From assembly GCA_020632375.1 (NCBI GenBank), contig JACKFR010000001.1, forward strand, positions 21,106 through 85,105: DNA of 64,000 nucleotides, written 5' to 3'. Positions within the stretch are counted from its first letter, which is position 1; every line of letters starts with the position of its first letter. The position numbers and the translations under genes are program-made. The notes beneath the pieces are model-generated. The model did no database searches and was not told where the DNA came from. It was given only the letters and a program-made list of their open reading frames with translations. Below are positions 1 through 64,000 of the stretch, piece by piece. This DNA comes from Candidatus Nomurabacteria bacterium. GTDB taxonomy: Bacteria; Patescibacteriota; Dojkabacteria; SC72; JAHDCA01.

Positions 1-1
1 G

Positions 2-847
2 CTGGAATTTCAGATAATTGATGATGGATGTACTGACAATACAGTAAGTATTGCTAAAAAATTGGGGGTCAAACATTTCTTAGTCTCTTCTGCGCCGGGT
101 AAAAATCGAAGATGGCTAGGAAGAGCTTTTAAGACAGGTCTTGATAACGCATTGAAAGAAGGTGCAGATATATTAGTAAACACTGACGGAGACAATCAGT
201 ACCCATCTGAAATGATTCCAGAATTAATTCAGCCTATTATCGATGGTAGGGCAGATATTGTGATTGGTGATCGTCAGACTCAAAATATTGATGAGTTTTC
301 TGCTTTTAAAAAGTTCCTACAAAAATTTGGAAGCTTTATTACAAAAAAAATGTCTGGTGCCGATGTCCCCGATGCAGTTAGCGGGTTTAGAGCGTATTCT
401 GCGAAAGCAATGAGAAAGATTAATATCATAACAAATTATACCTACACTGTAGACACTATCATGCAGGCAGAGAAAAAAGGCCTAGACATCGAGTGGGTTA
501 AAATTCATGTCAATAAGAAAACAAGAGAGTCTCGACTTATAAAAAATATATGGACAAAAGTTCGCAAATCAGGGGGGACAATTATTAGGATGTATACGGT
601 GTATCAGCCGTTCAGAACATTTTCTATTATGTCCGCAGTATTTTTGATTATAGGTGCTGTGCTTATTGGTCGATATGGTTATTTCTATTTTATAGGTAAA
701 AGCGAAGGGCATGTTCAGTCAATAATTGTTGGAGGGGTATCATTTGTTATTTCGGTGCAGCTGTTTGCCCTTGGAATTCTTGCTGATTTAATGGCAGTTA
801 ACAGGCGTCTTACAGAAGATGTTTTGGAAAGAATTAAAGGTAAGTAA
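2..847 (+). CDS. Family-2 glycosyltransferase, polyprenol-phosphate sugar transferase-like (5' end lies outside the window)
   Basis: The frame stays open to the window edge (LEFQIIDDGCTDNT... upstream of the TTG at 62). GT2 motifs NTDGDNQYP, VIGDR and SGFRAYS are followed by two C-terminal TM helices, the GtrB/ArnC/Dpm1-like layout. Confidence 0.75.
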   Translation: MEFQIIDDGCTDNTVSIAKKLGVKHFLVSSAPGKNRRWLGRAFKTGLDNALKEGADILVNTDGDNQYPSEMIPELIQPIIDGRADIVIGDRQTQNIDEFSAFKKFLQKFGSFITKKMSGADVPDAVSGFRAYSAKAMRKINIITNYTYTVDTIMQAEKKGLDIEWVKIHVNKKTRESRLIKNIWTKVRKSGGTIIRMYTVYQPFRTFSIMSAVFLIIGAVLIGRYGYFYFIGKSEGHVQSIIVGGVSFVISVQLFALGILADLMAVNRRLTEDVLERIKGK

Positions 848-3119
848 GCTAAGAATTATGATGGATACAGGCAGACATTTTTCTACGCTCTTTATAACTC
901 GCAAGTACCCCCCGATGACTGGTGGGATGGAGCATATGATGCACGGGCTTATAAACTATTATCCTGGTAGAAAATACGCAGTCACTTATGGAGGCAGTCA
1001 AAAATGGTTGCCGATTATCTATATATGGTTATTTATAAAGGCTTCATTTATTCTTCTCACTCGGAAAATCGAGGTTGTTCACATTAGTGATGGAGTAATG
1101 GCGCCTATGGGGCGTCTTATTCAACTTTTATTTAGAAAGAAAGTTTCGGTTACAGTTCACGGAAAAGACCTTGACTTCGGTATGTCGCTATACCAAAAAT
1201 TCGTAATCCCATTTATTAAAAAAATGGATTTCTATATGCCAAACAGTCATGAAACTTTAGATAAAGCACTTCGGCTTGGTATTCCGAAATCAAAATGTAC
1301 TGTGATAACACCTGGAATTGATACAAAAGCTTTTGATTTTTCGCTGTATGGCAAAGAAAAACAGGTGGAATTAGCGACAAAGTACAATATCGATTTTTCT
1401 AAAAAAATAATCTTTACAAGCGGGAGGCTCTCTGAGCGGAAAGGTGTGAAGTGGTTTATCGCAAATGTTTTACCTGAATTAGGCGATGAGTATCAATATT
1501 TTGTAGCTGGTGCTGATGGAACTGAGATAAATGACTTAAAATCTATGTTTGGTATAAAGAAAGTGACATATGCCGAAGAGATTAACAAAATAATCAAGGA
1601 AAAAGGACTCTCTGCAAAAGTTACCCTTTTGGGCCGCATCCCATTTGATGACTTGAAAGCGATGTACAAGTTTTGTGATGTTTTTGTCACTCCAAATATT
1701 AGGGTTAAGGGAGACCAAGAAGGGTTTGGGATTGTTAATATTGAAGCTTCATATGCTGGGACCCCTGTAGTATCAAGCAATATAGAAGGAATTAAAGATG
1801 CGATAATCGATGGAGTAACCGGTTCTCTTGTAGAAGAAAAGAATGTTGAACAATATATAAATGCGATTACTAATTGGGTTAAAAAACGATCTAAAGATAA
1901 AAAACTATCTGAAAAGATTTCAAACGCTGTATATGAAAAATATGATTGGGTAATTATAGGTGAGAAATACTTCAAAATAATATCAGATCTAGCTGGCACT
2001 TCTGATTCGAGTCTTAAAGAAGTTCTATGGATTTCTAGAGATTATCCTCCTTTTGGAGGAGGACAAGGAGTTTATGTAGCACAGTTGCATAAACTTTATT
2101 TAAAACAAAATCTTAAATCAAGAGTCCTTGTTTCTGAAATCGGTAGTCTTTCAGACCAAAGGAGAAGGAAAGACACGATTTACAAAAACGTGTATCCGGT
2201 CGGTGTCCATACCGGCAGTACATTGTTCGTTCCGTTTGCTTATCTCTATTATCGTAAGCATAAAAAAGTTTTTAAAAATGTAAATGTTATACATTGCAAC
2301 GGAATTGACGGGCTTTTCTTTCTGATTTTCAAAAACAGTCACATAAAGTACTGCGTCACAATACATAATACTTATATACAACGGATTGAAAATAAAAGAC
2401 TAAATCTCTTTTTAAAACTTTTATACCCTTTGTTTACTTATATTGAAAAGTATGTAATTCGAAAAGCGGATGAAGTGATTAGCGTTTCAAACTTTACAGC
2501 AAAATATATTGAAGCTTATGGAATGGATGTTAAGGTCAATGTTGTAGAAAATGGTGTGGATACTAAAGTTTTCGTTCCGGTTAAGAAAAGCAAAGAGCAA
2601 TTTAACTTCCTTTTTATCGGACGTCTTGTTCGGAGTAAAAAGCCTTTTGAGACAATTCGTATATACGAGAAGTTTGTACGTAACTTCGGTAAGGGTATAA
2701 ATACAAATCTGTATATGCTTGGTACAGGACCTTTGTATGATGATCTTCTCGAATATGCTAGGAAAAAGAAGCTTTTTACAGTTCATATCGAAGGCTATCA
2801 GGACACAAAAAAGTATTTGGAAAAATCTAACTGCTTTTTATTGTTTTCATTTAGAGAAGGTCTTCCATTGACGCTATTAGAATCAGTTTCAGCCGGACTT
2901 GCGATTGTGATTACAAAGACTGCAATGGGAGATTCTGATATTGTTAAAGAGAATATAAACGGTTATATAGTTAATCCAGAAATTGATGAAGATGAAATTG
3001 TTGATAAAATGTATAAGACTGTGAAAAATTTTAACAGACTTTCGCTAGAGTCACGAAAGATAGCTTTGAAGCATGATTGGAGTAAGGTTGCTGAAGAGAC
3101 GATTAGCTTATACTTATAA
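819..3119 (+). CDS. Tandem GT4-GT4 fusion glycosyltransferase (766 aa; alternative start at 858)
   Basis: Two complete GT4 (GT-B) units sit in one ORF. The first has GRLSERKG and EGFGIVNIEASYAGTPVV...DGVTGSLV. The second has FIGRLVRSKK and REGLPLTLLESVSAGLAIV...ENINGYIV (the E-x7-E region). Confidence 0.8.
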   Translation: MFWKELKVSKLRIMMDTGRHFSTLFITRKYPPMTGGMEHMMHGLINYYPGRKYAVTYGGSQKWLPIIYIWLFIKASFILLTRKIEVVHISDGVMAPMGRLIQLLFRKKVSVTVHGKDLDFGMSLYQKFVIPFIKKMDFYMPNSHETLDKALRLGIPKSKCTVITPGIDTKAFDFSLYGKEKQVELATKYNIDFSKKIIFTSGRLSERKGVKWFIANVLPELGDEYQYFVAGADGTEINDLKSMFGIKKVTYAEEINKIIKEKGLSAKVTLLGRIPFDDLKAMYKFCDVFVTPNIRVKGDQEGFGIVNIEASYAGTPVVSSNIEGIKDAIIDGVTGSLVEEKNVEQYINAITNWVKKRSKDKKLSEKISNAVYEKYDWVIIGEKYFKIISDLAGTSDSSLKEVLWISRDYPPFGGGQGVYVAQLHKLYLKQNLKSRVLVSEIGSLSDQRRRKDTIYKNVYPVGVHTGSTLFVPFAYLYYRKHKKVFKNVNVIHCNGIDGLFFLIFKNSHIKYCVTIHNTYIQRIENKRLNLFLKLLYPLFTYIEKYVIRKADEVISVSNFTAKYIEAYGMDVKVNVVENGVDTKVFVPVKKSKEQFNFLFIGRLVRSKKPFETIRIYEKFVRNFGKGINTNLYMLGTGPLYDDLLEYARKKKLFTVHIEGYQDTKKYLEKSNCFLLFSFREGLPLTLLESVSAGLAIVITKTAMGDSDIVKENINGYIVNPEIDEDEIVDKMYKTVKNFNRLSLESRKIALKHDWSKVAEETISLYL

Positions 3120-3120
3120 T

Positions 3121-4743
3121 ATGGAAAGATTTAAGTTCGTAAAAAAATATTACAGACAAATTCTTCTAAGTTTAGTGATTGTTTTTATCTCATGGTTTTA
3201 TCTTACTTCTGCCGATAACTTTACGAATATGTTGTCAGGCGATGGGTATTTCCACTCGCTTATCGCACAAAATATTATAAAAAACGGTTCTATTGAATAC
3301 GAGTGGCCTCTCAGAGTTTTTAATGGACTTAAAGATTCTTCTATAGTGAGCCATTACCCTGTTCACTATTCACAGCTTTACCATTTAACGCTAGCTCTTT
3401 TTAACAATCTTGGTGGCTTAGGCGTCTTTGCCTGGCAATTTACTTTCTATATAAATCTTCTAGTATGTCTGGGAACATATATTTTTTTTCGAAAAATGGG
3501 GGCTATCGGTATCCTAGCACCATTGATTTGTATCTTAGCCGTGGGATATCGTGTTTTTGCAGTCAATTTCATGGAGGGTTATCTTCTTCTGCTTTTCGTG
3601 GGTATCTTGTGGGCTGCAAGCCGTTATTACGAATCTTCAAGATCAGAGTCTAGGTACCCAGTGTTTTATTATCTATCCGTATTCTTTATCGGTTTACTGA
3701 CGATTACCAAACAAATCGGTTTAGTCGATGGAATTACTTTATTTGGCATACTTTGCTTGATCTCTCTTACTAAAAAAGAAATCAAAAAAGTTTTCTTAAC
3801 TACCCTCCTAATGGCTGGAACAGTATTAGGTCCATTATATTCGCTTTATCGGGGGATTGGTACTTTCGGTTATGGTACAGGAAGTCTTACTTTACCATCT
3901 TTTATTCCTTTTAGTGATTTGATAACTAAATTCCTTTTTACGTCTAGATACCAATTCTTACCTTCACATGTGCCAAGGGTTCTTGCATACCAAGTCGATA
4001 GAAGTCTTTTTGAAAATATCAACAAGATTTCAAATTATTTCTTTGTGTATGGTAGGCAGGGAGTTGTCCTGAATCTGGTTTTTCTTGCTGTTTACGCAAC
4101 TGGTTTATATTCTATTTTCAAAAGGTCAAAGAAGCTCGGCTATGTTATAGCGGCTATCTTTCTGAGCGAATTCCTTATAGTAAATTGGCAAAACCTTATA
4201 CTTACAAAATATACGATTGTTCTTATTTACCTTACTGGGTTCCTGCTCTCAATGGGCTTGTTTTATCTCAGCGAAAAATTCTCTCTCTATAAGAAGTATA
4301 TTCCAGCTATTTTTATATTGTTATTAACAATCTTCTTTGTAGGACAGCACGGGTCACTCTATAATAATGTCGGGAGAAAAAAACGTGAAATGGAGCTGCT
4401 CTATGTAAAGATGGGGGAATATATACAGACAAACTATAGCGAGAATAATAATCTTTTTCTCGCAAGCGATCCACAATTCGGGGTCTGGTCTAAACATGAT
4501 TATATCTGGTATCCAGACCTTTACTGGGGGGATTGGGATAATGAACTCAGCACGGTTGTTAACACATACAATGTTAGATATCTGGTTATCACATCGACAA
4601 ATATCAATAACTCTGGATTGTACGACGAGATTCCTCAGGATAAATATGACAAAATAATCACTTCATCTAGAATGACCCTAGTAAAGAGGTACCAGCATGG
4701 CAGCGATTTTGTTGAACTTTGGGAACTCTCTGGCATTAACTAA
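3121..4743 (+). CDS. Polytopic membrane protein, GT-C-like (PMT_2/ArnT-like) glycosyltransferase candidate
   Basis: The ATG at 3121 follows the stop of the upstream gene. More than 10 hydrophobic helices are followed by a soluble C-terminal domain of about 120 aa, and the gene sits in a glycan cluster. I did not confirm a catalytic motif. Confidence 0.5.
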   Translation: MERFKFVKKYYRQILLSLVIVFISWFYLTSADNFTNMLSGDGYFHSLIAQNIIKNGSIEYEWPLRVFNGLKDSSIVSHYPVHYSQLYHLTLALFNNLGGLGVFAWQFTFYINLLVCLGTYIFFRKMGAIGILAPLICILAVGYRVFAVNFMEGYLLLLFVGILWAASRYYESSRSESRYPVFYYLSVFFIGLLTITKQIGLVDGITLFGILCLISLTKKEIKKVFLTTLLMAGTVLGPLYSLYRGIGTFGYGTGSLTLPSFIPFSDLITKFLFTSRYQFLPSHVPRVLAYQVDRSLFENINKISNYFFVYGRQGVVLNLVFLAVYATGLYSIFKRSKKLGYVIAAIFLSEFLIVNWQNLILTKYTIVLIYLTGFLLSMGLFYLSEKFSLYKKYIPAIFILLLTIFFVGQHGSLYNNVGRKKREMELLYVKMGEYIQTNYSENNNLFLASDPQFGVWSKHDYIWYPDLYWGDWDNELSTVVNTYNVRYLVITSTNINNSGLYDEIPQDKYDKIITSSRMTLVKRYQHGSDFVELWELSGIN

Positions 4744-5915
4744 ATAGAGATACCTTCAAGTATTTCCTCATCACTTTTACTTGAACTTGTTTTAAAAGGA
4801 AGCGAAGCAATATCGTCAATTTTTCTACTGTTTTTAAGATCAAAAATATAAGAGGTTGTGTATTTCTTCTTTTTTACTGAGCTGCCTTTAAGGCTCTTAT
4901 ATCCAACGCAAATTGCTCTTTCGGTTCCTTTGAATCCTTTCGATGCAGGATTAAACATTCGATTTATATCAACGCTCCAATAGTCATTTTTTTTGTCCAG
5001 CGGCAAATTAACTGTAACAAGAGGGACTGTTAGATGACTCATGTTGTCAATTGGGCAATCTGTTTTATGTTCGGTATATCCTGTCTCATTAAATGCTTCT
5101 CCGTGGTCGGCGGTAATCACTATTCGAGTTTTGTCTATTTCTAGCAAATTTTTTAGTGCCTCAAAAACATGCTCTAAACATTTGTCCAAATCTTTGCATT
5201 CTTGAATGTACAGGTCTTTCAGATCTTTTATTTCGTCTTCGTTGAGTTCTTCTGGTTGATATTGGAGTTTGTTATTCAACTCTACTGCTTTTATCTGCTG
5301 TTTTTTAGAAAGCTCTTTAGGAATATAAGGCGAGTGGGGCTCCATAAAGTGTAAAAAAATAAAATTGCCAGTCTTTTTTTTGAGCTGGAGCTTTTCTAGA
5401 GTTTTCACTATTTTCCCACCCCTTATATCTTCTTTAACCTTTACTGGCGTGAGTACCTTTCCTCTTAGCATCTTAAAGATTGGCTTTATAATATGTTCAC
5501 GAATCGGTTCCGGAAGAGACTTTACAATACCTTTTTTGACTTCATTAAGTGATTTCATATCCCCCCAATAGTCTTCAAAGTAATCCCACCCATAATTGTA
5601 TCCGAATGCACGGGATGTAACTGCATTTGTAGTTATTCCATAAGTGCGAAATCCTTGTTCTTGAAAGATTTTAGCTAGAAACTCATCAGAATTGTCATCG
5701 TTTATTCCTGCATATCTTGTTCTCTGAAAGGGAATGAAACCAGTCATTAATGCTGGTACTGCAAAGTGAGTCGAAGGCGCATTTGTATATGCTCTGTCTG
5801 AGCTTGAGTTAAGCTCTTTAAGTTTGTTAAGGAAAGGCATTATTTCGGTGTCATAAGCCTGCTCAACTCGCAGACAGTCGCAAATTATAAACACATAGTT
5901 CGTATCTTTGTCCAT
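4740..5915 (-). CDS. Alkaline-phosphatase-superfamily (sulfatase/LtaS/EptA-like) enzyme, no TM or signal peptide
   Basis: N-terminal metal site VFIICDCLR, a nucleophile region NAPSTHFAVPALMTG (Thr/Ser in place of the sulfatase Cys), and the downstream ITADHGEAF motif typical of the superfamily. Confidence 0.65.
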   Translation of the reverse strand: MDKDTNYVFIICDCLRVEQAYDTEIMPFLNKLKELNSSSDRAYTNAPSTHFAVPALMTGFIPFQRTRYAGINDDNSDEFLAKIFQEQGFRTYGITTNAVTSRAFGYNYGWDYFEDYWGDMKSLNEVKKGIVKSLPEPIREHIIKPIFKMLRGKVLTPVKVKEDIRGGKIVKTLEKLQLKKKTGNFIFLHFMEPHSPYIPKELSKKQQIKAVELNNKLQYQPEELNEDEIKDLKDLYIQECKDLDKCLEHVFEALKNLLEIDKTRIVITADHGEAFNETGYTEHKTDCPIDNMSHLTVPLVTVNLPLDKKNDYWSVDINRMFNPASKGFKGTERAICVGYKSLKGSSVKKKKYTTSYIFDLKNSRKIDDIASLPFKTSSSKSDEEILEGISI

Positions 5916-6002
5916 GGGTATAATTCAAATCTCTAGATTACTTTAAGGCGATTGTTCCATATGATAATATCATCTGAACTCTCCAAGATGAATATTTAAA
6001 TT

Positions 6003-7124
6003 ATGATCCTCTTCTGTGTGAAATCATATAAACTAGTAGACCTGAATTTCAGTATTGATAACCAGCTTAATATAAGCTCAATCGACAACGAGCTCAATAC
6101 ATATCTAAAAGCAAAAAATGATACTGATGAAATAATATTTAAAATTGTTGACAGTATACCTGAAAGGAATAGCCAGTATACAAAGGTCTCGAATATGTAT
6201 GTGGCCAAAGACTCTTTGTATATTTCTAATTTCCCTTTTGAAATTAAGATTGAAAATAAATCCGGGATATGGACTGTTTGGGTTGCATTAAAAAAGAATC
6301 TTAACCAGTTGGAAAAAGTTTATCAGCTGGCTTACTTTAACAAATTCTTACACCCAACATACAAATCAACTGACGAAACTTATGGGGCAGATTTTATGTA
6401 TAAAATCTTTCTTCCCCTCATCCAGCTTAAACTCGTAGAACATGGAAGCTCATTTGTGCATTCTAGTGCTATAAGTCTTGATGATAAAGCCATTCTGTTC
6501 ACCTCTTGGGGAGGAATCGGAAAAACAACGACATTGCTAAAATTGCTTTTAACACATAAAGATATAAAATTTCTTTCCGATGATATGGCCGTTCTTGGCT
6601 CTGATGGAAAAGTATATTTGTCAGCTAAATATCTGCATATTTACCCATATAACTGGATGGGATTCAGTAAACTTAAAGAAATTGCTTATAACAAGAGAGG
6701 ACTTGTAGATAAACTAAACTGGAAATTTTGGGGTATCTTTAGGGGAAAAGCTGTTTGTAGGAGGATGCCGCCGTCAGAATTGTTTCCTGATCAGATAGCT
6801 GACTCTTCTACTTTGGATAAGATCTTTTTTTTGAGAAGACGGAATGTCAAATCAATCACATCTAGAAAACCAGATAATACTGTAGACATTATCAAAACAA
6901 TGTCCTACATTGTTTTTAGCGAGTATAAGTTTTTCCATAATGAAATGTTGTTAGCCGTATCTGCCGGATGCGAGATATTTCCAGGCCCAGAAGACTTTAT
7001 TAAAAATGTAGAAAAAAATCTTACGAAACAGATTAGTGGTAAAGATCTGGAGATTGTAGACATTCCATATAAAGCTACACCAGATGACCTTTATCGCTTT
7101 ATGTCAAGTCGATTACTTAGCTAA
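6003..7124 (+). CDS. HprK-C-terminal-domain-like P-loop protein (putative kinase)
   Basis: VHSSAISLDDKAILFTSWGGIGKTTTLLKLL...KFLSDDMAVLG parallels the HPr kinase / HprK-related kinase core (HG..v...g.GvLl.G.SG.GKS....L...G..lvsDD). Confidence 0.5.
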   Translation: MILFCVKSYKLVDLNFSIDNQLNISSIDNELNTYLKAKNDTDEIIFKIVDSIPERNSQYTKVSNMYVAKDSLYISNFPFEIKIENKSGIWTVWVALKKNLNQLEKVYQLAYFNKFLHPTYKSTDETYGADFMYKIFLPLIQLKLVEHGSSFVHSSAISLDDKAILFTSWGGIGKTTTLLKLLLTHKDIKFLSDDMAVLGSDGKVYLSAKYLHIYPYNWMGFSKLKEIAYNKRGLVDKLNWKFWGIFRGKAVCRRMPPSELFPDQIADSSTLDKIFFLRRRNVKSITSRKPDNTVDIIKTMSYIVFSEYKFFHNEMLLAVSAGCEIFPGPEDFIKNVEKNLTKQISGKDLEIVDIPYKATPDDLYRFMSSRLLS

Positions 7125-8647
7125 CCCCGAAAAGATAATCTCCGTAAAAGCTTTCCAACAAGTGCTTTGTCTTCTTGACTATAAAGTCCTAGCAAGATGA
7201 TTAAGCCCAAGTAAACTAGGTATCCTACGATTAAAACTGCCCCTAGCCTCATAATTAGAAGTGCTCTACTTGTACTCACAAATCCAATCAGGTTGAAATT
7301 CCGTTGGATTAAATAAAAAGCGATTCCGTAAGCTAATGACACAATAAATGTTGCGTAGATCTTCGTATTGTAAGGCGTAAATTTACGTATCCAGTAAAGC
7401 TCGATCACTCCAAGTGAATTTTGAACAAACATTGCTGTCGCATTACCAATCGCAGCGCCGATTATCCCAATCTTAGGAATCAGAATGATATCCAATACAA
7501 CAGCAGAACTTATTGAAAAGATAGAGTTTATAGATATAAGTTTTTGCTTATCAAGGGCATTGAGTGTAAAGCCAATCGGGCCTGAAGCCAAATTAGAAAT
7601 AGTCCCAAGAACAAGAATTAGCATGAGGACCATCGGTATCTCAAATTCATTACCGAAGAGGCTAAGAAGCTCTTTAGAGTAAATTACAGTAAAAACAGAT
7701 AATGGTATGGTAATCTGAGTTAGAAGCCTTACAACGTCTTCATATAACTTCTCCACCATCTTATCCTTTTTTTCATGAAATAGTCTTGTAATAGTCGGGT
7801 AATAGATCGTGTTTACTGAAGTAAGAAAGATGCTAGGGATAATTGCTACATTAAGAGCTGCATTGTAAATTCCGACATTTTTTTCTGTATCAAAATAACC
7901 CAGCATTAAGGTGTCCAGATATTTTATCAAAAAAAACAAGATTGTATTTAAAAAGACAGCTCGTGAATAAATGAGATATTCTTTATCGAATTTTTTAAAG
8001 CTTGGAACAAGTTTCAGATGTTTTAGCTTACCAAAATATTTAGCGATTAAAATTGCAGTAAGTGAAAATAGGTGTGCTATCAGGAGTGTGCTCATTACAT
8101 ACCTGTCGGGAATTGTTAGGACTATGACTAGTACTATACCGATAAGACTTATCACCGGATTTACAATATTTTCAATCAAACTCTCTAGGTTAACATTTTC
8201 ATGACTGGTAGAAATTCCGAGCAAAATTCTTGTTAAAGTAAAGGCGGGTAAGGCCAAGATGAGGATTCTTAAATAGATCACTAATTCTGGCGCACTGAAA
8301 AAGTTTGCAATCTGTTTTGAAAGGGCAAGTACGACAGTTGCTATCAGAATGCTCGAGAACAGGCCATACTTTATAGCTGTCCCAGTAAGTGCACGTAATT
8401 TCGCACCGTTTTTTGTTTTGATATATGCCGGTGCAAATCGATTAATCGTTTGGTACAGTCCAAAAACACTGAATAATGCTAAGAATTGAAAAATGCTATT
8501 TGATAGCGAATATAGACCGAGAACTCTGGCTCCCAAAAAATTCCCTATCGTTGAAGTAATCAAGAATAACGCAACAATTCTAGTGAATTTCCCGGTAAAC
8601 ATTATCACACTACCCTTGATTATGTTTTGCCTTGATCCTTTATTCAC
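7121..8647 (-). CDS. Polysaccharide flippase, MOP/Wzx family
   Basis: A 508-aa protein with about 14 TM helices and the length and topology of polysaccharide-biosynthesis (Wzx/RfbX-like) exporters, located in a glycan cluster. Confidence 0.7.
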   Translation of the reverse strand: MNKGSRQNIIKGSVIMFTGKFTRIVALFLITSTIGNFLGARVLGLYSLSNSIFQFLALFSVFGLYQTINRFAPAYIKTKNGAKLRALTGTAIKYGLFSSILIATVVLALSKQIANFFSAPELVIYLRILILALPAFTLTRILLGISTSHENVNLESLIENIVNPVISLIGIVLVIVLTIPDRYVMSTLLIAHLFSLTAILIAKYFGKLKHLKLVPSFKKFDKEYLIYSRAVFLNTILFFLIKYLDTLMLGYFDTEKNVGIYNAALNVAIIPSIFLTSVNTIYYPTITRLFHEKKDKMVEKLYEDVVRLLTQITIPLSVFTVIYSKELLSLFGNEFEIPMVLMLILVLGTISNLASGPIGFTLNALDKQKLISINSIFSISSAVVLDIILIPKIGIIGAAIGNATAMFVQNSLGVIELYWIRKFTPYNTKIYATFIVSLAYGIAFYLIQRNFNLIGFVSTSRALLIMRLGAVLIVGYLVYLGLIILLGLYSQEDKALVGKLLRRLSFRG

Positions 8648-8649
8648 AG

Positions 8650-9984
8650 CTAAGCTTCAACATGAAGTACTTCTCTTAAAAGTTCTGATGCCTCAAAGAT
8701 TGTTGTCGGTTTCTTCAATTCAGATTTGTTTGAAATGAATAATGCTGTCCAATCATGCACCGAGTCATCAGGTCCAGTATCGTTTTCGAAAATATGAACT
8801 TTCTTGTGACCTACTGTTCCAGCCGCCCTCCATGCCAAGTCTCCGAAAAAGCCCATAAGATCTGGAGGGTCACCATTTACTTCTTTATAGATTTCTCTAG
8901 GTATAGGGATGAAGTTGCTGAGTTTATTCCCTTTATCATCAGTGATTGCTTCAAGTTTTGCTTTAAGTTCATCTCGTTCTTTTTCAAAACCCCCAGGCTC
9001 TATAATTCCGTTTTCTTCACGATCTTTAACATTGAGGAAGATTCGAGAGTAGTATCCTCCCCATCCCCAAGCCTTTGTTTTAGACCAGTCAACATCCAAT
9101 TCATTAAATTTTGAAATCTTATCTGGATACTTATTTAAGACTAGATACCCTTCTTGGATAAGCCATTCATTTATGCAAAGTGCTCCATCCATTGATTTCG
9201 CACCATGATCAGACATTATTACAATTGTTGCTTCTTCGGGAAGTACTTTCAGTAGTTCGCCTATTTTCTTATCAACGAACTTATAATATTCCTTCATCAC
9301 ATCTTTGTATTGATTAGCTTCTTCAAAGTCTTTGTGGGTTGGATCTGTATATTTCCAAAATGCATGATGCATTCTGTCTACACCCATTTCTACGAGCATT
9401 AGAAAATCCCATTCTTCTTCCTGAGCAAGATAAGTGGCTACATCAAAGCGGTTTTTCGCTAGTGCATAGCAATCCTCCTTGATTCTTTCTTTATCATCAT
9501 CTCGAAACCCTCTTGCATCAAGGATATAATCCCCAAATTTTTCCAGTACTTTTGCTCCCACCTCTTTCGGATAAGCCCAATTTGCGTCTAAATCTGGTGT
9601 TAAGAATGAAGTAAGCATGACCCCATTTATTTTTTTTGCGGGAAATGTTTCTGGAACACCTACAACAATTGACCTTCTTCCTTGCTTATCCAACATATCC
9701 CAGAGCCTCGGTTCTTTTACTTTAGTCGCATCTGCAATCCAAATATCATTGTATGAGTTTGTCACTCTGTTTCTGAATCCGTATATTCCAAGCTCTCCAG
9801 GGTCTTTTCCACTTAACAAAACTGCCCAAGCAGGTACTGTTATCGGGGGAATACAAGTGCGATAAGTTGTTCGAAATCCTTTTGAGGCAACCTTCTTAAT
9901 ATTTGGAAGTTCATCTAGCCACTGCTCAACTAACATTGGGCTTGCACAGTCAAGACCAATTACAACGAGCTTATTGTTTTGCAT
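8650..9984 (-). CDS. Type I phosphodiesterase / nucleotide pyrophosphatase-like alkaline-phosphatase-family protein
   Basis: N-terminal VVIGLDCASP metal site, a Thr nucleophile context (CIPPITVPAWAVLLSGKDPGELG), and VIMSDHGA plus a MHHAFW His cluster. No signal peptide. Confidence 0.65.
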   Translation of the reverse strand: MQNNKLVVIGLDCASPMLVEQWLDELPNIKKVASKGFRTTYRTCIPPITVPAWAVLLSGKDPGELGIYGFRNRVTNSYNDIWIADATKVKEPRLWDMLDKQGRRSIVVGVPETFPAKKINGVMLTSFLTPDLDANWAYPKEVGAKVLEKFGDYILDARGFRDDDKERIKEDCYALAKNRFDVATYLAQEEEWDFLMLVEMGVDRMHHAFWKYTDPTHKDFEEANQYKDVMKEYYKFVDKKIGELLKVLPEEATIVIMSDHGAKSMDGALCINEWLIQEGYLVLNKYPDKISKFNELDVDWSKTKAWGWGGYYSRIFLNVKDREENGIIEPGGFEKERDELKAKLEAITDDKGNKLSNFIPIPREIYKEVNGDPPDLMGFFGDLAWRAAGTVGHKKVHIFENDTGPDDSVHDWTALFISNKSELKKPTTIFEASELLREVLHVEA

Positions 9985-10002
9985 CTAGAAATTGAAATAA
10001 AG

Positions 10003-10239
10003 TTAGTCCATATAGCCAAGAGCTTCTAGTCGATCTTTCACCTTGTTTGCCTCTTCATCCGAGTATGAAGAGGTTCCTTTTCCGGCGCTTTTATTGATCT
10101 TCTTTAATATCTGCCGAATTATAGAGGTTACGTAGTCATCCGAACTCATCCCATCTTTTTTGTCTCTAAGATAACTTTGAAGTACCTCAAGCTCTTTTTC
10201 ACTTAGTTTTAACTCAATCTTCATTATTGGAAAATTCAA
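10003..10239 (-). CDS. Small hypothetical protein (possible ribbon-helix-helix; alternative start at 10224)
   Basis: A 78-aa ORF. MKIELKLSEKELEVLQSYL looks like a strand-helix N-terminus. It lies directly upstream of, and on the same strand as, the phosphodiesterase gene. Confidence 0.35.
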   Translation of the reverse strand: MNFPIMKIELKLSEKELEVLQSYLRDKKDGMSSDDYVTSIIRQILKKINKSAGKGTSSYSDEEANKVKDRLEALGYMD

Positions 10240-10253
10240 AATTAAATATTAGC

Positions 10254-10598
10254 TTACTTTTGCTTCCGATTCTGTGAACGTAGTATTACGAGTGTTACAG
10301 CTATTGCTACAGTCGAAATTATTAGTACATTGATTTCGTTAATTTTTACGCCTAAAAGGCTCAGGTTAAAAACTGCCAAAGGAATTACTGTGAGAGATAG
10401 TAGGCATGATATAAAGACTCTTTCAACTTTGTCGATTATGTCTCTCTTGAATAGAACTTTGCTTAGTAGGAACCCTGGCAAGAAGAAGACATAGGGAAGC
10501 AAAACAAGACCTCTTGTTTGCTTGAATACTAAGAGAATCGTTGTTAGGATTAATCCTGCAGTAAGAAAATACTTACTTCTTTTGTCGTTTAGATTCAT
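10254..10598 (-). CDS. Small membrane protein, resembling a DUF1616 N-terminal region
   Basis: Three or four TM helices. The pattern LLPYVFFLPGFLLSKVLF...VERVFISCLLSLTVIPL matches the conserved N-terminus I recall for DUF1616 membrane proteins. Confidence 0.4.
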   Translation of the reverse strand: MNLNDKRSKYFLTAGLILTTILLVFKQTRGLVLLPYVFFLPGFLLSKVLFKRDIIDKVERVFISCLLSLTVIPLAVFNLSLLGVKINEINVLIISTVAIAVTLVILRSQNRKQK

Positions 10599-10914
10599 TG
10601 ATTGAGTCTTTTATTGGATAAGTTATTATGACATAGAATAGAGCAGTAAGTAGTAGACAGAGTGCTAAAGCCTTTAATCCTGCACCTCTTGTTTTATATG
10701 CGATAAGAGCGATCCCAATAAACCCCATTCCCTTTGTCACTATTGTTAAGTGAAATTTTGTTTTGTATGCTTCTATCAAAAGAAGGATACCCATGGATAT
10801 GATATAAAGCTCTGTCGTTTTTTGTAGCAAAGTTTGGTCAATCAGATACATCCCTAGAAAAAATGCTTCAAGAATATGGATCAGGTTTTTAGGATTGAAA
10901 AGTTTCTCTTTCAT
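10573..10914 (-). CDS. Small polytopic membrane protein
   Basis: A 113-aa ORF with four hydrophobic helices. It overlaps the next gene by 26 nt, which suggests translational coupling. Confidence 0.4.
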   Translation of the reverse strand: MKEKLFNPKNLIHILEAFFLGMYLIDQTLLQKTTELYIISMGILLLIEAYKTKFHLTIVTKGMGFIGIALIAYKTRGAGLKALALCLLLTALFYVIITYPIKDSINESKRQKK

Positions 10915-10980
10915 CTTCTAATCTTTCTTATATACGACAAGAATTGTATACTTATTCCTAAAATAGCTCAACTAAACTAG

Positions 10981-12408
10981 GTGCTTTTGAATCAGAAAAC
11001 CAAAAAATTCCCTAAAATTTTAAACCCTATGACAATTTACGTCGTAGTCGTAGTCACCGTCGTTTTTACAATCTATTCAGCCATTGTACCTATTTTGCAG
11101 ACTCCAGACGAGTCTCCACATATTCGATATATTGAGTTTATTCTACAAAATCATAGACTACCTGGAAAAGAGGAATACAGTGATGGAAGAGTCCTCAACC
11201 AATCTTCTTTTCTAATCCAACTTAACCAATTACAACAATCACTGAAGATCGCACGCAATCCTAACTTTCATTTCCCTTTTGACTCTATAAAGACCCCTCC
11301 GACACAAGATATTCATCTGAGCTATATATTTAATCACCCCCCAGCATATTATCTTTATGCAATGCTGTTTTTCGGTTTCGGATGGCTTATAAGCAATGGC
11401 TTTGCGCTTATAGGGATCAAGCTTGCAAACTACTTCCTATTGCTTGTGAGTCTTTACTACAGCTATCAGGTTGGGAAACTTTTCTCAGATAAAAAAGATA
11501 CCCTGTTTCCATACGTTCTTGGGCTCTTGGTTACTTCATGGCCGATGTACCTTTTTTTATCGACAGGTGCAAATAACGATTTGCTTGTTGTTTCTGCTTC
11601 GTGCGGACTTTCTTTCTACTTGATTCGGGCAGAAAAGAGAGCTTCAATAAAAGTCAAAGATTTTTTAATGATCTGTATATTTCTGAGCATTGGAATTTTA
11701 ACAAAAGCGCAATTCTTTGTTTTTGTGCCAGTCGTCTTTTGGGTCATTCTAAAGTATTTTAAAACGCTCGAGGTAGGTAAAAACTACAAAAAGCTTATTC
11801 TGTCTTGTGTACCACTGTTTTTCCCCTTGTACTTCTACATAAGCCAGATCATTTTATATGGCCGAATTTTACCAACACCAAGAGATGTATCTTATGATAA
11901 GGCTCAAGCAGCAGTTTCTTGTCATGGTTACTCTCTTTTTCATTATGTAAAAGTATGGTTCTTTCCGAGGATTCCGATGATCGCTCAGAGTTTTATTGGA
12001 AACTTCGGCTGGCTTGACACAAAAGCTAGTAAAGAAACAATCTTAATTGTTTCCTTTGTCGTTTTACTTGGCTTAGGCGGCTTTCTTATTGGATTTCTGA
12101 CAAAGAAGAAATTTAGGTCTGAATTTAAACCTTTTGTCAGAGTTGTCGTTCCGATAGCATTACTTCTAGAAAGCTTTTATTCATTCTTGTTTTTTAGAGA
12201 ATATCTGCAGAGGTGCTATGTGTTTTTTCCAACTCAAGGGCGCTACTATTTCTTACTTTTACTACCGCTTTCGTTTGCTGTACTTGTTGGACTAAGAAAA
12301 CTACTGACACCATTAGGGGAAAAATACGCGTATATCATAATTATTACTTTAATCTGCCTACTTAATTTTTACTCAATTGCAATATTAATTCAACGATATT
12401 ATCTATAG
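10981..12408 (+). CDS. Polytopic membrane protein, DUF2142/GT-C-like glycosyltransferase candidate
   Basis: GTG start. About 12 TM helices, with a first periplasmic loop carrying PDESPHIRYIEF (the PDE..H motif typical of DUF2142/GT-C-like proteins). Confidence 0.5.
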   Translation: MLLNQKTKKFPKILNPMTIYVVVVVTVVFTIYSAIVPILQTPDESPHIRYIEFILQNHRLPGKEEYSDGRVLNQSSFLIQLNQLQQSLKIARNPNFHFPFDSIKTPPTQDIHLSYIFNHPPAYYLYAMLFFGFGWLISNGFALIGIKLANYFLLLVSLYYSYQVGKLFSDKKDTLFPYVLGLLVTSWPMYLFLSTGANNDLLVVSASCGLSFYLIRAEKRASIKVKDFLMICIFLSIGILTKAQFFVFVPVVFWVILKYFKTLEVGKNYKKLILSCVPLFFPLYFYISQIILYGRILPTPRDVSYDKAQAAVSCHGYSLFHYVKVWFFPRIPMIAQSFIGNFGWLDTKASKETILIVSFVVLLGLGGFLIGFLTKKKFRSEFKPFVRVVVPIALLLESFYSFLFFREYLQRCYVFFPTQGRYYFLLLLPLSFAVLVGLRKLLTPLGEKYAYIIIITLICLLNFYSIAILIQRYYL

Positions 12409-12986
12409 TGATAAAGAAAACCTTAATTACAGTTGTGTGCATACTGGTGGCAATATCTCCGTTAATTGGAATTTTTATTAAGCGTGAATATGATATCGAA
12501 CAGTTTTTCGTCCCTAACTCATTTAATTATGATGTGACACCGTTTGCTGAGCTGAATAAAAATCATTATTTAGTTCAGTCTTTTAAAGCTAGGGCGGACT
12601 CATTAACTGGAGTTGACCTTGTTTTAAGTCAAAGTCAGTCTCCGGTTGTTTACGAATTAATTGACCCTGAAACAAAAGAGATTATTCGTAGTGGAGAAAT
12701 TACTATGAAAGGCGAAGTGAGAGTAACTCGAATCAGATTTTCTCCAATAAGTCTTTCTCGAGATAGAAAATTTGAACTATTTCTTCAAGGTCAAACTGCC
12801 GAAGGACCGCATTTGGCATATTCTAATGGTGAAAAGGCTTGTAAACAATGCTCGCTAGCTGTTGACGGTGAAATAGTTGATGGCAATGCAAACCTTACTC
12901 CTGTTTATAAAGCTGATTCATTAATCGGTTTTACAAAAATTCTATTTCAAAGACTGAAATCTAATTTGAAAGTATATGCAAAATAG
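12408..12986 (+). CDS. Membrane-anchored hypothetical protein
   Basis: The GTG start overlaps the upstream TAG by 1 nt. One N-terminal TM helix is followed by a 160-aa soluble domain. I recognised no family. Confidence 0.4.
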   Translation: MIKKTLITVVCILVAISPLIGIFIKREYDIEQFFVPNSFNYDVTPFAELNKNHYLVQSFKARADSLTGVDLVLSQSQSPVVYELIDPETKEIIRSGEITMKGEVRVTRIRFSPISLSRDRKFELFLQGQTAEGPHLAYSNGEKACKQCSLAVDGEIVDGNANLTPVYKADSLIGFTKILFQRLKSNLKVYAK

Positions 12987-12988
12987 CA

Positions 12989-14206
12989 ATGGAAATAATC
13001 ATTGATGCTACAACAACTCAAGACATGGCTTATTCCGGCACGGGTCAATACACACATAATCTGATAAGTGCACTTGTCTCAGGATTTCCAAAAACTCAAT
13101 ATCGGCTTTTCATGTATGATACTCTCTCTTCTACATTAGAAGATTCGACTCTATTGAAAAAAAATAATGTTGTCGTTGAAAGAGTTGGTGAGTGCTTGCC
13201 AAGCTTTGCAAATACATTTACGTATCTAACCAGAATTGCCCCAAAGTTAAATCTCATTCTTTCCCAAGGCAAAAAAGTTGTTTATTTTGCGCCTTACTTC
13301 CAAAGAGGATTTCCAACTCTACCTATTCCTTCAGTTGTTTCGGTATTTGATTTTGCAATGCCAAAATTTAATTACTTCTCAAACAAAGGTCGTATAATGA
13401 ATTTCCTTCGAAAAAGAGAGTTCTGGTATCGAATGCATCAAACAACAAAAGCCTCTGCAGTAATAATGATTTCTGAGAGTACAAGAAGAGATTATATGGA
13501 TAGTTTTCCTAGATTCCCTCAGAAAAAATCAATTATTACACCTCTTGGAGTCGATCTGGAGATTCGCAATTCTAAAGATTTCGAAAAATATCTTCCAAGC
13601 GACTGGAAAAGAAAAGGCTATTTTATTTATTTAGGTGGAGGACTACAAAAAAATAAGAATTCTGAGGGCGTTGTTGAGGCATATGCCACATTTGTTAAGC
13701 TCGCTTCTAAGGCATCAAAATTAGAAAAAGTGCCTTATTTGGTTATTGCTGGAAAAATCTTTGAAGATCTGAAATCAGAGCAGTCAAGAAAACTACGAGC
13801 TTTGATTAAAAAACATAAAATCCATGATAAAGTAATCTTTACAGGGTTTTACTCGGACAAAGATAAATATCCTTTGCTAAAAAATTCAATTGCTTTTATA
13901 CACTTATCGCTATGTGAAGGATTTGGCTTAGCTGTGGTGGAAGCAATGAGGGCGAAGACCCCAGTGATAGTGCATGACGGTAGTAGCTATCCTGAAGTTG
14001 TCGGCGATTCAGGGATTCTTGTTGATGGCCTCAAACCAGAAGCGGTAGCAAACCAGATGTATAAAATCTTTTTAGACAAAAAGCTTAGAAATGATCTCGC
14101 AAGTAAAGTATATCAGCGCTCTTTGAGATTCACTTGGGACACAACAGCTCGTTTAACCCATGGTGTCCTCAAAAAAGTTTATAATGGTACATATCTTGTA
14201 AAATAA
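12989..14206 (+). CDS. GT4 family glycosyltransferase
   Basis: C-terminal GT-B signature: CEGFGLAVVEAMRAKTPVIVHDGSSYPEVVGDSGILV. Confidence 0.8.
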   Translation: MEIIIDATTTQDMAYSGTGQYTHNLISALVSGFPKTQYRLFMYDTLSSTLEDSTLLKKNNVVVERVGECLPSFANTFTYLTRIAPKLNLILSQGKKVVYFAPYFQRGFPTLPIPSVVSVFDFAMPKFNYFSNKGRIMNFLRKREFWYRMHQTTKASAVIMISESTRRDYMDSFPRFPQKKSIITPLGVDLEIRNSKDFEKYLPSDWKRKGYFIYLGGGLQKNKNSEGVVEAYATFVKLASKASKLEKVPYLVIAGKIFEDLKSEQSRKLRALIKKHKIHDKVIFTGFYSDKDKYPLLKNSIAFIHLSLCEGFGLAVVEAMRAKTPVIVHDGSSYPEVVGDSGILVDGLKPEAVANQMYKIFLDKKLRNDLASKVYQRSLRFTWDTTARLTHGVLKKVYNGTYLVK

Positions 14207-14208
14207 TA

Positions 14209-14706
14209 ATGGGAATCATTGGGGCGATAGTTTTAGGGATTATTGGTGCGGTTCTCGCTGTAGCGGGGATGATATTGACTCTAGCGAATCTTCCAGGAGT
14301 TTGGCTTGTATTTCTTTCGGTTGTAGTTGCAGCACTTGTCGATCGATTTGAAGTAATCCAACCACGTCTCCTTGTAATCTTCTTTTTCATAAGTCTTTTT
14401 GTAAGCCTCATCGATAATATTCTCGTCCCCTTCGGTGCAAAGAAAATGGGTGCTGGCAAATGGGGGATTCTCGGTGCTGTTACTGGTGCTGTCATTGGAC
14501 TTTTCCTTGGGAATCTTATTGGAGTAATAATTGGACCTTTTATTGGTGCGCTAATATTTGAACTTCTGATTGGGAAAAAGTCTCTCGATTTGGCTCTTAA
14601 AGCTGGATTTGGTACTTTCATAGGGTTTGTCTCTTCAGTTGTTCTAAAGTTTGGGCTTTCGGTTGCAATGATAGCTATAACCTTTGTAAAGCTTTTCAGG
14701 GGGTAG
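14209..14706 (+). CDS. DUF456-like small membrane protein
   Basis: A Gly-rich four-TM protein (GIIGAIVLGIIGAVLAVAGM..., GPFIGALIFE) of the size and style typical of DUF456. Confidence 0.5.
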   Translation: MGIIGAIVLGIIGAVLAVAGMILTLANLPGVWLVFLSVVVAALVDRFEVIQPRLLVIFFFISLFVSLIDNILVPFGAKKMGAGKWGILGAVTGAVIGLFLGNLIGVIIGPFIGALIFELLIGKKSLDLALKAGFGTFIGFVSSVVLKFGLSVAMIAITFVKLFRG

Positions 14707-15409
14707 TGTAGATCCAGACATCTCCGTTTAGATCCAGCAGTGCTGCTTTTTTTTGATCTGACGAAATCTCCGCATATACAAAGTTATTTACCTTCGGAAT
14801 CAGAAACAAGAGATTCCCCTGTTTTGTTATTTTCGTTTCTGTATCGCCAGATATCGTGAACGGGTTATTTATAGCCGGAACTTTATGTACTTCACCAGAG
14901 TCCAATGATACTGAAAAAAACTCTTCTGGGGCTCCATGATAGCTGTAAGTTGCCTCGATTACATCTAAGGTGCATGTTATGGGGCGTAAAGTCTCAAATG
15001 TTTTTACTTCTTTAATGACATTGGTAGGATTATTTAGGCTGACTACTCTGATTACTGTTGAGTCTTCTTCAGGAGAAGAAATAGTATAATTCTCCCAACT
15101 ACACTTAATTGTATTTCCTTCGAAATCTTTTCCGAGAATAAAGTTCTCCTCATTTGATTTCTGGTTTGTTTGAGTCAGTTTTCTTGATTCTATGTCATAT
15201 GAATATATGCTTGCCTTGTCGACAATAAATAGGTCTTTATTCCAGAAAAACTGACTTACAGATTTAAATTCGTGAGTGACCTGATAAAACTCCGGAGTAA
15301 CTATAAGTGACGGAGTCTTTTGTCCATCTAAATCGTAACTGACTGTTGCTATCGCAGCCATCAGCACGATATATGCAAGCAGAGAGGCCAGTATAAATTT
15401 CCATGACAT
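14696..15409 (-). CDS. Membrane-anchored or secreted hypothetical protein
   Basis: An N-terminal TM or signal helix (MSWKFILASLLAYIVLMAAIATV) followed by a beta-rich soluble region. It lies downstream of the M23 gene on the same strand. Confidence 0.4.
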   Translation of the reverse strand: MSWKFILASLLAYIVLMAAIATVSYDLDGQKTPSLIVTPEFYQVTHEFKSVSQFFWNKDLFIVDKASIYSYDIESRKLTQTNQKSNEENFILGKDFEGNTIKCSWENYTISSPEEDSTVIRVVSLNNPTNVIKEVKTFETLRPITCTLDVIEATYSYHGAPEEFFSVSLDSGEVHKVPAINNPFTISGDTETKITKQGNLLFLIPKVNNFVYAEISSDQKKAALLDLNGDVWIYTTP

Positions 15410-15431
15410 ATAGGTTTAAATTAAATTTATT

Positions 15432-18400
15432 TTATCTCCCAGGATGCGGGTTATTACCAGTAAGCCTTCCTGGATAACGATTTGCATTTAGAGTCGGAAT
15501 TTGTTTCCAGTCGACTGCAATCCACTTGGTCGGATCAACGCTGGACTGTTGCCAAGCCTCTTTTCGCAATTCGAAATGAAGGTGATAGCCGAGCGGTTGG
15601 CAGTTATATGCACCTGTATTGCCGCTAATTCCTAATAGCTGACCTTTTTTAACATGTTGTCCTGCTTTTAGTTTTTCGCCGTTTTTCTTTGCGTAACTTT
15701 TAAGATGGAAATACACGGAGAACATACCATTTTTATGTTTTATCTTGAGATAATTCCCGCCGCTATTACATTTCCCAAGATAACTATCCCAACCAATTGA
15801 AATAATCGTTCCATCTGCGGGTGCAATGATCTTTTCTTTGTATGCGCCGAAATCTATACCAGTGTGCATTGCTTGATATGCGGTTCTTCCATACCATTGA
15901 GTTACCCCAATGACTTTGCTTAATGGGAATCGAAAAGGCAGGTTTTTAATTTTGGATAGAGGTGTCTTACTCACCGCTGGCTTTTTTGCTTTTGACTCTG
16001 TTGAGATTTCTGTAAAGTCAATCCAACGTTTCGAGCTGAGTTTAATAGAAAAAATATTTTCAAAGTAAACAGCAACTGTTTTTTTTATAAAACTAGGCGG
16101 GACTTCAACTGTGGCAGTAAAAGTTTTGACTGAAGGTGTCTTCGTTTTTAATGTATTAAAGGGGTTTCCCCCCAGGACTGCCACAACATCCCCTGAAGTT
16201 TTTGCGATATATCTATTCCTTTTGTGATATTTCAGAACGCATCTAAATAGAGTTTTGGGCTTTAAAAGAGTTCTTTTTTGACACCTATAACTAGTTATCT
16301 CAACCTGAAGAAAAGGTAAGTATTCGCCTTCAACGGTTATTAAATATTTTCCTGAAGAGGTTTTATACGCTTTTGCTGATTTAATTAGTGGAGCTTTGAT
16401 TGTACATTTCCCCCTGAAAATCTTCCCTGTGTGCTCATTTAAGTCATACGTACATGTTCCACTTGTTTTAATTTTGGATAGTTTTCCTTCGTATCCATTG
16501 CCTACGCCAAGTTCGTCTTCCGGAGATAGGAATATTTCAGATTCAGATGGTTCACTTTTATTTCCCGCCTGGTCTTCAGTTACAACTTTCAGATCATACT
16601 CTTTTTGTGGTTCCCACTCTTCAACCACCAGTTTCTGATTTGATTCTTCTAGATCTATCTCATCGATAAGAGTTTCTCCGTCATAGACATATGCTTTTAT
16701 GGCTTCTTCATTTGTGATTTTTAGCTCAAGACTTTTATCATAATAATTAGGAGTGATCTCAATATCTGGTCGGAGAGGGGGCGACCAGTCAACAAAAAAG
16801 TTTAATGTTTCTTCTGTAGTGTTTCCTGCTGCATCACTATAAGTTAGCTGCAAGGAGTTTTGACCCTCGTGTTCGAGATTTATAGTGATCAATTTTTCGA
16901 TTTTTGCTTTAACAAGCTCTCCGTTTAAAGATATTTTCTGGAGCTCTTTCGGCTTCTTATCGAATTCAAGGGTTAGCTTGTGAGCATTGGTTGCATTATC
17001 AGTAAGCTCAGGGATATTCATGAGTGTAGGTATAGGCGCTGTATTGTCAACTACGATTTTTTGAGTATATGTTGCGATGGCATCTCCAGAGTTTTCTTCT
17101 GCTTTTATATAAACTAAATACTCACCTTCTTCTGATTCGATATCTGATGGCCAAGTCAAGCTGACGTTTCTGTCTGTAAATAATTGCTCAAAAACTCGCT
17201 CGCCGTTTAATTTTGATATTTGGATAATAATCTCTTTGAAATTATCTTCATTTACGTCAACCTCTATCTCTAATTGGTCTTGAATCCCGTCTTTTCCTCT
17301 TGGTGAGATATTTGTTGGCTCAATCAAAAGATTTTCAAACTGAGGCGGAATTGTGTCAATCACTGCACTTACTGCTTGAGACCACTCTGAAGCATTTCCC
17401 GCAAGATCAACAAGTTTTGCCTGAAAATATAGTAGCCCTTCTGGTAGGTTACTTATAACTGACTCGGGAAAAGTTGTTAATAATTCTGCATATTCTTCAA
17501 AACTTTCTTCTAGTGAGTATCTTACGATCAGTAGGGCTTCATCTTCTGTAGATTCAACAGAAAGATTCGCAATATTTTTGTCCGGCGGAATAAATAAATC
17601 TGAGATTGAGGGCCTTTCAGGAGAAGTTCTATCGATTATCAAAGTGTTTATATCTGAAATAGATATAATCCCATTGCTCCTTGCTTTAATAATCCAATAG
17701 TATACGCCTTCATCCAAATTTAAAGTTATATTGCTTTGCTCTTGCCAATCGCTCTGGTATATAAGCTGCTCAAGCTTATTATCTTTGTAAATCTCTACAA
17801 GATGTTCTCTATCTAGCGAATCACCCCATTCTATAAGGATATCTTGATTCTTTGTATATATTTCTTGATGCGTAGACGTTGGGATATCTATAAAGTCTTC
17901 GCTTAAATAGAATCGCAATCGAGGTCTCATTTCTGGCGTACATAAAGGCTCGACCAGCTGATAAACACATTCGAGAGAGAAAAACTTCCCACCTGGTAAG
18001 GCTTCATTCTCCATTAACAGTGCTAATCCGTTATCTGTTTGTCCTTTTTCTAGTTGAGACTTGATAATATCGCTTATATCTATAGCTATATTTCCTTCAT
18101 CTGTCTTTGTGACCTCGCTGGTACCTTCAAGATCAATAAGGCCAGGTTGGGTAGCCCAGGTTATAGCATCATCGAACCATTTAAATGTATCTACACCGTA
18201 AGGTTTAACGGTGTATGATGCAAGTGAGTTATTTGATATCTGATAGAGTATCAAATCAACAGAAGTAATATCTGCAAGCTCAATTGAATTCGCAGCAAGC
18301 TCCGGAAGTAAATATTTGAAATAAATTCGATGCTTTCCCTCATTGTTCTCGTCTGAATAGCCGAGTGTGAGATCTCTCTTTACATAGTATCCTTTGTATG

Positions 18401-18533
18401 GAGGGTTCTCGGGCGCATATGTATCTTGCCAAACTGTAATGTCAATATAGTTTTCCGAAGCAAGAATACTTTCTGGATAGATAAAAAGAATTAAAGCGAT
18501 AAAAAAGAACAAGGAGGATAAAATTTTAGTCAT
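15432..18533 (-). CDS. Giant secreted multidomain M23 metallopeptidase (DNRLRE-like N-domain, Ig-like repeats, C-terminal M23)
   Basis: Signal peptide; an N-domain with AITWATQPG and FFSLE...RPRLRFYL; three Ig-like modules ending in D/Q-AGN-x-SE; and a C-terminal M23 domain (HTGIDFGA, GNTGAY, GYHLHFELR). Confidence 0.85.
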   Translation of the reverse strand: MTKILSSLFFFIALILFIYPESILASENYIDITVWQDTYAPENPPYKGYYVKRDLTLGYSDENNEGKHRIYFKYLLPELAANSIELADITSVDLILYQISNNSLASYTVKPYGVDTFKWFDDAITWATQPGLIDLEGTSEVTKTDEGNIAIDISDIIKSQLEKGQTDNGLALLMENEALPGGKFFSLECVYQLVEPLCTPEMRPRLRFYLSEDFIDIPTSTHQEIYTKNQDILIEWGDSLDREHLVEIYKDNKLEQLIYQSDWQEQSNITLNLDEGVYYWIIKARSNGIISISDINTLIIDRTSPERPSISDLFIPPDKNIANLSVESTEDEALLIVRYSLEESFEEYAELLTTFPESVISNLPEGLLYFQAKLVDLAGNASEWSQAVSAVIDTIPPQFENLLIEPTNISPRGKDGIQDQLEIEVDVNEDNFKEIIIQISKLNGERVFEQLFTDRNVSLTWPSDIESEEGEYLVYIKAEENSGDAIATYTQKIVVDNTAPIPTLMNIPELTDNATNAHKLTLEFDKKPKELQKISLNGELVKAKIEKLITINLEHEGQNSLQLTYSDAAGNTTEETLNFFVDWSPPLRPDIEITPNYYDKSLELKITNEEAIKAYVYDGETLIDEIDLEESNQKLVVEEWEPQKEYDLKVVTEDQAGNKSEPSESEIFLSPEDELGVGNGYEGKLSKIKTSGTCTYDLNEHTGKIFRGKCTIKAPLIKSAKAYKTSSGKYLITVEGEYLPFLQVEITSYRCQKRTLLKPKTLFRCVLKYHKRNRYIAKTSGDVVAVLGGNPFNTLKTKTPSVKTFTATVEVPPSFIKKTVAVYFENIFSIKLSSKRWIDFTEISTESKAKKPAVSKTPLSKIKNLPFRFPLSKVIGVTQWYGRTAYQAMHTGIDFGAYKEKIIAPADGTIISIGWDSYLGKCNSGGNYLKIKHKNGMFSVYFHLKSYAKKNGEKLKAGQHVKKGQLLGISGNTGAYNCQPLGYHLHFELRKEAWQQSSVDPTKWIAVDWKQIPTLNANRYPGRLTGNNPHPGR

Positions 18534-18702
18534 CAGGATTCCGATTAATTTACCTGAGACAATTTTCTCTTATGATTCTTATATAAACTTGAAGTTTTTC
18601 TAACTATGTTCTGAAATTCTTCTAAAACTCCGTTAATAGCCTTTCACTAAATCTCATGCATGATATAATCACTCGTTAACGTTTATTCTACTGTATTACT
18701 TT

Positions 18703-21700
18703 ATGAAATCTTTCCTAACAGGCTTATTTGATTCAAATGATAAACAGCTCAAAAAGATCCAGCCGATTATCGATCAGATAAACGATCTTGAAGATGAGTA
18801 TAGAGACCTTAAAGACTCTGAACTTAAAGAAAAAACGCTTCAGTTCAAAGAAACTCTTGGAAGTACAGAGAATACTACTCGTATCCTTGATGAATTCGAT
18901 GCTAGTAGGCAGAAACGAGATTTATTTCAACTCCTTCCTGAAGCATTTGCTCTTGTCCGAGAATCAGCGAGAAGATATACAAACCATCGCCATTTTAATG
19001 TCCAGCTTCAGGCTGGATATTTTCTTGCTGATAATAAGATTACGGAGCTATTCACTGGAGAAGGAAAAACAAACGCGGCTACATTGGCATTGTATCTTTA
19101 TGCACTTACTGGAAGAGGCGCTCATTTAGTTACTGTTAACGATTATTTGGCTAGACGAGATGGTGAATGGAATGGTCATGTCCTTGCGCCGCTCGGAATC
19201 ACTGTCGGCGTCATTAATAATAATTCTCAGTATAAATATGTTTCTGATGAAGAAGTCATTGCTCTAAAAGGAGCTGAGGCAAAAGATGAGATAGACGAGC
19301 GAAAAGCCGCTGCTAAAAAGGCAGGAAGACTGAAGCTTGATCTGATGAGCGGTACAAATCTTGTAGAATGTAGTAAAAAAGAAGTATATGAATGCGATGT
19401 TGTTTATGGAACAAATAACGAGTTCGGCTTTGACTATTTGAGAGACAATATGGCTCGGAGGATAGAAGATCGTGTTCAAAGCAGATTGCATTATGCGATT
19501 ATCGATGAGGCCGACTCTATATTGATAGATGAAGCAAGAACACCTCTTATAATTTCTCAAAGTGCAGAAGACTCGAATGACATGTATTCAAAATTCGCTC
19601 AAGTCGTCCGATCCCTCAATCCGGAAGAACATTATACGGTAGATGAAAAAGAGCAATCAGTCTCTATCTCAGACAAGGGTATCGATTTGGTGGAGAAGAA
19701 ACTTGGTGTCAAAAATATCTATGAAGACGCAGAGCTTGCATATCATCTTGATAATGCCTTGAAAGCTAAGGAGCTTTACAGCCTTGATGATCAGTATATT
19801 GTAAGAAACGGTGAAATAATAATTGTAGACGAGTTTACTGGGCGTGCTATGGAAGGAAGAAGGTATTCTGAAGGCCTTCATCAAGCAATCGAGGCTAAAG
19901 AAGGGGTTGAGGTTAAGCAAGAATCTAAAACACTGGCCACTATTACCCTTCAGAATTACTTCAGACTTTACGACTATCTCGCAGGCATGACAGCTACTGC
20001 TCTTACTGAAGCTGAAGAGTTCAGCAATATCTATAAGCTTGATGTTGTAGTCGTACCTACAAATAAACCTGTAATCAGGACTGACGAGAATGATGTAGTC
20101 TACCGTTCTGAGACAGGCAAATTTAGAGCAATAATTGAAGATATTAAAGACTCCAACGACAAAGGGCAGCCTGTTCTTGTGGGAACCGCTTCTGTAGAAA
20201 AATCTGAAGTTCTCTCACAGATGCTTGAAAGAGAAGGAATAAAACACAATGTATTAAATGCAAAACAACATGAACGTGAAGCACATATTATCCAGGATGC
20301 TGGATTAAAGGGACAGGTTACGATCGCAACCAATATGGCTGGACGAGGAACCGACATTGCCCTTGGTGAGGGTGTTGTTGAGCAGGGAGGCTTATACGTT
20401 ATTGGTTCAGAGAGGCACGAGTCGAGGCGCATCGACAACCAGCTTAGAGGTCGGTCTGGTAGGCAAGGTGACCCTGGAAGATCAAGATTTTATGTCTCAT
20501 TTGAAGATGATTTAATGAAGCGATTTGGAGGAGATCGGTCGCAAGCAATATTGGAAAGAGTAGGAATGGAAGATGATATGCCGATCTCAATTGGTGTTTT
20601 GGGAAAAATTATTGAGAACGCACAAAAGAAGGTAGAAGCATACAACTTTGATATTCGTAAGCGACTTGTTGAATATGATGACGTTCTTAATCAGCAAAGA
20701 GAAATTATTTACGGACTCCGAAGAGATATTTTGCAGATTATCTCAGAAAATAGCGATGTTTCTTCTGAAGAAGGTCTTCTTGATGTTTCAGAAAGAGGAT
20801 TAAAAAAGATAGATCCAATCGTTTTATTAGAAGGTTTAGACAGGTTTTCATTAAAGTCACGAGACAGCTGGAAGATTTCTGGTTTTGGGCCATTTGATTC
20901 TATCAATTTACCACTGAACAACTGGATTCTGAAAAGAATCACGGCCGAAGTTCGACGAATAATTGCTGCACAGCTATCTGATGATATGGAGATTAGTAAT
21001 CTTGAAGAAAGAAAAGTTTTCTCTCAAATTAACTCTCTGCTCACTGAAGATCTATTTGAATCATCTGTTTTAACACTCGGGTACAAATCTGTCATTGACT
21101 TCTACCGTAATTTTGACGACCTTTCAACTCCGGCTGAAAAAGAAATGCTTCTTATGCAATCAATCATAAGTGCATATGTTTTACACTTGAACGAAATCAC
21201 TCCGAGAGGCATGGTCGAGCTTTCTAGAGCTTTAATTTTACAAGCCATTGACCAATATTGGATGGAGCATCTCGATGCAATGGGAAACCTTAGAGAGGGT
21301 ATCGGAATGAGAAGCCTTGCTCAAAAAGATCCGCTGGTCGAGTATAAAAATGAGGGATATCATCTTTTTGAGCGAATGTTGTCGCAAATCGATGAAGCTG
21401 TAACGAGCCGCTTCTTTAAAGTTAAAGTTGTAAGAAGAGAAGAAGCACCTCTCCAAGAAGCGCAAACTACTCATCAAGAAATTTCCAGCTTTGAGCCTGA
21501 ACAGTCGCAAGCACCGCTTACAAATATGGATCCTAGACCAGGTGGAACTGTTAATAGAGAACCGGTTGTCCGCCGTGAAGCAAAAATTGGTCGGAATGAT
21601 CCTTGTCCGTGTGGAAGCGGTTATAAGTATAAAAAGTGTCATTTAGATAAAGACCCTCAAACCACTGAGGAAAAAGCAGCCTTCAAGCTATACGCTGAAG

Positions 21701-21735
21701 ATTTCAAGGCGTGGCAGAAAAAATATCTTAAATAG
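18703..21735 (+). CDS. secA: Preprotein translocase ATPase SecA
   Basis: Walker A (TGEGKTNAA), DEAD-like IIDEADSILIDEARTPLIIS, TNMAGRGTDI, LRGRSGRQGDPG, and the C-terminal zinc site CPCGSGYKYKKCH. Confidence 0.95.
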   Translation: MKSFLTGLFDSNDKQLKKIQPIIDQINDLEDEYRDLKDSELKEKTLQFKETLGSTENTTRILDEFDASRQKRDLFQLLPEAFALVRESARRYTNHRHFNVQLQAGYFLADNKITELFTGEGKTNAATLALYLYALTGRGAHLVTVNDYLARRDGEWNGHVLAPLGITVGVINNNSQYKYVSDEEVIALKGAEAKDEIDERKAAAKKAGRLKLDLMSGTNLVECSKKEVYECDVVYGTNNEFGFDYLRDNMARRIEDRVQSRLHYAIIDEADSILIDEARTPLIISQSAEDSNDMYSKFAQVVRSLNPEEHYTVDEKEQSVSISDKGIDLVEKKLGVKNIYEDAELAYHLDNALKAKELYSLDDQYIVRNGEIIIVDEFTGRAMEGRRYSEGLHQAIEAKEGVEVKQESKTLATITLQNYFRLYDYLAGMTATALTEAEEFSNIYKLDVVVVPTNKPVIRTDENDVVYRSETGKFRAIIEDIKDSNDKGQPVLVGTASVEKSEVLSQMLEREGIKHNVLNAKQHEREAHIIQDAGLKGQVTIATNMAGRGTDIALGEGVVEQGGLYVIGSERHESRRIDNQLRGRSGRQGDPGRSRFYVSFEDDLMKRFGGDRSQAILERVGMEDDMPISIGVLGKIIENAQKKVEAYNFDIRKRLVEYDDVLNQQREIIYGLRRDILQIISENSDVSSEEGLLDVSERGLKKIDPIVLLEGLDRFSLKSRDSWKISGFGPFDSINLPLNNWILKRITAEVRRIIAAQLSDDMEISNLEERKVFSQINSLLTEDLFESSVLTLGYKSVIDFYRNFDDLSTPAEKEMLLMQSIISAYVLHLNEITPRGMVELSRALILQAIDQYWMEHLDAMGNLREGIGMRSLAQKDPLVEYKNEGYHLFERMLSQIDEAVTSRFFKVKVVRREEAPLQEAQTTHQEISSFEPEQSQAPLTNMDPRPGGTVNREPVVRREAKIGRNDPCPCGSGYKYKKCHLDKDPQTTEEKAAFKLYAEDFKAWQKKYLK

Positions 21736-21831
21736 GAGCTCTTTCGGACTCTTCTTCCTATGGGGTTTATTGACATAACTATATGCCTATATTATTCTGA
21801 ACTACTTAATCATCTAATCTCTTTGTTTTTT

Positions 21832-22374
21832 ATGACTGCCCCAAAAGCAAAGAAAACTGAAGAAAACGAAAAGGGAGTTCAACTCATCGTTTTTTCGCCA
21901 ATTAACTCAGACTTGGAAGATGAAGACAGTTTCATATATATGGTATGCCCATCTTCATTAAAAGTTGTTGAAGTTGTTGAGAAGACTGGAGATGATGCTG
22001 AAGAGTATCTTGCTTTGTTAAATAAAAAGAAAGTGAGATCTTCAGTTTCTCCAAAAACATTCATTGAAGAGTTGGGTAATACTCCAGAGGTTGAATCAGG
22101 GCTTTTAGAAAACAATAGTTCACCAAGTTTAGATGAAGAGCTTTCTGAGAATGTTGCTTCATTGGAAGATGAAGTCGACGAGGACATCATTACATATGCA
22201 AGTGAAGCTTTAACTGATATTTTCCCAGATGACAGTGGGAGTGATGATCACCAGTCTGATGTGTCAGATGTAGATATGGCCGAAGCTTTAGCACTCCTGG
22301 ATGCTGACTCTGATGCGGACTTCCCCGATCTAAATGACTTCAAAGACGACGACGATAATCTCCCTGAACTATAG
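21832..22374 (+). CDS. Highly acidic, low-complexity hypothetical protein
   Basis: I preferred the ATG at 21832 over the ORF-track start at 21760. The C-terminal half is dominated by D/E/S (for example DSGSDDHQSDVSDVD and DFKDDDDNLPEL). Confidence 0.4.
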   Translation: MTAPKAKKTEENEKGVQLIVFSPINSDLEDEDSFIYMVCPSSLKVVEVVEKTGDDAEEYLALLNKKKVRSSVSPKTFIEELGNTPEVESGLLENNSSPSLDEELSENVASLEDEVDEDIITYASEALTDIFPDDSGSDDHQSDVSDVDMAEALALLDADSDADFPDLNDFKDDDDNLPEL

Positions 22375-22410
22375 ATAGTTTTTGACTACTCTGCGTGCTA
22401 AACTCTCTTC

Positions 22411-23547
22411 ATGAACGATACTTCTATTTTTAAGTATAAGGTCGGAATTATTACAGACTGGTTGGTTTCGCCCGGCGGCGCAGATAGATTTCTACTTTCG
22501 TTGCTAAAAGTCTTTCCCAAGGCAGATGTTTATACTGCCGTTTATAACAAAGAGGCGTACCAAGGTGAGTTTAATATCCCCGTAAACGTTAAAACGACTT
22601 TTATCCAAAAGCTTCCTTTTAAAAAGACTCTCTCACGTCATTATAATTTATTGACTCCAGTAGCTTTTGAAAATCTCGATCTGAGACAGTACGATTTAGT
22701 TATTAGTATTTCTGCCGGACCTGCAAAAGGAGTTATTACAGGACTTCATCAGAAGCATATAGCAATGATTCTCACACCTCCAAGGTATCTTTGGGATAAT
22801 GAGCAAAATTTCAGAAGTAGTCGATTTAGAAAATTATATTCTTTTGTCTCACCATTTATGTCCGGCTATCTTCGGATATGGGATCTTTCAGCAGTAAAGA
22901 GAGCGGATTCTTTAATTTCAATCTCATCTTTTATTCAGAGAAAAGTTAAAAAAATATATAGTGAAGAGTCTGAAGTCATATACCCAGGATTAGCAGATGA
23001 TTGGTTTGACCCTGTGCAAAATATTGATTCTAAAAATCTGCAGATCTTTCCGAAGTATTTTCTCATTGTTTCAAGATTGTACGATTATAAGCGGATTGAT
23101 TGGGCGATTAGAGCTGCAGTTGAAACCGGAGTAAATCTGGTAATAGTTGGGGAAGGGCCAGATAGGAAATATCTGGAAAAGCTTGCTGATGACCGGCGAA
23201 ATATCAGGTTTCTTGGTTGGATTCCTAAAGATACTTTAAAATTCGTTTATTCACATGCAGAGGCACTGCTTTTCTGTGGGATTGAAGATTTTGGGTATGT
23301 ACCTGTTGAAGCGATGTCGCAAGGCACTCCAGTTATTGCTTTTAATCAAGGGGGCGTTTGTGAGACAGTTGCCGAAGGAAAGAGTGGTGAGTTTTTCGAT
23401 TCTTATGAAAGTCTTGTTTCTTCAATGACGTTATTTCGAAAAGATAGATATGATAAAGAAGCTATTGTAGATCGTGCGCGTCTTTTTTCTGAATCAAAGT
23501 TTCGTAAAAGATTTATTAAATTTATTCAAAATGAACTTGCAAAATAA
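22411..23547 (+). CDS. GT4 family glycosyltransferase
   Basis: GT-B C-terminal signature: EDFGYVPVEAMSQGTPVIAFNQGGVCETVAEGKSGEF. Confidence 0.8.
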   Translation: MNDTSIFKYKVGIITDWLVSPGGADRFLLSLLKVFPKADVYTAVYNKEAYQGEFNIPVNVKTTFIQKLPFKKTLSRHYNLLTPVAFENLDLRQYDLVISISAGPAKGVITGLHQKHIAMILTPPRYLWDNEQNFRSSRFRKLYSFVSPFMSGYLRIWDLSAVKRADSLISISSFIQRKVKKIYSEESEVIYPGLADDWFDPVQNIDSKNLQIFPKYFLIVSRLYDYKRIDWAIRAAVETGVNLVIVGEGPDRKYLEKLADDRRNIRFLGWIPKDTLKFVYSHAEALLFCGIEDFGYVPVEAMSQGTPVIAFNQGGVCETVAEGKSGEFFDSYESLVSSMTLFRKDRYDKEAIVDRARLFSESKFRKRFIKFIQNELAK

Positions 23548-24664
23548 AAGTAATCAAAAACTAGCTTTGGTTATACACTCACTCAGAACTTACGGTGGGG
23601 CAGAATATATTTTAAAAGTAATTTCAGATCTATACCCTGATGCACCTATATACACTTCATGGTACAAAAAAGAAATCACAGATAAATATTTTGAAGGTAG
23701 GCATATAAATGGGTCGTTTATGAATAGCCTTCCATTCATTGATAAGTTTTACCGTTTTCTTATACCTCTCTTACCAATTGCATTCAAATCGATTGACCTA
23801 TCGGAATTTGATAAAGTCTTGGTTATAAGCGATGAATTCGACAAAATGGTAAAAGTAGGTGCAAAAACGAAGAAAATATTATATGTTCTTACTCCGCCGA
23901 GATTCCTTTGGTTAAATATAACGAAGAAATCACTCGGATTTCTGGAAACGCTTTATCGCAAGTTTTTAAAAGACATCTTTAACTGGGTTTGGCGATATTT
24001 TGATAAAAAATCTGCAATGCAAGCCGATCAGATTATAAGCATTTCAAAAACCGTACAAGAAAGAGTACGCAGCTTTTACGGTTTAGATTCTGATATCATG
24101 TATCCTCCAGTTGATGTCGAGCAGATTCCATTTTATTCAGGTAAAAGGCCTGATGAATTCCTCTATTTAGGTCGTATCGAAGGATACAAAGGAGTCGAGT
24201 TGGCAATAAGAGCTTGTATTACCTATGGCAAGAAGCTCAGAGTAGCGGGTATCGGAAGCGATTTAGAAAGGTTGACAAAACTTGTCAAAGAAATGGGAGC
24301 CGAGAACTTAATCACGTTTGAAGGATTTGTATTTGGCTTGCCAAAATTCAAAATGTATTCACAGGTTCAAGGTGTTATTTTTCCTGTTATAGAAGAAGAC
24401 TTCGGGATTGTCCCTGTAGAAGCAAATGCCGCTGGTTGTCCTGTAATTGCATACAGAAGTGGTGGGGTACGAGAGACTATTATAGAAGGGGAAACTGGTG
24501 TATTTTTTGACGAATATTCTGAAGATGGATTAGGTGAAGTCTTAATGAATTTCGACTCTGTAAAGTTTTCGGCAGAAAAGTGTAGAAAAAACGCCGAAAG
24601 ATTTTCCCGAAAAGTTTTTGAAGATAAAATCCGAGATTTAATTGATGGCACTAGCAAAAGATAG
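23531..24664 (+). CDS. GT4 family glycosyltransferase (paralogue of the preceding gene)
   Basis: The ATG at 23531 overlaps the upstream stop by 17 nt. Signature EEDFGIVPVEANAAGCPVIAYRSGGVRETIIEGETGVFF. The architecture matches 22411..23547. Confidence 0.8.
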   Translation: MNLQNKSNQKLALVIHSLRTYGGAEYILKVISDLYPDAPIYTSWYKKEITDKYFEGRHINGSFMNSLPFIDKFYRFLIPLLPIAFKSIDLSEFDKVLVISDEFDKMVKVGAKTKKILYVLTPPRFLWLNITKKSLGFLETLYRKFLKDIFNWVWRYFDKKSAMQADQIISISKTVQERVRSFYGLDSDIMYPPVDVEQIPFYSGKRPDEFLYLGRIEGYKGVELAIRACITYGKKLRVAGIGSDLERLTKLVKEMGAENLITFEGFVFGLPKFKMYSQVQGVIFPVIEEDFGIVPVEANAAGCPVIAYRSGGVRETIIEGETGVFFDEYSEDGLGEVLMNFDSVKFSAEKCRKNAERFSRKVFEDKIRDLIDGTSKR

Positions 24665-25271
24665 AATTGTTATCTTGAAGTCTATAAATTTTTCTGAAGC
24701 AGACAAGATTCTGACTGTTTTTGGTCAGAATAGAGGGCGATTCACGCTTTTATGTAAGGGTATTCGTAAAATTGAGAGCAAGAATCGCGGTAATATGCAG
24801 ACTCTTTCAATAAGCGATATTACCTTCTACGAGGGAAAAAATATGTCTATATTGCGGGAGTCATCACTTGTTAACGGTGCAGAGTACGAGAAGGATAATT
24901 ACTCTGAAATTAAAGGACTGCTCTATTTGTTGAATAAAGTACTGGTTGAAGACCAGCCTGAGCCCCGAGTATTCTCTTTTTTAGAAGAGCTCTTTGAAAA
25001 AGGCTTCAGCACGAAGAATGTTAATAAATTTCGTGTGAGATGCTTACAAGAGATTGGGTTCCTACCCGATCTGAAGAGATGTTCTGTTTGTGGGCATACC
25101 AATGGTTTAGACTATTTTGAAACTAAGACTTTCTGCATGATATGCAGTAATTGTTTTCAGAAAGAGAGTTTGAGGACTAATAAATCGGTTGTTCCTCTGA
25201 GGAAAGTGAAATATTCGAACAAGATAATGTCTGATGCTATAGATAACTTCATTAAGTCAGTAATCGAATAG
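24645..25271 (+). CDS. recO: DNA repair protein RecO
   Basis: An OB-fold N-terminus (IVILKSINFSEADKILTVFGQNRGRFTLLCKGIRK) and a zinc motif (CSVCGH...CSNC). Confidence 0.8.
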   Translation: MALAKDRIVILKSINFSEADKILTVFGQNRGRFTLLCKGIRKIESKNRGNMQTLSISDITFYEGKNMSILRESSLVNGAEYEKDNYSEIKGLLYLLNKVLVEDQPEPRVFSFLEELFEKGFSTKNVNKFRVRCLQEIGFLPDLKRCSVCGHTNGLDYFETKTFCMICSNCFQKESLRTNKSVVPLRKVKYSNKIMSDAIDNFIKSVIE

Positions 25272-25326
25272 CAATGCTGAAAATTTCGGGGTTTTCTGTT
25301 AAAATCCAGCTGTTCATGTGAATCAT

Positions 25327-25399
25327 GGGCGTGTAGCTCAACTGGCAGAGCAAGCGGCTCTTAACCGCTAGGTTCAGGGTTCGATTCCCTGCACGCTCA
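25327..25399 (+). tRNA. tRNA-Lys (anticodon CUU), CCA not encoded
   Basis: A hand-folded cloverleaf: acceptor GGGCGTG/CACGCTC, anticodon stem AGCGG/CCGCT with loop CTCTTAA, and a T-arm with GGTTCGATTCC. Confidence 0.9.
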
Positions 25400-25407
25400 T
25401 ATTTGCC

Positions 25408-26298
25408 TTATAGATCTTGCAGTACTGTGAAATTGCTTGCAAGTGCATCTAACTCTCTAGAGTCTAATATTCCGGTTGCATCATGAATACCCACAACCCT
25501 TGCAATTCTCTGTACAGAAGCGTCCTCGATGACTCTAAAGGGGTCTTTACGATGATATGGGATTGATGGATTTATAAAATTGGGTATCAAATACTTAGTA
25601 AAGAATTCCTGGAGAAACAATCGAGGTTGATCACTTAAATACCTGACTAACGCATCAGCTTGATCACGTGTGGATAGAACTATCTGAATTGCGATATCAT
25701 TTAATCTGTCCATCGAATCGGATGCGCAATTGCCAAAGCAGTTGACAATTATATGGGATCCTAGCTTGGTCAGTAAAACAGTCAAGCCGTGTTGAAGCTC
25801 AGGGTTAACTACATCGTAAATGAAGTTAGCATACCAGTATTGTGGGTTCCCCTTTAATTTGGTGAATGCATCGTATGCTTTAAGCATCTGGACAAATAAT
25901 CTATTATTAAAATTTTCTGCTTCGCCAGAAGGTGTCCTCTGTATGCTAAATGGTATTCCGGTGGTAACTCTTTGCGCAACATATGCCTGCTCTTGAAAAA
26001 CTTGTATACTTGCACCAAGGCAGATATCATATATATGTTTAGCTGCCTCATCGGGGGATTGAGCCTCTCTTTGTTGAGTTGTTTCATTCTGCGGCGAGGG
26101 GACGACTGTTGACTGAGGCGGGTTTCCAATTATCCCTTGGTCACTAGTTGCTCTTAATACTTCAATCACTGTTGTTAGAAGGTCACTGTCAATAATAATA
26201 TGCCCGTCTGGAGATTGGCGATACTGCATTTCTAAGAGGCTCGCTAATTCGTTCGGTGTATAATTTGTATAAGCCTCAGTTGGTGTCGGGTCGGTCAT
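25408..26298 (-). CDS. Orphan protein E (296 aa), no recognisable family
   Basis: A long ORF whose stop lies 9 nt from the tRNA-Lys 3' end. Its A/P/Q/T-rich composition differs from the K/I/N-rich flanking genes. Confidence 0.6.
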   Translation of the reverse strand: MTDPTPTEAYTNYTPNELASLLEMQYRQSPDGHIIIDSDLLTTVIEVLRATSDQGIIGNPPQSTVVPSPQNETTQQREAQSPDEAAKHIYDICLGASIQVFQEQAYVAQRVTTGIPFSIQRTPSGEAENFNNRLFVQMLKAYDAFTKLKGNPQYWYANFIYDVVNPELQHGLTVLLTKLGSHIIVNCFGNCASDSMDRLNDIAIQIVLSTRDQADALVRYLSDQPRLFLQEFFTKYLIPNFINPSIPYHRKDPFRVIEDASVQRIARVVGIHDATGILDSRELDALASNFTVLQDL

Positions 26299-26326
26299 GT
26301 AATTATAGTGTGAATTAGTCTCTTAG

Positions 26327-26338
26327 ATTATAGCAAAA
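26327..26338 (-). promoter_or_regulatory. Extended -10 promoter (TTTTGCTATAAT) for orphan E
   Basis: The reverse complement reads TTTTGcTATAAT, 28 nt upstream of the ATG at 26298. The same TTTGCTATA core recurs upstream of orphan A. Confidence 0.35.
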
Positions 26339-26472
26339 TTAATGAAAAGGAGGGATTCTTATTAATCAAGAATAATGATAAAAGTGGCTTCCTATTGAGG
26401 TCGTTCTTATATGGTAACACTCTGTACATCATCCCTGTCTCACAGTCCTAACAGTTACTGTATAAGACCTCT

Positions 26473-26694
26473 ATGCAAAAATGGACACAGGGTCCTGCAC
26501 AACAAATTCTCCCAGGATTAAAGCATCTTCTCCCCGAGAATGAGGTTTATGAGCTTGAAGATGGTGACGAAGTAGCACTTACGTCACATATCCTGATACA
26601 AGCCCCTCATCTGAATAGCTACCGAAAAGCGGAGATAAATTCGGTTTCGAAAACACTTTTGGGCCACAATCTTGGAAAGCGAAACTTCGCCTGA
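26473..26694 (+). CDS. Orphan ORF C (73 aa), possibly the 5' part of a frameshifted gene
   Basis: The ATG follows 6 nt after a TGTATAAG -10-like element. The frame of ORF D is already open from 26619, so the two ORFs overlap in alternative frames. Confidence 0.35.
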   Translation: MQKWTQGPAQQILPGLKHLLPENEVYELEDGDEVALTSHILIQAPHLNSYRKAEINSVSKTLLGHNLGKRNFA

Positions 26695-26774
26695 AGCTAC
26701 TGGACGGCTTCAAGATAGGTGATCTGTCTCTTACAGCTGATTGGAAGCCTGCAGAAAGCTTAACTCTAGCCGGT

Positions 26775-27182
26775 ATGCCAATCTTTTTAGAACTTGCTCG
26801 CCTGCCTGAGCCAGACCGAGGTTTTATTGGTCTAATGGAAGAAGCTAGGTTGAGCGGGGGTGGTATTGTTGTGTATCTTGATCCACAGGATAATTTGAGA
26901 CCCGGAGAGGATTCAGACTTAGGCTATCATTACGCACTATTGGGATTGGATCCAGGTATGGATTTAGATACAAATTCTCGGATTGGGATGGCAGGTTTGA
27001 CCCTCCCACTTCCGATGTTTGCAGAGAGGTTAGGATATGTTGGCTTTCGACCCTATACTACTCGAGACGAGATCATTCGGGGTAGCTTTGAGACCCGAAT
27101 TCAAATAAACTTTCAACAAATGATGCGATTTTTGTACGATATTTTTGATGGGAGAGTGAAATATGGCTTAAGACTTAATTGA
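26775..27182 (+). CDS. Orphan ORF D (135 aa), possibly the 3' part of a frameshifted gene
   Basis: The reading frame is open from 26619, with no ATG/GTG/TTG before 26775. I recognised no family. Confidence 0.45.
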   Translation: MPIFLELARLPEPDRGFIGLMEEARLSGGGIVVYLDPQDNLRPGEDSDLGYHYALLGLDPGMDLDTNSRIGMAGLTLPLPMFAERLGYVGFRPYTTRDEIIRGSFETRIQINFQQMMRFLYDIFDGRVKYGLRLN

Positions 27183-27240
27183 GATCGCCTTTTTCATGAA
27201 CATAGAGCTCACTTGCCGCCTGATGAAGAGCGTCTTCAGG

Positions 27241-27276
27241 AACTGCTTTCGGGGCCGTTGGTCCCCGAAAGCAGTT
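27241..27276. terminator. Perfect 14-bp inverted repeat hairpin between convergent genes
   Basis: AACTGCTTTCGGGG - 8 nt - CCCCGAAAGCAGTT. It lies between the end of ORF D (27182) and the end of orphan B (27384). There is no clear U-tract on either side. Confidence 0.5.
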
Positions 27277-27383
27277 TCGATTGACTGGGGGGAAGTGGAT
27301 GTCACAGCAGCAATCGTGGCGAGGTGAAGTCAACGGGATTACCAATAAATGAGTACCTGTGGCCGATTCTTCATATTTACTAA

Positions 27384-29588
27384 TTAAGTTGTCTGCTGAA
27401 TCCAACTGAAAGTAGTTTCGCCTCCACTTGCATGCCTATATATTGGGCGTTTACTCAATAGAGCTAAATCATAAGGCACATGTACGCTGATCGGGTGATA
27501 CACAGCATTAGTAAGCAAATCGGGAGGATAACTTTCTTCACCTCCAGGTCGTTGATAATCGATGGGCCTTTCTGCTATGGCAGGTGACACTTGTATATTA
27601 CAATCGCTAACAGTAATTCCTAATGCTCCTAATCTTGATGAGACGAGGTCTGATGGTGTAATGCTGGGCACTAAATTAGCATAGATAGAATGCGGAACGT
27701 TTACGGTATTGATTGCTTCTGCCGTGTCTGGGTGTGTACGTTGAGCTTGCTGTAAAAAGTATTTTGTTCCATCCGGAGCTTCCATTATAATGTCTGCTTG
27801 CACAACATTAATATTCATAGTTAGTTCACCATTCGCACCTTTTGACATACGAGCTTCGCCTATAAGTATATTTTCAGCTAAACGCTGTTTTGCAGCTTTA
27901 TCCCATTTAATAATAGCTGGATTTTCCTCTTCGCAAGCACGAATAATCTGGGCAATAGATGGTGTAGCAAACTGCAATTGTCTGTTCTTAGGGGTTATCT
28001 CGTAAGAAATAAGCAACCCCTCGGCGTGCATCATAGATCTATAAGGATGGATAGCAGCATCTAATCTGGCGCTTTCAAGTGGATCAGTAGTGCCCTTTGC
28101 AACATCTGCGCCACGAATAACGATTATTTTTTCTCTTTCTTTCACTCTTTTCGCTAGATATTGTCCAATTTGTGATTCTAAGTCTGGCGAGGTGTTCTTA
28201 AACAGCTTATCTATAATCAATACTGTTGCGTCGTTTTCAAAGGCAGCGATTAATGCTATTTTTTTGCGAACATCAGCGGAAATAACCTGAACGCTCTGTG
28301 AATCGGGATTGAATTTTATCTCAGATAACTCTGTGGTAGTGATGATACCAGACTCCAAAAGTTTGGTTTTTATTTCGTCAAATGAATTATTAGAGAAAAA
28401 ACTGTATTCCTGACGCTGATCGCAACGAATATACGCCAGTCGACTACGGTCATGATCCATATGCACATTTACATCTTTACCATTTGCTCTAATGAAAGTC
28501 GTACCACCAGTATTTCTCCGTTGTTCGGCCAAGGTTTGCAAAACTACTTCACCAATACTACCCGTTATTTCATAGACTTGTCCTGGTCTCAAACATAAAT
28601 TAATACCTCCAACTTCTGTCGGATTAGTGAGTAATTTGTCTCCTGGAGCTTGTGCGCGAACACCTAAAAACAATACTGCGGCTTCTTTACGACTTGCGAT
28701 CGTGGGAGTAGATAATTGCCTAATTCCCTCAAGCAATTCAAGAACCTCAGGGTCAGTATGTTCAATTTTACCTAGGTCTATTCCCACATTGGATTCTACT
28801 CTAGTTGGATATTGACTTGCTTTACGCAATACTACCAAACGCTTTTGTAATTGCTTGCGTAGAACTCTCAATTCCTCTGTATTGCGAGAGGTACCTAAGA
28901 CACGATCAAGCACAGGATATTTCACTTGTTGAATAGGCCCAGCACTTGAATCAGTTTCAGTAGCATTAGGAACAGGCGGATTACGCTGCCTTACAACAAC
29001 ACGCTCTTTCGGATTAAAATCTACTATTTGGGGTTTAACGCCAAGACCCAAAACATCTTGAATCTGCTGTAACTCTAGGCGTTGTGACCCCGCCCGCATG
29101 AGCGCTGCTGTTTTTCTGTCGCAATACTGATTGTATCTTGCTGTTGACGGTAATTCAGGTGCGGACGTTTCTACCCATCTTAAAAACTCTTCCAATGTTG
29201 CCAAATCGTTACGTCTGCTAAGTCTTTCTTTCATAGCCAACGGGTCTTTTAATTGATGCGCAGAATAAAAGCCTACTAAATTAATAGCTAACTCCAGTTG
29301 TGGCGCATTTCTAAACGCTGTAGCAGCAATGTTGGGTGCCAATTCAGCGACCCCTTGCGTGAGTTTAGTTAGCAAGTTTACCCTGGTTTTGGCTAGCTCG
29401 GTTTCTGCTTGTTTTTTTTGCGGCTGAAGATTAAGATTGCCTCTAATCTCTTGCAGCTTGCGTTCAACATTGCGCTCAGCTAATGAAGATAAAAGATTTA
29501 CTGCTGAGTTATGCCAGCATAAGCAGCTGCTTCGGCATACCGTTGATTTACAAAAAGCGCACCAGCGTGTGGCAATAAAGGAAACCAT
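27384..29588 (-). CDS. Orphan protein B (734 aa) with a degenerate ABC-ATPase-like central domain
   Basis: Residues of about 305-500 follow the ABC NBD template (GINLCLRPGQVYEITG..., RLAYIRCDQ, ISADVRKKIALIAAF, ATVLIIDKLF), but the catalytic residues are replaced. The start is uncertain because of a 91-nt overlap with orphan A. Confidence 0.6.
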   Translation of the reverse strand: MVSFIATRWCAFCKSTVCRSSCLCWHNSAVNLLSSLAERNVERKLQEIRGNLNLQPQKKQAETELAKTRVNLLTKLTQGVAELAPNIAATAFRNAPQLELAINLVGFYSAHQLKDPLAMKERLSRRNDLATLEEFLRWVETSAPELPSTARYNQYCDRKTAALMRAGSQRLELQQIQDVLGLGVKPQIVDFNPKERVVVRQRNPPVPNATETDSSAGPIQQVKYPVLDRVLGTSRNTEELRVLRKQLQKRLVVLRKASQYPTRVESNVGIDLGKIEHTDPEVLELLEGIRQLSTPTIASRKEAAVLFLGVRAQAPGDKLLTNPTEVGGINLCLRPGQVYEITGSIGEVVLQTLAEQRRNTGGTTFIRANGKDVNVHMDHDRSRLAYIRCDQRQEYSFFSNNSFDEIKTKLLESGIITTTELSEIKFNPDSQSVQVISADVRKKIALIAAFENDATVLIIDKLFKNTSPDLESQIGQYLAKRVKEREKIIVIRGADVAKGTTDPLESARLDAAIHPYRSMMHAEGLLISYEITPKNRQLQFATPSIAQIIRACEEENPAIIKWDKAAKQRLAENILIGEARMSKGANGELTMNINVVQADIIMEAPDGTKYFLQQAQRTHPDTAEAINTVNVPHSIYANLVPSITPSDLVSSRLGALGITVSDCNIQVSPAIAERPIDYQRPGGEESYPPDLLTNAVYHPISVHVPYDLALLSKRPIYRHASGGETTFSWIQQTT

Positions 29589-30985
29589 CTTTCCGCAAAT
29601 CTAGAATTAAGCGCAGACACATCTGAAAAATCAACTGAGAATCGGTGTGCAAAGGCATTAAATACAGCTATAGAATTGATTTCTGGTGCATCAGAAAACC
29701 CCGGCGCTTTGGCAACATTATAAGATTCTCCCATGCTAATTAGAGCCATACTTAAGAGGTTTTCAAAAGATTTATCCGCATAAGAGGTGTGTGCGTTGCC
29801 GTCCTTACCATTAGCGTGGACTCCCAAGTGTTCTTCAGAGGCATATTTTGCACCAATTTTTGTGCCAAATATACCGGCCAAGGCTATAAAATTCCACGCA
29901 TCACTATTGTGCATAACTGTTTGTAATGCACCACCCTCGAGCACAGGTACAAGTAATTGCTGTAACCCAATTATCAGGCCCCGTTCTCTAAGATAAGCCC
30001 TTTTCAACTGAAGAGCCAACTCTCTATCAGGAATTAAAGATACGATTTTTTTAATATGGGCAAGTGTCAAACGTTCGTCAGATTTTTCAAGACTTTCAAC
30101 TCTTCGAATTAAATTTTCAAGATGGTGCTCTACTTCTTCTTCACTTTCTCTGCCGTCAATTTTGATATTTAACGGTGCTTCCGGAATTACCAACTCGCAA
30201 TCAGGGTGTATAACGGCTGGAATTTGCTCACCTGCAACTGTAATTAGTGTTAAGGTTTCTGCATCAATCTGATCTGTATTCTGTTCGGGAGTTACCCAAG
30301 ATGCAGAAGAAGTTTCAGAAGTAGGTATGGGCGGTTCTGTAGGCTTGCTTGATGTTCTTTTCGGAATGCTACCTAAAGTACTTCTTAGCTTTTTAATTCC
30401 AGATTCTGGTAACACATTCCCAACGGAACTATCATAAAGAACAGTGAAATCACCACTGTCCAGTAGTCTTTGCACTGCAGTAGGATCCTCAAATTCAACT
30501 CTATAAACGAAAGCAGGAAGACATTTTGTGGTATAGGTAGTATCACCCAAGCCGTTTGGGGTGTGATCGGCTTCACTTAAATAAATCTCTGCTGCGTCAG
30601 TCATTATACTTACAGCATCACCTAGCAAGTCATACTTTTTTTGAAACTCTGTTACAACTTCACCAGCTTGAATATAAGGATTGGCTGAATCTTCGCCAAG
30701 TTCTTTCAAACTAAAGATTGGTACTACAATTGGAAGTGCAGACGATTTATCAGCTTCATTTGCAATCCCAGTCTCTTCTCGAGGAGTAGTTACTGTAGCT
30801 GAGCGTTGTACACGGCATAAATATCCCCCGTCCGGTGTTCGGATACTTAGAATTGTTGCTATTTTTCGGGGTGTTTCATGAGTCCCTTCCATTTCATTGG
30901 CTCGACTTATCTCTACAGCGAGAGCTTCTGTGCTATCGTGCCAAGAAGCTTCAGGAGGTGTACCTTGAACAAGGTTTTCGGGCAT
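29498..30985 (-). CDS. Orphan protein A (495 aa), no recognisable family
   Basis: A long ORF with a central P/S/T-rich linker (KRTSSKPTEPPIPTSETSS) and a helical C-terminal half. It is preceded by a TTTGCTATAGT promoter-like element. Confidence 0.6.
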   Translation of the reverse strand: MPENLVQGTPPEASWHDSTEALAVEISRANEMEGTHETPRKIATILSIRTPDGGYLCRVQRSATVTTPREETGIANEADKSSALPIVVPIFSLKELGEDSANPYIQAGEVVTEFQKKYDLLGDAVSIMTDAAEIYLSEADHTPNGLGDTTYTTKCLPAFVYRVEFEDPTAVQRLLDSGDFTVLYDSSVGNVLPESGIKKLRSTLGSIPKRTSSKPTEPPIPTSETSSASWVTPEQNTDQIDAETLTLITVAGEQIPAVIHPDCELVIPEAPLNIKIDGRESEEEVEHHLENLIRRVESLEKSDERLTLAHIKKIVSLIPDRELALQLKRAYLRERGLIIGLQQLLVPVLEGGALQTVMHNSDAWNFIALAGIFGTKIGAKYASEEHLGVHANGKDGNAHTSYADKSFENLLSMALISMGESYNVAKAPGFSDAPEINSIAVFNAFAHRFSVDFSDVSALNSRFAERWFPLLPHAGALFVNQRYAEAAAYAGITQQ

Positions 30986-31009
30986 AAATAGTCAGTATAG
31001 AAAATTATC

Positions 31010-31021
31010 ACTATAGCAAAT
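31010..31021 (-). promoter_or_regulatory. Extended -10 promoter (ATTTGCTATAGT) for orphans A and B
   Basis: The reverse complement reads ATTTGcTATAGT, 24 nt upstream of the ATG at 30985. It shares the TTTGCTATA core with the element at 26327..26338. Confidence 0.35.
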
Positions 31022-31322
31022 AATACACTATGTTACTCTCAAGGGACATAATTTAAAAGGTAAATAGCTGTTAGTGATCAAGAGAGTCTATTTGTAGTTT
31101 TAAGCGCTCTCCTACCCGATGTGTCTGAAGTATCGACTTAGTGCTTTATGATAGCCTTCTGTGGTAATTTCAACTTAATTTCATCGTAAGTTAACTTGCA
31201 AGAATTATTATTATGAATATGTACAATTAAAAGTGGAGCCTTTTATCCTTCATTAAGCCCCTGTAGACGTAGAATGAACTCTACAAAGTGATTGTGCTAG
31301 TTTTTTCTGCTAAAATACCCCT

Positions 31323-32201
31323 ATGGCAAAAGATAAATACAAAGCGGTATGGGTATCTCACTCCTCAATCAGCGATTTTCTTCAGTGTCCTAAAGCTTAC
31401 TATCTCAAGAATGTCTATAAAGACCCGAATACCGGCAATAAGATAAAGATTATTACACCAGCTCTTAGTCTCGGACTTGTAGTTCATAATGTTATTGAGT
31501 CACTCTCCCAGCTTCCTGTAGACAAAAGATTTCAAACACCATTGTTACAGAAGTTTAACCGTGAGTGGCAGAAAGTCTCTGGTAAACGGGGTGGGTTTAC
31601 AGATTCTGACCAGGAAAAGGAATACAAAGACCGTGGTGAAAGAATGATCCAGAAGGTAGTTAAGAACCCCGGTCCGGTAGGCGGGTTGGCAGTTAAAATT
31701 CAGATGGATCTTCCTCATTTCTGGTTGTCTGAAGAAGACGAGATCATCCTTTGCGGGAAGGTAGATTGGCTTGAGTATCTTCCTGATACAGACAGCGTCA
31801 ATATTATTGATTTCAAGACTAGTCGGAATAAAGAAGAAGAAAGCTCGCTTCAACTTCCGATATATTTACTGCTTGTGGAGAATTGCCAGAAGCGAGCTGT
31901 CGAAAAAGCGAGTTATTGGTATCTAGAAACAGAGGACGAGCCTTCAGAAGTAAAGCTTCCAGAATCAGAAGAGGCAAAAAGCGAAGTCCTGCGGATCGCT
32001 CAAAAGATTAAACTCGCAAGACAGCTGGAAATGTATGACTGTCCTGAAGGAGAAAAGGGCTGTCGTGTTTGCCAAGATCTTCAGAGAGTTCTAAATGGAG
32101 AAGGCGAACTTGTTGGGCAAGATGAATATGGGGCTGACGTGTATGTTTTACCATCAAATAGGCAGCAAGAAGAAGAAAATCGAGAAGGTGTTGTACTTTG
32201 A
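31323..32201 (+). CDS. PD-(D/E)XK nuclease, Cas4/RecB-like with Fe-S cysteines
   Basis: An N-terminal Cys (FLQCPKAYYLK), a GKVDW...IIDFKTS (D...D/ExK) core, QLPIYLLL (the QxxxY motif), and a C-terminal CPEGEKGCRVC cluster. Confidence 0.7.
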   Translation: MAKDKYKAVWVSHSSISDFLQCPKAYYLKNVYKDPNTGNKIKIITPALSLGLVVHNVIESLSQLPVDKRFQTPLLQKFNREWQKVSGKRGGFTDSDQEKEYKDRGERMIQKVVKNPGPVGGLAVKIQMDLPHFWLSEEDEIILCGKVDWLEYLPDTDSVNIIDFKTSRNKEEESSLQLPIYLLLVENCQKRAVEKASYWYLETEDEPSEVKLPESEEAKSEVLRIAQKIKLARQLEMYDCPEGEKGCRVCQDLQRVLNGEGELVGQDEYGADVYVLPSNRQQEEENREGVVL

Positions 32202-32219
32202 TTTATTAATGTTGATTTA

Positions 32220-32855
32220 ATGATCCATAAAGACACAAATTTAGAGGTATATCTTACAAGGCACGCTGAGTCAGTAGCGAACCAGTCTCCCCATATAGTG
32301 GCTGGAAGAAGTTCAGAATCGCCTTTGAGTGAAAAAGGCCAGCAACAAGCTCGTCGCTTAGGTAAGGTGCTAAAGCAAGATGCGCCATTTGACGCTGTCT
32401 TCACATCCCCTCTTTTGAGAAGTAGCGAAACATGCAAGATAGCTTGTGAAGAAGCTGGAGTTATTATAGAGGCTGAAGTAGCTAAAGAAATAGAAGAATT
32501 CACTCAAGGAGATTGGGAGGGTGCCGAACGGAAAGACCTTTACAGTGGAGACCGTCTTACATATATTGAGGCGAAAGGTTACTTGTTAACCCCGCCTAAC
32601 GGCGAATCTCAGCGAATGGTTGAGAGAAGGGTTTCAAACTGGTTTGAAGATAAAATCCTATATAACGAAAGTTATATAGGCTCTCCAAAGAAGGTGCTTG
32701 TCTTTACTCACGGTTTAGTAATCAAGTGTTTTCTTCATTATGTAATGCACTTTGATGATAGGTTTATTCATCGAGTCAGGCTTGACAATGCCTCTGTCAC
32801 TAAGCTCCGATTCACATCTCGAGGTTGGTTTATAGACTATATAAATAGGTCTTAA
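32220..32855 (+). CDS. Histidine phosphatase (phosphoglycerate mutase family)
   Basis: An N-terminal RHG-type motif (VYLTRHAESVANQ), later SPLLRSSETC, and VFTHGLVIK (the second catalytic His). Confidence 0.75.
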   Translation: MIHKDTNLEVYLTRHAESVANQSPHIVAGRSSESPLSEKGQQQARRLGKVLKQDAPFDAVFTSPLLRSSETCKIACEEAGVIIEAEVAKEIEEFTQGDWEGAERKDLYSGDRLTYIEAKGYLLTPPNGESQRMVERRVSNWFEDKILYNESYIGSPKKVLVFTHGLVIKCFLHYVMHFDDRFIHRVRLDNASVTKLRFTSRGWFIDYINRS

Positions 32856-32926
32856 TGATATGCCCATGTATTGACCTAATAATTATCTGGATGTTATAGT
32901 CCGTCACTAACCTGATTAACGGGAGT

Positions 32927-33871
32927 ATGACCACAGAGCCAACAGGAATTATTGCTATTAATGAAGGTTCGGAAGTTGTGCACCACAATAGCACCTGGAC
33001 TAAAATAGTCGGCAGGCCAGAATATCTTATACATATGGCTCTTCTAAATGCTCTCGGTTCGGAGGGACCGATCGTCGTCCCGGAGATATCAGATACAAAA
33101 GAAACTGGAAACCCGGAGCATACTATGCAAATTGAAATGGCTCATCTGCCGGGTATCCCTTATCCAAGAGACACATGGAACCACTTCGGAGCGTATTTGG
33201 ATAAAAAAACATGTAGATTTGTTGTTGTGGCTTTGAGGGAATTTAATGGAGTGCGAGTCTCTTTAGACTTAGGGCTACATCTTTTAGACGAAACCCCAAG
33301 TCTTACGATTCGCCTTTTGCATGGCTATCCGGATCATCTTAATAAAGTTGTATCTCAATCCAATGTGATTGAAATAATGAGTGCGATCGAAGATACAATA
33401 AGCTCACTTAGACCGTGCTTAGTGCATGGAGATATGATCCCAAATAACTTCTCTGTTGTTGACGGGAGGCTAAATTTGATTGATTTTAGTACACTTGGAA
33501 TGGCTCGCCCTGGATTTGATGAAGGGCGTTTATGGGCGCATTCGCTTTTTGCTCCTCAAGGAGTCCAGCAAGTGATTCTCGATACATTTTCTGAACAGTA
33601 CGGCAATAATCCTGGTTATTTGCTCTATTTCTGGAAAACAGCCTTTTTAAGAACCGCAAGAGCAATTGTTATGCTCAAAAAAGGCCGTTATGATAAGGAT
33701 CTCAATCTAGCTGTCAACTCTTTTGCTGAGAATCCCCACACAATAATGATCATGAGTAACCTGCAAGGGCGAGGACTAACTCTGAGAGGATACCTCGAAG
33801 AAAGACTCAGAACACAGATGGATTATGCATTTAAGATGCTTAAAACCACATTCTTGAAGCAGGAGTTATAG
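32927..33871 (+). CDS. Aminoglycoside/choline-kinase-like phosphotransferase (APH fold)
   Basis: A catalytic loop (LVHGDMIPNNF, the HxDxxxxN pattern) followed by LIDFS (a DFG-equivalent Mg site). Confidence 0.65.
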   Translation: MTTEPTGIIAINEGSEVVHHNSTWTKIVGRPEYLIHMALLNALGSEGPIVVPEISDTKETGNPEHTMQIEMAHLPGIPYPRDTWNHFGAYLDKKTCRFVVVALREFNGVRVSLDLGLHLLDETPSLTIRLLHGYPDHLNKVVSQSNVIEIMSAIEDTISSLRPCLVHGDMIPNNFSVVDGRLNLIDFSTLGMARPGFDEGRLWAHSLFAPQGVQQVILDTFSEQYGNNPGYLLYFWKTAFLRTARAIVMLKKGRYDKDLNLAVNSFAENPHTIMIMSNLQGRGLTLRGYLEERLRTQMDYAFKMLKTTFLKQEL

Positions 33872-34267
33872 CTACTTTTCACTGGATGGTAATTTAAAAG
33901 TTTTGGGACGAACCTCACAATTTGTGTTTTTGAAATCTTTAATCAGTTCTTCCAAATAATCTCGTGTCTCATTTAAAACTCTAATCTTTTCATTTACACT
34001 CTCTAGATGCCTCTGAAGATCAGGAATAATAGATTGATGCTTGCACTTCGCTCTTTCTAGCCTGGAAATAAGCTCTTTTATTTCACTGAGGCTAAATCCT
34101 ATTTGTTGAATACTCTTTATAAATTTAATCTGCTTGATATCTGCGCTGGTGTATATTTTGTAACCGTTTTGTGGATTAATTCCGGGCTGTATAAGTCCAA
34201 GCCTGTTGTAATGACGAAGTGTATCTCTCGTAATCGCAGACTTCTTTATTAATTGTCCCGATGTCAT
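33872..34267 (-). CDS. MerR-family metal-responsive transcriptional regulator (CueR-like)
   Basis: An N-terminal MerR HTH (IKKSAITRDTLRHYNRLGLIQP), a coiled-coil dimerisation helix and C-terminal Cys residues. It is transcribed divergently from the copper genes. Confidence 0.8.
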   Translation of the reverse strand: MTSGQLIKKSAITRDTLRHYNRLGLIQPGINPQNGYKIYTSADIKQIKFIKSIQQIGFSLSEIKELISRLERAKCKHQSIIPDLQRHLESVNEKIRVLNETRDYLEELIKDFKNTNCEVRPKTFKLPSSEK

Positions 34268-34297
34268 AGCTTTTAAGAGTAAGTTTATAAAATGTAT

Positions 34298-34329
34298 TTG
34301 ACTTGGGGGTTAGCCCCTAGGTGTAAATT
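34298..34329 (+). promoter_or_regulatory. MerR-type promoter/operator with an over-long spacer
   Basis: TTGACT - 20 nt spacer (TGGGGGTTAGCCCCTAGGTG, containing the dyad GGGG-N4-CCCC) - TAAATT. It sits in the 77-nt gap between merR and the HMA gene. Confidence 0.55.
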
Positions 34330-34344
34330 ATTATAGTTAAGATA

Positions 34345-35799
34345 TTGAAATATGTCCAAATGTCTAAGAAACATGTAAACAAAAAACATAAAAGTACACC
34401 TAAAACATGCGAGCTATTTGTTGAAGGAATGCACTGTCCGTCATGTGAACTCCTAATCGAAAAGAGACTTCTCGAAATGAAGACCGTAGAGTATGCAGAC
34501 GCTTCTCTAAATAAATCCTGCGTTACTTTGCGATACACAGATGGTGTGAAGCCGAGTCTGTCAAAAATCAACAAAATTTTTGAAGATGTCGGTTATAGGT
34601 TTGCGGATAAAAAGTTCAAACACGAAGAAGATTCTCCAGCAATAAGGATTAAGAATGGGGCACTTGAAGTTAACCCAGACAAGTTAAAAAAAACTATATC
34701 AATTTTCCTAGTCTCAATATCTTTTTTAGTTCTATTTGCAGTAGTAGAGAAGTTACAACTGGGCCGATATGTCTCTGTTGATTCTTCATCATCGCTTTTT
34801 GCTTTTGCAGCATTAGGGCTTGTCGCAGGAACTTCGAGCTGTGCTGCACTTGTTGGTGGAATTCTTCTCTCTATGGTTAAAGGATGGAATGAGCAGTATA
34901 TCGGGGAATCAGATATTCACAAAGCGAAGCCTCATTTCATGTTCCATCTGGGGCGGATCTTTTCGTATACTCTTTTGGGTGGGGTCTTGGGACTTTTAGG
35001 TGATGCTGTCTCGCTGAATAATGTCACCATATATGCGATTCTTACCATTTCTGTCTCATTGATAATGCTTATCCTTGCTATGCAAATGCTTGGAGTCAGC
35101 TGGGCTCAGAAATTTAGAATCTCTCTTCCGAAATCTTTTTCAAGACTTGCTGATAAAAACAACTCAGCACATAGGCTACCTTTTGTCATAGGTGCTTCTA
35201 CATTTTTTCTACCTTGTGGCTTCACGTTGATCGCACAGGGAGTTGCTTTGACAACTGGAAGCTTCTGGCAAGGGGCTTTAGTGATGTTGGTATTTGCTTT
35301 GGGAACCCTTCCGACACTGCTGTTTATTAGTTTTACCGGGGTTCGATTTAATCGTAAACCCCACTTAACTGCAAAGTTCAATCAGATAGCTGGATTAATA
35401 ATCATTTTTTTTGCGCTGTATAACATAAACGCACAGCTTAATCTTTTAGGCATAAAAAGCCTTAGCGATCTTAATCTAGGCGGTGAAAGAACATCAGTCA
35501 CAAAAGAAACTGTAGTGCTAGATTCAGATGGGCAACAAAGGATACAGATTACTGCAGAAGGCTTCTCTTATATCCCGACTAGTGGAACTGTTCTTAAAGC
35601 TGGTGTCCCAGCAGTTATCGAAGTCGATAATAAAGGTATTCAAGGTTGTGGCTCTTTTATGGCCGCAAGAGGATTATTTGATGGCTGGTTTGAGTTAAAG
35701 CCTGGTATTAATGAGATAAGCTTCACACCAAGAGCGGGAACATACAAGCTCACATGTACCATGGGTATGGTCCGACCTGTCACAATTATTGTTGAATAA
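34345..35799 (+). CDS. HMA-domain membrane protein (DsbD_2/TauE-like permease core with a C-terminal beta-rich domain)
   Basis: An N-terminal HMA motif (GMHCPSCELLIE), about 6 TM helices rich in Gly/Cys (FFLPCGF), and a C-terminal soluble domain of about 100 aa. The start is either TTG 34345 or ATG 34360. Confidence 0.6.
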   Translation: MKYVQMSKKHVNKKHKSTPKTCELFVEGMHCPSCELLIEKRLLEMKTVEYADASLNKSCVTLRYTDGVKPSLSKINKIFEDVGYRFADKKFKHEEDSPAIRIKNGALEVNPDKLKKTISIFLVSISFLVLFAVVEKLQLGRYVSVDSSSSLFAFAALGLVAGTSSCAALVGGILLSMVKGWNEQYIGESDIHKAKPHFMFHLGRIFSYTLLGGVLGLLGDAVSLNNVTIYAILTISVSLIMLILAMQMLGVSWAQKFRISLPKSFSRLADKNNSAHRLPFVIGASTFFLPCGFTLIAQGVALTTGSFWQGALVMLVFALGTLPTLLFISFTGVRFNRKPHLTAKFNQIAGLIIIFFALYNINAQLNLLGIKSLSDLNLGGERTSVTKETVVLDSDGQQRIQITAEGFSYIPTSGTVLKAGVPAVIEVDNKGIQGCGSFMAARGLFDGWFELKPGINEISFTPRAGTYKLTCTMGMVRPVTIIVE

Positions 35800-35826
35800 G
35801 AATCTAAACTAATAAAAAGTGGTTTG

Positions 35827-38145
35827 ATGAATAATGAGACATATCCAGTGATCGGGATGCACTGCGCTTCATGTAAGGCATTAATAGAGGGAGAATTAAA
35901 TAAAAAAGAAGGTGTTAAGTCGGCCAAAGTAAATTATGCGACTGAAACAGTCTCTATAGAGTACGACCCATTAAAAACTAGTATGGCGGAGATCACAAAC
36001 GAGGTCCGTTCTTTAGGTGACTACGATTTACTTGTTCAGAAAGATTCTAAAAAAGTCGATTTGGAAGCGGTAGATCGCGAGAAGATGCTCGAACTTGCAA
36101 AAATAAAGAAAAATCTTATCTGGGTGGCTATTGGTGCCGCTCCATTTGCAGTTTTCATGATTCTTATGATCTTAAATCGGTTTAATTGGGTTGCGGGCTT
36201 TTCGACTGATTTCGGTTCTATTAAGCTGTTTTCTCGGATTAGAGCTGAGTTGTTCTTACTCACCCAGTTTGTGCTTTCAACCCTAGTCTTATTTTTAGGA
36301 GGGAGAAGCTTTTTTAGAAGTAGTTTTGCTGCAATCCGAAATCTGAAAGCAAACATGGATACACTTATTGTTACTGGTACGCTAACTGCGTGGATTTTTT
36401 CTACAATAGTCACTTTCTACCCATCGCTTCTAGGTGCCCATGGAGGTGAGTTAGAGGTATTCTATGAAGCGACTGTCTTTATAATTTTCTTTGTTCTCTT
36501 AGGTCGCTGGCTTGAATCAAGAGCTCGTCTCAAGACTCGTATGGCTGTGAAATCGTTAGTTCATCTGCAATCTAAGGAAGCTACTGTAATTAGAAATAAC
36601 GAGGAAAAAACAATTCCAATCTCTGAAGTTCAGAAAGGAGATCTCGTTATTGTTAAGCCAGGTGAGAAATTCCCTGTTGACGGGCATGTTGATTCCGGTT
36701 CCTCAGCTGTTGACGAATCTATGATAACAGGAGAGCCAATACCAGTTGAGAAGAAAGTAGGGGATCACGTAATCGGTGGGACTATAAACAAAAATGGAAG
36801 TATAAAGTTCATCGTAGAAAAGATAGGATCTGAGACAATGCTTTCGCAGATAATTAAGCTTGTTGAAAATGCTCAAAACTCTGAAGCACCTGTGCAGAGA
36901 CTTGCTGACGAGATTTCTGCATATTTCGTCCCCATCATACTTTCAATAGGTTTTTTAACATTTATTTTCTGGTCTGTTCTATCACCTCAGTTGGGGCTTC
37001 TTGATGGTACTCAAGAACCAGTCTCTTTTGCTATATATGCTGCGACTTCTGTGCTAATAATCGCTTGCCCTTGTGCATTAGGTCTTGCTACTCCTACTGC
37101 GGTTATCGTGGGAACTGGTGTCGCAGCAAAACATGGAATTCTTATAAAAGACGCACAAACTTTAGAAAATGCACATAAGATAAAAGTTGTTCTATTCGAT
37201 AAAACAGGCACTCTGACGCTTGGAAAGCCCCAAGTCACTGAGATCGCTTTAAGAGAAGGAACCTCGCATGATCGATTTCTGTCATTTGCTAAGTCTGTAG
37301 AGAAGCTTTCGGAACATCCTTTGTCTAAGGCAATTGTTAAGTACGCTTCAGAAGGCCAGGAATTTGCTGTAGAGGGCTTTGCTGCGATAGAGGGAAAGGG
37401 GGTTGCAGGAATAGTTGATTCAAAAAAGGTGATAATCGGTAACCAGCGACTTATGGAAGATAATGGGGTTATTATTGATTCGTGGGCAAGAGGTAGACAG
37501 GTAATGTTTTTAAAACAAGCGTATACAGCTGTTTTCGTTTCTGTTGATGGTGCAATCGAAGGACTTATCGGTATCTCAGATCAGCTCAAGGACGATAGCA
37601 TCGCTGCGGTTAAACGCCTGAGTGCTATGGGGATAAGGACAATTATGCTTACAGGTGATAATGAAAAGGTTGCGAAAATTATTGCAGAGAAAGTTGGGAT
37701 CAAAGAAATAAAGTCTAATGTGTTACCCACAGAAAAAGCCTCGGTCATAAAGCAGCTTCAAGATGAGACACCTGAATCAGACTTGATTGCAATGGTTGGT
37801 GATGGGATTAACGATGCTCCAGCACTCGCATCGTCTGATATTGGTATTGCTATGGGAACAGGTACAGATATTGCTATTGAATCTGGTGGCATTGTTATTG
37901 TTAAAGGTAGTTTGACTAAGGTTGCTGACTCAATCCTAACATCGAAGGCAACAATGAAAGTTATCAGGGAGAACCTTGTGTGGGCTTTTGGCTATAACGT
38001 TGTCGCTATCCCTATTGCGGCCGGAATTCTTTTCCCCTGGTTAGGGATTTTACTATCTCCAATAATTGCGAGTGCGGCAATGGCGTTAAGCTCAGTAAGC
38101 GTTGTCGGAAATAGCCTTAGGCTGAGAAGGCTTCATCTAAGTTAG
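35827..38145 (+). CDS. copA: Copper-translocating P1B-type ATPase
   Basis: HMA motif GMHCASC, TGE loop (ESMITGEP), the CPC motif in a TM helix ([13 protein letters not shown]), DKTGTLT and [12 protein letters not shown]. Confidence 0.9.
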
Positions 38146-38175
38146 TAATTTTATAAATTCTTGATTAATGAAAAA

Positions 38176-38195
38176 GGCCGGAAATATATCCGGCC
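38176..38195. terminator. Bidirectional hairpin terminator between copA and the RRM gene
   Basis: GGCCGGA-AATATA-TCCGGCC. On the minus strand it is followed by TTTTT, immediately downstream of the RRM gene stop. Confidence 0.6.
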
Positions 38196-38219
38196 ATTAG
38201 TTTCGAAAAGCTTTTTTAG

Positions 38220-38480
38220 CTATTCTCTTGGCTTAGGATCTCTTGCTTCTGAGACGTTTATTTCTCGTCCGTCAAGTTCCTTACCGTTTAGCTCTTCGAC
38301 AGCTCTTGCAGCATCTTCAGCATTCACAAATGTAACGAAGCCAAAACCTTTTGATCGGTTTGTTCTTCGGTCCATTATGATGACTACTTCTTGGACTTCT
38401 CCAATCTGCCCGAACATAGCTCGAAGGCTATCTTCCGTAGTGTCCCATGAAAGGTTACCTACAAACAATTTGTTTTTCAT
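38220..38480 (-). CDS. RNA-binding protein with a single RRM domain
   Basis: RNP-2 (KLFVGNL) and RNP-1 (KGFGFVTF) motifs in an 86-aa protein. Confidence 0.9.
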   Translation of the reverse strand: MKNKLFVGNLSWDTTEDSLRAMFGQIGEVQEVVIIMDRRTNRSKGFGFVTFVNAEDAARAVEELNGKELDGREINVSEARDPKPRE

Positions 38481-38672
38481 GTTGGTAAATAAAATATTAA
38501 ATGACGCTACGGATAACAGAGAACGTTAATTTCCTGATTACGCTGAAGCCTCCATGACAAGGCTTCTTCTTTTCATAGCGGACGTAAAATTATACAATGG
38601 TTTTAATCTTTTGGGTATAGCTAGCAATATCCCTTTATTATGATCTAGATAAGTTATTTTCATAGAGACTTC

Positions 38673-40487
38673 ATGAAAAAAATATTTGCAAAAAATGTGA
38701 AGTGGGATCTTACAGATATTTATAAAGACCTTGATGATCCTAAGATTGCGGAAAATGAGCAGAGATTTAAATCCTGGGTCAAAACTTTTAATTCAGAGTA
38801 CAAAGACGATTTTACAAGAGGTAATATCTCTGCCGAATCTTTAGCTAACGCTATAAAAGAAAGAGAAAGATTTGGAAGCGAGACCTCAATCCACCGGTCT
38901 TACTTTTATCTTCGTCAATCTCAAAATCAACTGGATGACGAAGTAAATAAAAGTGTTGATCGGGTTGATGCCTTTTTCTCAGAACTTTCTGCTCAAACTC
39001 TATGGTTTTCATTATCAATTAATAAACTTCCCGAAAAAAAGATACAGAAACTTCTTCTAAGTCCTCTTCTTAAAAATTATAGATACTTTTTAACAGAACT
39101 TCGTAAATTCAGAAAGTATCAGCTTAGTGAAAAAGAGGAACAAGTAATTGTAAAAAAAGATCAGACAGGAGCATCAGCGTTTGTCCAGCTTTATGATCGC
39201 CTTGATGGAATGCGAGAATTTGAAATATTTCATAATGGGAAAAAACAAAGATTAAATTATAATGAGATTCAATCAATTGCTTCAGACTCCGATAATCGGA
39301 AAGTTAGAAGAAAAGCTTCTGATGTCATTAATGAGAAGTTTAAGCAGGATTCCAGAATCAATGCTTTTATCCTGAATACACTTATCCAAGACAGCAAAAT
39401 CGAGAGAGAAATGAGAGGATACAAGTTTCCTCAACAGCCGACTCTACTGTCATATGGTATCGAAAGAAAAACTCTTGAGTCTCTAGTGTCTGCTGTAACA
39501 GCAGGGTATCCTATTTGTGAGAGATATTACAAAACCAAAACAAAGACTTCTGGTCTTAAAACTCTTTATGAATGGGACAGATACAATCGTCCATTTAAAA
39601 TTGAGAAAGAAGACAAGTATTCTTGGGAAGATGCAAAAAAGATTGTATTAGATGCTTTTGGTAGTTTAGACCCGAAGTTTAGAAATATAGCTAATGACTT
39701 TTTTAAAAATAATTGGATAGACGCCCAAGTAAGTCCAGGAAAAAGCTCTGGTGGGTACTGTTTGTCTCCAAGTCCTAAACACCATCCTTATATTTTCATG
39801 AACTATACCGGTGCTCCGAGAGACGTAATGACTCTTGCACATGAATTGGGGCATGGGATTCATAATGTCTTATCGTCGAAGCAGTCATTCGTGAATTATC
39901 ATTCTTCTACAGCTGTGGCAGAGATAGCAAGCATTTTTTGCGAAGGAATCGTTTTTGACTCTCTTTACCAAAAAACTAATGACCCACTTGCTAAGATGAA
40001 TATGCTTGCTAATAGAATTCAATCTAGCTTTGCGACTGTATTTCGGCAAATTGCGTTCTATCTCTTCGAAAGTGATATCCATACTCACCGTCTTAAACAG
40101 GGGACACTTTCAGTAGAACAACTTAATGAATATTTTATGAAACGTCTGCAAGCTATGTTCAGAAAAGGTCTTACTCTTACCAAGGATCATGGATATTTAT
40201 GGGGTGTAGTGTCGCACTTTTACTGGTTTAATTTTTATGTATTTGCTTATTCAATGGGAGAATTATTAACTTTGTCATTAATGGCCGAATATCGGCGAGA
40301 GGGGAAGTCTTTTCTTAATGGGTACATTCAGGCACTTGAAACGGGAGGAAGCGCAAACCCTTATGATATTACTAAAATGATGGGAGTTGATATATCTGAT
40401 AAGAAGTTCTGGGATGGAGGGATTCGTTTATTAGATGAATTAGTTAGGGAATTTGAGTTGCTTTCTGACACCTATAACCGTCAATGA
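38673..40487 (+). CDS. pepF: Oligoendopeptidase F (M3B family)
   Basis: HELGHGIH zinc motif at the expected position, in a protein of about 600 aa. The family-typical N-terminus (W.L.DIY...) is present. Confidence 0.8.
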   Translation: MKKIFAKNVKWDLTDIYKDLDDPKIAENEQRFKSWVKTFNSEYKDDFTRGNISAESLANAIKERERFGSETSIHRSYFYLRQSQNQLDDEVNKSVDRVDAFFSELSAQTLWFSLSINKLPEKKIQKLLLSPLLKNYRYFLTELRKFRKYQLSEKEEQVIVKKDQTGASAFVQLYDRLDGMREFEIFHNGKKQRLNYNEIQSIASDSDNRKVRRKASDVINEKFKQDSRINAFILNTLIQDSKIEREMRGYKFPQQPTLLSYGIERKTLESLVSAVTAGYPICERYYKTKTKTSGLKTLYEWDRYNRPFKIEKEDKYSWEDAKKIVLDAFGSLDPKFRNIANDFFKNNWIDAQVSPGKSSGGYCLSPSPKHHPYIFMNYTGAPRDVMTLAHELGHGIHNVLSSKQSFVNYHSSTAVAEIASIFCEGIVFDSLYQKTNDPLAKMNMLANRIQSSFATVFRQIAFYLFESDIHTHRLKQGTLSVEQLNEYFMKRLQAMFRKGLTLTKDHGYLWGVVSHFYWFNFYVFAYSMGELLTLSLMAEYRREGKSFLNGYIQALETGGSANPYDITKMMGVDISDKKFWDGGIRLLDELVREFELLSDTYNRQ

Positions 40488-41239
40488 AGATATATTCATG
40501 GAATGTAAACAGCCTGAGATCTTGTGAAACTGCATTTCTAGATTTCATTGATAGATATTCACCGGATATTGTGATGCTTCAAGAACTTCGTGCCCACCCG
40601 GATCAGTTATCTTTTTTTCTTAAATTAGTTCCTGGATACGGGTGTCTTTTTAATGATTCAGGCCGGGCCGGTTATGCAGGCACAGCGATTTACTACAAAG
40701 ACTCGCTGCCAGTTTCAGAAGTTACTAATGAACTTGGTGATGACCTTCTTGAAGCTGAGGGCAGAGCCATCTTTCTCCGCATAGGTGATTTTTCAATCTA
40801 CAATTTTTATATCCCCAACGGGAATTCTTCTGAAGAACGCCTGAAATACAAGTTAAAATATCATGAAAAAATACTTAACCTTGCTCAGTCCAGAAAAAAC
40901 GAAAAAGTAATTCTTGGTGGAGATTTTAATGTCGCCCACACATCATCAGACCTTTATCTTGGGAAGGCTAATAATTCTGGATTTCTTCCTGAAGAGCGTA
41001 GATGGTTTGATGAAATGCTTGCACAGGGTTTCCATGATACTTTTCGGATGTTTGAAAAGCGAAAAGGATTTTACTCATGGTGGCATCTTCGTGATCCCGA
41101 ACGAAAGGCGAATAATGGTTGGAGATTCGACTACTTTCTTGCTTCCGATCCTTTGAAAGATAGTATTATGAATGCGGGGATTTCAAGAGAGGTGTTTGGC
41201 TCTGATCACTGCCCGATTTGGGTGGAGATAGAGGAATAA
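40484..41239 (+). CDS. xth: Exodeoxyribonuclease III
   Basis: MKIYSWNVNSLRS, LQELR, GGDFNVAH and GSDHCPIWVEI are EEP-fold ExoIII signatures. The start forms an ATGA overlap with the pepF stop. Confidence 0.9.
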   Translation: MKIYSWNVNSLRSCETAFLDFIDRYSPDIVMLQELRAHPDQLSFFLKLVPGYGCLFNDSGRAGYAGTAIYYKDSLPVSEVTNELGDDLLEAEGRAIFLRIGDFSIYNFYIPNGNSSEERLKYKLKYHEKILNLAQSRKNEKVILGGDFNVAHTSSDLYLGKANNSGFLPEERRWFDEMLAQGFHDTFRMFEKRKGFYSWWHLRDPERKANNGWRFDYFLASDPLKDSIMNAGISREVFGSDHCPIWVEIEE

Positions 41240-41251
41240 AGGAAGGAGAAG

Positions 41252-41700
41252 TCAGATTACGCATAGCTGGTGAATATTATCGAACAGTGTTTGTCCTAGA
41301 GTCGGGACAAAAGGTTGGGGAGATACCGCTACAGTAAGCGTTCCTGCGTCTGCAAATTCTGGCACAACAAAATCACCATAAACGCATAACTCCCATAGTG
41401 CTACAAACCTGTGTGTGCCGTCGTAAATGACAGGAGTTGTGGGGTCGTCGACATGAAGCCTTACTGTGGGCGGAAGTACCCGATTTCCTTGTAATGTAGC
41501 TTCTTTATACCAATCTACCACCGCTCTTCGAATATAGCCCTGATGGAGAAGGAGTATAAACCAATCCAGTTTTTCCCACCTTAGTTTAAGAGGGTTTTCC
41601 GGTTCTCCTAATGAAACAGGGTCTCGATAGAAAGAGCATCTTGAATCTCTTCTGTCTGGATAAGAAACAAAATGGGTATTTCGGAAGTGAGTATTAATCC
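41252..41700 (-). pseudogene. GC-rich ORF lacking a canonical start (possible ParB/Srx-like DGxHR motif); only a GTG at 41521
   Basis: The frame is open for about 150 codons from 41700, but the first ATG/GTG/TTG is the GTG at 41521. It contains VIYDGTHRFVALWEL. Spot GC counts are well above the flanks. Confidence 0.3.
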
Positions 41701-41761
41701 GCGAAAATTATTATTTTAGTTCGACCGGATTATAACACCTGTATGTAAGATATATAGGATA

Positions 41762-42013
41762 TTATCTCAGCCCGATCTCTAAAACAATCGGGAAATTCCC
41801 AAACCCTGTTTCATCCCGTTCCTCCATCGTAACCTCCAGTCTAGTGACCTTCCTCTTTTTACCTACGAAGTCACTATTTATATGACGCAACGCCTTCTGC
41901 ATCATGCTCTCTTCGAGTTTAATTATAGATACATGCGGATCATAGGAGTACTTCGGAGGTAGTCCTTTGGGTGTTTCGTTTCCAATGCCTTTTGAACAAG
42001 CCTTAGTTCTCAT
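41762..42013 (-). CDS. Hypothetical protein (83 aa from the ATG; the frame is open a further ~70 codons upstream without a start)
   Basis: The frame is open from about 42227 with no ATG/GTG/TTG until 42013. This is unusual for AT-rich DNA and suggests a lost N-terminus. Confidence 0.3.
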   Translation of the reverse strand: MRTKACSKGIGNETPKGLPPKYSYDPHVSIIKLEESMMQKALRHINSDFVGKKRKVTRLEVTMEERDETGFGNFPIVLEIGLR

Positions 42014-42299
42014 ATTCAGTTCAAAGATAATATTTCTAGAATTTTCAGCGAGGTTTAAAAAAATAAAGTTACCTGAAGGAGTCGGATCGAATTGGGTAAA
42101 CTCAATTTCAAATGAAGGTAAATCTGAAAATTCTTTTTTTACAGAGTCTACATATACAGATATATTTGAAATTATCTGAGAACTCTTTTCTAATTCCGAA
42201 CCGGTTACAGTTCTGTTTAGGAGTTATGTTAGCATAAAGACATTTGTGACCTCTAGTGCTATACTCCACCGTTAATTTGTTAGACAAACCTATTTAAGA

Positions 42300-44168
42300 G
42301 TGATCGATAAGGCTTCTGCAAAACAGATCAGGAATATTGCAATAATTGCCCATGTAGACCATGGTAAGACAACTCTTGTTGATGCTTTCATGAAACAGAG
42401 CAATACTTTCAGAGCAAATCAGGAAGAGATGGAGCAAGACCGAATCTTGGATTCAAACGACTTGGAGCGTGAGAGAGGTATCACGATAAGTGCAAAAAAC
42501 ATTTCTATCCATTACAAAGGTTATACGATCAATATAATCGACACTCCTGGTCACGCAGACTTCGGAGGAGAGGTTGAGCGAACACTTAATATGGCTGAAG
42601 GATGTATTTTAGTTGTAGATGCACAAGAAGGAGTGATGCCACAGACCAAGTCGGTCCTAAGAAGAGCCTTTGAGATTGGTTTGAAGCCTATTGTAGTTAT
42701 CAACAAGATCGACAAGAAGCTTGCTAATGTTTCTCAATCAATCTCTCGAATTCAAGATCTTTTCTTAAATCTGGCAACAGATGAATCCCAGCTTGACTTC
42801 AAAATATACTACGCAATAGCTCGAGATGGCAAAGTGTTCAAAGAGCTTCCAGTGTCTCAAAATGCAGATTTTTCAGATATAGAGGGGAGTGTTATTCCTC
42901 TGCTTGAAGCAATTGTCGAAGAGATCCCCGCACCTTCAGGAAATAATAGTGGCCCATTTCAGATGCAAATTTCATCTTTGGATTTCGACCCTCATTATGG
43001 CAGATATGTTATCGGCAAAATAAATAGAGGTGCTGTTTCCATAGGGGACGGCATTGTTGCTGTTCACCACGACAGTGTAGGTGCTAAAGTTACTGGTCGA
43101 GTGAAAGGCTTGTTTATTAAAGAAGGGTTAGACTACAAAGAAATGCAAAGTGTGGAGGTAGGGCAGATTGTTGCAATAGCAGGGTTAGATAAGGTCGGAA
43201 TCGGGGACACCGTTTGTGATCCCGAGGCAATAGAACCTCTCCCAGATATTAAAATCTCACCTCCTTCGCTTAAAATTCGTTTCGAAGCTAACACTTCTCC
43301 ATTTCTAGGTAAAGAGAGCAAGTATCCGAACTGGAAACAAATTCAGGCAAGACTCGACCAAGAAGCTCAAAACAATGTCGGTCTTAAGATTGAAAACAAC
43401 AATGACGGATCGTATTCGGTGTCAGGTAGAGGAGAGCTACATCTTGCAATCCTGATTGAGTCAATGCGACGTGAAGGATATGAATTCCAGCTTCGCAAGC
43501 CAGAGGTTATAACGAAAGTCGTCGATGGTGTCACTATGGAGCCAGTCGAAGAGGTTTATATAGAGGTTGCCGAAGAGTATTATAGCCAAGTTTCTCAAGA
43601 AGTTAATGCCCGAAAGGGTGAGCTTATAGATATTGTCAATGAAAATGGGCTAAGCAAAATGACTTACAAAGTATTTACCAGAAATCTTATTGGTTTAAGA
43701 AGGATCTTGCTCTCGACAACAAAAGGTGAGCTGCTTATAAATAGCCATTTTCTCGAGTATGCACCGCTCAAGAGCGCAATTGAAGAGGATATAAAAGGGA
43801 GAATTGTTTCAAATGCGACGGGTAAAGCACTCGCTTATGCTCTCAATACTCTTCAAGAACGTGGTGATCTACTAATTAATCCAAATATTGATGTATACGA
43901 GGGTATGATAATCGGCTTGAATAAATACCAAAACGACATGTTTGTAAATCCAACTAAAGCTCGAGAAAAGAACAATGTGAGGATGTCACGTGCTGAGATT
44001 ACTTTAATAAATCTCAAGACCCCTATCGACCTTACTTTGGAGTTAGCAATCAGCATGATCCGTGATGATGAGATTCTTGAAGTAACACCTCATAATATCC
44101 GCTTGAGAAAAATATTTCTAAATAAGGAACAGGAATTTGAAGCGACTAAAAGAAAAAAGGCGAGGTGA
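42300..44168 (+). CDS. typA: Translational GTPase TypA/BipA
   Basis: GTG start. G1 (AHVDHGKTT), G3 ([11 protein letters not shown]), G4 (NKID), and BipA-specific C-terminal domains of the expected length. Confidence 0.9.
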
Positions 44169-44178
44169 GATATCGCAC

Positions 44179-44256
44179 CTACAAACTTGTTCCACCGTCA
44201 ATAATCACGGTTGTTCCAGTTATATAACTGGAATCCGGGCTAGCTAAAAATAGCAG
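44179..44256 (-). pseudogene. C-terminal remnant of a short-chain dehydrogenase/reductase
   Basis: The reverse strand reads LLFLASPDSSYITGTTVIIDGGTSL*, the canonical SDR C-terminus, but the upstream frame closes after 42 codons with no remaining gene body. Confidence 0.5.
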
Positions 44257-44390
44257 AAGTTTAGATTTAAGCCAACATTGTACCGTTATTAGGGTATACG
44301 GTCTTCAAATTTTAATCCTTACTCTCAATCACAGGGATATTTAATTTGATTGCTTCACTTATAAGGAAGTTTTGAATAATTCTTGCTGCT

Positions 44391-44867
44391 CTAAAGCTCT
44401 CTTTTATTTTCATTATTGATCTCCCTGTGTGTGAAAAACTGTCTTTTATGGATTGACTCATTTCTTTGTGTAACTAATAAGCCATCTGCATATTTGACTA
44501 AATCTTTAGGTGTTATAAATGCCGCTTCTACTATATAGCTACCATGAAGTGAAGATATGAACTCTTCTACAAAAGGTTTCATTTCTTTGCGAATTTTTAG
44601 AAACCCTTTAATTACGTTATTCCTATTCAGTTCTCCGAAAGCTTTGAATGCTTGGGTTGTACCCATATAAAGAAATGGTTTTTCGGCTTTTGTAAATTTC
44701 TTTTGAGCATCTTCCCGAAGCTGATCCAGTTCATAAAGTGGAAAATAGTTTTTAACTGCAAGCTTTTCAGAATAATGAGTCTTTCCTACGCCTGGCACTC
44801 CGTAAATAAAAGAGTTTTTCACAAAAATATTCTCCCATGGATTGGTAGGGATCTTTTGTAGAGTCAT
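44391..44867 (-). CDS. Small P-loop NTPase/kinase (2-phosphoglycerate-kinase-like)
   Basis: Walker A (YGVPGVGKTHYSEKLA) in a 158-aa protein. No other motifs assigned. Confidence 0.5.
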   Translation of the reverse strand: MTLQKIPTNPWENIFVKNSFIYGVPGVGKTHYSEKLAVKNYFPLYELDQLREDAQKKFTKAEKPFLYMGTTQAFKAFGELNRNNVIKGFLKIRKEMKPFVEEFISSLHGSYIVEAAFITPKDLVKYADGLLVTQRNESIHKRQFFTHREINNENKREL

Positions 44868-45163
44868 TAAATTTAGGGGTTAAGATAATTTGAACAAGTT
44901 CTTTTATTGCTTACATAAAAAAGCATTACTGTAAGGAGACCTTACTGTATTGTCGTTTTGTCTTGTATTTGAATATCGATGACTGAATATCATGAAACAT
45001 CACTTTTCCTGCAGTATATCACACAAAAATGATATTAGAAATTAAGCGACTAAGTACTGTGACGTTGTTGACGTGGCTCTATATATAATATATACCGTGG
45101 ATGCGAATAGTAATAAGATACACTTTATTAACTTAGCTAAATAACAATTAACACATTAACCTT

Positions 45164-46405
45164 ATGGATAGCTTTATAGATTACTATGAATATATTTCAG
45201 ATAATAAAACGAGGATCAAAAGCAAGCTAGGCTATTATTATCATTTTGGAAAAGGTGACATAAATCGCAAGGTTATTGGGCATAAAAGAGCTTTCTTTGA
45301 GCCAATAGTTGAAAGCTGTTTTCAAGGAAATTTGGGCTATTGTGATCCTGCAGGGCGAAAATCCACACGCGAATTAATCTCACGGTACGAGGCGCTTAAT
45401 CGAAACTGTGTTGATTTGAGTTATAAAAACATTGCATTAACCCTTGGAGCTACGAATGCAATATATGGAGCTTTGAGCGGGGCTCTCGTTAATAATCGTT
45501 CAAAAAAGATTATAGTTTTTACCCCTTGTTATACCTATGTGGAGGCAATTAGAAGTTTAGGATATGAAGTAAAGTTTATAGACATCTGTAACACAGAAGA
45601 GGCTTGCATCCAGTTAAATCGTTCTGAAAACGCTGACTGTGCAGCCGTATTTCTTGCGAATCCAATTTTCCCTATAGGTAAGCAAGTCGACCCACTTCTG
45701 ATTACTGAAATAAAAAAGCTTTCCGAACTTAACAACTTTTATTTATTTATTGATGAGGTCTATTCAGATATGTGGTTGAACAAACAAAAGGTTGTTAATT
45801 TTTATACTAAAAACACAGTTATTATTCGAAGTTTTTCTAAAGAATTCGGCATCCCGGGTTTGCGTTGCGGTTATGTATTAGGTCCGGAGGAGTTAATTAA
45901 TAATATTAGGCGAAAAAATGAGTATGTTTTTGGGACTCCGATTGTTTTGTTTGAAGTTTTAATTGATTTAATTGTATTTTGGAAATTGTGTATAGTGTCC
46001 GGCAGCGTTCCAACCCGGAATAAATTCTTCGGATGTGACTTTGGTCTTGAAAAAAAACAGCTTGAGATTATCAAGAAAATTGATTTAGATGGATTCTTCA
46101 ACACTTGCGAGTCTTTTACCATTGAGCTATTAGCAACACTTAGAGATGGCTTGATTGAGTCAAATGATATCTTAGATTCTTGTAATACGCTCGAGTTCAT
46201 TGAACCCGATTGTGGTTTTAATGCAGTTGTGAAGAATAAAACATCTAAAACATATAAGGATATATTTAATAGTACCGGAGTTGTCTTAACTCCATGTGAA
46301 CTTTTCAACCTCCCGAACCATTTTCGATTTACATTTGGTGACTCCGCAGAGTCAATCTCAAAAGCTTGGAAAAGGGTTGTGGAGTATCTCGAAAAAACAC
46401 CTTAA
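45164..46405 (+). CDS. PLP-dependent aminotransferase, class I/II
   Basis: PLP-lysine motif (SFSKEFGIPGLRCGY), upstream LGATNAIY and IDEVYSD, typical of fold-type I aminotransferases. Confidence 0.7.
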   Translation: MDSFIDYYEYISDNKTRIKSKLGYYYHFGKGDINRKVIGHKRAFFEPIVESCFQGNLGYCDPAGRKSTRELISRYEALNRNCVDLSYKNIALTLGATNAIYGALSGALVNNRSKKIIVFTPCYTYVEAIRSLGYEVKFIDICNTEEACIQLNRSENADCAAVFLANPIFPIGKQVDPLLITEIKKLSELNNFYLFIDEVYSDMWLNKQKVVNFYTKNTVIIRSFSKEFGIPGLRCGYVLGPEELINNIRRKNEYVFGTPIVLFEVLIDLIVFWKLCIVSGSVPTRNKFFGCDFGLEKKQLEIIKKIDLDGFFNTCESFTIELLATLRDGLIESNDILDSCNTLEFIEPDCGFNAVVKNKTSKTYKDIFNSTGVVLTPCELFNLPNHFRFTFGDSAESISKAWKRVVEYLEKTP

Positions 46406-46491
46406 AAAACACTTCCGTTATATTTCGGTAGCAAATGCGACAACTTGTTAAACTAGAACCGTGAAAACAGTCTAAATCAACAAGCAAGTCA

Positions 46492-46695
46492 ATGAAAAAG
46501 GAGAATGCAATAACTGCTGCTTTTCACTTGTACCGTAGCAGTTTACTACCACAGCAAATAGCCTTAGAACTAAGAGTACATAAATTCACAGTTTATCTTT
46601 GGATACAAGATCTTAGGCACTTAGGGTTAGACAGAAGCCTCCATAAGCGGTCTCGTACTCTGTCACGTGAATATATTTGTAAAATTCGTAAATAG
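46492..46695 (+). mobile_element. Isolated transposase-type HTH fragment (N-terminal domain only)
   Basis: The 67-aa ORF (LPQQIALELRVHKFTVYLWIQDLRHLGLDRSLHKRSR) resembles the N-terminal HTH of IS630/IS481-type transposases. No catalytic domain or terminal repeats are present. Confidence 0.35.
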
Positions 46696-46752
46696 AAATG
46701 AGATTAATGCGGAGAGAAAATATAATACTATTACAAAAAGGAATCTAATAAA

Positions 46753-46803
46753 GCAGAGCTTTAGCTCTGCGTTGCAAGAGTTCCCCGGCCTTCAGGCCGA
46801 GGG
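46753..46803. terminator. Two adjacent GC-rich hairpins between convergent small ORFs
   Basis: GCAGAGC-TTTA-GCTCTGC (46753..46770) and CCCCGGCC-TTCA-GGCCGAGGG (46783..46803). On the minus strand the second is followed by a T-rich tract. Confidence 0.5.
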
Positions 46804-46810
46804 AGTGGGC

Positions 46811-47075
46811 TCAATCTAGATCTTTCTGTTTAGCTTCTGACTCTTTCACCATCTCTAACAGTCTTTTCATATTTTCCATCTGGGTGAGGTAATACGAACT
46901 ATCTTTATCAGATATACAGAACTCAGATCTGTATTTAGTAAGAAGTTCTCGCTCTTTTGTTTTCTCAGCTTCTCTTTCCTCTTGAGATTTCTTGAAGTCA
47001 TATACCTGTGTATTTTTGTAACTACAATTGGGACATTTGTCTGTAATTGTATCTTTGTCGTCTGTATATTTTCAT
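46811..47075 (-). pseudogene. Small ORF (87 aa if repaired) disrupted by a 1-nt frameshift in an A4 run just after its ATG
   Basis: ATG at 47075, then AAAA. Removing one A gives MKYTDDKDTITDKCPNCSYKNTQVYDFKKSQEEREAEK...KQKDLD*. The span is 265 nt, which is 3n+1. Confidence 0.4.
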
Positions 47076-47261
47076 CCACCAGGATGTGAAAATGAAATTC
47101 TTGAATTTAGAGAGAAATTTATGAAGCAACCAAGGGGTTCCCAAGCATAGTGGACAGGTCTTGTCACTACCTTGAAAGAATGGCGGAACTGGTGAAAATT
47201 GATTGGGGAAGGGATGTTTAATGTATAATTACATCAAGAATTAAATCAGGCCACATATTTT

Positions 47262-48209
47262 ATGTTTAAGAAAGCTCTATTTGTAGATTTTCACAAATTT
47301 CAGTATTCTGATCAGATGTACGATCAGGTGTACAAAATGTGCGAGAAATACACTTTTGCTGATGGCTCAAAAGATAATCTTGTAGATTTAGTAGAGGATG
47401 TTGATGCAATATTTGCATTTTATGGTTCTCCAATTACAAAAGAAGTCATTAACTCTGCAACTAAGCTTAAATATATAGGTGTTACTTCTACTGCATACAG
47501 CTTCGTAGACATTGATGCCGCAGCAAAAAGAGATATTCCTGTCACCCACACAGCTTCATATGCTGCACAAGGTGTTGCTGAGCTTATAGTACTAATGTTC
47601 TTATATAATTTACGCAACATAAAAAATGAAAAGTCTAGAATTGCAAGTGGCGACTATGGATTTGAGGTTGAAAAGGGAAGAGAACTTGGTGAAAAAACTT
47701 TAGGAATTATTGGTGCTGGAACAATAGGATGTAGAGTTGCAGAAATATGTAAGGGGTTTGGTATGGAGATAGTTTATTTTTCAAGGGAAGAGAAGGAAAG
47801 AATGAATGTCATAGGTGCTAAAAAAATGAGTATCAATGATGTCGCAAAGAACGCTGACCATATAGCTGTAACATTGTCTTTAAACAAAGAAACAGAAGGT
47901 ATGGTTAATAATGAAGTAATATCAAATATAAAAGAAAATGCAGTAGTCACATGTATCTCCCATCTTCCCTTATTTGATGTTGACGCATTATATGAACGTG
48001 TCAAAAACGGGGAAATTATTTTAGCTACAGACCAAATAGATAGCCTGAACGACGAATGGTTTGAAAAGTTTCGAAAATTAGAAGATGCCGACCTTTATCC
48101 TCACATTGGAGCTGGAACAGTTGAGTCTACGCAAAGAGTGGAAGAAACTTTCGTTTCAAATATTAAAGCATTCTTAGAAAACAGTCCTAAGAATGTTGTT
48201 AATCTGTAG
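47262..48209 (+). CDS. D-isomer-specific 2-hydroxyacid dehydrogenase family protein
   Basis: NAD-binding GIIGAGTIGCRVAE, a two-domain length of about 315 aa, and a C-terminal His context (YPHIGAGT). Confidence 0.7.
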   Translation: MFKKALFVDFHKFQYSDQMYDQVYKMCEKYTFADGSKDNLVDLVEDVDAIFAFYGSPITKEVINSATKLKYIGVTSTAYSFVDIDAAAKRDIPVTHTASYAAQGVAELIVLMFLYNLRNIKNEKSRIASGDYGFEVEKGRELGEKTLGIIGAGTIGCRVAEICKGFGMEIVYFSREEKERMNVIGAKKMSINDVAKNADHIAVTLSLNKETEGMVNNEVISNIKENAVVTCISHLPLFDVDALYERVKNGEIILATDQIDSLNDEWFEKFRKLEDADLYPHIGAGTVESTQRVEETFVSNIKAFLENSPKNVVNL

Positions 48210-48238
48210 GGATGTCTGACGGATGGCTCGAAAAAAAA

Positions 48239-48312
48239 CGGGGTGGACGGGACTCGAACCCGCGACCTTCTCAGTGACAGTGAGATATTCTAACCAGCTG
48301 AACTACCACCCC
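48239..48312 (-). tRNA. tRNA-Asp (anticodon GUC), CCA not encoded
   Basis: The reverse complement folds with acceptor GGGGTGG/CCACCCC, anticodon stem TCTCA/TGAGA with loop CTGTCAC, and a GGTTCGAGTCC T-arm. Confidence 0.9.
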
Positions 48313-48534
48313 AGTTTTTATTGTCACAGTAGACGCTTTCGCTAGACGAGAGTATATCAAAAGGCATACCCATTGACAATCAAAATTTCTTAACCAGCAC
48401 TTTTTAACGAAGCCCTTCCCTTGAGACTTCTTAGCATCAAGTAGCGTATAATAAATCACTATGCACAAGGGATTAGGCAGAGTGTTTGAAGTAGATGAAA
48501 TAGTTCAGCTGGGTCTTAGAACTGACTGGGATAA

Positions 48535-48951
48535 CTACAACCACAAACTCTCTTCTCTCAGCCGGACAAATCCGAAAACGTGCGCATCATAGATTTGATC
48601 TGATCTGTAACTTTTTCCGGCGCAGGTGATTCTTTTGATTCCGATGAAAAATACATTTTTAGGTGGAATAAGTACATTTTCATTTCCTTTGATCATGCAC
48701 ACAGGGAGTCCCCCTGCTTCGATCACTTGGTAAACACCATCTCTTAAACGAACTTCTTTAGTAGCGTCCACAAACCTCATTCCCCGATTTCCTAGGCTGA
48801 CCGGGTGGGCTATATGCTTGCCCATCTGATCGCCCACATAAGTGAACTCGTACCCAATCTGAGGTTCAGAAATTCCATCCAGAAAATCTGGGAGTCCATG
48901 CAAAATATTTGCACCTTCCACCACATCTGTGGTGCGTTTATATACCGTCAT
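48535..48951 (-). CDS. GC-rich orphan protein (138 aa)
   Basis: An intact ORF whose spot GC counts (about 45-57% on two 60-nt lines) are far above the surrounding DNA. I recognised no family. Confidence 0.45.
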   Translation of the reverse strand: MTVYKRTTDVVEGANILHGLPDFLDGISEPQIGYEFTYVGDQMGKHIAHPVSLGNRGMRFVDATKEVRLRDGVYQVIEAGGLPVCMIKGNENVLIPPKNVFFIGIKRITCAGKSYRSDQIYDAHVFGFVRLREESLWL

Positions 48952-48998
48952 TAAGACAATTCTAGATTATATCTTTTTTGCCCAAAAGCATTTATCCT

Positions 48999-49316
48999 TT
49001 ATGCGTGCCGATTAATTGCGTCGACATAGGCTTGCTTCGGTTGTACTCCAATAAGCTTTTCTACAACTTCACCATCCTTAAATATCATTACAGTTGGGAT
49101 ACTCATCACTTGATACTTTGCTGCAGTAGCCTGGTTCTCGTCAACATTTAGCTTCCCGACCTTAATCTTATTTCCCATCTCATCTGCAATTTCTTCAACT
49201 GTCGGCGCAAGCATATGGCACGGTCCGCACCAGTCTGCCCAAAAATCAACCATAACTAAACCACTGGCATCAAGGACATCGCCTTGCCAGCCTGTATCTG
49301 TAAATGCAGCAGCCAT
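48999..49316 (-). CDS. trxA: Thioredoxin
   Basis: [13 protein letters not shown] active site in a 105-aa protein. Confidence 0.92.
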
Positions 49317-49433
49317 AAAAGTTTTACGTAAATTTACATAGCTCGAGAGCTTGTCACTCTCAACTGCAGTATTATATCATTTGAAAATGTTTCAATGCGA
49401 GTCGGTTTGTTTTGGCCTCCTAGCCGCTGCTTC

Positions 49434-49462
49434 TTGGATTCTTCTTCCCGATTTAATATAAT
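49434..49462 (+). promoter_or_regulatory. Sigma70-like promoter for the tsaCE-tsaD operon
   Basis: TTGGAT - 17 nt - TATAAT, ending 28 nt upstream of the ATG at 49491. Confidence 0.45.
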
Positions 49463-49490
49463 CCCTTTGTCTAAATGACTTTCAGCTACA

Positions 49491-50597
49491 ATGAAAACTC
49501 TCCGGTTAGAGAAAGGTAAGTCTTACAAAAGAATTATACAAGAAGCTATTAACACACTAGAGGTTAGCGGGATGATCGTTTACCCGACTGAAACCTGTTA
49601 TGGGATCGGTGTTGACGCTACAGACCAGGCAGCAGTAGACAAGCTGATGAAGTATAAGTCACGTAGAGAAGGGAAACCTCTCTCAGTTGCTGTCTCAGAC
49701 CGAGAAATGGCAAGCAAGTATGCAGAAATTAATGATCTTGCTGACAATCTTTACAAGAACTATCTTCCGGGGCCAGTTACAGTTATATCAAAAGGACTTG
49801 GCAAGCTTGCAAAAGGTGTAGAGTCAGAATTCGGCACTCTCGGAATCAGGATCCCGGACTACCCGCTCATTCTTGATATTGTTTCTAAACTCGGGCGTCC
49901 TGTTACATCTACTTCGGCAAACATCTCTTATAAAAATCGTCCATATAGTATTGAAGCCCTTCTTAAAGACACCCCAGAAAAACAGCTAGATCTGATTGAC
50001 TTAATAATCGACGCAGGTGAGCTTCCACATAATGAGCCTTCAACTGTTGTAGATACAACCCTGAATAATCTTAATGTTATGCGGGCTGGTTCATTAAAGT
50101 TTAATCAGAACTTAACCGAGGATAAAATCATCTTTGCAGCAAATACAAAATCTGTTCAAGAAACTGAAAATTTCGGGGCTATGGTTATGTTGAAATTTAT
50201 CGACACCCCATTAAAACAACCATTTGTTCTTGCACTTAAAGGAGAACTTGGCGCAGGTAAGACCCAATTTGTAAAAGGGTTGGCAAAATCTTTGAAAATA
50301 GCTGACCAGATTTCATCACCAACATATACATTAATTGACGAGTATAAGTACAATTTCGGGCATCGAAAAGGCTATCTTGCACACATGGATACTTGGAGAG
50401 TAGACGGTGTAGAAGAACTGATCAGGACAGGTTATAGTGATTATCTCCAACCAGGGAATGTCCTTGCGATCGAATGGGCAGATAAGTTTTTTGCCGAAAT
50501 AGAGAACCAAACAAAAGCATCAGGTGCAAAAATGATCAAAGTAGATTTTGAGCATATTTCAGAGTCAGAAAGAAGAATTAGAGTTTATGAAGAATAA
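49491..50597 (+). CDS. Fusion protein: TsaC/YrdC (threonylcarbamoyl-AMP synthase) N-domain plus TsaE/YjeE ATPase C-domain
   Basis: N-terminal half: MIVYPTETCYGIGVDATDQAAVDKLMKYKSRREGKPLSV (YrdC fold). C-terminal half: LKGELGAGKTQFVKGLAK...SSPTYTLIDEY (TsaE P-loop and SPTF-like motif). Confidence 0.8.
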   Translation: MKTLRLEKGKSYKRIIQEAINTLEVSGMIVYPTETCYGIGVDATDQAAVDKLMKYKSRREGKPLSVAVSDREMASKYAEINDLADNLYKNYLPGPVTVISKGLGKLAKGVESEFGTLGIRIPDYPLILDIVSKLGRPVTSTSANISYKNRPYSIEALLKDTPEKQLDLIDLIIDAGELPHNEPSTVVDTTLNNLNVMRAGSLKFNQNLTEDKIIFAANTKSVQETENFGAMVMLKFIDTPLKQPFVLALKGELGAGKTQFVKGLAKSLKIADQISSPTYTLIDEYKYNFGHRKGYLAHMDTWRVDGVEELIRTGYSDYLQPGNVLAIEWADKFFAEIENQTKASGAKMIKVDFEHISESERRIRVYEE

Positions 50598-51666
50598 AAA
50601 CATTAAAATTCTTGCAATCGATACTAGCTGCGATGAAACTTCGGTTGCAGTCTTAGAAGATCGTAAAGTGCTTGCAAATGTCTTGGCATCACAAACCGAG
50701 CTTCATAAAAAATGGGGCGGAGTAGTGCCTATGGTTGCACGTAGAGCACATCAAGAGAATATTGGGAAGTGCTATTTAGAAGCAATGAAGCGGGCACGAT
50801 TAAAAATCGATGATATTGACGTGGTGGCAGCAACATACGGCCCCGGCTTGGCGATTGACCTTGAAGTCGGACTTCAATTTGCCCAAAAGTTTGCAATTGA
50901 AAATAAAAAACCTTTTATTCCTGTGAACCATATGGAAGGGCACTTGCTCTCTTCTCTTGCGCTCAATTCAAAAGGTCACGGGGTTTCAGAGTCACTAGAC
51001 AAAAAACAGCTCTTTCCTGCACTTGGTCTGTTGGTTTCAGGTAAACACACAGAAATTATTTTGGCAAAAGACTACGGCAACTACCAAAAGCTAGGAAAGA
51101 CCCTTGATGACGCTGCAGGCGAAGCTTTTGATAAAGTCGGCAGAATGCTTAATTTTGGCTATCCAGGAGGGCCGATAGTTTCTGAATTTGCGAAAAAAGC
51201 AAATCATAAGGAATCGTTTGAGCTTCCCGTTCCGATGCGTAGCTCTGGAAATCTAGATTTCAGCTTTTCGGGTTTGAAAACAGCTTGTCTTTACAAGATA
51301 AACTCATTACGGGAGAGTGGACGATCAGATAAAGAGTGGGCTAACGACTTTTGTTGGGAGTTTATTGAATGCGTCGTCCTTTCTATTACAGAGAAACTCG
51401 GAGAAGCTATAAATCAAAACCCTGGGGTTAAATCATTACTTGTCGGTGGAGGGGTATTTAATAATGAAACATTAGCTCGAAGAGTAGGGAGACTTGCCAG
51501 AAAACATGGTTTGAAGTATCTGCTTCCTGAAAAAAAGTATCGCAGTGACAATGCTGTTATGATAGATCTTGCCGCATACGTGCACGCTGCAGGGAGTGAA
51601 GTGCTTATAGGCAAGAAAGCAATTTCAAAAGTCGACCGAGTTCCCCGATTGTCTATTTCTGACTGA
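50587..51666 (+). CDS. tsaD: tRNA N6-adenosine threonylcarbamoyltransferase TsaD
   Basis: ILAIDTSCDETSVAV, VNHMEGHLL (metal-binding His pair) and GGGVFNN. The start overlaps the fusion gene by 11 nt. Confidence 0.9.
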   Translation: MKNKNIKILAIDTSCDETSVAVLEDRKVLANVLASQTELHKKWGGVVPMVARRAHQENIGKCYLEAMKRARLKIDDIDVVAATYGPGLAIDLEVGLQFAQKFAIENKKPFIPVNHMEGHLLSSLALNSKGHGVSESLDKKQLFPALGLLVSGKHTEIILAKDYGNYQKLGKTLDDAAGEAFDKVGRMLNFGYPGGPIVSEFAKKANHKESFELPVPMRSSGNLDFSFSGLKTACLYKINSLRESGRSDKEWANDFCWEFIECVVLSITEKLGEAINQNPGVKSLLVGGGVFNNETLARRVGRLARKHGLKYLLPEKKYRSDNAVMIDLAAYVHAAGSEVLIGKKAISKVDRVPRLSISD

Positions 51667-52933
51667 TCATCTCTTCAATTTCAGTCAGCCGATTGTATTT
51701 AGCCAGCCTTTCTCCTCTATCTGGACCTCCAAACTTGCTTTGATCGGCTGCTGTACCAACCACCAGATCTGCAATCATATCATCGTTTGTTTCTCCACCA
51801 CGATGAGAAATTACTGCAGTATAGCCTGCTGAAACTGCTAACTTAATTGCGTTGATCGTCTCAGTTACAGACCCAATCTGGTTCAATTTGATCAAAACCG
51901 AATTAACAGCATTGTCATCAATCGCCTTCTTGATCCTTTTCACATTTGTTGTCAGCAAATCATCGCCAACAATCTGGTGTGATTGGCTAAATTGTTGGGT
52001 AAATAGTGCCCAGCCATCCCAGTCTTCTTCATCAAGCGGGTCTTCAGTGCTCCAAATAGGGTACTGAGAGTACATTTCCTTTTGGAAATCTATCCACTCT
52101 TCACGGTTGAGAGATTTTTGCTCTCGCTTTAATTCATAAAGACCGGTTTTATGGTTGTAGAATTCTGAAGAAGCAATGTCTATCGCAAGAACAATCTCGT
52201 CATCAGGCTTATAACCTGCTTTAGTTATCCCTTCTAATATTAAGTCAAAAGCTTCGGCATTAGATTTTATAGTTGTCGGTGCAAATGCGCCTTCAAATCC
52301 GACTGCACCAGAATAGCCTCTCTCAACCAGTAGGTCATGAGTTGCTTTGAATATTTCAGCTCCAGCTCTCAGTGCTTCTTTAAATTCAGGAAATTTCTCT
52401 TTTCTTGGCACCACCATATATTCCTGAAAATCTGTCGCCCAATTGCCATGAAGGCCGCCTTCCATGATAAGAATCATCGGCTGAGGCAGCTGCAGAAGTG
52501 AATGGTCAAACCCTGGCCCCCAATATATTTCTGCAAAGTATTCATAGAGTGGCTTCTGCATACTCGCAGCTGAAGCCCTACAGAAGGCCATTGATGCAGA
52601 TAAGATCGAGTTGCCGCCTAGCTTTTCTTTTAGCTCTGTGCCGTCCAGTTCAATAAGATGTCGGTCAAATTCTACCTGACTTGCAAATTCCTTTCCTATG
52701 ATTGACGGAGCAATTACAGCATTTACTTTTTCAACAGCTTTCAGAGTTCCTTTACCAAAGTAGCGTTTTTTATCTCTGTCACGCATTTCCAACACCTCTG
52801 TTGTGCCAGTTGACGCTCCTGAAGGCACTTGTCCTTTGGCTGTAGTTCCATCTTCCAATGTAATTAGGGCTTCAAGGGTAGGAATGCCTCTCGAATCAAG
52901 TATTTCGCGTGCAGATATAGATTTAATCTTCAT
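51653..52933 (-). CDS. eno: Enolase
   Basis: MKIKSISAREILDSRGIPTLEA..., SGASTG and IKLNQIGSVTE. The start was moved to the ATG at 52933; the longer ORF-track version runs antisense through tRNA-Leu. Confidence 0.95.
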   Translation of the reverse strand: MKIKSISAREILDSRGIPTLEALITLEDGTTAKGQVPSGASTGTTEVLEMRDRDKKRYFGKGTLKAVEKVNAVIAPSIIGKEFASQVEFDRHLIELDGTELKEKLGGNSILSASMAFCRASAASMQKPLYEYFAEIYWGPGFDHSLLQLPQPMILIMEGGLHGNWATDFQEYMVVPRKEKFPEFKEALRAGAEIFKATHDLLVERGYSGAVGFEGAFAPTTIKSNAEAFDLILEGITKAGYKPDDEIVLAIDIASSEFYNHKTGLYELKREQKSLNREEWIDFQKEMYSQYPIWSTEDPLDEEDWDGWALFTQQFSQSHQIVGDDLLTTNVKRIKKAIDDNAVNSVLIKLNQIGSVTETINAIKLAVSAGYTAVISHRGGETNDDMIADLVVGTAADQSKFGGPDRGERLAKYNRLTEIEEMISQK

Positions 52934-53046
52934 TAAATTGGTAGAGCAGATTATTTTAGTCTGGATAAAATATAGCACATGACATTTTAATGATCTAACC
53001 TGTCTCGCTCGCCTGAAGTTTTTTGGTGTATAATTACCGACATGAA

Positions 53047-53136
53047 GCCGAGGTGGTGGAATTGGCAGACACGCTACCTTGAGGTGGTAGTGGGCATAAT
53101 ACGCTCGTGCAGGTTCAAGTCCTGTCCTCGGCACCA
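53047..53136 (+). tRNA. tRNA-Leu (anticodon GAG), long variable arm, CCA encoded
   Basis: Acceptor GCCGAGG/CCTCGGC, anticodon stem CTACC/GGTAG with loop TTGAGGT, an extra arm, and the terminus ...GGCACCA. Confidence 0.88.
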
Positions 53137-53184
53137 AAGAGTGGTTGTCTATGTGCTGCTTTGCGTGTAGAATCCACTATCTGT

Positions 53185-53261
53185 GGGCGATTAGCTCAGC
53201 TGGCTAGAGCATCTCGTTTACACCGAGAGGGTCGTAGGTTCGAGTCCTTCATCGCCCACCA
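53185..53261 (+). tRNA. tRNA-Val (anticodon UAC), CCA encoded
   Basis: Acceptor GGGCGAT/ATCGCCC, D-arm AGCTCAGCTGGCTAGAGC, anticodon loop TTTACAC, a GGTTCGAGTCC T-arm, and the terminus ACCA. Confidence 0.9.
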
Positions 53262-53266
53262 GTATA

Positions 53267-54259
53267 TTAACTCCCGACCAACTGTTTAAAATTTTCTTCC
53301 ACGTTGAAAACATTACTTGGCTTCAGGTTTAGGGTTTTTGCTACCAAGTACTCTGTGGCATGGATGAAGGTTATGAGATCTTTATGTTTGGCATTCACGG
53401 ATTTCTCTCCGAAATGGCTTAACCTATTTCTACATTGTACTAGGTCCTTAACTTTCTCGTCGTCAATCGCTATAAATGAGAAATATTTCCGGAGGACGAA
53501 TTTTACTTTATCTTTACCTTTTGTATTAAAAACGTCTTTATCCGCTTGGTCCTGATTTCTACATGCGTAGATGTTTTCCCATATTGTCCAAGCATGAAGA
53601 AAGTTAGAGTAGTAAAGCCTTTCGAGTGAAAGAGAATTTCTGGCAATCATTTCTTCGCAGATTAAGAGGTAGAATCCATTTCTGTATTTCTTTTTCCAGG
53701 TTGAATCGTTTATCAGTTCTAAAATAGTGTTTATTCCTTCTTCAAATCCCTTATCGTAATGGATCCAGTCTTTATCTTCCATGAAATTGGTCGGGCTTTT
53801 TGAATCCTTATTAACAATTTCGATATTTTGAGGGATTGAGCAATGCAGTGTCACTCCAAAATCTGCCATTCTTGGATCTGCAATAATTGTCGACTCATCG
53901 TTATTAGGAAGTGAAAGGAATACCTTTCGGCGCGTGAAAATCGATAAGAGGTGTAAGATGTCGTCTAGTTCAGAGGCTTTCGATTTACTAATGAGCACCG
54001 AGTTCCGTGGTCTCCCTGGTGTTTTTTTTCTTACGCTTGCTGTGATAGCGTGCGAACCAGTACAACTCTTTATTTCAAATTCAGCTGCTATATTAACCCT
54101 CTGTTGAAGAGCTTGTAGTGCACCATGGTAGTTCTCGATTCTTTCAAAGATATAATCTCCAATCGATAGCTGATCGCAATAGTCTGGGAATTCTAGGTTA
54201 TAAACAAAACGTTTGGCCATTAGGACCTCTCTTGAAATGAAGTGAACCATATCGTTCAC
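53267..54259 (-). CDS. Hypothetical protein with a C-terminal HEPN-like RNxxxH motif (putative RNase/abortive-infection-type toxin)
   Basis: VQCRNRLSHFGEK (R277-x4-H282, encoded at 53414..53431) sits in a helical C-terminal region. The N-terminal 250 aa are unassigned and include an AT-hook-like KKTPGRPRN. The stop lies 5 nt from the tRNA-Val 3' end. Confidence 0.45.
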   Translation of the reverse strand: MNDMVHFISREVLMAKRFVYNLEFPDYCDQLSIGDYIFERIENYHGALQALQQRVNIAAEFEIKSCTGSHAITASVRKKTPGRPRNSVLISKSKASELDDILHLLSIFTRRKVFLSLPNNDESTIIADPRMADFGVTLHCSIPQNIEIVNKDSKSPTNFMEDKDWIHYDKGFEEGINTILELINDSTWKKKYRNGFYLLICEEMIARNSLSLERLYYSNFLHAWTIWENIYACRNQDQADKDVFNTKGKDKVKFVLRKYFSFIAIDDEKVKDLVQCRNRLSHFGEKSVNAKHKDLITFIHATEYLVAKTLNLKPSNVFNVEENFKQLVGS

Positions 54260-54474
54260 AAATACTTTGAGGATGATATCTAAAAAAGATGTTCAAAAAA
54301 AGTCTTAGTTATATAAAAACAGTTGAGTATGGTTTCTTCTCGACCCATCTGCTATAATCAACCCTATGAACAAAGCATTAAATCTAAAATTTAGATTCTG
54401 GCGACCCTCTAACAACTAAGAGGGTGTGATGCTTTATATTTCCATTTTGTATGTTTAGCTAGAGTATCCACCTT

Positions 54475-54548
54475 GGGTGGGTAGTTTGAATTGGTTAAAA
54501 CAACAGTCTCCAAAACTGTAGTTACGGGTTCGATTCCCGTCCCACCTA
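54475..54548 (+). tRNA. tRNA-Trp (anticodon CCA), CCA tail not encoded
   Basis: Acceptor GGGTGGG/CCCACCT (G1-U72), anticodon stem ACAGT/ACTGT with loop CTCCAAA, and a GGTTCGATTCC T-arm. Confidence 0.85.
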
Positions 54549-54679
54549 CAATTTTTCTAAATTAATCTATACAAAAATGACAAATAAAATACCTAATTGT
54601 GAAATAAAAACAATTGATAAACTAGACCAGTACTGTCTTTGGTCTTGATCAAAGAGATTTTGAATCATTACTTTCAAAT

Positions 54680-56050
54680 TTGCCGGATAGGGCTGGCTTA
54701 GTTTTATCTCAACCGATTGGATTAAAATTGCGTAATTCTCCTGAAGAAGATGCAATAGCTGCTTATCAGGAGGTTGGTTTACCAGAATTTATCCACTCAG
54801 CAGAGCTTTCGAAGCAACAGAAGATTCAAACTCTAAGAGGCATTATTATGGAAAGTGGTTTGACTCTATACAGTGAGCTGGTAGCTAATTTCTTATCAAG
54901 AGGCTGCCATTTTACCGGGCTTTCAGTTGACGACTACTTTCAAATTCTCTTAGGGAATGCTATTCAACCAAAGCTGTTCGCCGATGCCTGTAGTAAAGCA
55001 GGAACGCAACTTGAGTACTACTTCAATGACACATCGACTGAAAGATACTTTCTTGTTGCCCAACAAGAGCGACTTAAAAGAATTTCAAGATTTCATAAAC
55101 GATTTCTAATACTTTGCAAAAACTACGAGGTTGAGTTTGAACAGGGGCTTTTTGACCGGTTTATCCAAGTAAGTGACTTAATAATGGAAATAACGAATCC
55201 GTGTATGGAAGGTAGATATGAAGAAGGATATTACGGGGATTTGGACAGAGTGTTATTTGAAGCCGTTATATTAGGTAAACCAATTGACTTGGTTAAGATC
55301 CAATGCATGAGGATGTTGCAGACAAAAGATTCTGATGGGAGAAATAGATTATCAATAAGTACATCTATAGATTATGAAGAGATTTCTGATAAGGGCGGTA
55401 GAACGCGGGTTTTTCAAGATACTTCGAGTCTAATTGACTATCTCACGCATTTGTCAGTTAAGTTTGCCGATATCGGAATCGAAGTGCGCCCGATTGTTGT
55501 AATTACTGATGACGATATTCGGAATATGTACCCGAAAGGATCCGTCATACCCAATGCGGATCTGATCGAGATTGAGAGAAAAGTTTTGATTTATTTACAA
55601 AATCTAAGACAGTACACGAATAAAATAGGAAGTAGTGTAGAAGTCTATTTAATCAGCCACCTAGCTTCCGGTACTGGGTATGAAGAAACAAAAGAATATG
55701 TATGCCAAGATTGTATTGCTGGTGGAAAGTCTGAAAGACCAATTATTTCCGAGAAAGAGTACGGATCCGCTGTTCAGGCTGATCAGAAAAAATATGGTTG
55801 CGAGCTAGGCTATCCGATTGAGATTTCTAAATATAAGGTCGGGATGTCGTTTGGAGTACTCCGAGGACTGTATGACTTAGGCAAACAGGTCGAACAAGTT
55901 CGACAGAGTAATGCCGTTTTTATCGCTCGATCAAAACCTGGGATTCAAATGCATATGGGGGTGTCCGTTGAGGGAAGGAGTGATCGGATACCTGTTTTGT
56001 TAGCTTATTCTAATGGGTTAAAGGTGTTTTATGAGAGGGGGAGGTTTTAA
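54680..56050 (+). CDS. Orphan protein (456 aa), no recognisable family
   Basis: An uninterrupted ORF from a TTG start, with an alternative ATG at 54848. I saw no P-loop, nuclease or other catalytic signature. Confidence 0.5.
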   Translation: MPDRAGLVLSQPIGLKLRNSPEEDAIAAYQEVGLPEFIHSAELSKQQKIQTLRGIIMESGLTLYSELVANFLSRGCHFTGLSVDDYFQILLGNAIQPKLFADACSKAGTQLEYYFNDTSTERYFLVAQQERLKRISRFHKRFLILCKNYEVEFEQGLFDRFIQVSDLIMEITNPCMEGRYEEGYYGDLDRVLFEAVILGKPIDLVKIQCMRMLQTKDSDGRNRLSISTSIDYEEISDKGGRTRVFQDTSSLIDYLTHLSVKFADIGIEVRPIVVITDDDIRNMYPKGSVIPNADLIEIERKVLIYLQNLRQYTNKIGSSVEVYLISHLASGTGYEETKEYVCQDCIAGGKSERPIISEKEYGSAVQADQKKYGCELGYPIEISKYKVGMSFGVLRGLYDLGKQVEQVRQSNAVFIARSKPGIQMHMGVSVEGRSDRIPVLLAYSNGLKVFYERGRF

Positions 56051-56147
56051 GCAAAAGGTCGAAAGAAAACTTATGTAATATAGTTGTTTTAATTCCAATG
56101 GGATAGTAAAATCAGCGCGCATAAGATATATATGAGCTATACGTCAA

Positions 56148-56315
56148 ATGGAATATGACGAAAATTATCAATTCTATATTAATCATGTTGAAAGACAAGC
56201 TGGAATAACAGCTAGAGTATTTGGTCCTATTAGAGTATTCAGGGAGTTTGTTTTGTCTCTTCATCTGAAATCTGATTCAGCTATTCTAGATATTGGAAAT
56301 GTTTTCCGGTTCTAA
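56148..56315 (+). pseudogene. N-terminal fragment of a class I SAM-dependent methyltransferase
   Basis: The 55-codon ORF ends ...KSDSAILDIGNVFRF*. It breaks off inside the motif I (vLDiGcGxG) position and has no downstream continuation. Confidence 0.3.
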
Positions 56316-56378
56316 AACCTATGCACGGTTATTTTGTCTTGGAACGAAATTAAAGATCTTGCATTTCCATGGCTTAGA

Positions 56379-57464
56379 CTAGTGCAACGCGCTTTCTCTT
56401 ATGCTTCCAAGTGAATTAGAAACAAATGTCACCTGCTGTCTAAACTCATCTAAGTTGATAGCGTTTACATAAGTCATTGCGCTTTGCAGACCATCTTTAA
56501 GTCTTAAAACAATTTCGTCTGCATATTTTGCATTTAAATCTTTGTAAATAACTCCTCCTTCTACATATCTGTGTGATTTTGAGGTTTCTTTAGATGCGTT
56601 GCCAGTATATTTAAGCATTAGGTTGCCATCAACCTTCTCTAGTACTGAATCTTCCATGCTTTCCGATGCAAAAATTCCGCCCATCATTGCACCTTCGCAT
56701 TTGGTCAGAGCTTTTACAAATTCTCCAGGGAATTTAATCCCGCCGTCTGTGATAATCTTTAGGTCATTAATCCCTTGATCATCTATAAATGACCTCATCT
56801 TCTCTATAAGTGTAAAGCTACCAACCCCAACGCCTGCGTTCAAACGAGTTAAGCAACCTGCCCCTCCTCCAATACAAACTCTGATAATCTTCTCTTCGTA
56901 ACCAAGATTGTCCATTGCGTTGTAAAGAAAAGCTAGACCCCGAACAGAGCCTACGGTTCCGGGCATGACACCGTTTTTAATTCCCAGCTTTGATAAGCGT
57001 TGTAGCTGCTTGATTGTGTCGTGATTAGCCGCTTGTGCAATGCTGATTGCAATCATATACAGGTTTTTCTTTTGTATGAGTTGCTCAATAAACTCATCAT
57101 CTTCGTTAAGCCCTATCGTTGCGCCGACTCTTTCTCCGGCTTTATCTATATCTGCAAGTCTTTCTTTGTACGTAAGCCCAATCCTTGGTAATACATGGAG
57201 AGTATCTTGCTTAGCTAGATCGACTGCCATTTTTGATCGCATAAATGACATTGATGCCCCAAATGCAGGGAAAATCTTATACTTCTTGTTGCGAATTGAA
57301 TTAAACTCTTGTTGAATATCGACATCTCTTCTTGAGCTTACTTTAGTAAGATATGTCGGGATTATGCTGACATCAGAATACGTGTTGTAGACCTCGCCCC
57401 CATCGTAGGATTTGAATTTATCGGCGTATTTAATCGCTTCCTCAATCAATTTAGAAAGATCCAT
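56379..57464 (-). CDS. IMP dehydrogenase/GMP reductase family protein (no CBS insert)
   Basis: TIM-barrel signatures: VCIGGGAGCLTRLNAGVGVG (equivalent to the GxGPGSxCTTR catalytic Cys loop) and ITDGGIKFPGEFVKAL...AMMGGIFA (phosphate-binding). Confidence 0.6.
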   Translation of the reverse strand: MDLSKLIEEAIKYADKFKSYDGGEVYNTYSDVSIIPTYLTKVSSRRDVDIQQEFNSIRNKKYKIFPAFGASMSFMRSKMAVDLAKQDTLHVLPRIGLTYKERLADIDKAGERVGATIGLNEDDEFIEQLIQKKNLYMIAISIAQAANHDTIKQLQRLSKLGIKNGVMPGTVGSVRGLAFLYNAMDNLGYEEKIIRVCIGGGAGCLTRLNAGVGVGSFTLIEKMRSFIDDQGINDLKIITDGGIKFPGEFVKALTKCEGAMMGGIFASESMEDSVLEKVDGNLMLKYTGNASKETSKSHRYVEGGVIYKDLNAKYADEIVLRLKDGLQSAMTYVNAINLDEFRQQVTFVSNSLGSIRESALH

Positions 57465-57618
57465 ACGGAAAGTGGGTGAAATTTTAGATGCAACCGGATT
57501 TATAATCGCAAACAGATTTCAATATGACAAAAAGTTTTTTTTGCTAACTAAAAAGTTTCTTAGTTGACGCCATTTTTTATATCTAAGAAAATCACACAAT
57601 AAACTTTTATCAATTCTT

Positions 57619-58329
57619 ATGAACAATATAAATATCAAAGTACACAGATACCAGAAAGCAATTCTGTTAAAGCTTGTAACCAGCTCTGGCGGGATGCGAT
57701 TCAACCAGCTTTTGGTAAAAGGGCTTGAAAGTGAGCATATGAACTACCATTTGAAGCAGTTGATGGCATTAGGGCTAGTAAAAAAAGAAGACAACAAATA
57801 TAAGTTGACCGATTCTGGAAAAGATTATACTAATCTTATTGATAGCGAGATTGAAATGATTGAAAAACAACCCAAAACCAGCGTTATTGTCAGGGCTGTT
57901 CGCCGAAATTCTGAAACAGGGGAGCTTGAACACTTGGTATGCAGAAGACTCAGACAGCCATATTTCGGCAAAGTAGGAAGAATCACTGGCAAGGTAAGGT
58001 TTGGAGAGACATTTGAAGAGGCAGCTGCAAGAGAGCTTGTTGAAGAAACAGGTTTGGAAGCAGGAAAGCTTACTCTTGAAGAAATTTACCGAAAAATGCG
58101 AAAACGAGAAGATGGTGTTTTTGTTCAAGATGTCATTTTTTACATATTCTTTGCATCTGAGCTTCAAGGTGAATTGATCAAAAAAACAGATACTCAAGAA
58201 AACCTCTGGGGGACAAAAGAATCTATTTTAAAGAATTGCGATATCTATGATGATCTTGTCTTGGATGATCTTGCAGATCCCAAAAAACTTAAATTCACTT
58301 GCAGTGTAGACTTTGCAGATGGATTTTAA
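57619..58329 (+). CDS. Winged-helix HTH plus Nudix hydrolase fusion protein
   Basis: The N-terminal ~70 aa are wHTH-like (QKAILLKLVTSSGGMRFNQLL...HLKQLMALGLV). The Nudix box is GKVRFGETFEEAAARELVEETGL. Confidence 0.75.
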   Translation: MNNINIKVHRYQKAILLKLVTSSGGMRFNQLLVKGLESEHMNYHLKQLMALGLVKKEDNKYKLTDSGKDYTNLIDSEIEMIEKQPKTSVIVRAVRRNSETGELEHLVCRRLRQPYFGKVGRITGKVRFGETFEEAAARELVEETGLEAGKLTLEEIYRKMRKREDGVFVQDVIFYIFFASELQGELIKKTDTQENLWGTKESILKNCDIYDDLVLDDLADPKKLKFTCSVDFADGF

Positions 58330-58428
58330 TAATAACTAGCTATCCAAAAACCTTTTGCTAGTAAGCACGCCTTCTGATAGCGTATAATACTGAAACCGAC
58401 TTGTAGATCATCTTTAATCCTGGTTTAA

Positions 58429-59682
58429 ATGCACAAAGTACTTGCTAAGATTAAAAGCAAATACAATAGTAAATTTGTTTTGGACTCTTTCTCCACGCTA
58501 TTCATAGGCCTTTTGATAAGCTTCTTGAGCTACTTATTTAATGTTCTTGCTGCACATCGATTACCAGAGGAATCATTTGGAATTTTAAGTGCAGTCATAG
58601 GGCTTATCTACATAATCCAGGTGCCTACTATGACTATTCAGACAGAACTGACAAAGTCTGTCGCAAAGGCTAATCAATGGGATCTTAAAAAAATAAAATC
58701 TCATGCATACAGATTCTTTCTTATTCTCGGGCTGGTTCTGAGCTTATCTACAATAATTTTCTCGAAGCAAATATCTGTAATTGTTAAAATTGCTCCTCAG
58801 TATGTTTCGCTCATTTCAATAATGATTTTAGGGTCTTTGCTGATTCCAGTTGGTCGAGGAATTCTGCTCGGCATGCACAAGATAAACACTGTGAACATAT
58901 TAAATTTACTTGAAGCAAGCTTAAAGCTCATTTTATTCCTGGTTGCTCTTTCGCTTTTTGATACTACGGCTTCATACCCGATAATTGCATTCGGTTTACC
59001 AACGCTAATTGTCTCGATTGTCTTTATCTTTTTTATTCGAGTTAAAGAAGACAATAAAAAGAAATCTAATTTCAAACTTAATTACAAAGCCCTCGTTAGT
59101 ACCTTTCTGGCATTTCTGCTTTTCAATCTTCCATTTTCATATGATATTGTTTTGACAGCACCGTCACTGCGTCCTGGGTATGCAGCACTTGCACTTATGT
59201 CTAAAATCGTTTATTTCGGGGGAATATTAATAATTCCGGTCTCTGTAGCATATATTGCTAAAGAAAAGAAAAGAGACATACAGATTAAATATCTGCTAGG
59301 TACTATCGGGATTGTATTTTCATTAACTGCATTTATAACATTGGTCTATTACTTTGCCGGCGACTGGCTTGTACCAATTGTCTCTGGTGACAAGTATCTT
59401 TATGTTGCACCATATACTTGGATTATGGGAGTTGGAATTGTTATATACTCTCTCGCAACTGTGATAATTAACTTCCTGATTGTAGAAAATCGTTTTTTTT
59501 ATATTCCTGTTCTTTTGGGAATCTTTGTATTACAGTACGTGCTTTACAAAAACTTTAACTCTGAAATTTCACTTGTTGTCAGAAACCAGATAATAGTCTT
59601 TTCGCTGCTATTTGCTACTTCGTTAATATCGCTGCTATATCATTTGGCTACTTATTCGGCAAAAAATATCAAAGCAGTGTAG
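58429..59682 (+). CDS. Polytopic membrane protein, oligosaccharide flippase (MOP)-like
   Basis: 417 aa with about 12 TM helices and Wzx-like size and topology. No soluble domains. Confidence 0.45.
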   Translation: MHKVLAKIKSKYNSKFVLDSFSTLFIGLLISFLSYLFNVLAAHRLPEESFGILSAVIGLIYIIQVPTMTIQTELTKSVAKANQWDLKKIKSHAYRFFLILGLVLSLSTIIFSKQISVIVKIAPQYVSLISIMILGSLLIPVGRGILLGMHKINTVNILNLLEASLKLILFLVALSLFDTTASYPIIAFGLPTLIVSIVFIFFIRVKEDNKKKSNFKLNYKALVSTFLAFLLFNLPFSYDIVLTAPSLRPGYAALALMSKIVYFGGILIIPVSVAYIAKEKKRDIQIKYLLGTIGIVFSLTAFITLVYYFAGDWLVPIVSGDKYLYVAPYTWIMGVGIVIYSLATVIINFLIVENRFFYIPVLLGIFVLQYVLYKNFNSEISLVVRNQIIVFSLLFATSLISLLYHLATYSAKNIKAV

Positions 59683-59717
59683 TATACTTGAGTGCATAAA
59701 ATTTTCATGAAAGATTA

Positions 59718-60863
59718 ATGGAAATTGTGATAGGGGTTGTCGCAGGAATTATTGTATCGGGCGTGGTGTTTGTTCTCCTACGTAAAGTTTTGTTCCAGGG
59801 GCAAGAAAGTGCTTCTGAAGCTGCAGCAAAAGCAATGGAGCTTCAAATGAGAAGTTTGATGCCACAGCTTCTTGAAGACGCCGAAAAAAGGCTTGTCTCA
59901 ATGGCTAACGAAAAACTGTCTGCAGAAAAGAAGGAGATTAAAACCGATGTAGAGAACAAGCGATCAGAAATCTCAAGAATGATAAAGCGTATAGAGGAAG
60001 AGCTTAGCAAAAGCCAGGAGAAGCTCGTTGCTTCAGATAAAGATAGAATTGGCAGCTTCAATGAACTTAAAACACGCCTTGATGAGCAGAAAAAGCTTAC
60101 AGAACAGCTTCGAGTGACTACCAATAGCCTTAAAAGTGTTCTGTCAGACAACCAGATCCGAGGCCAATTCGGTGAAAAAGTGACAGAAGATCTTCTTAAG
60201 ATGTCAGGGTTTGTAAAAGGAGTCGACTATAATGTCCAAGAAACAACGGGTAGTTCAGCGCGTCCAGACTTTACTGTTTTGCTTCCGGATCAGACAAAAA
60301 TCTTTGTGGATTCCAAGTTTCCTTATGCAAACCTTCAGAAAATGTCTGAAGTTGATGACGAAGAACAGAAAAAGCAGTATATGAAGCTGTTTGAAAAAGA
60401 CGTCAAAGAAAAGATTAAACAGGTAGCTAAGAGAGATTACATTGACCCAAATGAAAATACTGTCGATTTTGTTATTCTGTTTATTCCGAATGAGATTATA
60501 TTTTCATTTATTTACGACAAGATGAATTCAGTTTGGCAAGAAGCTATGGCAAATAAGGTAATCCTGGCAGGACCATTCAGCTTTACTGCGATTTTGAGAA
60601 TGGTTAAGCAAGCGTATGATAATTTCAGGTATCAGGCTAATATTGGGAAGATGATTCTTGAAATTAAGAATTTTAATAACGAGTTTGATAAATTTGCAGA
60701 GTCTTTCCAGAAAGTTGGAGAGAGGATTGCCTCACTTGAGAAGCTGTACAACACTGTCGAGAATACAAGGATGGGACAGCTAAAAAAACGGATTGAAAAA
60801 GTTCGTATACTTGATGAAGGGGTGCAAGAAGAACAGCCGCCACTTTTAGAAAATCCCGATTAG
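59718..60863 (+). CDS. rmuC: DNA recombination protein RmuC
   Basis: N-terminal TM helix, a long coiled coil, and the RmuC core (ARPDFTVLLPDQTKIFVDSKFP...DFVILFIPNE). Confidence 0.8.
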   Translation: MEIVIGVVAGIIVSGVVFVLLRKVLFQGQESASEAAAKAMELQMRSLMPQLLEDAEKRLVSMANEKLSAEKKEIKTDVENKRSEISRMIKRIEEELSKSQEKLVASDKDRIGSFNELKTRLDEQKKLTEQLRVTTNSLKSVLSDNQIRGQFGEKVTEDLLKMSGFVKGVDYNVQETTGSSARPDFTVLLPDQTKIFVDSKFPYANLQKMSEVDDEEQKKQYMKLFEKDVKEKIKQVAKRDYIDPNENTVDFVILFIPNEIIFSFIYDKMNSVWQEAMANKVILAGPFSFTAILRMVKQAYDNFRYQANIGKMILEIKNFNNEFDKFAESFQKVGERIASLEKLYNTVENTRMGQLKKRIEKVRILDEGVQEEQPPLLENPD

Positions 60864-61960
60864 GCTTTTCTGATAACAAGCTCCGGATTGTAGTTTCTTT
60901 CTTTTATGTATTTGAGAGCTTGGTTTTCGAGATTTTGACATCTGCTTACCCATTCGGAAGTATCTTTGCCTCGGAGACCTGCATACCAATCTTTTCTTCT
61001 GGTAATCTCGTTCAGGCTGGCGATGCAAACAACTTCGTCATTGTTAATTGCAAATCCGGCCCAGCTAATTCCCATATCTGTGGGAGAAAGATAGTTGTGC
61101 ATAAAATTATCTTTAGGGAGAAATTGGCTTGTAAGTTTTTTTACTATTTCGAATGCCTCTATATCTCTATTGTAATTAACAGCACGCTTCCCATAAGCCT
61201 TTTCATGGTAAGCGTCGAGCTGATTATAATCGCCGATATCTGCAGTCGCTGCTTCATAAGCTAAGTTTACCGGATGAGGCAGGGGAAGGCTCCAGATTGG
61301 AAATGTTTCAAACTTGGCATAGCCCGAATTGAGGCCTTTCTTGTTATCATAATAGAGTTGGCCGAGGCAAGTTGAAAGCTTTCCGCTATTTGATGCTGGA
61401 CCTGTCACAATTACGAGATTTTTTTCTGTTTCAATGTAATCGTCACCACCATATCCCGTTTCGCTTAGAACCTTCTCGGTATCGTGAGGATAGCCATCAA
61501 TTACATATCTTTTGTAAATCTTGTATCCTAGAACCTTTAATTTCTTGAGATAATTTTCAACTTCTGGATTTAATTCCGAAGTGCAGAGATTTACAGAGAT
61601 AGCAGAAACAGCACCAAAATGCTTTTTAAGATCTTCTAATTTATCTAGAACCTTCTTTTTGTATCCATCTCCATTACTTTCAAGTCTTCTATCTGAAGCA
61701 ATATCCTTAGCATTAATACAGAAGACTATTTCAAAAACATTGCTTAAGTTTTTAAGAATCTCTTTTTTAGCATATGGATCCAGTCCTGGAAGCACACGAG
61801 CGGCATGGGGGTCATAGGGGAATTTACCCCCAATTTCGAGATATAGCTTTCCTCCTCTAAAAGAATCCATTCTTTCAAGAATCTTTTCTCTCTGTAGGTT
61901 TATATACTTTTTATTATTAAACCCTAACCTTACAAATTCGGGAACATCCCAAGTATTCAT
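60860..61960 (-). CDS. DUF1846 (UPF0371) family protein
   Basis: The N-terminus (GFNNKKYINLQREKILERM...GGKLYLEIGGKF.YDPHAARVLPGLDPYAKKEIL) matches the conserved opening of UPF0371 proteins. Convergent 4-nt overlap with rmuC. Confidence 0.6.
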   Translation of the reverse strand: MNTWDVPEFVRLGFNNKKYINLQREKILERMDSFRGGKLYLEIGGKFPYDPHAARVLPGLDPYAKKEILKNLSNVFEIVFCINAKDIASDRRLESNGDGYKKKVLDKLEDLKKHFGAVSAISVNLCTSELNPEVENYLKKLKVLGYKIYKRYVIDGYPHDTEKVLSETGYGGDDYIETEKNLVIVTGPASNSGKLSTCLGQLYYDNKKGLNSGYAKFETFPIWSLPLPHPVNLAYEAATADIGDYNQLDAYHEKAYGKRAVNYNRDIEAFEIVKKLTSQFLPKDNFMHNYLSPTDMGISWAGFAINNDEVVCIASLNEITRRKDWYAGLRGKDTSEWVSRCQNLENQALKYIKERNYNPELVIRKA

Positions 61961-61990
61961 AGCAGGTAAATATTAGCACATTTAGAAAAA

Positions 61991-62014
61991 GAGCCGCTCC
62001 TAAGTAAGCGGCTC
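61991..62014 (-). terminator. Rho-independent terminator of the 62047..62661 gene
   Basis: GAGCCGCT-8 nt-AGCGGCTC, followed on the minus strand by TTTTT. Confidence 0.65.
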
Positions 62015-62046
62015 AATTATTTCCATTTAATTAAGACCAGCAGGGG

Positions 62047-62661
62047 CTATTCTTCCATCTCTTCTTCACCTTCCTCTTCCGCCATGTCCATGCTTTTCTT
62101 CATGTCCCCTGGGCTCTCAGAAGTAGCTTTTTTAGTTGGCTCTGCAAAAGCAAGGTAACCTGGAAGAACTAGATTTGCTATCGGGACAAGAGTTAATAGT
62201 CCAAGCCATTCGTCGAAACCTCTTCTTTTAGCAATTTGCATGCTCAGATAAACTACAAATATAACTATAATTAGAGCTCCTAAAAAAGGGATAACCACTG
62301 TGAGGAAAATAAGTGTAAACCAGCCGCTCAATCTGGCAAGTTTGACCATATAGTAGTAATTAAGTACAGGAACCCAAGCCATCCATGAGTTAGGTTCTCC
62401 GACTTTATTTCCAATTGTCATATACGAGTACGAGGTGTAAATCCATATCGCAACCCCGATTATTATTACTGGGATCAATAGCGCACCTGTAAAAATTGCT
62501 ATTGCTTTCGCTTCATCAGCAGTTAGAGAATTGCCCGATGTTGTGTAAGTGTAGTTATAATCTACAGCAGATACTTTTGAAGCTGTTCCTGTTGCAAAAG
62601 CAATTCCGCAGATCACTATAACAAGGGCTATCAATAAAGTTAAGCCTTTCTTTATGACCAT
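62047..62661 (-). CDS. Membrane protein with an acidic C-terminal tail
   Basis: A signal/TM helix, about 4 further TM helices, and the C-terminus MAEEEGEEEMEE. I recognised no family. Confidence 0.45.
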   Translation of the reverse strand: MVIKKGLTLLIALVIVICGIAFATGTASKVSAVDYNYTYTTSGNSLTADEAKAIAIFTGALLIPVIIIGVAIWIYTSYSYMTIGNKVGEPNSWMAWVPVLNYYYMVKLARLSGWFTLIFLTVVIPFLGALIIVIFVVYLSMQIAKRRGFDEWLGLLTLVPIANLVLPGYLAFAEPTKKATSESPGDMKKSMDMAEEEGEEEMEE

Positions 62662-62773
62662 TTGAGTAAGTATGAGTTTATATAGATTAAAGGTAACAAG
62701 TCCGGATTACACCGTCAAGCTGTTTTGATCAGTCCTTTACCCAATATCTCCTATGTGATAGGTTATTCTTAGT

Positions 62774-63370
62774 ATGGAGACTTCAATTTCTTCTGGTTAT
62801 ACTTTAGACATAGGGAAAACAAACCTATTATTATCCGCTCCGCATTGTATTGAGCACAAAAGGCCCAATTTTACAGGTGCTTTGAGGCCGGCAGAAGAGT
62901 CTACAAAAGAAATTTCAGAAGAGATCTGTTCTTTGACTGGTGCAAGCCTGATTTATGCTACAGATAGCAATCTGTCATACGACCCGAATTATATGTTGAT
63001 TTCAGATAACCCATATAAGCAGGCAATGAAGAAAATTGTTAGAAAAAAGAAGGTTCCTTATGTATTAGATATCCATGGCCTCTCTGATAAACACAACTAC
63101 GATATCGCTATTTTTTATCCGGATCGTTTCTTTAAGTCGAAGAAATATGCGTTCAGTCTTGCTAAAGCAGTTTTGAGTGGGAAACTTAAAGACGCTTTAA
63201 TCCAAATCTTCCCCCAGTCCAATCTTGACCGTGAGACAATTAGTCAATTCTGTGCAGGCGAACTTAATACCCCTGCAAATCAAATCGAAATAGCAAAATA
63301 TATTCGTCAAGATGACTTACTATGTCAGGATCTCATTAAGTCTATTTCTTCTTTTTTGCTGAATCTTTAG
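62774..63370 (+). CDS. N-formylglutamate amidohydrolase-like protein
   Basis: LLLSAPHCIEH and YVLDIHG resemble the FGase-family metal-binding motifs (saPH..., D.Hs/g). The assignment is tentative. Confidence 0.35.
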   Translation: METSISSGYTLDIGKTNLLLSAPHCIEHKRPNFTGALRPAEESTKEISEEICSLTGASLIYATDSNLSYDPNYMLISDNPYKQAMKKIVRKKKVPYVLDIHGLSDKHNYDIAIFYPDRFFKSKKYAFSLAKAVLSGKLKDALIQIFPQSNLDRETISQFCAGELNTPANQIEIAKYIRQDDLLCQDLIKSISSFLLNL

Positions 63371-63731
63371 ATGTCTCTTTTGAGATTCCGATTTTTTGTA
63401 AGTCTCTGAAAAGATATTTAGCAGCAATAAATGTCACAATCATCGTTATCATCAGCTGCACAGTGACATTCAACAGATCTCCTATAAGAAAAGTTTCGCC
63501 ACTTAGCTTGAGAGTTGTTTGGAAAATATGTTCGTTGGGTAACAATAAATTTATAAATGGCTGTATAATACCGTTTACTAAAACATCTACCACTTCTTTA
63601 CTTGACTGGCCAACAATCGTACCTATTGCCAGAGCGATCACTGAGTATTTTCCTAAAAATGTCGAAAATTCTGACAGCTCTCGCGAAATTAGAGACTCTC
63701 TCTTACTATTTTTATGATTTGTAATATTCAT
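63342..63731 (-). CDS. mscL: Large-conductance mechanosensitive channel
   Basis: FLGKYSVIALAIGTIVGQSSKEVVDVLVNGIIQPFINLL parallels the MscL TM1/periplasmic loop consensus. The length and two-TM layout fit. Confidence 0.6.
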   Translation of the reverse strand: MNITNHKNSKRESLISRELSEFSTFLGKYSVIALAIGTIVGQSSKEVVDVLVNGIIQPFINLLLPNEHIFQTTLKLSGETFLIGDLLNVTVQLMITMIVTFIAAKYLFRDLQKIGISKETSKDSAKKKK

Positions 63732-63863
63732 GTATGTAAGATTAACAAATTATTTAGCCGATTTTGACAAAATTATTAAAAATTCGTTAAAGAAATCGCT
63801 TTATTTTGACTCTCAAATTACCGTCTGTTAGACTCATCCTATATAAATTTGAAGTTATAATCA

Positions 63864-64000
63864 ATGCCAGATAAAAAGAAAAAAGCTGCTCCCCAGAATG
63901 CATCTAATCAAAAGAATAAAGCTATAAACGTTGCTGTAGAACAGATCAAAAAGCAATTTGGTGACGGTGCAATTATGAAACTTGGTAGCAAAACCAAAGT
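63864..64000 (+). CDS. recA: Recombinase RecA (5' part; continues beyond the window)
   Basis: ...KAINVAVEQIKKQFGDGAIMKLGSKTK matches the conserved RecA N-terminus (AL..AL.QIEKQFGKGSIMRLG). Confidence 0.85.
   Translation, partial: MPDKKKKAAPQNASNQKNKAINVAVEQIKKQFGDGAIMKLGSKTK

Follow-up and report, generated by a model that had tools for sequence, protein, structure and literature searches.

HEPN ribonucleases are recognised by an Rx4-6H motif with a polar residue (N, D or H) after the arginine; in the HEPN layout this motif lies at the end of a helix, ahead of a loop, and an acidic residue lies in an earlier helix, helix 2 (PMC3710099). HEPN genes have been described in restriction-modification (R-M) and defence islands since 2013 (Anantharaman et al., 2013, PMC3710099). 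Among the closest described systems, ApeA is a single-protein HEPN defence RNase that is activated via a pocket between its N-terminal and HEPN domains (Juozapaitis et al., 2026, bioRxiv 10.64898/2026.01.26.701840; Drobysheva et al., 2026, bioRxiv 10.64898/2026.03.20.713152). ApeA proteins are about 560–600 aa long and mostly helical, with an N-terminal domain of about 200 aa, a Mid domain of about 110 aa and a split HEPN domain of about 250 aa, and they form decamers or dodecamers (10.64898/2026.01.26.701840). PrrC and RloC, two HEPN RNases tied to R-M systems, carry an N-terminal ABC-ATPase domain (PMC3710099).

To this background we add a gene of Candidatus Nomurabacteria bacterium that lies in the window, by which we mean the whole 64,000-nucleotide stretch of DNA that was analysed. 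The open reading frame given in the initial annotation (53267–54259, minus strand) is present, and read mechanically it reaches back to a GTG at 54259 and encodes 330 aa. Homologues all begin where the internal ATG at 54220 falls (MAKRFVYNLEFP... in the alignment). Together with a Shine-Dalgarno-like site and the NCBI annotation, which has the 317-aa form (MCB9790461.1, H6764_00350, Candidatus Nomurabacteria bacterium), this alignment identifies ATG 54220, as judged from sequence, as the true start of H6764_00350. The 13 additional codons before it are most likely 5’ UTR; GTG 54259 was rejected as a start because it falls inside a small hairpin within this probable 5’ UTR.

53267–54220, minus strand: HEPN-family gene H6764_00350, stop codon included, 317 aa (ORF and homologue alignment)
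54226–54231, minus strand: Shine-Dalgarno-like GAGAGG (minus-strand letters), 5 nt upstream of ATG 54220

We use the numbering of the 317-aa form throughout, in which R264 and H269 are R277 and H282 of the 330-aa form. The initial annotation had based its HEPN assignment on the string CRNRLSHF, which is present with R277 and H282 at the positions given there. The features of this part of the protein are:

53270–53752, minus strand: all-helical HEPN domain, residues 157–317 (AF2 model and DSSP; HEPN Pfam matches)
53414–53431, minus strand: codons of R264-N-R-L-S-H269, the predicted catalytic Rx4H (conservation and helix position); the reverse complement reads AGA AAT AGG TTA AGC CAT
53576–53578, minus strand: codon of E215, candidate HEPN helix-2 acidic residue (E in 74/77 relatives; helix 199–221)

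A bare R-x4-H string is expected about 0.3 times by chance in a protein of this size (our own estimate), and is informative here only because it is conserved across relatives. In 77 relatives with pairwise identity of at most 50%, R264 is invariant (77/77), N265 is kept in 70 (with H in 5) and H269 in 76, so that the R-N-x3-H pattern holds across divergent sequences. The AF2 model, reported with a pLDDT of 87.6, has an all-helical C-terminal domain with helices at residues 157–170, 173–182, 184–192, 199–221, 227–232, 235–246, 254–270, 279–296 and 307–315 as assigned by DSSP. The motif forms the C-terminal end of helix 254–270, ahead of the loop to helix 279–296. E215 does not follow the usual Ex3[KR] pattern, and additional helices lie between its helix and the motif helix. 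The placement of the motif and of E215 corresponds to the HEPN layout of PMC3710099, which favours the HEPN reading.

In profile searches, Pfam HEPN_Apea aligns with residues 236–293 of the window protein at 20.3–20.5 bits (E 6.8e-4), below its cut-off of 24.4 bits. Among the 77 members, 12 match HEPN_Apea (best 5.5e-6), with weak matches of 10–11 to HEPN_Swt1 and 4–5 to RiboL-PSP-HEPN. The Cthe2314 HEPN model matches relatives as well, so that four HEPN models fall in the same region. One relative exceeds the HEPN_Apea cut-off (25.8 vs 24.4 bits), and the UniRef name of a Pelolinea homologue is ‘Apea-like HEPN domain-containing protein’. Foldseek with the model of the window protein returned no significant structural match in the PDB (best E 1.3); the weak matches include six distinct HEPN entries (1ylm, 3o10, 4nqf, 7ae6, 9oij and 8y7f). 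The window protein had no match in PADLOC-DB 2.0 (E<=1), NCBIfam or PHROG, and sequence searches of the PDB with the window protein and the family profile found nothing. Aligning the family profile by hhalign to single sequences of two HEPN-clan neighbours, DUF4145 (from survey locus L019) and Abi_C (from L007), gave no signal, single-sequence templates being uninformative. Taken together, conservation, the helical AF2 model and the Pfam HEPN matches in relatives support the earlier proposal of a C-terminal HEPN domain, in which the R-N-x3-H motif is conserved.

The N-terminal 250 aa had initially been left unassigned. The helical C-terminal domain already begins near residue 157 of 317, and what precedes it is a separate domain:

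53753–54220, minus strand: N-terminal alpha/beta domain, residues 1–156, family-specific (AF2 model, DSSP, conservation)

Its invariant or near-invariant residues are N8, F11, G55, T60, D87, R98, D115 and R117. This domain of about 155 aa has no match in Pfam, NCBIfam, PHROG or PADLOC and no fold match in the PDB at E<1. When the protein was modelled without its C-terminal domain, the pLDDT of residues 101–158, a stretch that includes the near-invariant D115 and R117, fell from about 56–92 to 47–70. This loss of confidence is an indirect, model-based indication that the N-terminal domain is coupled to, and may pack on, the HEPN domain. The string KKTPGRPRN, previously flagged as AT-hook-like, is indeed present, but its reading as an AT-hook was rejected: an AT-hook would show a GRP core with flanking basic residues kept in homologues, whereas here the string aligns to a variable acidic loop of the homologues, with the consensus ELPxxEEKAVL, and Pro is the sole conserved residue.

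The protein is not the orphan it had been taken for. We found 34 cluster representatives among 5.8 billion proteins searched, and a family-profile search of 1.84 billion representatives returned 259 at E<=1e-3, of which 130 reached E<=1e-30; the family thus comprises about 259 clusters at 50% identity. Nearly all of the 259 profile matches are about 300–330 aa long. A survey of 185,579 species genomes yielded 50 loci. Their distribution is patchy, spanning at least 12 phyla and two domains of life, with Patescibacteria and DPANN archaea included, and the closest homologue of the window protein, from other phyla, is about 40% identical. Searches of IMG/VR viral contigs, PLSDB plasmids and INPHARED phages turned up no relatives. 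These are rare, uncharacterised two-domain HEPN proteins.

ApeA resembles this family in several respects. Each is encoded by a single gene that has no conserved partner and is found in or near R-M operons (for ApeA, PMC3710099), and each ends in a HEPN domain carrying R-N-x3-H, for which HEPN_Apea (PF18739) is the best Pfam model in the family. In each, the HEPN domain is also contacted by an N-terminal region that lacks known homologues, a contact predicted from the model in the case of the family. However, the window protein, in which a 155-aa alpha/beta N-terminal domain precedes about 160 aa of HEPN domain, lacks the three-domain layout of ApeA, scores below the HEPN_Apea threshold and matches no PADLOC model. 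The much longer ApeA-type proteins are also not among the 259 family-profile matches listed, as judged from the narrow length range of those matches.

The Abi-type HEPN proteins embedded in R-M operons (Abi2/AbiD/AbiF, Swt1-like and RiboL-PSP-HEPN; PMC3710099) share with the family an Rx4H motif with a polar residue after R, a position within or abutting R-M operons, and a patchy distribution consistent with horizontal transfer. They differ in their N-terminal domain and architecture, and Abi-type Pfam families stayed below threshold in the scans that gave per-protein scores; no Abi_2 or Abi_C Pfam match was found. PrrC and RloC could provide a model of control where the family gene follows type ISP, I or III enzymes, but the window protein has no P-loop or ATPase Pfam match and no R-M gene adjoins the window copy. 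HepT-MntA has a comparable minimal HEPN RNase core, and the HepT entry 7ae6 is among the weak structural matches; unlike HepT, the family has the additional 155-aa N-terminal domain, and there is neither an MNT gene beside the window gene nor a conserved partner in the 50 loci. The 25 commonest neighbour families listed include no nucleotidyltransferase family.

Next to the family gene, the surveyed loci are diverse. No neighbour family is common across the 50 loci: a type ISP enzyme recurs in 5, and no other family occurs in more than 4, in agreement with the initial remark that no MNT or other partner was apparent. R-M systems of types ISP, I, II and III often abut the relatives, as do other defence genes. 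The type ISP R-M gene ends 7–24 nt upstream of the family gene in its 5 loci, and type III Mod/Res flank the family gene on both sides in one locus (L024). Elsewhere it is adjoined by a HaeIII-type R-M system (L030), an N6/N4 MTase (L031), Mrr (L035), or type I R-M with Abi_C (L007). Other loci combine PLD-SNF2 and an MmeI-type MTase with PemK and SLFN (L004/L013), place BrxC/D beside the family gene (L008), or have AAA_15/21, DUF4145 and PemK there (L001). Many neighbours in the remaining loci are housekeeping or unknown genes, and the argument from defence neighbourhoods is a qualitative one. These surroundings bear out, in relatives, the earlier view of the gene as accessory and defence-associated. 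Since its relatives lie in R-M and phage-defence gene clusters, the window gene most likely arrived by horizontal transfer and encodes a single-gene antiviral RNase.

The same neighbourhoods bear on a different reading, in which the protein would be the toxin of an addiction or TA-like module, neutralised by an unrecognised antitoxin that evolves fast (a small protein, an RNA or a neighbouring R-M enzyme); instead of sensing phage directly, it would mainly stabilise R-M operons or genomic islands by the logic of PrrC-EcoprrI. TA systems often use HEPN toxins (PMC3710099), PemK toxins lie nearby in two contexts, and in at least 23 of the 50 loci a co-directional gene ends 4–76 nt upstream of the family gene; several of these genes encode R-M subunits, which would permit PrrC-like masking. 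The upstream genes are, however, mutually non-homologous (those identified include AhpC, AAA_28, a transposase, a metallophosphatase and MTases), with only the type ISP enzyme recurring beyond 4 loci, and the window has neither a co-directional upstream gene nor an MNT gene. An RNA antitoxin of type III TA was rejected, as there are no tandem repeats in 52900–54800, no Rfam ncRNAs except tRNAs and no shared upstream DNA motif. We regard the addiction-module reading as unlikely.

Alternatively, the protein could be HEPN-like but non-catalytic or in decay, for example a remnant with a ligand-binding or structural role and without current RNase function. The sub-threshold Pfam score would fit this, as would the lack of adjoining defence genes in the window and a substitution at position 216, where the window protein has N and 71 of the 77 relatives have H (H216N). 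Against it, the reading frame is full-length and retains 36 of the 38 positions conserved in the family, a share that exceeds the family median of 0.92; the motif keeps its R, N and H, E215 is in place, and the Shine-Dalgarno-like site is a good one. On the conserved positions and this site we conclude that the window gene is an intact member of the family, and decay seems decidedly improbable.

The gene lies among three tRNA genes, a setting to which the initial annotation had given weight.

53047–53136, plus strand: tRNA-Leu(gag) (ARAGORN; Rfam agrees)
53185–53261, plus strand: tRNA-Val(tac), convergent with the HEPN gene (ARAGORN, Rfam)
54475–54549, plus strand: tRNA-Trp(cca), divergent from the HEPN gene (ARAGORN, Rfam)

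ARAGORN and Rfam confirm both this flanking arrangement and the distance of 5 nt between the HEPN gene’s stop codon (53267–53269) and the 3’ end of the convergent tRNA-Val. The neighbours in the window are enolase, the tRNAs, a CPR-specific ORF, an IMPDH-like gene and a NUDIX gene; none of the genes adjoining the HEPN gene belongs to R-M or to known defence. The comparison of synteny proposed earlier was informative: in a close relative of this genome, L009, the order tRNA-Trp, ORF456, NUDIX, RmuC is kept while the HEPN gene is absent from the syntenic site, and the homology between the window and L009 ends at about 54340, just upstream of the HEPN gene start. The GC content is 0.37–0.39 across the HEPN gene vs 0.42–0.44 in the flanking enolase/tRNA block. 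ORF456 (54680–56050) was considered as a partner and rejected, being a conserved unit with tRNA-Trp in relatives without the HEPN gene and missing from the other HEPN-family loci. Nor is tRNA linkage a property of the family: a tRNA lies within about 1.2 kb in 2 of the 49 survey loci scanned (L060 and L016) and in none of five other homologue loci (0/5). The position beside tRNA genes therefore looks incidental, and the functional meaning first read into it falls away. There is no integrase or att-like repeat at the gene, and the flanking repeats are short and at chance level, so nothing here marks a discrete mobile element. In the Nomurabacteria genome, H6764_00350 was most likely gained horizontally as an accessory gene; it lies at a synteny breakpoint and has no partner gene. 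That it might instead be a housekeeping RNA-processing enzyme for tRNA or rRNA maturation or quality control, placed in the tRNA cluster because it acts on the cluster’s transcripts, is scarcely credible: its place between tRNA-Val and tRNA-Trp, the few related loci near tRNA genes, aminoacyl-tRNA synthetases or RtcB, and the precedent of eukaryotic HEPN proteins such as Las1, which process rRNA (PMC3710099), are outweighed by the sparse and patchy occurrence, the distance to the closest homologue and its origin in other phyla, the absence from the L009 site, the rarity of tRNA adjacency, and the identifiable neighbours in relatives, which are mostly R-M or defence genes.

We think it probable that H6764_00350 encodes a single-gene HEPN defence or abortive-infection RNase, horizontally acquired and ApeA-like in principle, whose N-terminal domain is new. 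If it works as characterised HEPN enzymes do, its HEPN domain would pair with a second one, and the dimer would create a composite active site for metal-independent RNA cleavage. The N-terminal domain, packed on the HEPN domain, would restrain the RNase until a signal derived from infection is sensed; once activated, it would cleave tRNA, mRNA or rRNA of the host or the phage and so halt phage multiplication. Such sensing and RNA cutting would make the protein a single-gene defence or abortive-infection RNase, whose gene is often carried as a tail or insert gene of R-M operons. A more specific version, which we offer tentatively and consider less likely than not to hold in full, is that of a compact and previously unrecognised antiviral sensor-RNase. 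Here the new alpha/beta fold of about 155 aa, with T60 and R98 invariant and D87, D115 and R117 near-invariant, would form a signal site against an ApeA-like HEPN domain. At half the size of ApeA and with a mechanism like that of ApeA, the protein would read a different infection signal. Its gene would be one of few defence genes that Patescibacteria, with their reduced genomes, have in common with DPANN archaea, and many lineages would have it coupled to R-M enzymes of type ISP or III.

Conceptually this would hold no surprise, given the long-known HEPN genes of R-M and defence islands and the single-protein sensor-plus-HEPN logic already seen in ApeA. If the preferred reading is true, the family would provide a HEPN defence RNase that is encoded by a single gene and has a sensor-like domain matching no solved fold; its small size (317 aa) makes it tractable for structure and biochemistry, and the HEPN immune repertoire would gain a new trigger-recognition module. 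The gene would also be a rare case of innate immunity in ultra-small CPR bacteria and DPANN archaea, organisms whose defence arsenals are poorly known.

The initial annotation described a 330-aa orphan wedged against tRNA-Val, and the 330-aa ORF does exist mechanically. It is convergent with tRNA-Val, with 5 nt between its stop codon and the 3' end of the tRNA, and its translation contains both CRNRLSHF and KKTPGRPRN. The tRNAs were called by ARAGORN, with Rfam in agreement.

Features flanking the HEPN-family gene
53047-53136, plus strand: tRNA-Leu(gag)
53185-53261, plus strand: tRNA-Val(tac)
53267-54259, minus strand: mechanical ORF, 330 aa; from ATG 54220, 317 aa
54475-54549, plus strand: tRNA-Trp(cca)

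The start of this ORF needs correcting to ATG 54220, since the internal Met (MAKRFVYNLEFP) is the start position of every homologue, GAGAGG precedes it with a 5-nt spacer, the upstream GTG falls within a small hairpin, and NCBI annotates the same 317-aa form (H6764_00350, MCB9790461.1, from a Candidatus Nomurabacteria bacterium MAG). The hairpin, GTGAACgatatgGTTCAC at 54242-54259 on the minus strand, is terminator-like, includes that GTG and lies in the probable 5' UTR. Residue numbers below refer to the 317-aa form; they are 13 lower than those of the 330-aa ORF used in the initial annotation.

The suggestion of a HEPN domain proved essentially right on motif conservation, helical topology and Pfam matches. 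Conservation of the R/H pair had been named beforehand as a test, and among 77 family representatives R264 is invariant and H269 is kept in 76; 70 have N265 (5 have H there) and 74 have E215. AlphaFold2 gave a confident model (pLDDT 87.6, pTM 0.88) with an alpha/beta N-terminal domain (1–156) and an all-helical C-terminal domain (157–317). In it the Rx4H motif forms the C-terminal end of helix 254–270, followed by a loop and helix 279–296; the long helix 199–221, which comes before the motif helix, carries the conserved Glu, with two short helices between the two. Pfam HEPN_Apea matches residues 236–293 (20.5 bits, E 6.8e-4, below the 24.4-bit cut-off), and across relatives four different HEPN models match the same region: HEPN_Apea (12 of 77, best 5.5e-6), HEPN_Swt1 (10–11), RiboL-PSP-HEPN (4–5) and Cthe_2314-HEPN (1). 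The UniRef label of the Pelolinea submarina member is 'Apea-like HEPN domain-containing protein'. Foldseek found no PDB match better than E 1.3, and the top 50 matches, all at E of at least 1.3, include six separate HEPN entries (YutE 1ylm, sacsin HEPN 3o10, 4nqf, HepT 7ae6, HepS 9oij and Csx1 8y7f). By sequence and predicted topology, rather than by 3-D superposition, assignment of the C-terminal domain to HEPN is well supported. One relative passed the HEPN_Apea cut-off, at 25.8 bits. This metagenomic protein, P0120 (237 aa), looks chimeric, with an ABC-transporter Walker-A fragment (residues 17–66) followed by the family HEPN domain (71–236), and may be either a genuine fusion or the product of faulty assembly or gene calling.

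The N-terminal domain had no match in Pfam, NCBIfam, PHROGs or PADLOC, and none in the PDB by sequence or by fold. T60 and R98 are invariant in the family alignment, and N8, F11, G55, D87, D115 and R117 nearly so. When the protein was modelled without its C-terminal domain, residues 1–100 were still confident while 101–158 lost confidence, an indication that the latter stretch, which contains the 'ADPR' motif, packs against the HEPN domain. KKTPGRPRN had been read as AT-hook-like; we rejected this because the corresponding loop is variable in sequence, and acidic, in every relative.

No adjacent gene in the window runs in the same direction as the HEPN gene; upstream, a spacer of ~250 bp (54221-54474) separates it from the divergent tRNA-Trp, and no tandem repeats, Rfam ncRNAs or att-like repeats were found around it. 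L009, a locus from another genome, has the same order of tRNA-Trp, ORF456, NUDIX, 414-aa ORF, RmuC, DUF1846 and DUF5684, with an MBL hydrolase upstream where the window has the HEPN gene. DNA homology between the two genomes ends at about 54340, so synteny breaks there and the gene with its 5' flank falls in the variable part. GC content is 0.37–0.39 for the gene and slightly higher, 0.42–0.44, for the adjacent enolase/tRNA block. The following were also observed nearby.

Other features of the surrounding region
49491-50597, plus strand: by eye, resembles a Sua5/YrdC (TsaC)-TsaE fusion, motifs YPTETCYGIG and GELGAGKT
50548-51666, plus strand: by eye, TsaD-like ORF, overlapping the preceding one by 50 nt
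51653-53137, minus strand: mechanical enolase ORF, 494 aa from TTG, antisense across tRNA-Leu
54345-54474, plus strand: conserved non-coding block before tRNA-Trp (L009 2190-2344; L011, a further locus, 7600-7710)
54680-56050, plus strand: ORF456 (H6764_00360), 456 aa
56379-57464, minus strand: IMPDH/GMP-reductase-like gene, 361 aa, Pfam E 3.9e-32, between ORF456 and the NUDIX gene

By eye, the first two look like paired genes for t6A synthesis; they lie upstream of the enolase gene, for which the internal Met of MKIKSISAREILDSRG, near 52930, is the probable start. The IMPDH/GMP-reductase-like gene is missing at the same place in L009, making it a second indel in an otherwise syntenic block.

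ORF456 was considered as a partner and rejected, as it goes with tRNA-Trp in CPR relatives and L009 has this unit without the HEPN gene. Its family comprises four other clusters among 5.8 billion proteins, all from CPR bacteria and 46–65% identical (the L009 copy 65%), with no Pfam, PADLOC, NCBIfam, PHROG or PDB match. The conserved core begins near M57, and homologues directly follow tRNA-Trp in each case examined; in Dojkabacteria the tRNA is itself preceded by the gene for a class-Ib aminoacyl-tRNA synthetase that has an editing domain. The block before tRNA-Trp contains a TATAAT-like box, a 17-codon mini-ORF (MNKALNLKFRFWRPSNN; MYKKLIHTFLCWRHS in Dojkabacteria, with W-R common to both), a hairpin overlapping its stop (CCCTCT-N8-AGAGGG) and a T-rich tract. 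It is almost identical in L009 and partly conserved in Dojkabacteria. With an RNA fold z-score of -2.1 and one Trp codon ahead of tRNA-Trp, it resembles a leader or attenuator.

The protein is no orphan: among 5.8 billion proteins, a word-indexed search returned 33 relatives at 32–40% identity over >90% of its length, the nearest ~40% identical. An exhaustive search of 1.84 billion cluster representatives with a profile of these relatives matched 259 proteins at E<=1e-3 (130 at E<=1e-30). Complete members are nearly all 300–330 aa and align end to end, so the two-domain architecture is fixed. We regard it as a rare HEPN family, as yet uncharacterised, in which the N-terminal domain is novel.

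On our analysis, the evidence best fits a HEPN RNase that acts as a single gene in defence or abortive infection, with the family-specific N-terminal domain as its putative regulator or sensor; RNase activity, dimerisation, a trigger and a target are what we infer for it. The nearest worked example is ApeA, whose activation runs through a pocket between its N-terminal and HEPN domains and which cleaves tRNA anticodon loops or phage RNA (10.64898/2026.01.26.701840; 10.64898/2026.03.20.713152). We rejected ApeA proper as the identity on architecture (317 aa with an alpha/beta N-terminal region, whereas ApeA has ~580 aa and a helical one), on curated models (the sub-threshold Pfam score and no PADLOC match) and on the reach of the family profile, whose 259 matches, nearly all of about 300–330 aa, include no protein of ApeA length among those listed. 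On these three grounds we describe the protein as resembling ApeA, or an Abi HEPN of R-M operons, in how it would work, and not as an ApeA.

The first rival to the defence reading is a TA-like or addiction function, in which R-M enzymes may mask the RNase as with PrrC. As first noted, there is no obvious partner: all-against-all comparison of neighbouring ORFs at family loci found none conserved. The sole recurrent neighbour is a ~1040-aa type ISP/IIG R-M enzyme, which ends 7–24 nt upstream of the gene at five Chloroflexota loci (L017, L040, L042, L048 and L049; about 4800-8000).

Immediate neighbours at other family loci
L024 286-6225 (Pacearchaeota contig): type III Mod upstream, Res downstream
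L030: C5 methylase adjoining HaeIII-type endonuclease
L031: N6/N4 methylase
L035: Mrr
L007: type I R-M with Abi_C
L006/L007: Dcm and MutH-like nuclease
L004/L013: PLD-SNF2 helicase and MmeI-type methylase, PemK, SLFN/AlbA
L008: BrxC/BrxD-like ATPases with Cas3-like helicase
L001: AAA_15/21, DUF4145, PemK

The R-M and defence neighbours speak qualitatively for the defence reading, and the type ISP/IIG and L024 arrangements suggest that in some lineages the gene is coupled to R-M as part of an operon. A housekeeping role in RNA processing is the second rival. The linkage to tRNA genes did not extend to relatives, with a tRNA within about 1.2 kb at two of 49 survey loci scanned (L060, L016) and at none of five other homologue loci scanned; the tRNA setting in the window is therefore incidental; at most it reflects that accessory DNA tends to adjoin tRNA genes. 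Scanning one genome per species (185,579 species) gave 50 family loci: Chloroflexota 19, Patescibacteria 11, Planctomycetota 5, DPANN archaea 2, proteobacterial lineages two, and one each in WOR-3, Omnitrophota, Bacillota, Actinomycetes, Verrucomicrobiota, Bipolaricaulota and Cloacimonetes. No member turned up among the viral contigs of IMG/VR, the plasmids of PLSDB or the phage genomes of INPHARED. The last rival, an inactive remnant, is unlikely: the protein looks functional and keeps 36 of the 38 family positions conserved at >=85%, above the family median. The family is of interest mainly because it offers a small candidate RNase of immunity that occurs in both CPR and DPANN genomes.
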